Shown here: in pieces, positions 1 through 32,233 of the stretch | How the letters are laid out: each line of letters starts with the position of its first letter | How positions within the stretch are numbered: position 1 is the stretch's first letter | Assembly (NCBI GenBank): GCA_016218805.1 | Contig: JACRCW010000114.1 | Coordinates: forward strand, 1 to 32,233 | Direction of reading: 5' to 3' | Source: Deltaproteobacteria bacterium | Lineage (GTDB): Bacteria > Myxococcota > JACRCW01 | Length of the DNA stretch: 32,233 nucleotides | Program-made: the position numbers and the translations under genes | Notes under the pieces: generated by a model | The model's input: the letters and a program-made list of their open reading frames with translations, nothing else | Database searches by the model: none | Told to the model about the DNA's origin: nothing

Positions 1-239
1 ATGGCCTCGCCTGAGGAGCGGGCCGGGCGGGCCGCCGCCGCGGGCGGCGGGGGGGCAGCAGGCGCGGCGGGGCGGGTGGGCGGTGCGGCCGGCGTCTCAC
101 GCGCGGGGGCGGCGGCACGGCGAACGCGCGGCGCGGGCAGGCCGTCCACGCCCAGAGCGCCCAGGAACTCCAGGTGTCCGCGCAGGGCCACCGCCGCCTC
201 GGCCGCCAGCGCACGCAGCGCGGGATCCATGTCCGTCAT
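1..239 (-). CDS. 5' part of a gene running off the window edge; N-terminus plus Pro/Ala linker, loosely resembling family-4 uracil-DNA glycosylase N-termini
   Basis: Manual translation from ATG at 239 (MTDMDPALRALAAEAAVALRGHLEFLGALGVDGLPAPRVRRAAAPARETPAAPP...) is open to position 1 with GC-rich third positions. It is divergent from the MFS gene and absent from the ORF track. The product guess is weak because no catalytic domain is inside the window. Confidence 0.5.
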   Translation of the reverse strand, partial: MTDMDPALRALAAEAAVALRGHLEFLGALGVDGLPAPRVRRAAAPARETPAAPPTRPAAPAAPPPPAAAARPARSSGEA

Positions 240-314
240 GGGGCGCCTTCTACCGGAGGGCCGCGCCCGCGCGAAGTGGCGCGCGCGGCCGGTGCGCTGT
301 AAGCCGCGCGCAAC

Positions 315-1466
315 GTGTCCGCCCCCGCGCGCCTGATGCTCATGTACGCCGGGATCTTCCTGGGCGTGGGCATCATGATGTCCTTCCTGCCGCTGCACCT
401 GCGCACGCTGGGGTTCTCCGCCACGGCCATGGGCGCGGTGTTCGCCTTGCGGCCCGCGGTGCAGGTGGTCACGCCCACGTTGTGGGGCATGTGGGCGGAC
501 CACCGCGGCGACGCGCGCTTCCCGCTGCGGCTGGCCACGGTGGGATCGCTGTTGGCGTTTGTACCGTTGCTGTTCTCGCGCGATGCGGCGGTGGTCTCCG
601 CGCTGCTGCTGCTGCAGACGGCGTTTGGCGCCGGGCTGGTGCCGCTGACGGACGGCATGACGCTGGCCACGCTGCACAAGAACCCGGGGGGCTTTGGGCG
701 CGTGCGCGTGGCCGGCACGGTGTCCTTTGGCGTGGGCGTGCTGGGTTTCTCCGTGCTGCTGGGGCCCACCGGGGGATCCATGGAGCAGGCCGGCGAATGG
801 AGCGTTCCCGCCATCCTCGCCGCCATGGCTGCGTGCGTGGCCACGTCGCTGCTGCTGCCGGAGGTGCCGCCGCAGCCGCGGGAGCGCGGGGCGAAGGTGA
901 CCGCCCTCATCCGGCCGCTGTGGCTGTTTCTGCTGGTCAACGCGCTGCACTGGGCCGCGCACGCCACGTACACGGTGTTCTTTGGCGTGCACGTGGCGGA
1001 CCTGGGCCTGGGGCCGCACGTGGTGTCGGTGAGTCTCGTCGCTGCGGTGGGGGTGGAGACGGTGGTGCTGTTCGCGGCGCCGCGGTTGATGCAGCGGTTC
1101 TCCACGCGCGTGCTGCTGGTGGCGGCCATACTGGTGGCCATCCTGCGGTGGTGGGTGTCGTCGTGGGCCACGGCGGCGTGGCTCATTGTGGGGGCGCAGG
1201 CGCTGCACGGGGTGTCGTTTGGGCTGGCGTATGTCCTGGGCGTCACCTGGGTGCGCGCGCGCGTCCCGGACGAAGCGCGTTCCACCGGGCAGGGACTGTT
1301 CACGGCGGTGGTGTTTGGCGGTGGTGGCACGCTGGGCACGGCGCTGGCCGGCGTTGCGTATGACGCGGGGCGCGGCGCTGCGGCGTTCAACCTCGCCGTG
1401 GTGCTTGAGCTGGCCGCGCTGGCGCTGTTCGCCGCGGGTGAGTGGCGCGCGCACCGGGCGCGCTGA
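315..1466 (+). CDS. MFS transporter (MFS_1-like, HcaT/nucleoside:H+ symporter-like)
   Basis: About 12 hydrophobic segments; LWGMWADHRG motif A, FGRVRVAGTVSF, QALHGVSF and RSTGQGLF. Start may be GTG 315 or ATG 336/342. Confidence 0.88.
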   Translation: MSAPARLMLMYAGIFLGVGIMMSFLPLHLRTLGFSATAMGAVFALRPAVQVVTPTLWGMWADHRGDARFPLRLATVGSLLAFVPLLFSRDAAVVSALLLLQTAFGAGLVPLTDGMTLATLHKNPGGFGRVRVAGTVSFGVGVLGFSVLLGPTGGSMEQAGEWSVPAILAAMAACVATSLLLPEVPPQPRERGAKVTALIRPLWLFLLVNALHWAAHATYTVFFGVHVADLGLGPHVVSVSLVAAVGVETVVLFAAPRLMQRFSTRVLLVAAILVAILRWWVSSWATAAWLIVGAQALHGVSFGLAYVLGVTWVRARVPDEARSTGQGLFTAVVFGGGGTLGTALAGVAYDAGRGAAAFNLAVVLELAALALFAAGEWRAHRAR

Positions 1467-1478
1467 ACGCGCACGCTG

Positions 1479-1513
1479 TCACGCACTGCGGCGGGTACAG
1501 GCCCCGCCGCTAC
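1479..1513 (-). repeat. GTAG-type REP-like palindrome (dispersed repeat; second copy at 28782-28813)
   Basis: Minus strand reads GTAGCGGCGGGGCCTGTACCCGCCGCAGTGCGTGA, with an 8-bp stem (1488-1495/1503-1510). It lies between convergent genes; 31/32 nt match the reverse complement of 28782-28813. Confidence 0.75.
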
Positions 1514-1516
1514 GAG

Positions 1517-1555
1517 CGGAGCGGCGCGGGGCGTCCACGGAGCGGCGCGGGGCGT
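1517..1555. repeat. Two-copy direct repeat CGGAGCGGCGCGGGGCGT, 21-bp period
   Basis: Copies at 1517-1534 and 1538-1555, immediately beside the REP-like element. Confidence 0.7.
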
Positions 1556-1568
1556 GCGTCACACGTCT

Positions 1569-3029
1569 TCACCGGATGGAGAAGAAGCTCTTGATGCGCG
1601 CCAGCAGCTGGCTGCTGTGCTCCTCAATGGGCGGCACCTGCGCATCCGCCGCGGCGCGCGCCTTGAGCAGCGCCATCTGGCGCTCCGCCACGGCCCGGCT
1701 CATCACGTCCACCACGCCGGGGTTGCGGTTGAGCACGTCGGTGAACCCGGGGTGGCCCACCACGTACGCCTGCACCTCGTCCACCGCCACCACGGTGGCG
1801 GACCGCCGCTCACCCGTCAGCAGGGACATCTCACCAAAGAACGCGCCCGCCTCCAGGTGCGCCACCGCGGAGCCCCGCACCAGGATCTTCACCTGGCCGC
1901 TGTGGATGATGAACAGCTCGTCCCCCTCCTCGCCTTCCGTGATGATGGCGTCACCCGGGATGTACGTGCGGCGTTGGATGGACCGCGCCAGCAGCGCCAG
2001 CTGCTCCTCAGACAGCGCCTTGAGGAAGTCTATCCCCTGCAGCCGCTTGGTCACGCTGGCCACTTCCTCGTCGGTCATGGCCGGCCGCGCAATGGCCCCC
2101 GCCCGCTCCAGCGCGTACCAGACGCGTTCGTTGACGGCGCCGTCAATGGTCTCGCGCTGCTCAAAGCGGTCCACAAAGTAACGCGCCTGGTAGACGACGA
2201 ACGCGTCCTTGTACCCGGTCACCAGCACCTGCGGTGGCGGCTCCGCCAGCACTCCGTCCACGGAACGCACGGCGCGCAGCGCAGCGTCACGCGCCCGCCG
2301 TGGCGGCACCGGCAGCGGGAGGGAAAAATCCAGCGTGCGCCGCATCAGCGGCGTGGGCTTGGAGAAGTTGATGATGGAGCTCTTGGCCAGCGGGCCGTTG
2401 GGGACCACCACCTCCACGCGGTCTTCGGTGAACAGCTTGGTGGCGCGCCAGTTGATCTCCAGCACCTGCCCCACGTGCCGCGGGTCGTTGTCGAATTGGA
2501 TCCAGTCACCCTCCTCAAACGGCCGCTGCCCCTGGATGGCCAGGCCCGCCACCACGTTGCCCAGCGTCTCCTGCAGCGCCAGGCCGATGACGGCGGTGAG
2601 CAGCGCGGAGGTGGTCAGCAGACTGCCCGGCTCCATGCCCGCGCTGCGCAGGCTGATGAACACCACGGCGGCGTAGACAAACCCCTGCAGGATGTCCCGG
2701 AAGATGGCGGGCATGGGCCGCCCGGCGCTGGGCCGCAGGCGCAGGTCCACCACCAGCAGGAACCCCAGCCGGCCCGCCGCCAGCAGCACCGCCAGCAGCG
2801 CCACGCCCCACAGCAGCGTGCCCTGCGGGCGGAACACCGCGTGCAGCACGCACAGCAGCGCGTTGGCGGTCAGGCAGGTCAGCGGGAAGCGGAGGTCCGT
2901 GCGGCGGTTCGCGGGCAACACAACCTGCAGCAGCGCCCAGACAACAAACCCCAGGCCCGCGCCCCAGCCGCCCACGATCCACGCGTCGGCCTGGGTCAGG
3001 CGCTCAGCCAATGAGGCGTCGAGGTCCAT
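1569..3029 (-). CDS. MscS-family mechanosensitive channel with C-terminal cyclic-nucleotide-binding domain
   Basis: N-terminal TM helices; MscS signature GLALQETLGNVVAGL...PFEEGDWI...GQVLEINWRAT...VVVPN; cNMP cassette FFGEMSLLTGERRSATV. Confidence 0.92.
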   Translation of the reverse strand: MDLDASLAERLTQADAWIVGGWGAGLGFVVWALLQVVLPANRRTDLRFPLTCLTANALLCVLHAVFRPQGTLLWGVALLAVLLAAGRLGFLLVVDLRLRPSAGRPMPAIFRDILQGFVYAAVVFISLRSAGMEPGSLLTTSALLTAVIGLALQETLGNVVAGLAIQGQRPFEEGDWIQFDNDPRHVGQVLEINWRATKLFTEDRVEVVVPNGPLAKSSIINFSKPTPLMRRTLDFSLPLPVPPRRARDAALRAVRSVDGVLAEPPPQVLVTGYKDAFVVYQARYFVDRFEQRETIDGAVNERVWYALERAGAIARPAMTDEEVASVTKRLQGIDFLKALSEEQLALLARSIQRRTYIPGDAIITEGEEGDELFIIHSGQVKILVRGSAVAHLEAGAFFGEMSLLTGERRSATVVAVDEVQAYVVGHPGFTDVLNRNPGVVDVMSRAVAERQMALLKARAAADAQVPPIEEHSSQLLARIKSFFSIR

Positions 3030-3177
3030 GCGGGTTTTGTCCTCGCGGCCGGCTACCAGAGGAGACCGTCAGGCGGCAACGCGCGGTGCCGCGCCACCGG
3101 CCTCGCCGGGCCCGGGGTCCTGCACTAGAGTCCGCCGTCCGTTCGCGGTTGTCGTCGTCATCCTGCAGGAGGCGCGC

Positions 3178-4677
3178 ATGTCAGGCTCACACATCCTTGC
3201 CATTGATCAGGGCACCACGGGCACCACCGTTCTGGTGGTGGACCCGCAGCTGCGGGTGAAGGGCCGGGCCACCGTGGAATACAAGCAGATCTATCCCAAG
3301 CCCGGCTGGGTGGAGCATGACCCCGAGGACATCTGGCTGAGCGTCACCAAGGCCATCACGCAGGCGCTCAAGGGCGCGTCCCTGCGGCCGCAGGAGCTGG
3401 GCGCCATTGGCATCACCAACCAGCGCGAGACGACGGTGCTGTGGCACAAGGCCACCGGGCGCCCGTGCATGAACGCCATGGTGTGGCAGGACCGCCGTAC
3501 AGCGGAGGACTGCCACAAGCTCAAGGAGCAGGGTCACGAATCCCTGTTTCGCGAGAAGACCGGCCTGGTGCTGGACCCGTACTTCTCCGGCACCAAGCTG
3601 GCGTGGATGCTGCGCGAGGTGAACGGCGCGCGCACGGATGCGGAGGCGGGCAAGGCGCTGTTTGGGACCATTGATTCCTACCTGGTGTGGCGCCTCACCG
3701 GCGGCGCTGAAGGCGGCGTGCACGTGACCGACGTCAGCAATGCGTCGCGCACGCTGATGTTCGGGCTGCAGGGGCTCAAGTGGGAGCCGGAGCTGCTCAA
3801 GGTGCTGGGCATTCCGGAGGCGTGCCTGCCGCGCGTGGTCTCCTCCGCCGAGGTGTACGGCAAGACGCGCGGGCTGTCCGGCATCCTCCCGGACGGCATC
3901 CCGCTGTGCGGCATGGCCGGTGACCAGCAGGCCGCGCTGTTTGGCCAGGCGTGTTTTGAGCCGGGGGACGCCAAGATCACCTTTGGCACCGGCGCGTTCA
4001 TGCTGATGAACACGGGCAAGGAGATTGTCCACAGCAAGAACAACCTCATCACCACGGTGGCCTGGCAGGTGGCGGGGCAGGTGAACTACGCGCTGGAGGG
4101 CAGCGCGTTCATTGCCGGGGCGGCGGTGCAGTGGCTGCGTGACGGGCTCAAGCTCATCCACACCGCGGGGCAGGTGGAAGCGCTGGCGGAGACGGTGGAG
4201 AACTCCGGCAGCGTGGTGTTTGTCCCCGCGCTGACGGGGCTGGGCGCCCCGCACTGGCGGCCTGACGCGCGCGGCGCGCTGATGGGGCTCACGCGGGACA
4301 GCAACGCGGGTCACATTGCCCGCGCCTGCCTGGAGGGCATTGCCCTGCAGAACGCGGAGATCCTGCTGGCCATGGACAAGGACGCCACCCTGGTGGCGCA
4401 CCTGAAGTCCACCAAGGTGGACGGCGGTGCCGCCGCCAACAACCTGCTCATGCAGCTGCAGGCGGACGTGCTGCGCATCCCGTGCGTGCGGCCCAAGGTC
4501 ATTGAGACCACCGCGGTGGGCGCCGCCTGCCTGGCCGGGCTGGGCGCCGGGATGTTCACGGACCTGGCGGCGGTGAAGAACGCGTGGAAGGAGGACCGCG
4601 TGTTCCAACCGCGCATGAAGGACCCGGAGCGTGAAGCGTTGATGAAGAAGTGGGCCCGCGCCGTGGCCGTGGCGTGA
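3178..4677 (+). CDS. glpK: Glycerol kinase
   Basis: ILAIDQGTTG, PKPGWVEHDP, GITNQRET, WQDRRT, DPYFSGTK, GDQQAALFGQ, YALEGS, VDGG. ATG 3178 follows a GGAGG RBS; the ORF-track start at 2692 is over-extended. Confidence 0.97.
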   Translation: MSGSHILAIDQGTTGTTVLVVDPQLRVKGRATVEYKQIYPKPGWVEHDPEDIWLSVTKAITQALKGASLRPQELGAIGITNQRETTVLWHKATGRPCMNAMVWQDRRTAEDCHKLKEQGHESLFREKTGLVLDPYFSGTKLAWMLREVNGARTDAEAGKALFGTIDSYLVWRLTGGAEGGVHVTDVSNASRTLMFGLQGLKWEPELLKVLGIPEACLPRVVSSAEVYGKTRGLSGILPDGIPLCGMAGDQQAALFGQACFEPGDAKITFGTGAFMLMNTGKEIVHSKNNLITTVAWQVAGQVNYALEGSAFIAGAAVQWLRDGLKLIHTAGQVEALAETVENSGSVVFVPALTGLGAPHWRPDARGALMGLTRDSNAGHIARACLEGIALQNAEILLAMDKDATLVAHLKSTKVDGGAAANNLLMQLQADVLRIPCVRPKVIETTAVGAACLAGLGAGMFTDLAAVKNAWKEDRVFQPRMKDPEREALMKKWARAVAVA

Positions 4678-5720
4678 TGGCTCCCAAGCGACGCCGCCCC
4701 GCGGTGGAGGTGCCCGCCCTGGCCGAGCGGCAGCCCCGGTCGGTGCGCGAGCTGGTGGCCTACGGCCGGGACGTGATCCGCTCAGAGCGCGCGGCGCTGG
4801 CGCTGCTGGAGGAGCAGTTGGAGGCGCCGTTTGCCACCGCGGTGCAGTGGGTGCTGCGCTGCAAGGGCCACGTGGTGCTGTGCGGCGTGGGCAAACCGTC
4901 TTTTGTGGCGCAGAAGGTGAGCGCCACGTTTGCGTCCATTGGCGTGCCGTCGTTCTTCCTGCATCCGTCTGAAGCCGTGCACGGTGACCTGGGCCGCGTA
5001 TCCCGGCGTGACCTGGTGCTGGTGCTGTCCAACAGCGGCCGTACCGAGGAGGTGGTGCGCATCCTGGGGCCGCTGCGCGCGCTGGGCGTGAAGCTGGTGG
5101 CCATCACCGGGGACGCGGACAGTCCGCTGGCCCGCCACAGCGACCTGGTGCTGCCGCTGGGACCGGTGCTGGAGGCGTGTCCGCTGGGGCTGGCGCCCAC
5201 TGCATCCTCCACGGCCATGCTGGTGCTGGGGGATGCGTTGGCCATGACGGTGAGCGCGGCGCGCCAGCTCAGCCGGGACGAGTTTGCGCGGTTCCACCCT
5301 GGCGGGAAGCTGGGGCGCCAGTTGATGCGCGTGGGTGAGGTCATGCGCCGGGGCGAAGAGAACCCGTGCATCCCCGCCGGCAGCCCGCTGCGCGAGGCGG
5401 TGCGCGTGATGACGGAGACCCCCGGGCGCCCGGGCGCCACGCACGTGGTGGATGCGGATGGGCGGCTGCTGGGCCTGCTCACGGACGGGGACCTGCGGCG
5501 TTACCTGCTGCGGCAGACGCGCGGGCGCCCGGACCTGTCCCTGCCGGTGGACCGGCTGATGGCGCACGCCCCGCGGACGGTGCAACCCGGCCAGTTGGTG
5601 GAGGAAGCGCTGCGCGTGCTGGCGGATTTCAAGGTGGACCAGGTGCCCGTGGTGGATGACGCCGGGCGGCCGGTGGGTCTGCTGGACGTGCAGGACCTGC
5701 TGGCAGTCCGCCGCTTGTGA
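4677..5720 (+). CDS. kdsD: KpsF/GutQ-family arabinose-5-phosphate isomerase (SIS + 2 CBS)
   Basis: GVGKP..VAQK, FLHPSEAVHGDLG, SNSGRT, EACPLGLAPTASS, RFHPGGKLG, CBS pair (TDGDLRR). ATG overlaps the glpK stop (TGATG). Confidence 0.92.
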   Translation: MAPKRRRPAVEVPALAERQPRSVRELVAYGRDVIRSERAALALLEEQLEAPFATAVQWVLRCKGHVVLCGVGKPSFVAQKVSATFASIGVPSFFLHPSEAVHGDLGRVSRRDLVLVLSNSGRTEEVVRILGPLRALGVKLVAITGDADSPLARHSDLVLPLGPVLEACPLGLAPTASSTAMLVLGDALAMTVSAARQLSRDEFARFHPGGKLGRQLMRVGEVMRRGEENPCIPAGSPLREAVRVMTETPGRPGATHVVDADGRLLGLLTDGDLRRYLLRQTRGRPDLSLPVDRLMAHAPRTVQPGQLVEEALRVLADFKVDQVPVVDDAGRPVGLLDVQDLLAVRRL

Positions 5721-5727
5721 GGTTTCC

Positions 5728-6651
5728 ATGCAAGACATCCTGGTCCTGCACGACGAAGTGGCACAGGCAAAGAGCGAGCACCGGGCCGTGGTGGCGCTGG
5801 AGAGTACGCTGTTGGCCCACGGCATGCCGGCCCACCGCCGGATGGAGGTGGCCGCGCAGCTCAACGCGGCGGTGCGGGCGGAGGGCGCGGTCCCCGCGGT
5901 GATTGCCGTGGTGGACGGCCGCATCCGCGTGGGGCTGGATGACGCCGCGCTGGAGCAGTTGTGCCTGGCCCCCACCGTCCACAAGACGGCCGAACGCGAC
6001 CTCAGCTTCGCCGTCGCGACGGGCGGCCACCACGCCACCACCGTGTCATCCACGATGTGGGTGGCGCACCGCGCGGGGATTGACGTGTTTGCCACCGGCG
6101 GGGTGGGCGGCGTGCACCGCGACGCGGAAGAGACGTTTGATGAGAGCCAGGACCTGCGCGCACTGGCCACCCACCCGGTGGCGGTGGTGAGCGCGGGCGC
6201 CAAGGCCATCCTGGACCTGCGGCGCACCGTGGAGCGGCTGGAGACACTGGGGGTGGCGGTGGTGGGATTTGGGACGCCGGAGTTCCCCGCGTTCTACACG
6301 CGCACCTCCGGCATCCCGCTGGAGCACGTCGTGGCGGACGTGGCCGCGCTGGCACGCGTGGTCCACGCGCGGCTGCACACGCTGCGGCAGGGCGGCATCC
6401 TCATCTGCAACCCGGTCCCCGCGGAGCATGAAATGGACGACGCCCTGCTGGACGCCGCACTGGGCAAGGTCCTGGCGGATGCCAAGGCGCACGGCATCCA
6501 CGGGAAGGCGCTGACGCCGCGGCTGCTGGCGGCCATGGAGCAGGCCACCGGCGGGGAGAGCGTGCGGGTGAACATTGCGCTGGCGGAGAACAACGCGCGG
6601 CTGGGCGCGCGCCTGGCGGTGGCGCTGTGTCAGCTGGGGGCGCCCCGGTGA
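5728..6651 (+). CDS. psuG: Pseudouridine-5'-phosphate glycosidase
   Basis: VVALESTLLAHGMP, ATTVS, VFATGGVGGVHR, DESQDL, GAKAILD, GKALTPRLL, NIALAENNA. ATG 5728 follows GAGG. Confidence 0.95.
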   Translation: MQDILVLHDEVAQAKSEHRAVVALESTLLAHGMPAHRRMEVAAQLNAAVRAEGAVPAVIAVVDGRIRVGLDDAALEQLCLAPTVHKTAERDLSFAVATGGHHATTVSSTMWVAHRAGIDVFATGGVGGVHRDAEETFDESQDLRALATHPVAVVSAGAKAILDLRRTVERLETLGVAVVGFGTPEFPAFYTRTSGIPLEHVVADVAALARVVHARLHTLRQGGILICNPVPAEHEMDDALLDAALGKVLADAKAHGIHGKALTPRLLAAMEQATGGESVRVNIALAENNARLGARLAVALCQLGAPR

Positions 6652-7226
6652 GCCGTCCGCTGGTGCTGGCAAGCGGCAGCCCCATCCGCCGCGCCCTGCT
6701 GGCGCAGGCGGGTTACGCGTTTGAGGTGCTCCCTGCGGACATCGCCGAACCGCAGCCGCACAACGTTCCTCCCGCGGAGCTGGCGGCGGCGCTCGCGCTC
6801 GCCAAGGCGCACGCGGTGGCGGCGCAGCGCCCCGGCGCCGTCGTGGTGGGAGCGGACCAGGTGCTGCTGCTGCCGGACGGCACCGCCGCGGGCAAACCGT
6901 GGGACCGGGCGGCGGCGCGGGCCCAGCTGCGCGCGCTGGCCGGGCGCCGCCACGCGCTGGTGAGCGCGGCGGCGGTGGTGGCGGACGGCGCGGAGGAACT
7001 GGTGGTGGACCGCGTGGACCTCACGCTGCGCGCGCTGTCTGACGCTGAGCTGGAGCGCGTGCTGGACTGGGACGAATGGCGTGGCAACGCGGGCAGCTAC
7101 CGGATGGAGTCCCGCGGCGTGCACCTGGTGGACACGCTGCAGGGCGACCACTTCACGGTGCTGGGGTTGCCGCTGTTGGGGCTGGTGGGCGTGCTGCGCC
7201 GGCTGGGCGCGGGACCGCTGGCCTGA
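6648..7226 (+). CDS. maf: Maf-family nucleoside triphosphate pyrophosphatase with YceF-like specificity residues
   Basis: LVLASGSPIRR, LALAKA, VVGADQ, GKP, AGSYRME, VLGLPL. GTG overlaps the psuG stop (GTGA). Confidence 0.9.
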   Translation: MSRPLVLASGSPIRRALLAQAGYAFEVLPADIAEPQPHNVPPAELAAALALAKAHAVAAQRPGAVVVGADQVLLLPDGTAAGKPWDRAAARAQLRALAGRRHALVSAAAVVADGAEELVVDRVDLTLRALSDAELERVLDWDEWRGNAGSYRMESRGVHLVDTLQGDHFTVLGLPLLGLVGVLRRLGAGPLA

Positions 7227-7259
7227 CGGGACGGCCGGGCGGCGCGCCTCCAGGGGCCC

Positions 7260-8267
7260 TCACGCCCTGTGGATTGGCTCGGAACGGATTCCCGCGTCGG
7301 AAACTACGCGTTGTGCCAGTGCTTCAAACAGTGCGTAGGTATCCCTGACCGCGGCGGCGTGACCGCCAATCGCGCCGTCCGCACCGGTGAGCATGAACAC
7401 CGGCCGGCGCGCGTCCTGCGCCATGGGCATCAGGCTCTTGAAGTGTTTCACCTCGGCCAGGCAGGCGCTGGGCAGGACAGCGTCGCTCCCAAGGATGGAG
7501 TGCGCATAGACAGCCGGGATGCGGGCTCCCCACCTCGCGTACGCCTGCACAGGGCGGTTCTGTCGCATGGACGGGCTCATCAACACGTAGCCCAGCGGTG
7601 CCATGGAGCCCAGCGGCAGTTCCAACCCGGGAGGAACTGTCCGGCGGACGCGGCGTTCATTCCACCCCTCCCGCCACTTCCTCAGCGTGCGGCCAAGGTT
7701 GCGCAGCCCCTGCAGTGAAAACAGGTCTGCGGCCAACGGGATGACGACGTGGTCGGACGCCACCAGCGCTGCGCGGTTCAATGCTCCCACGCTCGGTCCC
7801 ACGTCCACCAGGGCAACTTCGAAGCCCCCGCGGTCACGCGCCGCCGCAATGATGCGATGGAATGCGCTGATGACCCGGAACCCGTCCCGTGCAACCGGCC
7901 TGTCATCGGTCAGGCAATCTGCCCAGCCCTTGGACAACCGCTCTTCAAACTCCCCCAATCCCAGGTCTCCCACCACAAGGGACAGGTTGTCCGCAATCCG
8001 GACGGCCTCCACCGGCGCAATGTCGCCTTCGTGCTCCATGAGCGGGGAAACCGCACCGAGGATGGTGCGTGGGTGCGGTCCCTCCGGCCAGAATTCCTCC
8101 AGTTCTTCATCCTGCATGAATGCGGCGGAGAGGTTGGACTGGGGGTCCAAGTCAACCGCCAGGACCTTCACGCCCAGTTCCCGGAACATCCAGGCCAGGT
8201 GATACAGCAGGCTGGTCTTACCCACGCCGCCCTTGTTGTTGAAGAACGCAATGGTCTTGAAGCTCAC
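7260..8267 (-). CDS. ParA/Soj-like ATPase, extended orphan type with no parB
   Basis: Deviant Walker A FFNNKGGVGKTS, VDLDPQSNL, LVDVGPSVGALNR, DLFSLQGL. GTG start overlaps the upstream stop (GTGA, 8264-8267). Confidence 0.9.
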   Translation of the reverse strand: MSFKTIAFFNNKGGVGKTSLLYHLAWMFRELGVKVLAVDLDPQSNLSAAFMQDEELEEFWPEGPHPRTILGAVSPLMEHEGDIAPVEAVRIADNLSLVVGDLGLGEFEERLSKGWADCLTDDRPVARDGFRVISAFHRIIAAARDRGGFEVALVDVGPSVGALNRAALVASDHVVIPLAADLFSLQGLRNLGRTLRKWREGWNERRVRRTVPPGLELPLGSMAPLGYVLMSPSMRQNRPVQAYARWGARIPAVYAHSILGSDAVLPSACLAEVKHFKSLMPMAQDARRPVFMLTGADGAIGGHAAAVRDTYALFEALAQRVVSDAGIRSEPIHRA

Positions 8268-9451
8268 GTGCGTCTCCTTGCCCGCGCGTGGAAGAAGGAA
8301 GCCGTGGGTTCCAGCAGCAGAGGGGCATTGGCATTCTTCTGCAGTTCCGCATCCACAATGGCCAGCCCGCGCCCAAACCGGTTCACAAAGCCCAGCACCT
8401 TGGCGACCTCTGCGACAACCGGATTGCGGTACGCCGTCCCATGTCTGGGGTCACCTTGGGACAGGTCTCCGTAGAGGCCACCTGGGTTTGAGATCTCCAG
8501 GCGATCTGAGAACACGTTGATGCTGATGGGTGTGGTTGAGCCATCATAATTGCGGTGGATGACGGCGTTCATGAACAGTTCGTGCAACGCCACGGGAGGC
8601 CATGCGTAGTGGGTCACCTCTGACAGGTCTGGCGACCTCACCGGGCGCGCTACTGCCAACTCGCGGGCCAAGCTGTCCAGGTCCCGCATCACGGTAAGCA
8701 GGTCTCCGTGGATGCGCCGCTCCTGTAGGACCGCGGCCGTCATGTCCTCACCGTCGTAATTGACGTATTGAACATAGGCGCCAGGTACATGGGCCAGTGG
8801 GTCCTTGCCAAGAGCCAGGACAGCGGCGTTGGTTGGTGCTCGTCGCCGCAAGTCGTACATTCTGAGCGCCGCAAGCCTCTCTTCAACGGTCCTGCCGTTG
8901 GCATCCAGGACCGGCTTGGCCACCGCGCGCGGCAGGATCTCGTTCTCAAAAATGCCCAGGGCCAGGTCCTCCAGCCGCGCCCCAGAGGCAGCTCTCATGT
9001 CCCAGGTCTTGCTGTTGTCAGTGGCCCGTTCGCTCAGCCGCCGCTCTTCCTCCACCGTCGCTCGTCCCCGCCGGGGGCCGATCCGAACGTGGGTGACCCC
9101 CCGGTACCGGACGGGTGGGCGCTCCGATGGCTCCACCTTCACCACCAAGACCTCGCCATCCGAAAGTGGCACCCTGTGAACCGACATGATGGGCGGCGGG
9201 AGAATGGTGCCGTTGCTCCGGACATCCGCGAGGTTGACCATGAGCTGGTCTGTCACAGCGATTCCCGTGGGCCGACGTGTCTGGGGATCCACGCCGATGA
9301 CGAGGAAACCTGGCTTGCCCGTGGCCGGCAGGTCATTGGCAAACGCGCAGATGGCCTCCGAGAACTTCCCGGTATCTGTGACTGAGACCGTCAACTCAAC
9401 GCGATAGGACTCATCAGCGGCCAGGACGTCCTCAACCTCCGATGGTTCCAT
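8264..9451 (-). CDS. Schlafen/AlbA_2 domain + HATPase_c_4 (RecG C-terminal-like) protein
   Basis: N-terminal DESYRVEL...AICAFAND...GFLVIGV (AlbA_2); C-terminal ALHELFMNAVIHRNY...DRLEISNPGG...RNPVVAE...VNRFGRG. GGAG RBS; no C-terminal HTH. Confidence 0.85.
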   Translation of the reverse strand: MEPSEVEDVLAADESYRVELTVSVTDTGKFSEAICAFANDLPATGKPGFLVIGVDPQTRRPTGIAVTDQLMVNLADVRSNGTILPPPIMSVHRVPLSDGEVLVVKVEPSERPPVRYRGVTHVRIGPRRGRATVEEERRLSERATDNSKTWDMRAASGARLEDLALGIFENEILPRAVAKPVLDANGRTVEERLAALRMYDLRRRAPTNAAVLALGKDPLAHVPGAYVQYVNYDGEDMTAAVLQERRIHGDLLTVMRDLDSLARELAVARPVRSPDLSEVTHYAWPPVALHELFMNAVIHRNYDGSTTPISINVFSDRLEISNPGGLYGDLSQGDPRHGTAYRNPVVAEVAKVLGFVNRFGRGLAIVDAELQKNANAPLLLEPTASFFHARARRRT

Positions 9452-9649
9452 GGAACACTCCCACTGCCCCGGCGTTGAGCCACGAGGGGCAGTCTCCCAC
9501 GCCGCCTGTGTATCACGAACAATGGCTCGTCACGCAGAGGAGGCCGGCCGCAGGCGCATCCGCTACGCCGACACCATGCGCGCACACCTGCCCGCGCAGC
9601 ACGCGGGAACGTGGCAACCTCCCCAGCCGCATGGCAACGCCGGCGGGGC

Positions 9650-10183
9650 TCAGATGCCGGTGCCGCCGCCGGTGTCCACGGGCGCCTGGTGCGCCTCCAG
9701 GTAGCCGTCCAGTGTCAGCCTGGTGGCGGTGTCCGACGCGAGCGTCACCAGGAAGCGCGCGCGGAAATCCACGTTCAGCTCATCCACGGTGAGGATCTCC
9801 AGCGTCAGGGTCCCCTCCGTGCCGGAGCGGTCTGACGAGAACGTGCGGCCCCCGGAGACGGCGGTGAGCCGGAGGTCACTGTTGGTCACCGACGACACCA
9901 GCGGGAAGTCCACGCGGTCACCCTCGCGCAGCACGTTGCCGTCCACCAGCACCTGCAGGGAGAACGCGGGCTCATCATTGATGAGCGACACCGTGAACAC
10001 CCGCCCGGACGGCGGCGTGACCTGGATGCGCGCCTTTCCGTCAGCAAACGCCACCTGCAGGTCCGCGCCCTCATTGGACGTGACGTGGATGCTGGCGTCA
10101 CCCTGTGCGGACGCGCCGCCACCATCCCCACCGCCGCTGCACGCGGCCACCAGCACCAGGCTCCACCACGCGCGCGTCAGCAT
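9650..10183 (-). CDS. Hypothetical lipoprotein, beta-rich
   Basis: ATG 10183 after GGAGG; signal peptide MLTRAWWSLVLVAAC with lipobox-like VAAC, then a Gly linker. Confidence 0.75.
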   Translation of the reverse strand: MLTRAWWSLVLVAACSGGGDGGGASAQGDASIHVTSNEGADLQVAFADGKARIQVTPPSGRVFTVSLINDEPAFSLQVLVDGNVLREGDRVDFPLVSSVTNSDLRLTAVSGGRTFSSDRSGTEGTLTLEILTVDELNVDFRARFLVTLASDTATRLTLDGYLEAHQAPVDTGGGTGI

Positions 10184-10199
10184 CCGCACCTCCCTGCGC

Positions 10200-11294
10200 T
10201 CACTTCCAGCGGCGCACGGCATCCCCGCCGGCAAAGTAGTTCTTGATGCGCCCAATCTGCTCAATGCGGCGCTCCGCCAGGGTGTTGGCCGCCTGCAGCG
10301 TCGTCACCCGCTCCTTCTCCGCCAGGTCAAAGATGCGCGTGAGGATCTCGCCAATGCCCGCCGCCTGCTGGATGGCGCGCTCGCGGTTGTAACCGTCCAG
10401 TTCATTGGCCACGTTGATGAGCCCGCCGGCGTTGATGACGTAGTCCGGGGCGTACAGGATGCCGCGCTTGGCCAGCAGTCCCGCGTGGCGCTCTTCGTCC
10501 AGCAGCACGTTGTTGGCGGCACCGGCAATCATCGCGCACTGCAGGCGGGGAATGGTCTCATCATTGAGCACGCCGCCCAGCGCACACGGGGCAAAGATGT
10601 CACACGGCGCCGCGTAGATCTCCGGCGGGCTCACCACCTGCACCTCAAAGTCCTCCTCCACGCGCTGCACCGCGTCCGGGTCCAGGTCCGCAACGATGAT
10701 GCGCGCGCCTTCGCGGTGCAGGTGCTGGCAGACGTGGTAGCCCACCTGGCCCACGCCCTGGACCGCCACGGTGAGCCCTTCCAGGCCCTGGCGCCCCATC
10801 ACGCGGGACACGCACGCCTTCATGCCCTCATAGATGCCCAGCGCGGTCACCGGACCGGGGTCACCACTGCCGCCCAGCGCGCGGCTCACGCCGGTGACGT
10901 GGCTGGTCTCCATGCGGACCAGTTCCATGTCATGCACGTTGGTCCCCACATCCTCCGCGGTGAGGTACCGCCCACCCAGCCCGTGCACAAACCGCCCGAA
11001 CGACCGGAACAGCACCTCCGACTTGTCCTTCTTGGGGTCACCGATGATGACCGCCTTGCCACCGCCCAGGTTCAGCCCCGCCGCGGCCGCCTTGTAGGTC
11101 ATCCCGCGCGACAGGCGCAGCACGTCCTCCAGGGCCTCATCCTCCGACGAGAACGTCCACATGCGCGTGCCGCCAATGGCGGGCCCCAGCGTGGTGTTGT
11201 GGATGGCAATGATCGCCCGCAGGCCCGCAGCCTGGTCATGGCAGAAGATCACCTGCTCGTGGTCCTTGGCCGCCATCCTGTCAAAGATCCCCAT
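10200..11294 (-). CDS. ldh: Leucine dehydrogenase (Glu/Leu/Phe/Val dehydrogenase family)
   Basis: HEQVIFC, IAIHNTTLGPAIGGTR, LSRGMTYKAA, GGGKAVI, TAEDVGT, VQGVGQVG, PCALGG, AGAANN, YAPDYVINAGG. Start ATG 11294 or GTG 11300. Confidence 0.95.
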   Translation of the reverse strand: MGIFDRMAAKDHEQVIFCHDQAAGLRAIIAIHNTTLGPAIGGTRMWTFSSEDEALEDVLRLSRGMTYKAAAAGLNLGGGKAVIIGDPKKDKSEVLFRSFGRFVHGLGGRYLTAEDVGTNVHDMELVRMETSHVTGVSRALGGSGDPGPVTALGIYEGMKACVSRVMGRQGLEGLTVAVQGVGQVGYHVCQHLHREGARIIVADLDPDAVQRVEEDFEVQVVSPPEIYAAPCDIFAPCALGGVLNDETIPRLQCAMIAGAANNVLLDEERHAGLLAKRGILYAPDYVINAGGLINVANELDGYNRERAIQQAAGIGEILTRIFDLAEKERVTTLQAANTLAERRIEQIGRIKNYFAGGDAVRRWK

Positions 11295-11437
11295 GGTCAC
11301 TCCCCACTTCCCGAGGTGAACAGCGCAGCGCGGGGGACCCTACCGGGCGCGACGGGCGCCCTCAACGTGGACCCCTGCCGGCGGCTACCGCTGCCGACCG
11401 GCATCAGGTACTCAACGCCCGGCGCGTGGAGCGGAAC

Positions 11438-12973
11438 ATGACGGGCACACCGGGAAACGGCCACCCCGAGGACGAGCAACCAGGCGCCCCGCTGGAGGAC
11501 GCGTTCTACGACACCGCCCCCGAGAAGGACGCGCGGGCGATTGAAGGCGCGCGCGTGATCCTGGCGCGCAAGCTGCGGTGGTTGCTGCCGCGCCTGGGGA
11601 TCCTGCTGGCGGTGCTCGTGCTGGCGTTTCTCGTCGTGGCGGGGCCGCGGCCCGCCACGCGCGCGGATTCGCCGCAGTACGTGGAGCAGGCGCGGGCCAA
11701 CGGCGCGCGGCTGGGCCGCGAGCTGGGCGCGCCGACGCCGGGACCGCTGCACGCGGCGGTGGGCACCTGGTCCATCCGCCCCAACCCGCCCAACTACGTG
11801 CGGCTGGGCGGCTACCCGCCCGAGGTGCGCCGCAGCACGGGAGCAGACGGTGACCTGCGCGCGTGGGCGTGGGTGCTGCGCGCGGGCTCCGGCCCCGCGT
11901 GCGCGGTGATGGGCGCGGACCTGCTGATGGTGACGCCGGAACTGGCGGATGAGGTGGCCACCGAGGTGCTGGCGCTGGCGGACATCCCGCGCGAGCGCAT
12001 TGTGTTCACCGCGTCACACACGCACTCCTCCATTGGGAACTACGGGCGCACGCTGGCGGAGGGGTTCTTTGTGGGCTCCACCATTCCGGGCGTGCATGAG
12101 ATCGCGTGGCGCTGGGCGCCCACGGCGTGGAACACGCTGCGTTCCATGCGGCCCGCCGTGCTGCGCGCCGCGCAGGCGGATGCGCCGGCGTTCATTGTGA
12201 ACCGGTTGGACAAGGCGGGCGCGGTGGACGCCACCATGGACGTGGTACAGCTGGACATCCGCGGCGACGAGCCCGCCGTGATGGTGCTCTACGGAGCGCA
12301 CACCACGTCGGAACCGCGGCGGGACTGGATGAGCCCGGACTACCCCGGTCCCATGCGCGAACGCGTGAGCGCCTATGCGGGTGCGTTTGTGTCCTTTGCC
12401 GCGGGCGCCATGGGCAGCATGGGCGTCACCACACCCATGGCGCCGCGCAACCCGGACAACATTGGCACGCTGATGGCCACCACGGTGATGTCCTCCATCC
12501 GCCCCCGCGCGCGCAGCGAAGACGTGTCCGCGGCGGAACTGCGCCTGGCCTGCGGGCGGGCGCCGATGCCGCTGCCGCCGCTGCGCGTGCCGGCCGGCGG
12601 GGACTGGGCGCTCACGGAGGCCGCCAGCGCGTTCCTGCTGGACCCGCCCGCGGAGTTCAACGTCAGCGCGCTGCTGGCCGGGCCGCTGCTGCTGGTTTCC
12701 TTCCCGGGCGAGCTCAGCGGCGAGGTGAGCGGACCGCTGCGCGCGGCCGCCCGCCACCGCGGCTACTCGCTGGCCATTGCCAGCTTCTCCGGTGAATACG
12801 CCGGATACCTGCTGCCTGCCGCGCGGTACGGCAAAGGCGTGGAGGCGCTGACGCAGTTTGCCGGGATGGGGGCGGCGGCGCCGGCGGTGGCTCTTGTTGA
12901 GGGGCTGCTGGCCGCGCTGCCTCCGGGTCCCCTCCCCGAGGACGCACGCGCCGACCGCGCCTGGCCACCGTGA
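11438..12973 (+). CDS. Membrane-anchored neutral/alkaline ceramidase-like amidohydrolase
   Basis: One N-terminal TM helix; LGGY, DLRAWAWVL, ADLLMV, IVFTASHTHS, VNR, GAHTT, SPDYPG, FPGE and YAGY follow the neutral ceramidase family pattern. Confidence 0.72.
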   Translation: MTGTPGNGHPEDEQPGAPLEDAFYDTAPEKDARAIEGARVILARKLRWLLPRLGILLAVLVLAFLVVAGPRPATRADSPQYVEQARANGARLGRELGAPTPGPLHAAVGTWSIRPNPPNYVRLGGYPPEVRRSTGADGDLRAWAWVLRAGSGPACAVMGADLLMVTPELADEVATEVLALADIPRERIVFTASHTHSSIGNYGRTLAEGFFVGSTIPGVHEIAWRWAPTAWNTLRSMRPAVLRAAQADAPAFIVNRLDKAGAVDATMDVVQLDIRGDEPAVMVLYGAHTTSEPRRDWMSPDYPGPMRERVSAYAGAFVSFAAGAMGSMGVTTPMAPRNPDNIGTLMATTVMSSIRPRARSEDVSAAELRLACGRAPMPLPPLRVPAGGDWALTEAASAFLLDPPAEFNVSALLAGPLLLVSFPGELSGEVSGPLRAAARHRGYSLAIASFSGEYAGYLLPAARYGKGVEALTQFAGMGAAAPAVALVEGLLAALPPGPLPEDARADRAWPP

Positions 12974-13046
12974 GGCCGGGCGGGTGAAACGCCCACCGCA
13001 TTCCCCTATGGTCCGCGCCGCCCGCACCCGGGCTTGGAGGTCGACA

Positions 13047-16000
13047 ATGCAGACATGGCGTCGCAGTGCACTGGTCCTCGGGTTTGTGATCACCGGCCTT
13101 GCCGGGTGCCCCACCCCGGGCGGAGATGATGACGACACCAGCTCGTCTTCCGGCGGCGCGTCGTCGTCATCCAGCGGCGTGGTCTCCTCCTCGTCGCGGG
13201 CGGGGTCCTCGTCCGCCACCGGTGGCTCCAGCGGTCAGGGCAGCTCGTCGGGCGGCGCCACCTCGCTTGCCGCCACCTCCGCCACCGCCTCCAGCGGCGT
13301 GGATTCCTCCGGCGCCGCCCCCTCGTCGGGCGGCGGCAGCTCGGGTGCGGCCACGTCCGGCACCGGGGTCAGCTCATCGTCAGCGCCGGCCACCTCGGCA
13401 CCGGCCCCCTCGTCCAGCGCGGCCGGTCCGTCCTCGTCCGCTGCGGGCGCCACCTCCGCCGTGACCGCCTCGTCCTCCGCGGAGCCGTCCTCCTCCGCCG
13501 TCGCGCCATCCTCGTCCGCAGCCACCGCTTCCTCGTCGGCAACCGCGCCGTCCTCGTCCGCGGTGGCCCCATCGTCGTCCGCCGCTGCGCCGTCGTCCTC
13601 CGCGGCCCCCTCCAGCAGCGGACCGCCCGCGGACACCACGCCCCCCGCCGCGCCCACGCTTGCCGCCACGGCGGCCACCACCACCAGCATCACGCTGTCC
13701 TGGGTGGCCGTGGGTGATGACGGCACTACTGGCACCGCCGCCTCACAGCGACTGGGGTGGGCCGTGGTGGTGTCCGGCAACTGTCCCATCACCTCCTCAT
13801 CCATCACCGGAGCGGACGTCCTGGTGGACCTGAGCGCGCCGCTGCCCGCCGGCAGCCCGGAGCAGTACGTCGTCCCCAGCCTGACGCCGTCGGTGACCTA
13901 CTGCTTTGCCCTGCAGGTGTTTGATGATGTCAGCCTGTCCGCCATCTCCAATGTGGTGACCGCCACCACGGGCACCCCACCGGATGTCACGGCCCCCGCG
14001 GCGGCCGTGCTGAGCGCGGGCACCGCAACGCCAACCTCCGTGACGCTGTCATGGACGGACGTGGGTGACGACGGAACCACGGGCACCGCGGCAACCTGGT
14101 TCCTGCGACGCGCGCAGGGCGCGTCCTGCCCCATCACCACGGCCACCGGCGGCGCGGAAGTGGGCACCGGCACGCCCTCCGCACCCGGCAGCACGTCCGG
14201 CGCCACGGACAGCACACTGGTTTCTGACCAGACGTATTGCTTTGCGCTCGTGGTCTCGGACGAGGCGGGCAACAGCTCCGTGTCCAACAGCGTCACGGTG
14301 ACCACGCCGGACGTCCTGTTCCCGGACAATCCCGTGCTGGCGGCCGGCGCCATCACCGGCAGCAGCGTGGAGCTCACCTGGTCCGCGGTGGGTGACAACG
14401 CCGGCAGCGGTGCCGCCGCGGGTTATCTGATCGGCTGGGCCGTTGGTGACTGCACGGCGTTTGATTTCCCGTCGTCCACGCAGGTGGCCGTGACGGGCGG
14501 CGTGGCGGCGGGCACCGCCATGTCGCAGGTGATCACGCTCGCGGGGGACCAGCAATACTGCTTCCGCCTCCGCGCGGACGATGACGCGGCCAACGCGTCC
14601 TACTCCAACACGATCTCCGCGCGGACGCTGGATACCGTGGCTCCCGCCGCCGTGACGGACCTGGCGGCCAGCGCCACGGGGGTGACGCGCGTGACGCTGT
14701 CCTGGACCGCTCCCGGCGACAACAACACCACCGGCACCGCCGCCGCGTATGACCTGCGCTTCCTGGCCGGCGTGGCCTGCCCCATCACCGACGCCAACTT
14801 CGGCTCCGCCACGGCGGTCACCACCGCGCCCGCGCCGGCAGCTCCGGGGACCACTGAGTCCGTCGACGTCACCGGGCTCACCGCGGACACGGATTACTGC
14901 TTTGCACTGACAACGTCTGACGAGGTCCCCAACACGTCCGCGCTCTCCAACGTGTTGCTTGTGCACACCCGGCCGGATCCCGTGGCCCAGCTGGCTGCCA
15001 TCCGCGTGGCCATTGGCGCGGGTGCCACCGTTGACCATCCGCTCAATGGCGGCGTGGTGACGTACGTGAAGCCTGCGTTTGGCGGTGCCGCGGTGGGCGC
15101 GGCTGACGGACCCGGCTTCTTCATCCAGAACGGTGCCACCGGCCCGGCGCTGTTCTTTGCCGTGGACCCGGTCACCATCGCGGCAGACCTGGCCCCGGGT
15201 GACGTCGTGGACCTCCACGCCACGCGCGGCGCGTGGTTGTCGTGCAGCGGATGCTCAGCGGACAACTCCATCTACGTGGTGGACCAGCTCTCCTCCGGCG
15301 CACGCACTGGGACCGGCGCCACGCTGCCCGCAGCACAGGACCTGTCGTCGGATGCGCGGTTCCTGGCGCCCATCCCCACGCCCGCGCCGGCTGGCGGCTG
15401 GGAACTGGACGCAGAGCGGGTGACGGTGCGCGGGGTGATGGGTGTTTCCCCGGTTTCCGCGGGGACGGGCTTCCACAAGTTCCGCCTGGATACCGCGGGC
15501 TCGCCGGCACCGAGTCAGCTGTTCCTGCGCGCACCCACCAGTGTCTTTGTCTCGCTTGGGCTTGCGCCCGGTTGCGACGTCACGGTGAGTGGAACCCCCA
15601 TGTGGCGTTTCTCGCTGGAGGCGCAGGTGGCCGCCTGGCAGACCGCGGACATCATCGTGAACAGCTGCCCCAACCTGGCCGTGCTTGCCACCCAGCCGGC
15701 GGATGCCGCCGTCAACGCCGCGGTGACCTCCACGCTGACCGTTGAGTTCAACCAGCCCGTGAACGTGAGCACCGCAACGTTCCAGCCGACCGCCGGCGCG
15801 TGCACGGGTGAAATCCAGCTGTCCTCTGACGGCTTCCAGACCTGCCTGGGTCTCACCGGCGCGGCGTGGGATGCGTTCAATCATCAGGTGGCCTTCACGG
15901 TGGAGCCTGGAATGTCTTTTGGCGCGTCTTACCAGGCTCGCGTGGGTACTGGCGTTGCTGCCGTGCGCGGATCCACGCTTGCCACGGCGTACCCGTGGAC

Positions 16001-17087
16001 GTTCACCACGCCCCTCGCGCCCGTGTGCAGCACGGCCACACACCCGCTCATCGTTGAAGCATTCGGCGGGGGCGGCAACAGCGGCGCTGCGTGGAACCGT
16101 GACTTCGTGGTGCTGTTCAATCCAACGTCGTCCGCGGTGCCCTTGTCGGGCTGGTCCCTGCAGGTTGCATCGGCCACCACAACCGGGAACTGGACGCTCA
16201 TCACGTTGAGCGGTTCCATCGCTGCCAACGGGTATTACATGATCGGCCTTGCCAGCGGCACCAACGGGGCGGCGGTTCCCAGCCCGGACGCGGCATCTAC
16301 CTCGACGGTGCTTGGGGGCGCCGGCGGCAAGGTAGCCCTGGTCAACAACACGACCATTCTCAACGGCACGTGCCCCACAAGTACGGCCATCGTTGACGTG
16401 CTTGGCTGGGGCACAACCAGCGGTGGCTCGCCCGTGACCTGCTTTGAGACGGCGGCCGCTCCGACCACCACGGCGGCGACGGCGGTGTCCCGCACGGTGC
16501 AATGCTCCGACGCCAACGACAACTCCACCGAGTTTGTCCTGGCGGCGCCCAACCCGCGCAACACTGCCTCGCCCACCTTCCCGTGCGCCTGCACCGCCAA
16601 CGAGACCGGCGAAACCACCGAGCGGGGCAACCTGCTCGAAGCCGACTACTGCGTGCTGCAGTTCCCTCAAGCCGACTTCTCCGTCGCCCCGGGTGCGGTC
16701 ATTGACGGCACCACAACCACACCCACCGTTGGCGGGCTGTATGGGCGCATCTACGAGGTCACCGTCACCGAGGCGGCCGGCGCCAACCCGGCGGTCACCG
16801 CGCAGTGGGGTTACGGCCCGTTGCTGGCCAACCCCGAATGGGAGACGGGCTGGACGTGGGTCAACGCGCCCTTCAATACGCAGTCCGGCAACGACGACGA
16901 GTACGGCGCCCCCGCCGGGGCCGCCCCCGGCTTCACCGCCCCCGCGACCGCCGGCGCCTACCTGTTCACGTTCCGCTTCAGCCTGGATGCGGGGCTGAGC
17001 TGGACCTACTGCGACATCAACGGCGCGGGCTCCAACAGCGGGCTGTTCTTTGACGTGACGCGCCTGCCCATCATGACCGTGCAGTGA
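13047..17087 (+). CDS. Large surface lipoprotein: Ser/Ala-rich linker, 4 FN3-like repeats, OB-fold-like region, Ig-like (Big_5) domain, lamin-tail domain, Trp/Cys-containing C-terminal domain
   Basis: GGAGG RBS, ATG 13047, lipobox LAGC; APSSSA repeats; four L[ST]W...GD...YCF units; VLATQPAD...VEFNQPV (Big_5); VEAFGGGGNSGA...DFVVLFN...LSGWSLQ (LTD). Confidence 0.85.
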   Translation: MQTWRRSALVLGFVITGLAGCPTPGGDDDDTSSSSGGASSSSSGVVSSSSRAGSSSATGGSSGQGSSSGGATSLAATSATASSGVDSSGAAPSSGGGSSGAATSGTGVSSSSAPATSAPAPSSSAAGPSSSAAGATSAVTASSSAEPSSSAVAPSSSAATASSSATAPSSSAVAPSSSAAAPSSSAAPSSSGPPADTTPPAAPTLAATAATTTSITLSWVAVGDDGTTGTAASQRLGWAVVVSGNCPITSSSITGADVLVDLSAPLPAGSPEQYVVPSLTPSVTYCFALQVFDDVSLSAISNVVTATTGTPPDVTAPAAAVLSAGTATPTSVTLSWTDVGDDGTTGTAATWFLRRAQGASCPITTATGGAEVGTGTPSAPGSTSGATDSTLVSDQTYCFALVVSDEAGNSSVSNSVTVTTPDVLFPDNPVLAAGAITGSSVELTWSAVGDNAGSGAAAGYLIGWAVGDCTAFDFPSSTQVAVTGGVAAGTAMSQVITLAGDQQYCFRLRADDDAANASYSNTISARTLDTVAPAAVTDLAASATGVTRVTLSWTAPGDNNTTGTAAAYDLRFLAGVACPITDANFGSATAVTTAPAPAAPGTTESVDVTGLTADTDYCFALTTSDEVPNTSALSNVLLVHTRPDPVAQLAAIRVAIGAGATVDHPLNGGVVTYVKPAFGGAAVGAADGPGFFIQNGATGPALFFAVDPVTIAADLAPGDVVDLHATRGAWLSCSGCSADNSIYVVDQLSSGARTGTGATLPAAQDLSSDARFLAPIPTPAPAGGWELDAERVTVRGVMGVSPVSAGTGFHKFRLDTAGSPAPSQLFLRAPTSVFVSLGLAPGCDVTVSGTPMWRFSLEAQVAAWQTADIIVNSCPNLAVLATQPADAAVNAAVTSTLTVEFNQPVNVSTATFQPTAGACTGEIQLSSDGFQTCLGLTGAAWDAFNHQVAFTVEPGMSFGASYQARVGTGVAAVRGSTLATAYPWTFTTPLAPVCSTATHPLIVEAFGGGGNSGAAWNRDFVVLFNPTSSAVPLSGWSLQVASATTTGNWTLITLSGSIAANGYYMIGLASGTNGAAVPSPDAASTSTVLGGAGGKVALVNNTTILNGTCPTSTAIVDVLGWGTTSGGSPVTCFETAAAPTTTAATAVSRTVQCSDANDNSTEFVLAAPNPRNTASPTFPCACTANETGETTERGNLLEADYCVLQFPQADFSVAPGAVIDGTTTTPTVGGLYGRIYEVTVTEAAGANPAVTAQWGYGPLLANPEWETGWTWVNAPFNTQSGNDDEYGAPAGAAPGFTAPATAGAYLFTFRFSLDAGLSWTYCDINGAGSNSGLFFDVTRLPIMTVQ

Positions 17088-17130
17088 GCGTTTGCAGGTC
17101 CATGGACGGCCCGTCTACCGTCGGGGCGCC

Positions 17131-18327
17131 ATGGACAAGACGCTCCGCCAGCCCTTCAACAAAGCCTGGTCCCAGGACCTCTTCCTGGAATACCGCCGCG
17201 CGCTGGAAGCGCTGGCCGGTCCCATCCCCTACGCGCTGGCTGAGACACCGCTGTTCCTGGACGCGCCGCTGTGCGAGCACCTGCAGAAGAACGCGTTGGA
17301 GATCCTGGCGCAGCTCTCCCAGCCGTCGCTGCTGAGCACGCTGAAGAAGGCCATCCCCGCGCACTACGACCATCCCGGGATGGACGCGCTGCCCAACTGC
17401 GTGCAGGTGGACTTTGCGCTGTGCCCGGGCAAGGACGGCCGCCTGGAAGGCAAGCTCATTGAAATGCAGGCGTTCCCGTCGCTGTACGCGCTGATGGACC
17501 AGAAGTGCGTGGCGTGGAACACGGTGCTGCGCAAGGTGCCGGGCATTGGCCGGGACCTCACGTGTTTCTTCAACCGTGACACCGCCAAGGCGCGCGCCAA
17601 GGTGGGAGAGATGATTGTGGCCGGCGAGGACCCGCAGCACGTGGTGCTGATGGACATCCACCCGGAGGAGCAGAAGACCATCCCGGACTTTGAGGCCACG
17701 CGGCGCCTGTACGGCGTGGACGCGGTATGCGTCACCAAGATCCAACGCGAGGGCAAGCGCCTGTTCCGCGAGAAGGACGGCAAGCGCATCCCCATCAAGC
17801 GCATCTACAACCGGCTGGTGTTTGACGAGTTGGAGGCCAAGAAAGAGAAGGCGCCGTGGGACTGGCGCGAAGAGTTGGACGTCACCTGGTGCAGCCATCC
17901 CAACTGGTACTGGACGTGGTCCAAGTTCGTGCTGCCGCACCTGCAGCACGCCTCCGTCCCGCGCACGACGTACGTGTCCAAGCTCCGGGAGATTCCCGCG
18001 GACCTGTCCGGGTACGTCCTCAAGCCGCTGTTCTCGTTCGCGGGCACCGGCGTGATCATCGACGTCACGCGCAAGGACATCGACAACATCCCGGCAGACC
18101 AGCGTGACGGCTGGGTGCTGCAGGAGAAGGTGACCTACGCGCACGCGCTGCCCATGCCGGACGGTACGGGCGTCAAGGCGGAGGTGCGCGTGATGCTGGC
18201 GCGCCCGCCCAAGGACACCGCGTTCACGCCCATTCTCCCGCTGGTGCGGCTGTCTCGCGGCAAGATGATCGGCGTGGATCACAACAAGGGGCTGACGTGG
18301 GTGGGCGGAACGGTGGGCCTGTTCTGA
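17131..18327 (+). CDS. Circularly permuted ATP-grasp-like (glutathionylspermidine synthetase-like fold) amide ligase
   Basis: VDFAL...KLIEMQ early in the protein; IKRIYNR, YVLKPLFSFAGTGV, WVLQEKV and EVRVM late. This is the permuted order of ATP-grasp motifs. Confidence 0.65.
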   Translation: MDKTLRQPFNKAWSQDLFLEYRRALEALAGPIPYALAETPLFLDAPLCEHLQKNALEILAQLSQPSLLSTLKKAIPAHYDHPGMDALPNCVQVDFALCPGKDGRLEGKLIEMQAFPSLYALMDQKCVAWNTVLRKVPGIGRDLTCFFNRDTAKARAKVGEMIVAGEDPQHVVLMDIHPEEQKTIPDFEATRRLYGVDAVCVTKIQREGKRLFREKDGKRIPIKRIYNRLVFDELEAKKEKAPWDWREELDVTWCSHPNWYWTWSKFVLPHLQHASVPRTTYVSKLREIPADLSGYVLKPLFSFAGTGVIIDVTRKDIDNIPADQRDGWVLQEKVTYAHALPMPDGTGVKAEVRVMLARPPKDTAFTPILPLVRLSRGKMIGVDHNKGLTWVGGTVGLF

Positions 18328-18345
18328 CCGGGTGGGCATGAGGGA

Positions 18346-19059
18346 ATGGGCCCCGCGCTCCTCATCGCCGCGCTGTGCACCGGGAGCACCCCCGTTCTGG
18401 GCGGGTACGAGGACGAGGACGAGACCGACGAGCGTGACGCCACCGGCGACAACGACGACGAGGCGTACGCCGAGGACCGCTGGCAGGACTTCCGGCGGCG
18501 GGCGCTGACCCTGCGCGTGGTGCCGGCCGCGGACACGGCGTCAGGCCAGCCGGAGTACGTGGTGGAGCGCGCCGGCAAGCCCATTTCCGACGAGGAACTG
18601 GAGGACCTGGAGCTGGCGTACGTGGACCCGGTGGTACCGCGCGTGACGACGCCGGCGTGGCTGCCGCATGCGCGGGCCACGGCGCTGTCCTCGTTTGTGT
18701 TCCTTCCGGCGGTGCTTATTGCCGGGACGGTGGCGGTGTTTGTCGTCGTATGGATCGGGTTGTTCGCCTCCGGGCTGGGGCAGACCAACGTCCGGGCCCT
18801 GCCGGAGGCCGCGTTGGGCGCCCTGTGCGGTGGGGCCTGTTACGGCGTGTGCTGTGGCATTGGGCCCGGGGTGGTGCTGGGCGTCCCCACGGGGTTGTTG
18901 GGCGCGGGCATGGTCAACGCCGCGCTGTACCTGGCCACGCTGCGGCGCGCCCCGCGGCACGCCTATGAGACCGCCGTGGCCCGCGCCAACCGCGCGCTGG
19001 CGGAGGACATGGGCATTGACGTGCATGACCTGCCGGAGCGCTTCCTGCCCGGGGAGTGA
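18346..19059 (+). CDS. Hypothetical membrane protein with acidic N-terminal patch
   Basis: Signal-like N-terminus, EDEDETDERDATGDNDDE, 2-3 hydrophobic Gly/Cys-containing helices. Codon usage is host-like and it fills the gap between 18327 and 19061. Confidence 0.65.
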   Translation: MGPALLIAALCTGSTPVLGGYEDEDETDERDATGDNDDEAYAEDRWQDFRRRALTLRVVPAADTASGQPEYVVERAGKPISDEELEDLELAYVDPVVPRVTTPAWLPHARATALSSFVFLPAVLIAGTVAVFVVVWIGLFASGLGQTNVRALPEAALGALCGGACYGVCCGIGPGVVLGVPTGLLGAGMVNAALYLATLRRAPRHAYETAVARANRALAEDMGIDVHDLPERFLPGE

Positions 19060-19060
19060 T

Positions 19061-21082
19061 TCACGAACCGTCCTCGCGCGGAAGGATGCGGATGATTTCA
19101 GAGGGAACCGTGTAGCCCTGGCTGAGCAGGTGCGTGGAGAACCGCGCCAGGCTCACGTAGGACCCGTCCGCCGCGGCGTTGCGGATGTCCGCCATGGAGC
19201 ATTCCTTCTGCGAGATGGCATCCCGCACCTTGGGTCCGCTCAACAGCAGTTCGTACACGCCCACGCGGCCCTTGAACCCCTCGTTGTTGCACTTGTCGCA
19301 ACCGGTACCCTTGAAGAACTTGGTGGTCCCGTCCACCAGCACGCCCGCCGCCTGCAGGTTCTTGATGACCAGCTCCGTGGCCGGTTGCTCCACCCGGCAC
19401 GCGGGGCAGATGCGCCGCACCAGCCGCTGGTTCACCACGCCCAGCAATGACGACGCAATGAGATACGGCTCCACCTCCATGCTGCGCAGACGGATGACGG
19501 CGGACGGCGCATCATTGGTGTGGAAGGAGCTGAGCACCAGGTGACCGGTGAGCGCGGCGTTGCACGCCAGGCGCGCGGTGGTGCCGTCGCGCGTCTCCCC
19601 CACCAGGATGATGTCAGGGTCCTGCCGCATGAACGTGCGCAGCACCTCGGCAAACCCCAGCCCAATGCCCTCATTGACCTGCACCTGCGTGACGCCGGCC
19701 AGGTCGTACTCAATGGGGTCCTCCACCGTGCAGATGGAGATCTCCTTGTTCATGCGTTCGCGCAGTGACGCGTACAGCGTGGTGGTCTTGCCGCTGCCGG
19801 TGGGGCCGGTCACCAGCACCAGGCCGTTGGGCCGGTAGAACAACTTGCGGATCACGGAGGACACCTTCTCCGCGACGATGATCGATCCCAGGTTCTGGTC
19901 CAGCTTGGACGCATCCAGGATGCGCATGGTGATCTTCTCGCCGTTCTTGGTGTTCACCGTGGCGAGGCGGAGATCATACGGCTTGCCCACGTATTCCAGG
20001 CTGATGCGCCCGTCCTGCGGGAGGCGCTTCTCGGCGATGTTGACCTGCGCCAGCACCTTGAGGCGCGACACGATGGGCAGGTGCAGCGTCATGGGGATGA
20101 CGCCGTCGCGCACCACCATGCGCCCGTCGATGCGGTAGCGCACGGTGAACGTCTTGCGCTCGGGCTCCATGTGGATGTCGGACGCGCCGCGCTCAATGCC
20201 CTCGGCCAGCACCGCAGAGACGAGGTTGACGATGTCAGAACTGGCCGCGGCCTGTTGCGCCAGTTTCTCGTCGTCCTTGTCCACCAGCCCCAGGTAGGTG
20301 ACCGGCTTGGGCGGCCCGCTGAGCGTGCGGGTGATGGGCACCTTGGGCCCGGACGCCGTGGGCGCGCCCAGGTGGGTGGCAACAAACGCGCTGTAGTCCT
20401 GTTCGCTCACGGCCATCAGCTGCACGGGCTGGTCACCCAGCATGCGCTTGATGTCATCCAGGCCCAGGCGGTTGGCCGGGTCCGGCGTGGCAATGAGCAC
20501 CACGCCTCCCTGAGACGACACCGGCACCATCTTGTGCCGCTTGATGAGCTGGGAGGGCACCGTTTCCAGCAGCGCGGGGTCCGGCGTGCGTCCTTTGAGC
20601 GTGCCGAATTCGATCCCCTGCTGCTTGTTGACGGTGTCCAGGCGCTTGGCCAGCACGCCGGCCACCATGATGCCCACCTGCGGAGCGGCCTGCACCAGCG
20701 CGTAGAAAATGTCCCGGCTGACGCCCAACAGCTGGCTCTCCTCCATGGCGCGCACGCTGGCGGAGCGCGGCTGCCCGGTGACCAGCGCCATTTCGCCAAT
20801 GGACTGCCCCGGACCCAGCTTGGCGAGGTCCACGCACAGGCCCAGCGCGTTGTCGGTGAGGAACACGGCCAGCTGGCCGCTCCACACCATGTACATGGCG
20901 TCACCGGGGTCACCCTGGTTGAAGAGGATCTCGCCGGTCTTGAGGGTCTTCTTCACCAGCCGGGATTCCAGTTGGCGTTTGAGCTGCTCCGGCAGCGGCC
21001 GGAAGAACTCCACCTGGTCCAGGATGCTCTCACCGGCGGGGACCACCGGCGCGGCAACGGGTGCGGGTGCGGGCTGAGCCAT
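19061..21082 (-). CDS. GspE/PilB-family secretion ATPase with N-terminal cNMP-binding domain
   Basis: cNMP: LFNQGDPGDAMY...IGEMALVTGQPRSASV. ATPase: ASDIHMEP, RYRIDG, EKRLPQDGR, Walker A GPTGSGKTT, TVEDPIE, RQDPDIILVGETRD, TGHLVLSSFH, and Zn motif CPAC...CDKC. Confidence 0.93.
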   Translation of the reverse strand: MAQPAPAPVAAPVVPAGESILDQVEFFRPLPEQLKRQLESRLVKKTLKTGEILFNQGDPGDAMYMVWSGQLAVFLTDNALGLCVDLAKLGPGQSIGEMALVTGQPRSASVRAMEESQLLGVSRDIFYALVQAAPQVGIMVAGVLAKRLDTVNKQQGIEFGTLKGRTPDPALLETVPSQLIKRHKMVPVSSQGGVVLIATPDPANRLGLDDIKRMLGDQPVQLMAVSEQDYSAFVATHLGAPTASGPKVPITRTLSGPPKPVTYLGLVDKDDEKLAQQAAASSDIVNLVSAVLAEGIERGASDIHMEPERKTFTVRYRIDGRMVVRDGVIPMTLHLPIVSRLKVLAQVNIAEKRLPQDGRISLEYVGKPYDLRLATVNTKNGEKITMRILDASKLDQNLGSIIVAEKVSSVIRKLFYRPNGLVLVTGPTGSGKTTTLYASLRERMNKEISICTVEDPIEYDLAGVTQVQVNEGIGLGFAEVLRTFMRQDPDIILVGETRDGTTARLACNAALTGHLVLSSFHTNDAPSAVIRLRSMEVEPYLIASSLLGVVNQRLVRRICPACRVEQPATELVIKNLQAAGVLVDGTTKFFKGTGCDKCNNEGFKGRVGVYELLLSGPKVRDAISQKECSMADIRNAAADGSYVSLARFSTHLLSQGYTVPSEIIRILPREDGS

Positions 21083-21109
21083 CGGGGTTGACCTCGTCGG
21101 GAAAGGCGC

Positions 21110-22504
21110 TCAGCGGCGCAGGTTGGCCTGGCGCAACCGCTCGGCCAGCGTGCGGGTGAACAGGCGGTAGATGCGCAGCGCCGCCGTTTCGCGGCTGTAC
21201 AGGAAGTGCTCAAACCGCTCGCGCGGGAGGAACAGCGCGCGCACGGGGCCGGACGCCACCACGCGTGCGCTCGTCGGTGCGTCGTCCACCAGGCTGATCT
21301 CGCCCACGTACTTGCCGGTGCCCAACGTGGCCAGCGGCGTGGTGGCACCACCCTGGTCCACGCGCAGCACGCCCACCTGCCCGCCCAGGATGATGGTGAG
21401 CCCGTTCCCGCGCACACCCTGCTCGATGATGATCGTGCCCGGCGGGAAGTCGCGCTCTTCGCACAGCCGGTAGAGGTCCTTCATGTCCTGCAGGTTGAGC
21501 TCCCCAAAGATGGGAATGGACTTGAGGAACCCGTACGCATCCGACGACGACGCCGGCGCGGGACCCGCTTCCACCTGCGGTGCTGCGCCCCCGCCCCCGC
21601 CGCCACCTCCCCCGCCAAACGGGTCCGACAACGTGGCGAACGGATCCTTGGGCGCCGCCGCCGGGGCCGGCCGCGTGAACGGCACGGAGGTGGGAGCCGC
21701 GGGTGCGGGCGGCGGTGGCGCGGCCTGCGGACCCGCCAGCATCGCGCGGATCTGCTGCGCCTGGTCCGTCCGTCCCAGCCCTTCCAGGATGCGCGCCAGG
21801 CCTTCCTGCAGTTCGCGGTCCTGTTGGGCCGCCGGGATCTGGCGCAGCGTTTCCACAATGAGCTGACCGGCCTGCTGCGCGTGGCCGTATTGCGCCATCA
21901 GCGCGGCCAGCCGCTTCACCGCCGCCACGCGCCCGGGGTCAGCCACGGGGACCAGGCGCAGGCATTCCACTTCGCCGCGGACGTTGCCCAGGCGCTGGTA
22001 GTAGGACGCCGCCTCAAACAGCCGCCCCTGCCGCGCCAGGCACTCCGCCATGACCTCGTGGGCGCCGGCCGCCTCGTACAGCACCAGCGCCTGCGCGCCG
22101 TGCCCCGCGCGCTCCAGCGCCTGCGCCGCGCGCATCTTGTCGCCGTCCTTCTCAAACATGCGCGCAGCGGACGCAAAGTCGGCCGCCTGTTCGTAGGTGC
22201 GTGCGGCGTCCGCCCAGCGGCGTCCCATCTCGTAGCACTTGGCCGCGGTGGCAAAGTCCCGCGCCATCACAAACATGTCCCCCAGCGCCTTCTGCGAATC
22301 CACCGAGGAACTCTTGGCGTCCTCCAGCAGCTGCGCGGCCACCGCGCCGCCGCTCTGCTCATACAGGCGGGCGGCGTGCTCCACTTCCTTGCGCGCCAGG
22401 TGCGTGCGGATGAACTGCACCACCTTGCCCGTCGTGACAAACTGCCCGGACGACTCGCCACCCTCGACGAAATCGAACTCCATCTCACCGGCCCAGCGCG
22501 TCAT
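21110..22504 (-). CDS. TPR/SNAP-like helical-repeat protein with Pro-rich linker and C-terminal cNMP-binding domain
   Basis: GGAGGA RBS before ATG 22504; repeated AAxxYExAG units; FLKSIPIFGEL...IIEQG...VGEISLVDDAPTSARV...LAERLRQAN. It ends 27 bp upstream of the ATPase gene on the same strand. Confidence 0.88.
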   Translation of the reverse strand: MTRWAGEMEFDFVEGGESSGQFVTTGKVVQFIRTHLARKEVEHAARLYEQSGGAVAAQLLEDAKSSSVDSQKALGDMFVMARDFATAAKCYEMGRRWADAARTYEQAADFASAARMFEKDGDKMRAAQALERAGHGAQALVLYEAAGAHEVMAECLARQGRLFEAASYYQRLGNVRGEVECLRLVPVADPGRVAAVKRLAALMAQYGHAQQAGQLIVETLRQIPAAQQDRELQEGLARILEGLGRTDQAQQIRAMLAGPQAAPPPPAPAAPTSVPFTRPAPAAAPKDPFATLSDPFGGGGGGGGGGAAPQVEAGPAPASSSDAYGFLKSIPIFGELNLQDMKDLYRLCEERDFPPGTIIIEQGVRGNGLTIILGGQVGVLRVDQGGATTPLATLGTGKYVGEISLVDDAPTSARVVASGPVRALFLPRERFEHFLYSRETAALRIYRLFTRTLAERLRQANLRR

Positions 22505-22712
22505 GACTCCTCCGATGAATCGTTTCCGTCGGGGACTCTGCCGCGAGCAGGGGGGGTACGGGAAGGGCGGGCGGCCCACCCGCGCGGTCATGGCGGGCCG
22601 CGCCAGAAACGGGTGTGGGGTGCCCGGCCAACTACCGGGAGCAGGTCCAGCGGGACGGCTGCCCGCGCGTTGACTCGCCGCGGAGACCGGCGGCGCGTTA
22701 TCCTGCCCACCG

Positions 22713-22955
22713 ATGGACACCACCGCAGAGCAGGATGCCGTCTACATGGACCTCGTCCGCAAAGCATCCACCGCACAGCGGGCCCGCGTGGTCGGCGCGT
22801 TGTCGGCGGGCGTGCGCCGCATGGCGGAGGCGGGCATCCGCGAGGCGTTCCCCGCCGCAACGGACGAAGAGGTCGCGGTACGGGTCGCAATGCGCCTCTA
22901 CGGTCGCGATGTGGTGCAACGCGTGCTCGGCCGCGTTCCCCCGGACGCGCGCTGA
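22713..22955 (+). CDS. Small helical protein, probable antitoxin/partner of the downstream nucleotidyltransferase
   Basis: 80 aa, MDT...AGIREAFPAATDEEV...RLYG, a pattern I associate with small genes upstream of minimal nucleotidyltransferases. Stop lies 4 bp before the next ATG. Confidence 0.65.
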   Translation: MDTTAEQDAVYMDLVRKASTAQRARVVGALSAGVRRMAEAGIREAFPAATDEEVAVRVAMRLYGRDVVQRVLGRVPPDAR

Positions 22956-22959
22956 GCCC

Positions 22960-23202
22960 ATGGACTCCATCGACGTGGCGGTACGGGTGGGTGAAGCGCT
23001 GGACCGCGCGGGGATCGCCTATTTCGTCGGGGGCAGTCTCGCGAGTTCATTGCAGGGTGAGCCGCGCGCAACCAACGACATCGACATCGTGGTTCAGGCT
23101 GGAGTGCCGGACCTCGGCAGGTTGGCGCACACGTCGGAGGTGCGAAGGTCACCGGCCCAGCGCCCGGTTCACAATCCGCGCATGGTCTCCTCAATCAGGT
23201 AA
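22960..23202 (+). pseudogene. Truncated minimal nucleotidyltransferase (Pol-beta fold, toxin-like)
   Basis: MDSIDVAVRVGEALDRAGIAYFVGGSLASSLQGEPRATNDIDIVV carries the GG...RxTxDxD motif. The ORF is only 80 aa and its last 13 codons plus stop come from the antisense of the duplicated ligase 3' end. Confidence 0.72.
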
Positions 23203-23252
23203 TCCACAACCTTCTTGAGGTCCCCGTTGTTCTTCTCCGCCACTTCAATCTG
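23161..23252. repeat. 92-bp direct repeat, orphan copy of the 3' end of the carboxylate-amine ligase gene (other copy 23565-23656)
   Basis: Manual alignment: 90/92 identical at offset 404; mismatches at 23201/23605 and 23244/23648. Confidence 0.95.
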
Positions 23253-23276
23253 AAACGGATCCGCCCGAGCCACCTT

Positions 23277-23406
23277 GTAGGGCGGTAGGCTCGTCCCCCG
23301 CCCGGGTCACTCGTACGCGAGCGCGCGTCGGCCGACGTGGCGGAGGGGCCATTTCGTCTGAACGGCCCTCTATCTCTATCGGGCGGGGGACGAGCCCCCG
23401 CCCTAC
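23277..23406. repeat. Inverted GTAG-REP doublet (REPIN-like)
   Basis: GTAGGGCGGTAGGCTCGTCCCCCGCCCG at 23277-23304 (+) and GTAGGGCGGGGGCTCGTCCCCCGCCCG on the minus strand at 23380-23406; each is an imperfect hairpin; 75-bp spacer. Confidence 0.82.
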
Positions 23407-23422
23407 GACGATCTGCCCGCGG

Positions 23423-23528
23423 GACATCGCGAACCACGCGCGGCGCCATCCGCGAACCACGCGCGGGACCATCCGCAAACCACGCGTGGCACCATCACGA
23501 ACCACGCGCAGGACCATCCACGAACCAC
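23423..23528. repeat. Degenerate tandem repeat, about 5 x 22-23 bp (consensus ACCATCCGCGAACCACGCGCGGG)
   Basis: AACCAC cores at 23432, 23455, 23478, 23500 and 23523. Confidence 0.88.
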
Positions 23529-23572
23529 TGGGTTGTCCAACGCCCCGTGCGGCACCCATCCGGCCGCCCGGT

Positions 23573-24679
23573 TCACAATCCGCGCATGGTCTCCTCAATC
23601 AGGTAGTCCACAACCTTCTTGAGGTCCCCGTTGTTCTTCTCCGCCACCTCAATCTGGCGGTGTGCGCTGGTGCCCTCCCGCGCGATCTTCTGGATGAAGT
23701 CCAGGTGGCTCTCCGTGCCCAGCACCTGCGCCGCGGGGCGGACAAACTCACACAGTTCCGGCGCCAGCTCCACAAACGGCCGCTCTTCCTTGCGCCCGAA
23801 GTCAATGAGCTTGGCATCCGTCCCGTACCGCAGCGCGCGCCACTTGTTCTCTTCAATCAGCCCGCGCCCGTAGGAACGCCACTGCCGGTTCCCGCGGTAC
23901 AGCAGATACAACTGCGCCATCAGCGCCTGGATGAGCGCCACCACGGCCACCGTGTGGTTCATGTTGGTGGGCATGTCGCAGATGCGCACTTCCACGGTGT
24001 CGTACAGGTAGTGCGGCCGCACGTCCCACCAGATGCTCTTGGCCGAATCAATGCACTTGGTCTGGATGAGCAGCTTCACAAACGCCACCAGGTGCTCATG
24101 GCTGTCAAATTCGTCCGGGATGCCGGTGCGCGGGAACCGCTTGAAGATGTTGCAGCGGTTGCTCATCAGGCCCGTGCGCCGCCCCAGCCAGAACGGTGAC
24201 GACGTGGTCAACGCCAGCAGGTGCGGGAGGAAATAGCGGACCTGGTTGGCCAGGTGCACCGCCGTCTCCTTCTCCTTGATGCCCACGTGCACATGCAGCC
24301 CAAAGATGAGGTTGCCGCGCGCCACGTCCTGCAGGTCGTGCACAATGTTGTGGTAGCGCTCGCGGTCGGTGATGTCCTGGGTCTTCCAGTCACTGAAAGG
24401 ATGCGTGGACGCGGCAATGATGCGCAGGCCGCCGCGGCGCGCCAGCTTGTCCAGCTCGCTGCGCATCTCCACCAGCTCCTGGCGGACCGCCTTCACGTCG
24501 GAGCAGACGCTGGTGCCCACCTCCACCATGGATTGGTGCATCTCCGGGCGGACGCGCTCGCGCAGTACGCTCTTGCCGTCCTCCAGCAGCCGGCTGACGT
24601 AGGACCGCAGCTCCCGCGTCTCGGGATCCACAATCTGGTATTCCTCCTCCACGCCCAGCGTGAACTGTCCGTCGAGCAT
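23573..24679 (-). CDS. ybdK: YbdK/GCS2-family carboxylate-amine ligase (putative glutamate--cysteine ligase 2)
   Basis: FTLGVEEEYQIVDP, VEVGT, ASTHPF, IFGLHVHVG, SSPFW, FPRTG, IWWDVRP, TVEVRICD, ENKWRALRYG. GGAGGAG RBS before ATG 24679. Confidence 0.95.
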   Translation of the reverse strand: MLDGQFTLGVEEEYQIVDPETRELRSYVSRLLEDGKSVLRERVRPEMHQSMVEVGTSVCSDVKAVRQELVEMRSELDKLARRGGLRIIAASTHPFSDWKTQDITDRERYHNIVHDLQDVARGNLIFGLHVHVGIKEKETAVHLANQVRYFLPHLLALTTSSPFWLGRRTGLMSNRCNIFKRFPRTGIPDEFDSHEHLVAFVKLLIQTKCIDSAKSIWWDVRPHYLYDTVEVRICDMPTNMNHTVAVVALIQALMAQLYLLYRGNRQWRSYGRGLIEENKWRALRYGTDAKLIDFGRKEERPFVELAPELCEFVRPAAQVLGTESHLDFIQKIAREGTSAHRQIEVAEKNNGDLKKVVDYLIEETMRGL

Positions 24680-24788
24680 CTCTGCGTCTCCTCCGTGGTC
24701 ACTCGCGCCGCCCCCGCAGCGCCCTTGCGTCCAAGTCACAGTGCGGTGCCGGGCGCCCGGGCGTCAACCCAACGCGCCAGCCGGCGCT

Positions 24789-25535
24789 TTAACGGTGCAG
24801 GTCCGGCTCTTCCAGCAACGCGTCGGATCGGCGTGACCACTGCCGGTAGAGAATCCACCCACCCCACGCGCAACCCACCACCATCAGCGCGCATCCGGCC
24901 GCGAACACCACCTTTGCCAGCGAATGATCCCGCCGCAGCCAACCCAGCGTGGACAGGATGTTGTGCCAGTCATGGCGCGCGGCACGCGCCTCCAGCGCTT
25001 CGTCACTCCACTCGCCAATGAGCGGCATGGCCAGCGAACGCGCGTCATCCACGTACGGCGCCAGGTCCAGCAGGGACTGCCCCAGCCACCACGTGCACAC
25101 GGCCGCGCCAAACGGGTTGCGCTGCCCGAACACAAACGCGACGGCGAGGACGCCGGGCACCAGCAACTGGAACAGGCTCCCGCCCAGGAACATCATGAAG
25201 CGGCCCAGTGGCGTGAAGACCAGGTGCCCGAACTCGTGGAAGGCCAGGTCCACGCGGTGCAGGAAAGATCCGTTGAGCACTTCAAAGTCCACGCCGCGGC
25301 TGATGAACCACGCGCCCCACGGCACCAGCAGCGCCAGCACCGCGGCGCGGCCGGCCCAGTTCATCCGGTTGACGTGCGGGGGGACGTACAGCAGCGCGTC
25401 CAGCACGCGGCGCCCCAGGCTCTCCGTGGGGACCTGTGCGTCATCCGCCGCAAACACGGCCACGCAGCGGTCACACTGCGTCTGGCCGGGGGCGGCGGGG
25501 GCGCCGCAACGCGGGCAGCTCATGGGGGCGGGCAT
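24789..25535 (-). CDS. Zinc-ribbon + integral membrane HExxH protein (M50B-like metallopeptidase candidate)
   Basis: CPRCG...CDRC; TM helices; DLAFHEFGH, LGGSLFQ, APYVDDA, HDW. Start 25535 or 25523. Confidence 0.75.
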   Translation of the reverse strand: MPAPMSCPRCGAPAAPGQTQCDRCVAVFAADDAQVPTESLGRRVLDALLYVPPHVNRMNWAGRAAVLALLVPWGAWFISRGVDFEVLNGSFLHRVDLAFHEFGHLVFTPLGRFMMFLGGSLFQLLVPGVLAVAFVFGQRNPFGAAVCTWWLGQSLLDLAPYVDDARSLAMPLIGEWSDEALEARAARHDWHNILSTLGWLRRDHSLAKVVFAAGCALMVVGCAWGGWILYRQWSRRSDALLEEPDLHR

Positions 25536-25663
25536 GGGGCAGCAGGGTGCCCAAAAGCGGGGCGGCTTGCACGCGCTTGGCAGACGGGTCACCCCGCGTG
25601 GTACGGCGCGCCGCAGCCGGGAGAACGCCACCTTCCCGGCCCACCTGCCAGGAGGCCACAACG

Positions 25664-26602
25664 ATGCGCGTCGGAATCATGCGGGGCCGGGAGAACAGCT
25701 TCCCCAACGCCCTCATCGAGAAGATCAACGGGATGAAGGGCGGCATCACCGCCGAGTTCAACATGATGGGCGGTACGTCCATGGGGGAGCCCAACCCCTA
25801 CCGCGTCATCCTGGACCGCATCTCGCACGAGGTGCCGTACTACCAAGTGTATCTCAAGCAGGCGTCCATGCAGGGCACCTACGTCATCAACAACCCGTTC
25901 TGGGTGCACCAGGATGACAAGTTCTTCGGCTACAGCCTGGCGCAGCGCCTGGGCATCCCCGTTCCCAAGACGGTGGTGCTGCCCAACCGGCAGCACATTG
26001 CGGACATCTCACCGGAGAGCCTGCGCAACCAGTGGCCGGTGGACTTTGAAGCGCGGCTCAAGGAAGTGGGCCTGCCGTGCATCATGAAGCCCGCCTTTGG
26101 CGGCGGGTGGAAGAACGTGCACAAGATCCACAACCTGGATGAGTGCATCCAGAAGTACAACGAGTCCGGCCAGCTCACCATGATGCTGCAGGAGTTCATC
26201 CAGTGGGATGACTACATCCGCTGCCTGGTCATTGGGCGGAAGTACACGCGGCCCATCCGCTACATCCCGCGGCCGTTTGCCCGCGGCGAATACGTGCAGG
26301 ACCTCTCCGTCCTCAACAAGAAGCACGCCGCCAAGGCGGAGGAGTTCTCCGTCCTGTTCAATGAGGCCATCGGCTACGACACCAACGCCATGGAGTTCGC
26401 GGTGCGCGGTGACACGCTGTACGCCATAGACATCACCAACCACGCGTGCGACATGGACCACAACAGCCTGCGGGACGCGCATTTCCCGTGGACCGTGGAG
26501 CACGTGGCCAAGTTCATTGTGGAGACGGCCAAGAGCGACGCGCGCAACAAGGCCTGCGCCGCGTGGGAGAAGTACAAGGACAAGGTGACCGTGAAGGCCT
26601 GA
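25664..26602 (+). CDS. RimK/glutathione-synthetase-like ATP-grasp ligase
   Basis: GGAGG RBS; ILDRISH, VINNPF, DDKF, GIPVPKT, IMKPAFGGGWKNV, MLQEFI, MEFAVR, YAIDITN. Confidence 0.88.
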   Translation: MRVGIMRGRENSFPNALIEKINGMKGGITAEFNMMGGTSMGEPNPYRVILDRISHEVPYYQVYLKQASMQGTYVINNPFWVHQDDKFFGYSLAQRLGIPVPKTVVLPNRQHIADISPESLRNQWPVDFEARLKEVGLPCIMKPAFGGGWKNVHKIHNLDECIQKYNESGQLTMMLQEFIQWDDYIRCLVIGRKYTRPIRYIPRPFARGEYVQDLSVLNKKHAAKAEEFSVLFNEAIGYDTNAMEFAVRGDTLYAIDITNHACDMDHNSLRDAHFPWTVEHVAKFIVETAKSDARNKACAAWEKYKDKVTVKA

Positions 26603-26667
26603 CGGTATCTTGAACCGGGACTGGGACGACCTGTAGCGTGCGCAGGCCCCCCACCCCGGAGCCGCGC

Positions 26668-28749
26668 ATGGCCGAATCTCCCGCCCCCCCTGAACCCGGC
26701 ACTCCCCCCGAAGTCCCTGACCTGCCCGGCGGTGCGGACGAGCCGCCTCCCGCCGCCACCGGCGCGGGTTGGAAGACCTACATGGTGGCCGGCGTCGTTG
26801 CCGTGTTCATCATTGGCGGCGCCGCCTTTGGCGCCATGAAGTACAAGCAGATGCAGGAGGAGGAGGCCGAGCGCCTCAAGGCGGAGGCCGCCGCCGCGGC
26901 TCCCGCAGCGCCGGCGCCACCGGCCATTCCCGAGGGACCGTGGGAGCGCTGGGATCCCGGCGCGGACGGGAAGGCGGCCATTGAGAAGGCCAACACGGCC
27001 GCTGCCGCGGATGCGGTGCTGCTGGCGGGCAACAAGGTGGCCGCCGAGTTGGCCAAGCGCGCATTGGAACCGGAGGCGCCGGTGGTGACGTTGAAGTTTG
27101 GGCAGGAGGGCGCGGACCCCAAGCCGCCGCACCCGTTGACGGCGCGGCTGCCCACCGCGCAGGCGCTGCACAAGATCAGCACGGAGGTGGAGGGCACCCT
27201 GGGCCTCAAGGTGCGCCTGCTGCACGCGTGGAACTCCGCCGCGGAGTTCAAGGCGCTGCAGGATGCCGCGCCCACGCTGGCGGCGGTCCCCGGGGGGGAC
27301 GCCCACTTTGCTGACGCGGTGGACATCTCCAACACGGACGGCGCGGGCAAGAAGGCGCTCACGCTGGGGACGGACGGCAAGGTCATCTTCCTGGAGGAGG
27401 TCCAGGACAAGTCCGGCCTGCCGCGCTTTGAGGCCGTCATTGAGAAGATTGAGGCGGACGCCATCAAGGAGGCGCCCAAGAAGAAGAAGGCGGTGGTGCA
27501 GGCCTGGGTGGACTCAGTGGAGCAGGACTTCCACAACGGCGTGTGGGGCGTGCACGACGCCACCATGGAGGTGTGGCAGAAGAACGGCTGGGCCATTGGC
27601 CATTGCGGCGAGGTCCAGGCGCGGTCCTGGCACGCGGAGCCGGTTCGGACCATGAAGGACTGCACGCGCTTTTCCGGCGCGTACAACGAGCGCATCCGCA
27701 ACTACCACCTCAGCGCCGGCGCTTCGGAGCCGTACGTGATGGCGGCCATGGAGCTGGCCCGCAAGGGCGGGGACCTGGAGCCCTACCTGATGCCGGAGCC
27801 CGAACGCGAGTTGAATGACGCCGTCAACGCCTCCCTGCCGGACAACTTCACGCTCATTGGCTTCAACCGCGTGAGCCCCAAGGTTTCCGGCAAGGCGGAG
27901 GACTGGGACGCGCCCATTGTGTTCCTCAAGATGGGCGGCGTGGACCGCAAGGGCCGCGTGCAGCGCGTGCTGGGCCGGTTTGCCACCGCCAACGCGGTCA
28001 ATGAGATTGCCAAGGAGATTGAGGCGACCTTTGGCCTCAAGGTCCGCGCCAACTTCCTGTGGCGCACCAACGCGGTGCAGCACGCGCTGCGCACGGCCAA
28101 TCCCAAGCTGGCCGCGCTGCCGGGGACGTCCAACCACTTTGTGAACGCGGCGGACATTTCACGCGCGGAGGCCACCGGGAAGAACGTGCTGACACTGGGG
28201 ACGGACGGGAAGATCATCATGCTGGAGGACCTCAAGACGCCGGAGGGGCTGGCGCGCTTCAAGGAGGTCATCAAGCGCATTGAGGCGGACGAACTGAAGA
28301 AGGCCGGCAAGAACCAGAAGCGCGCGGACAAGGTGGTGGACGCGTGGGTGAAGACGGCGGAGGAGGACCTCAACGCGGGCGTGTGGGGCATGACGGACGC
28401 CACCATGGACATCTGGCGCAAGCACGGGTGGACCACCGGCCACTGCGGCGAGATTGCCTATGAGAGCTGGCACACCGAGCCCATTGGCAAGATGAAGAAG
28501 TGCGACCGCTGGGATGCCACGTACAACAAGCGCATCAAGACCTACCGCAAGAAGCCGCCGCCCAGCGAAGACGCGGTGTTTGAGCTGGTGGAGGCGGTGT
28601 TGTCCAAGCCGCTGCCCTCCGCCGCCGAGTTCAAGAAGGCTGCCGCCAAGAAGGGCGGCGGCGGCGGGTGCAAGGGCATCGGCTGCCTGGAGAAGGCGGC
28701 CAAGGACGTCATGAAGATGGGCGGCGGCATGTTTGGCAAGAAGAAGTGA
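26668..28749 (+). CDS. Membrane-anchored protein with two tandem M15/VanY-like (LAS) peptidase domains; only the second has a full catalytic motif set
   Basis: Pro-rich N-terminus and one TM helix. Internal duplication (GLKVR...LTLGTDGK...GVWG.DATM..W.K.GW..GHCGE...SWH.EP). Repeat 2 has WRT...Q, PGTSNH, AAD and ESWH. Confidence 0.75.
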   Translation: MAESPAPPEPGTPPEVPDLPGGADEPPPAATGAGWKTYMVAGVVAVFIIGGAAFGAMKYKQMQEEEAERLKAEAAAAAPAAPAPPAIPEGPWERWDPGADGKAAIEKANTAAAADAVLLAGNKVAAELAKRALEPEAPVVTLKFGQEGADPKPPHPLTARLPTAQALHKISTEVEGTLGLKVRLLHAWNSAAEFKALQDAAPTLAAVPGGDAHFADAVDISNTDGAGKKALTLGTDGKVIFLEEVQDKSGLPRFEAVIEKIEADAIKEAPKKKKAVVQAWVDSVEQDFHNGVWGVHDATMEVWQKNGWAIGHCGEVQARSWHAEPVRTMKDCTRFSGAYNERIRNYHLSAGASEPYVMAAMELARKGGDLEPYLMPEPERELNDAVNASLPDNFTLIGFNRVSPKVSGKAEDWDAPIVFLKMGGVDRKGRVQRVLGRFATANAVNEIAKEIEATFGLKVRANFLWRTNAVQHALRTANPKLAALPGTSNHFVNAADISRAEATGKNVLTLGTDGKIIMLEDLKTPEGLARFKEVIKRIEADELKKAGKNQKRADKVVDAWVKTAEEDLNAGVWGMTDATMDIWRKHGWTTGHCGEIAYESWHTEPIGKMKKCDRWDATYNKRIKTYRKKPPPSEDAVFELVEAVLSKPLPSAAEFKKAAAKKGGGGGCKGIGCLEKAAKDVMKMGGGMFGKKK

Positions 28750-28781
28750 AGCGGTGTGGAACCGCCGTCCCGCTGGTCGCT

Positions 28782-28813
28782 GCGGCGGGGCCTGTACCCG
28801 CCGCGGTGCGTGA
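28782..28813 (+). repeat. REP-like palindrome, second copy (GTAG decayed to GCTG); may act as terminator or stabiliser
   Basis: GCGGCGGGGCCTGTACCCGCCGCGGTGCGTGA is the reverse complement of 1479-1510 with 1 mismatch; it starts 33 bp after a stop codon. Confidence 0.75.
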
Positions 28814-28903
28814 TGATGTCAAACCCCATTCCGTTCCCTGCGGCGGCTGCAGCTGCCGCCGTGACGACGGATTTCCGAGTTCACTGACAACAGGAGGAAG
28901 ACC

Positions 28904-29299
28904 ATGAGCAAGACGTTGGCAGCTGTGTGTGGCGTGGTGGTTACCGGATTCCTGGCCGGCCTGGCCTGCGGGTCCAGCAAGGCCGAACAGAAGCCGGAAG
29001 AGAAGACTGAGACCGGCGCCCCCGCCGCCGCGGCAGCGGAAGCGCCCAAGCCGTGCGATCTGTTCAAGCAGGACTGCGCGGAGGGCCAGGCGTGCACCTT
29101 TGCGCAGGGCCAGTCCGTGTGCGTGGCGTCCGGCGCGGCCAAGGATGGTGACCCGTGCAAGACGGGCAATGACTGCGGCAAGGGCCTGTTCTGCACGTCC
29201 GCCGGGTGCAAGGCCATCTGCGACGCGGCGCACCCGTGCGCCGGGGGCGTCAACTGCACCATGTTCACCAACAACAACACGCTGGGCGCCTGCCAGTAG
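28904..29299 (+). CDS. Small Cys-rich lipoprotein
   Basis: AGGAGG RBS, signal peptide with GLAC lipobox, Ala/Glu linker, 12 further Cys in the C-terminal domain. Confidence 0.85.
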   Translation: MSKTLAAVCGVVVTGFLAGLACGSSKAEQKPEEKTETGAPAAAAAEAPKPCDLFKQDCAEGQACTFAQGQSVCVASGAAKDGDPCKTGNDCGKGLFCTSAGCKAICDAAHPCAGGVNCTMFTNNNTLGACQ

Positions 29300-29391
29300 C
29301 GTGCTTGCACGCACCCTCCCCGCGGCATGAGATGGCCGCGGTGGAGGTGGGCGTGGTCAAGGTCTGCTCTCCCGCATCCTGCGGCGCGCCG
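29212..29391. repeat. 180-bp direct repeat, left copy (right copy 30090-30269)
   Basis: Manual alignment at offset 878. Differences: TAG/CAG (29297/30175), one extra G in GGTGGGCG, and AAGGTCTG versus AAGGCACTG. Confidence 0.95.
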
Positions 29392-29415
29392 GATCGCACC
29401 ATCGGCCTGACTTCG

Positions 29416-29793
29416 TCATGAATCGTCGGGGGCGGCTGGCGGCCGAGTGATCCGCAGCCTGTTGGCGGTGGCGACGACAAAACACCGCCGGAATGTGACT
29501 GCATCTGGCGAGGTCAACCATCCCACCACGTAGTCGGCCACGCGCCATTGCTCAGCGTCTGGCAACAGCACCAGCAAGATCCCGTGGTGGTTACCGGGTG
29601 CGAACTTGCGGACGTCAGAGAAATCCAGGTCCTGCGTGACAAGAAACCGCTCCTGGGCTTGCGCTTGCGCCCAGATATCCCCGTCGGGATGTCCGCGGAG
29701 CCCTTCATCGTGGACGGTATGGACATCAAGACCCCGCGCGAGGAGGCGCCTGGCGGCCGACGTGGGAATGTTCTCGTCGAGCTTGATCTTCAC
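29416..29793 (-). CDS. PIN-like toxin (DUF5615 / VapC45-like)
   Basis: MKIKLDENIP, DVHTV, PDGDIW, FLVTQDLDF, HHGILL. GTG overlaps the antitoxin stop. Confidence 0.9.
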   Translation of the reverse strand: MKIKLDENIPTSAARRLLARGLDVHTVHDEGLRGHPDGDIWAQAQAQERFLVTQDLDFSDVRKFAPGNHHGILLVLLPDAEQWRVADYVVGWLTSPDAVTFRRCFVVATANRLRITRPPAAPDDS

Positions 29794-30041
29794 GCGACCT
29801 TGACCTCAGGAGGAATGGGGGCCGGGGCCGGCAGGTCTTCGCTCGCAGCCGCGGCGGCAAAAGCAATGACGGAGCGGACGTCCTCCACGGTGAGGCTGGG
29901 GTACTCCCGCACAATGACCTCGGCGCTATCACCATGGGCAAGGCAGCCGAGCACGGTGCGCACGAGGACGCGTGTCCCGCGGATCACCGGTTGGCCTCCG
30001 CAGATGGATGGGTCCCTCACAATGCGTTCCTGGAAGGTCAT
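29790..30041 (-). CDS. DUF433 antitoxin
   Basis: MTFQERIVRDPSICGGQPVIRGTRVLV...LAHG....I..EYPSLT.EDV; GGAGG RBS before ATG 30041. Confidence 0.92.
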   Translation of the reverse strand: MTFQERIVRDPSICGGQPVIRGTRVLVRTVLGCLAHGDSAEVIVREYPSLTVEDVRSVIAFAAAAASEDLPAPAPIPPEVKVA

Positions 30042-30089
30042 GCCGCCTCCGTGTTGCACCCATGACGATACCGCCGGCCGGCCAAGGAT

Positions 30090-30269
30090 GGCCATCTGCG
30101 ACGCGGCGCACCCGTGCGCCGGGGGCGTCAACTGCACCATGTTCACCAACAACAACACGCTGGGCGCCTGCCAGCAGCGTGCTTGCACGCACCCTCCCCG
30201 CGGCATGAGATGGCCGCGGTGGAGGTGGCGTGGTCAAGGCACTGCTCTCCCGCATCCTGCGGCGCGCCG
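30090..30269. repeat. 180-bp direct repeat, right copy; contains the functional start of the HDAC gene
   Basis: Aligns to 29212-29391 with the three differences listed for the left copy. Confidence 0.95.
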
Positions 30270-32002
30270 TCGTTGGACGGCACGTGCGCATCTGGCACCA
30301 CCCCGCCTACCGGCTGCCGCTGGGGACGCTGGACGGTGCACGCTCGGTGGAGCCGCGGCGTGCGGACCTGGTGCGCTGGTACGCGCTGCAGAGCGGGTTT
30401 GCCACGGCGGACAACTTCCGCGTGCCCCCGGCGTGCAGCTGGGAGGAACTGGAGCGCGTCCACACCCACCGGCTCATTGAGGACATCTCGTCCGCGGACG
30501 GGCTGGCGCGCGTGTTCAGCGTGGACCCCGCGGAAGTGCCGGTGGACAGCCTGCTGGCCATGGTGCGGCACGCGGTGGGCGGGACCGTGCAGGCCGCCTA
30601 CGAAGCGCTGAGCACCCAGCGGCCCATGCTCAACCTGCTGGGCGGCTTTCACCACGCCGGGAAGGACCGCGCCGGCGGGTTCTGCCCGGTCAATGACATG
30701 GCCGTGGCGGTGGCGGCGCTGCGCGCGGGCGGGTGGACGGGGAAGGTGGCCGTCATTGACCTGGATGCGCACCCGCCGGACGGCACGGCGGACTGCCTGG
30801 CGCATGATGACGGCACGTGGGTGGGCTCGCTGTCCGGCAGCGACTGGGGGCCCCTGCCCCGCTCCGACGAGACGGTGCTGCCGCTGCGCTGCCCGGACCG
30901 CCCCTACCTGGCCGCGCTGCGCGCGCTGCTGGAGCGCATGCCGCGGCCGGACCTGGCGTTTGTGGTGGCAGGAGGGGACGTGCTGGCCCAGGACCCGTTG
31001 GGGCAGCTGGGGCTGACGCTGCGCGGCACCCTGGAGCGTGACGCCCTGGTGCTGCGCTTCCTGCGCGGGCGTGCGTCCGTGTGGCTGCCCGGCGGCGGCT
31101 ACACGGGCGACGCGTGGAAGGTGCTGGCGCAGACGGCGGAGCTGCTGACCACGCACACCGTGCACGCCCCGGTGGATGCGGACCCCATGGGGGCGCGGTT
31201 CGCGCACGTGGCGGGGCAGATGGACACCACGCGCCTGCAGGGCGGCGGCGAGTCCTGGATTTCCCAGGAGGACGTGGACGCGGAGCTGGGCGCGCCCGGC
31301 GCGGGCGCCCGGCGTCTGCTGGGCTACTACACCGCGGAGGGGCTGGAGTACGGCCTGTTCCGGTACGGCATCCTCACGCACATCCACCGCCTGGGTTACA
31401 CGGCGCTGACCATTGAGGTGCACAACGAATCCGAAGGCGACCGCCTGCGCGTCACCGGCGAATGGGACGGCAAGCGCGACACGCTGATGGACATTGTGCT
31501 GGCGCGGCGCATGGTGGCGGGGGAGCAACCGGTGCTGTTCATCCACTGGCTGGAGTTGCGGCACCCGCGGGCGCAGTTTTCGGATTCGCGCCCGCGGCTG
31601 CCGGGGCAGAACGTCCCCGGGCCGGGGCTGGCCCGCGAAGCCGCGGAGATGCTGGGACAGATGGCGCGCCGCCTGGGGCTCAAGGGGTTGTGCTTCAAGC
31701 CCGCGCACTTCCACGTGGCGTATGGGGCGCGGCACCGGTTTGTGTTCACCATGCCGGAGCGGCAGGCGCGCTTCTTGGCGCTGCTGCGCGCGCTGCGGCC
31801 GCTGCCGCTGCTGGAGGCCACGCGCGCCGTGGAGGAGGGCCGCGTGGTGCTGGACGGGAATCCCTACGCGTGGGAACCGGATGACATGGTGTACTGGCTG
31901 GACGGCTCACGCCCCGACGACACGCGCGCGCGCGCGCTGGCGGAGAGGCTGGTCTTCACAGTGGCCCCCGTCCAAGGCCCGCCGGATTCCATGGGGCCCT
32001 GA
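30230..32002 (+). CDS. Histone-deacetylase-family (AcuC/AphA-like) amidohydrolase with long C-terminal extra domain
   Basis: LERVH, GGT, GGFHHAG, GGFCPVND, VIDLDAHPPDGT, AGGD, PGGGY, followed by about 290 further residues. GGAGG before GTG 30230. Confidence 0.9.
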   Translation: MVKALLSRILRRAVVGRHVRIWHHPAYRLPLGTLDGARSVEPRRADLVRWYALQSGFATADNFRVPPACSWEELERVHTHRLIEDISSADGLARVFSVDPAEVPVDSLLAMVRHAVGGTVQAAYEALSTQRPMLNLLGGFHHAGKDRAGGFCPVNDMAVAVAALRAGGWTGKVAVIDLDAHPPDGTADCLAHDDGTWVGSLSGSDWGPLPRSDETVLPLRCPDRPYLAALRALLERMPRPDLAFVVAGGDVLAQDPLGQLGLTLRGTLERDALVLRFLRGRASVWLPGGGYTGDAWKVLAQTAELLTTHTVHAPVDADPMGARFAHVAGQMDTTRLQGGGESWISQEDVDAELGAPGAGARRLLGYYTAEGLEYGLFRYGILTHIHRLGYTALTIEVHNESEGDRLRVTGEWDGKRDTLMDIVLARRMVAGEQPVLFIHWLELRHPRAQFSDSRPRLPGQNVPGPGLAREAAEMLGQMARRLGLKGLCFKPAHFHVAYGARHRFVFTMPERQARFLALLRALRPLPLLEATRAVEEGRVVLDGNPYAWEPDDMVYWLDGSRPDDTRARALAERLVFTVAPVQGPPDSMGP

Positions 32003-32047
32003 CGCCGCCTCCCGGGTTATTAGCAGCGCCCGCGGCGACCGCGCTGA

Positions 32048-32233
32048 CCAGACGGCGCCTGCATCAACCCAGACAGCGCCTGCATCAACCCAGAGGGCGC
32101 CTGCATCAACCCAGACGGCGCCTGCATCAACCCAGACGGCGCCTGCATCAACCCAGACGGCGCCTGCATCAACCCAGACGGCGCCTGCATCAACCCAGAC
32201 GGCGCCTGCATCAACCCAGACGGCGCCTGCATC
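32048..32233. repeat. 21-bp tandem repeat (CCAGACGGCGCCTGCATCAAC), at least 8.9 copies, runs off the window
   Basis: Units start at 32048, 32069, 32090 ... 32216; single substitutions only in copies 2 and 3; no spacers. Confidence 0.97.

Follow-up and report, generated by a model that had tools for sequence, protein, structure and literature searches.

Two structures lying within 7 kb of each other in the genome of an uncultured myxobacterium-like organism are probably insertions with long target duplication, in which a small cargo is enclosed by direct copies of 92 bp (case 1) or 180 bp (case 2) of the host sequence at a gene boundary (Table 1). The earlier note on this DNA had described the layout of target copy, cargo and target copy, and both direct repeats were recovered. 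As it had claimed, both duplications span a stop codon, that of a GCS2-family gene in case 1 and the TAG of a gene for a 131-aa protein in case 2; the GCS2 gene, the 131-aa gene and the histone-deacetylase-family (HDAC) gene are all open and full length; and comparison over the assembly showed the two duplicated sequences to be mutually unrelated. Its claim that the window (the whole stretch of 32,233 nucleotides that was analysed) lacks a recombinase, transposase or reverse transcriptase (RT) was supported in that none was detected by Pfam among the scanned open reading frames (ORFs), several of which are without any match. The further statement that both structures are located at or next to toxin-antitoxin (TA)-type genes applies to case 2, which encloses a predicted TA pair, but not to case 1, which abuts only a 48-residue nucleotidyltransferase fragment. 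The assembly derives from a metagenome and comprises 6.43 Mb in 170 contigs, with a completeness of 92%. Each repeat is present in exactly two copies within it, and the duplications are real, the similarity of their copies being too exact for chance.

Table 1. Features of the two structures and of the adjoining host genes.
Feature	Position	Strand	Basis or remark
ORF, 80 aa, immediately 5' of the nucleotidyltransferase fragment	22713..22955	+	ORF list
Nucleotidyltransferase-fold gene, N-terminal 48 codons, truncated	22960..23103	+	tblastn; weak Pfam match under cut-off
Case 1 copy A1: pseudo-copy of the last 28 codons of GCS2, stop and 8 nt downstream	23161..23252	-	
Case 1 cargo, 312 bp, non-coding: REP doublet then tandem array	23253..23564	.	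multi-copy family, hairpin
REP doublet, two inverted GTAG-headed palindromes	about 23276-23407		in case 1 cargo
23-nt tandem array (tandem family D5)	23425-23528		in case 1 cargo
Case 1 copy A2: functional 3' end of the GCS2 gene	23565..23656	-	continuous with 388-aa ORF
Host gene, carboxylate-amine ligase of GCS2/YbdK family, 388 aa	23573..24739	-	Pfam GCS2
Host gene, Cys-rich protein, 131 aa	28904..29299	+	ORF; without Pfam family
Case 2 copy A1: functional end of the 131-aa gene with TAG, 52-bp spacer, HDAC pseudo-copy	29212..29391	+	
Case 2 cargo, predicted toxin-antitoxin operon, 698 bp	29392..30089	-	sequence
PIN-like toxin gene (DUF5615 / PIN_10), 125 aa, predicted	29416..29793	-	Pfam
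DUF433 antitoxin gene, 83 aa, predicted	29790..30041	-	Pfam
Case 2 copy A2: pseudo-copy of the end of the 131-aa gene, spacer, functional first 40 nt of HDAC	30090..30269	+	
Host gene, histone-deacetylase-family (HDAC), 590 aa	30230..32002	+	Pfam Hist_deacetyl, E 2.7e-33

The copies of the case 2 repeat align over 181 columns at 97.8% identity (E 9e-82), with an ungapped core of 139 nt at 99% and the remainder reached across two 1-nt indel sites. They differ in four columns in all (one substitution and two small indel sites) and all four differences fall in the half of a copy that is dispensable to the genes. The stop codon of the 131-aa gene, at 29297-29299, reads CAG at the equivalent place in copy A2, and the 40 nt with which the HDAC gene begins occur in copy A1 in a frameshifted form. 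Case 1 follows the same rule, in that the copy running on into the host gene is intact and changes are confined to the other one. Given that the case 2 repeat is continuous once with the upstream gene and once with the downstream gene, the undisturbed order must have been gene, single repeat, gene, without anything in between. The 131-aa protein is possibly a lipoprotein, its N-terminus being hydrophobic and succeeded by a Cys.

Judged from its profile matches, the case 2 cargo is a predicted type II TA pair consisting of a DUF433 antitoxin and a DUF5615 toxin, PIN-like and putatively of the RNase type. The toxin gene matches DUF5615 (E 3.5e-20; 72.4 bits with a cut-off of 23.8) and PIN_10 (E 4.3e-6, over cut-off) and the antitoxin gene matches DUF433 (E 2.3e-22; 79 bits with a cut-off of 23.6). 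The two genes are adjacent and co-oriented, with a 4-nt overlap at the toxin start. The antitoxin ATG at 30041 was selected from its resemblance to relatives at loci L052 and L056; extended to 30206, the reading frame would enter copy A2. The cargo leaves margins of 48 bp ahead of the antitoxin ATG and 24 bp past the toxin stop, and its codon composition is foreign, with a GC3 of 0.74-0.80 against 0.85-0.93 for the neighbouring genes. No second copy is present in the genome. Relatives of the toxin, 45-61% identical, occur across many phyla and a DUF433 gene adjoins the toxin gene at all 80 of their loci. At these loci, 24 pairs of direct repeats are separated by 500-1500 bp; they come from seven of the 80, and ten of the pairs enclose the TA operon where 2.08 were expected.

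In case 1 the two copies differ by two mismatches (97.8% identity, E 1e-38). The GCS2 gene, whose product matches the full Pfam profile (E 9e-60), has a 79% identical ortholog in the outgroup genome G001; its stop codon lies at 23573-23575 and is duplicated at 23169-23171. Both differences in copy A1 are GC-to-AT changes at synonymous sites, and since G001 carries the copy A2 bases, which are ancestral, at both of them, the two changes are derived and occurred in the redundant copy A1. The REP doublet of the cargo folds as one long hairpin (-84 kcal/mol, z -3.5) and belongs to a dispersed family with 27 merged sites across the genome. With its two inverted GTAG-headed palindromes, it is REPIN-like in all these respects; to our knowledge, duplication of a 92-bp target is not expected for REPINs. 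Among the 22 REP sites with usable flanks, 18 have no flanking repeat of at least 20 bp and the other three that do have one lie inside tandem arrays. Most REP copies therefore lack long flanking repeats and the process in case 1 may differ from that in case 2. Upstream of case 1, tblastn alignments of the nucleotidyltransferase fragment to paralogs on C57 and C73 end at residue 48, and the C57 paralog is a full-length protein of 186 aa preceded by an Rv0078B-type antitoxin. The 80-aa ORF beside the fragment has no Pfam or PADLOC match and no similarity to that antitoxin, and the 57 bp 3' of the fragment (23104-23160) match nothing.

A genome-wide search for such repeats, proposed in the earlier note, demonstrated that the layout recurs beyond the two cases: local two-copy repeats of 45-450 bp with an identity of at least 90% yielded 26 direct and no inverted arrangements. 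The enrichment at gene ends, which the note had proposed to test, was borne out: at 16 of 24 loci a copy of the repeat takes in the start or stop of a gene running outwards, compared with 571 of 3000 placements made at random (19%; P about 5e-7). Repeat lengths across the loci range from 35 to 366 bp, the targets are unrelated protein-gene ends, and the sequences just outside the repeat ends are 30% identical, which is the random level. TA or defence genes are common as cargo, including DUF3368+UPF0175, UPF0175, BrnT, DUF4160+DUF2442, HicB, Uma2, HEC-01/DUF4276 and an IetA-like ATPase. The suspected enrichment of TA genes stands for some families, with two of two UPF0175 genes and one of two DUF433 genes in the genome located between repeats, but fails for PIN (0 of 5) and Uma2 (1 of 35), for comparison with 11 of 300 control genes; it is uneven and partly post hoc, and the families picked independently of the cargo list (PIN and Uma2) show none. 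Shared junction motifs, which the note had also proposed to look for, did not emerge: at the cargo ends of 23 loci, k-mers of 7-9 nt were not shared beyond the random level. Some of the listed loci are of other kinds, C160 being a tandem duplication of DUF559 and C107 an island flanked by tRNA.

Empty alleles, which the note had named as a means of validation, were found at two analogous loci and at neither of the two in the window. At C69, 69-bp repeats enclose a gene for an IetA-like ATPase, while at the counterpart in G001 two ABC-transporter genes abut and a single sequence aligns to both repeat copies. The L052 locus, in a Verrucomicrobiota genome, has a relative of the window toxin that is 51% identical to it; this toxin and its antitoxin are enclosed by 44-bp repeats where a gene for 1170 aa has its 3' end. 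In five of the seven relatives' loci compared, the cassette is missing and a single sequence aligns to both copies. For case 1 and case 2, G001 is non-syntenic, two metagenome scans revealed no empty site, and the HDAC orthologs in other genomes of the phylum (45-54% identity) yielded none for case 2, their neighbours being different. Hence, the case for "insertion" at the two window loci is built on composition, the pattern of decay and analogy.

Insertion with long target duplication was reportedly described for restriction-modification units by Nobusato et al. 2000 (Gene 259:99). It is known for restriction-modification gene units from Furuta, Abe and Kobayashi (2010; PMC2853133), long-target insertion of restriction-modification systems is also treated in PMC3874152, and the earlier note's idea of an undescribed route must be given up accordingly: the architecture has already been described and it is the cargo class, TA and REP, that differs here. 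In PMC2853133, the restriction-modification units resemble case 2 in being small, addictive and selfish units, free of integrase and transposase, between direct target copies and often at a gene 3' end. Their repeats extend over tens to hundreds of bp, the target is unique, relatives carry it once and the mechanism of insertion is presented as unsolved. With respect to the definition of Furuta et al. 2010, the repeats here exceed 30 bp, the target is unique and the insert is shorter than 20 kb and without a mobility gene; the restriction and modification genes that the definition places in the insert are absent. Whereas those units carry restriction and modification genes, the cargo is a predicted type II TA pair in case 2 and a non-coding REP doublet in case 1; with no restriction enzyme in the cargo, the double-strand cut proposed as a trigger in PMC2853133 is unavailable here.

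We propose that short DNA from elsewhere was joined into a host gene boundary, such that 92 or 180 bp of target would be left on both sides and one complete end (a stop codon, or a start with its upstream region) would be kept per host gene. With a complete end retained by each gene, the insertion would carry no cost, and the redundant half of each copy would decay afterwards. The enzyme responsible would be encoded by neither the cargo nor the window and, since the cargo ends have no common motif, the event would not be site-specific; we infer that the route was one of host recombination or repair. Our tentative preference is for two steps, an illegitimate joining of cargo to a target-region fragment, which might occur on a plasmid, a transforming fragment or an excised circle, and then homologous recombination inside the fragment (single crossover or "ends-in") that would duplicate it. 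Staggered breaks that are filled in and joined, on which the presence of Ku in the genome bears, seem a less likely route, and we place at a similar level a replicative template switch to the cargo and then back upstream. Capture by a single crossover is possible, as is loss through recombination of one repeat with the other. Once formed, the complete unit of cargo and repeats could enter empty relatives through plain homologous recombination or be lost via the repeats; addictive cargo, for example TA pairs, should be preferentially retained, which would explain its frequency among the survivors.

A wider reading, which we regard as possible though rather doubtful, is that long-target insertion constitutes a general form of recombinase-independent gene gain, effected by host recombination or repair without any DNA cutting by the cargo and not specific to restriction-modification systems, with some twenty recent gains in this genome and the DUF433/DUF5615 cassette crossing phyla in this manner and being kept because it is addictive. 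If so, the approximately twenty gains would include TA pairs, defence genes, ordinary genes and even a REP doublet, and addictive cargo would persist by blocking loss at its flanking repeats.

Phage 21 and e14 are established examples, at icd, of integration into the 3' end of a gene for which the element brings a spare end, and such elements, like cis-mobilisable ones, carry or depend on a tyrosine recombinase. The repeats could accordingly be the attL and attR of integrase-less elements served by a tyrosine recombinase encoded elsewhere, or the last remnants of larger islands that lost their other genes by deletion but kept the addictive TA pair, the gene end being element-borne. We consider this unlikely, but it is the alternative that fares best. 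The direct repeats, the spare end that keeps the gene whole and the decay of the displaced copy are as in phage 21, e14, tRNA-targeting islands and integrase-less elements; the genome has eight Phage_integrase matches; and a relative of the TA cassette, at L050, lies between perfect 49-bp copies of a tRNA gene 3' half, a classical integrase footprint. The genome studied here also carries the C107 island, 2.5 kb long and without an integrase between 100-bp tRNA-derived repeats. However, phage 21/e14-type elements combine a tyrosine recombinase with a fixed core, and neither is found in the inserts here, where repeat length varies; the scanned window ORFs include no integrase in or near either insert, and the eight matches are on other contigs. 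The 23 loci have no common core k-mer at the cargo ends, which would still be compatible with one recombinase per locus, and the repeats, of 35 to 366 bp, target protein-gene ends and not tRNA genes. Erosion of an island would by itself seldom leave margins of 24-48 bp on both sides and yet spare an unprotected pseudo-copy.

That a contig has merged strain variants or followed a graph loop, the chromosome having a single copy of the repeat, is far less probable. The source is a 170-contig metagenome assembly, a difference of about 2% between copies is also a typical strain-to-strain distance, and exactly 404 bp (from 23202 to 23607) and 878 bp (from 29211 to 30090) are passed over in contigs of one public run (X2). 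These contigs have a depth of 3-5 and run through identical sequence of 41 and 85 bp, which exceeds the assembler word of 31 letters, so they can be graph paths; the cargo is also present in X2 at a depth like that of its flanks. Against the artefact, all four case 2 junctions occur at even depth in k=31 contigs of the public runs (four runs of one study, X1 possibly being the origin of the assembly), including the words joining the end of copy A1 to the cargo and the cargo to the start of copy A2, a combination that a plain insertion without duplication cannot yield. In X1, record 7 spans 29321-30119 at a depth of 26.8, with flanks at 24.6 and 22.1, and in X3, from a different sample, record 22 runs from the cargo through copy A2 into the HDAC gene. 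Moreover, the differences between copies all lie at functionally free positions, and analogous loci show empty sites in other genera.

Comparably improbable is a local rearrangement of native DNA, that is, a tandem or segmental duplication of a gene end followed by divergence or deletion. Tandem duplication, as at C160, would produce the direct orientation equally well, and the case 1 cargo belongs to a resident repeat family of the genome, but the undisturbed order deduced above for case 2 leaves no place for cargo between the genes, the GC3 of the case 2 TA pair is foreign, its relatives are scattered across many phyla, and the empty sites at C69 and L052 mark the cargo as the added part.

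Insertion primed by an RT, or performed in trans by an HUH/RAYT single-strand transposase, as the earlier note had suggested, is the least credible alternative of all: the REP doublet that forms the case 1 cargo is GTAG-headed, a type whose movement is ascribed to RAYTs, two Y1_Tnp matches are present in the genome, the case 2 cargo is about the size of one transcript, and target-primed reverse transcription yields variable duplications in eukaryotes, but the 92%-complete assembly has no RVT_1 match, neither Y1_Tnp match checked in it is a RAYT gene flanked by the case 1 REP (the better one, on C54, has no REP head and the nearest family member to that on C163 is 11 kb off), IS200/IS605-type enzymes are not known to leave a target duplication, and long flanking repeats are missing at most REP sites.

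The case 2 cargo also invites comparison with integron cassettes, which are likewise minimal and promoter-poor, with one or two genes and frequent TA pairs; TA cassettes of chromosomal integrons are mentioned in PMC3874152. Integron cassettes have attC ends and form arrays beside intI, whereas here the cargo is flanked by copies of the local host DNA, at loci that are dispersed.

Both repeat pairs in the window have the architecture known as insertion with long target duplication, in which a cargo lies between a left (A1) and a right (A2) direct copy of a target sequence A. The pairs are unrelated to one another and each repeat is present in exactly two copies in the whole assembly (G000; 170 contigs, 6.43 Mb, 70% G+C, 92% complete), against which both were confirmed with E values of 1e-38 for the pair at the GCS2 gene end (case 1) and 9e-82 for that enclosing a DUF433/DUF5615 operon (case 2). 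Such insertions are tolerated because the duplication leaves the genes on either side, with their control regions, intact. Coordinates of these and other features are collected in the table.

For case 2, the duplicated sequence starts with the last 88 nt (TAG included) of a gene for a 131-aa Cys-rich protein and ends with the first 40 nt of an HDAC-family gene (590 aa), the two being separated by a 52-bp spacer; the former gene is continuous with the left copy and the latter with the right copy. All four differences between the copies fall at positions which no gene requires. In the right copy the redundant gene end carries CAG for TAG, and in the left copy the redundant HDAC start is disrupted by one extra G and by a 1-nt indel with a substitution. 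The cargo extends 48 bp ahead of its first gene and 24 bp past its second, shows GC3 values of 0.74-0.80 against 0.85-0.93 for neighbouring genes, and occurs only once in the genome.

Coordinates and contents of the repeat pairs, cargoes and additional features; positions lacking a contig or locus name refer to the window
Feature	Location	Size	Details
Case 1 repeat	23161-23252 and 23565-23656	92 bp	2 mismatches
Case 2 repeat	29212-29391 and 30090-30269	180 bp	97.8% identity including two 1-nt indel sites; ungapped core 139 nt, 99%
Case 2 cargo		698 bp	minus-strand operon
DUF433 antitoxin	minus; ATG at 30041	83 aa, counted from that ATG	
DUF5615/PIN_10 toxin	minus	125 aa	4-nt overlap with antitoxin gene
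Cargo	C113		DUF3368+UPF0175
Cargo	C1		UPF0175
Cargo	C98		BrnT
Cargo	C54; cassette at G000:C54:57477-58223 (L123 978-1724)	677 bp	DUF4160+DUF2442; perfect 35-bp direct repeats
Cargo	C101		HicB
Cargo	C126		Uma2
Cargo	C124		HEC-01/DUF4276
Cargo	C69		IetA-like ATPase
Cargo	further loci		ordinary/unknown genes, e.g. S15 peptidase, YceI, sigma factor with kinase
Helicase-like gene pseudo-copy locus	G000:C161:19541-23601 (L029)		155 bp + 52-bp piece from 380 bp further in
tRNA-flanked island	G000:C107:13640-16311 (L034)	2.5 kb	HTH/Peptidase_M78 gene; 100-bp repeats
Cassette at tRNA gene	L050 3668-4576	811 bp	perfect 49-bp copies
Cassette remnant	L137 (G074:C324) ~1312-1748		last ~133 bp of toxin gene
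Shared contig ends	G000:C113:1-139, C124:36306-36444, C5:3240-3378	139 bases	identical
ParA-like/Schlafen pair	7260-9451 (minus)		AAA_31; AlbA_2 / HATPase_c_4
Duplication in 703-aa protein gene (families D3, D6)	27415-27612 and 28246-28452	~200 nt	~75% identity; 831-840 nt apart
Terminal array	32027-32233	21-nt unit	at least 9 head-to-tail copies

The case 1 target is taken from a minus-strand GCS2/YbdK ligase gene: it comprises the last 28 codons, the stop codon and the 8 nt that follow, and the right copy forms the working gene end. Two synonymous GC-to-AT changes set the left copy apart and show it to be in decay, since at both sites the ortholog in G001, the single same-family genome compared (~80% identity in conserved genes), has the base of the right copy. 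The 312-bp cargo carries two inverted GTAG-headed palindromes of the REP kind, which fold as one long hairpin (z -3.5) and belong to a dispersed family with 27 merged sites, followed by a 23-nt tandem array that is unique in the genome. To the left of the pseudo-copy lies a 48-codon nucleotidyltransferase stump, behind an 80-aa ORF. The claim of an earlier note that both duplications are at or next to TA-type genes holds weakly here: a full-length paralog of the stump on contig C57 is preceded by an Rv0078B-type antitoxin, but the 80-aa ORF shows no similarity to it and was rejected as such an antitoxin.

Case 1 may be distinct from case 2: REP copies of this genome mostly lack long flanking repeats. 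REP insertion was rejected as a general cause of long duplications, the sole clean case among 22 sites being that of the window. Contig C161 provides a second locus with a REP copy directly adjoining a pseudo-copy of a gene end. There, the 3'-end pseudo-copy of a helicase-like gene lies between a Uma2 gene and the REP copy, 3.7 kb from the real gene end and with an S15 peptidase gene intervening.

Read support was drawn from Logan k=31 contigs of four groundwater metagenome runs from one study. In run X1, possibly the source of the assembly, a single contig covering 29321-30119 extends from the interior of the left case 2 copy through the entire cargo into the right copy at a depth of 26.8, with depths of 24.6 and 22.1 for contigs flanking the cargo, and in run X3, from a different sample, a contig spans cargo, right copy and HDAC gene. 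Together they demonstrate that the case 2 junction sequences are all present in reads and that the cargo has the same copy number as its flanks; these junctions cannot come from simple insertion without duplication. Contigs skipping exactly 404 bp and 878 bp occur in run X2 and may be graph paths; they were not counted as empty or excised alleles because the joins fall in identical stretches, 41 and 85 bp long, that exceed the assembler's 31-letter word, and their depth is 3-5. Another X2 contig tracks the window to position 23092, inside the nucleotidyltransferase stump, and continues in frame into other sequence; it may represent an intact allele of another strain or a paralog from another organism.

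The 139 bases common to three contig ends are a repeat at which the assembly is interrupted, and they give a hint of the word length used by the assembler. Long perfect repeats can probably not be carried by this assembly, so that young long duplications are likely to be under-counted and the 2% divergence in both pairs says little about age. Given this biased view of repeats, the matching divergence was rejected as a sign that the two pairs arose in one event. Contig C134 (2225 bp, 105-bp terminal overlap) was rejected as an excised circle; it is a repetitive Cys-rich gene fragment with a paralog on C156.

The layout recurs across the genome. Self-comparison for two-copy repeats of 45-450 bp, with at least 90% identity and at most 6 kb apart, yielded 26 direct and no inverted pairs in the whole assembly, corresponding to 23 loci, to which one 35-bp case found separately was added. 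The stop or start of an outward-running gene falls within a copy at 16 of these 24 loci, compared with 571 of 3000 random placements (P ~5e-7), with genes outside the window called by a crude GC3-based caller. The recurrent, integrase-free arrangement of target copy, cargo and target copy proposed earlier is supported.

Cargo identities were assigned from Pfam and PADLOC. Enrichment for TA genes is uneven and partly post hoc: UPF0175 genes (2/2) and DUF433 genes (1/2) of the genome lie between such repeats, while PIN (0/5) and Uma2 genes (1/35) do not exceed the 11/300 found for control genes under a looser criterion. The C54 cassette lies just upstream of a gene reading like diphosphomevalonate decarboxylase, a name given by sequence and not by family search. 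Some of the loci proved to be of another kind, C160 being a tandem DUF559 duplication and C107 a tRNA-flanked island devoid of an integrase. The repeats of the C107 island start inside the tRNA gene, and the genome's second DUF433 gene lies ~550 bp beyond it.

Empty sites were sought as evidence for insertion and were found for other loci, namely C69 and the relative L052 described below; none was detected for case 1 or case 2 in G001, four genomes with HDAC orthologs, or metagenome contigs. In G001 the GCS2 gene has a different convergent neighbour 7 bp away and the copy of the 703-aa gene is on another contig; in four further genomes of this phylum, different genes lie upstream of the HDAC ortholog; and scans of metagenome contigs with the 703-aa protein and a codon-degenerate pattern of the 131-aa gene end gave no match. 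The C69 locus is empty in G001, where two ABC-transporter genes abut, the IetA-like gene is absent, and one 37-bp stretch can be aligned with each copy of the 69-bp repeat. For C54, C113, C143, C124, C132, C161, C43 and C136, comparison with genomes G001-G003 revealed no usable synteny across the site, and for C98 the flanks lacked any match in them.

Relatives of the window toxin (45-61% identity) were examined at 80 loci, all 80 with an adjoining DUF433 gene. These loci contain 24 pairs of direct repeats that are 40 bp or longer and have gaps of 500-1500 bp; 10 of them enclose the operon, against 2.08 expected, and these pairs derive from 7 of the 80 loci. In L052, from an Akkermansia-like MAG, a 690-bp cassette has 44 bp from the 3' end of a 1170-aa gene repeated on either side, and in five of seven relatives' loci compared the cassette is missing and a single sequence aligns to both copies. 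A sixth, L137, retains the toxin gene remnant beside the target gene end and looks like a cassette caught in decay. In L050, from a Candidatus Angelobacter MAG, a cassette of the same TA type is flanked by copies of a tRNA gene 3' half, with no integrase between the repeats. In L056, the TA relative is flanked by 44-bp copies of the last 42 nt of a 285-aa gene, and seven related loci carry the host gene with neither the TA nor the right-flank gene within ~1.5 kb; since the right flank is not conserved, L056 was rejected as a clean empty-site case.

This architecture was reportedly first seen by Nobusato in 2000 for restriction-modification units of Helicobacter pylori, and those cases raised the question of how small selfish and defence gene units reach 'ordinary' chromosomal positions without mobile-element genes. 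The earlier note had taken it to be possibly undescribed, and this cannot be maintained: passages of PMC2853133 extend it to every type of restriction-modification system, in several phyla, the repeats measuring 30 to >400 bp and mobility genes being absent. The same passages state that the mechanism is unknown, propose double-strand breakage by the restriction enzyme, and outline a cycle in which units invade, amplify through the repeats and are released, amplification alone having been shown. In parts of a 2013 review (PMC3874152) the same is said of restriction-modification systems and not of classical TA pairs, and our full-text literature search, judged by titles and abstract openings, found no report of long target duplications for the latter.

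What is new here is the cargo class and the unusually locus-rich genome. In contrast to the restriction-modification cases, the same scar surrounds a classical TA pair whose toxin belongs to a PIN-like family of RNase type, which makes it unlikely that insertion was triggered by self-inflicted DNA cleavage. Moreover, a single genome with about two dozen loci, all in direct orientation and most of them at gene boundaries, could be mined for rules of the process.

Domains of recombinases, transposases and RTs are absent among the scanned window ORFs, and RVT_1 has no match in the 92%-complete assembly. Two Y1_Tnp matches occur in the genome, neither near the case 1 REP family, together with one Ku match and eight tyrosine-recombinase matches elsewhere. 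Neither a common word or motif at cargo ends nor microhomology beyond the repeat ends was found, identity just outside the repeats being at random level. Thus, the shared junction motif and the linked RAYT or RT that had been envisaged for a trans-acting insertion route did not materialise, and we infer that insertion follows a host recombination or repair route and is not site-specific.

In the route that we favour, the cargo would first be joined illegitimately to a fragment of the target, and homologous single-crossover or ends-in integration would then duplicate the fragment. This would also explain how a finished A-cargo-A unit could spread to relatives with an empty site and later be lost. 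A replicative template switch would account for the visible data equally well, as would staggered breaks repaired by fill-in and end joining. That gene boundaries and addictive cargo are over-represented is most readily explained by survivorship, because the only insertions tolerated are those leaving both genes whole and because deletion through the repeats is resisted only by cargo that punishes its own loss. Flanking repeats allow a unit to be amplified, excised and transferred through homologous recombination alone, and this behaviour bears on the spread of defence and addiction modules.

Three further features of the window are listed in the table. The ParA-like ATPase and Schlafen proteins are encoded as a pair with a codon composition under the host-gene threshold of the GC3-based caller, and possibly constitute an imported defence-type pair. 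The 703-aa protein contains an internal duplication. Finally, the tandem array located just past the HDAC gene reaches the contig end and probably broke the assembly.
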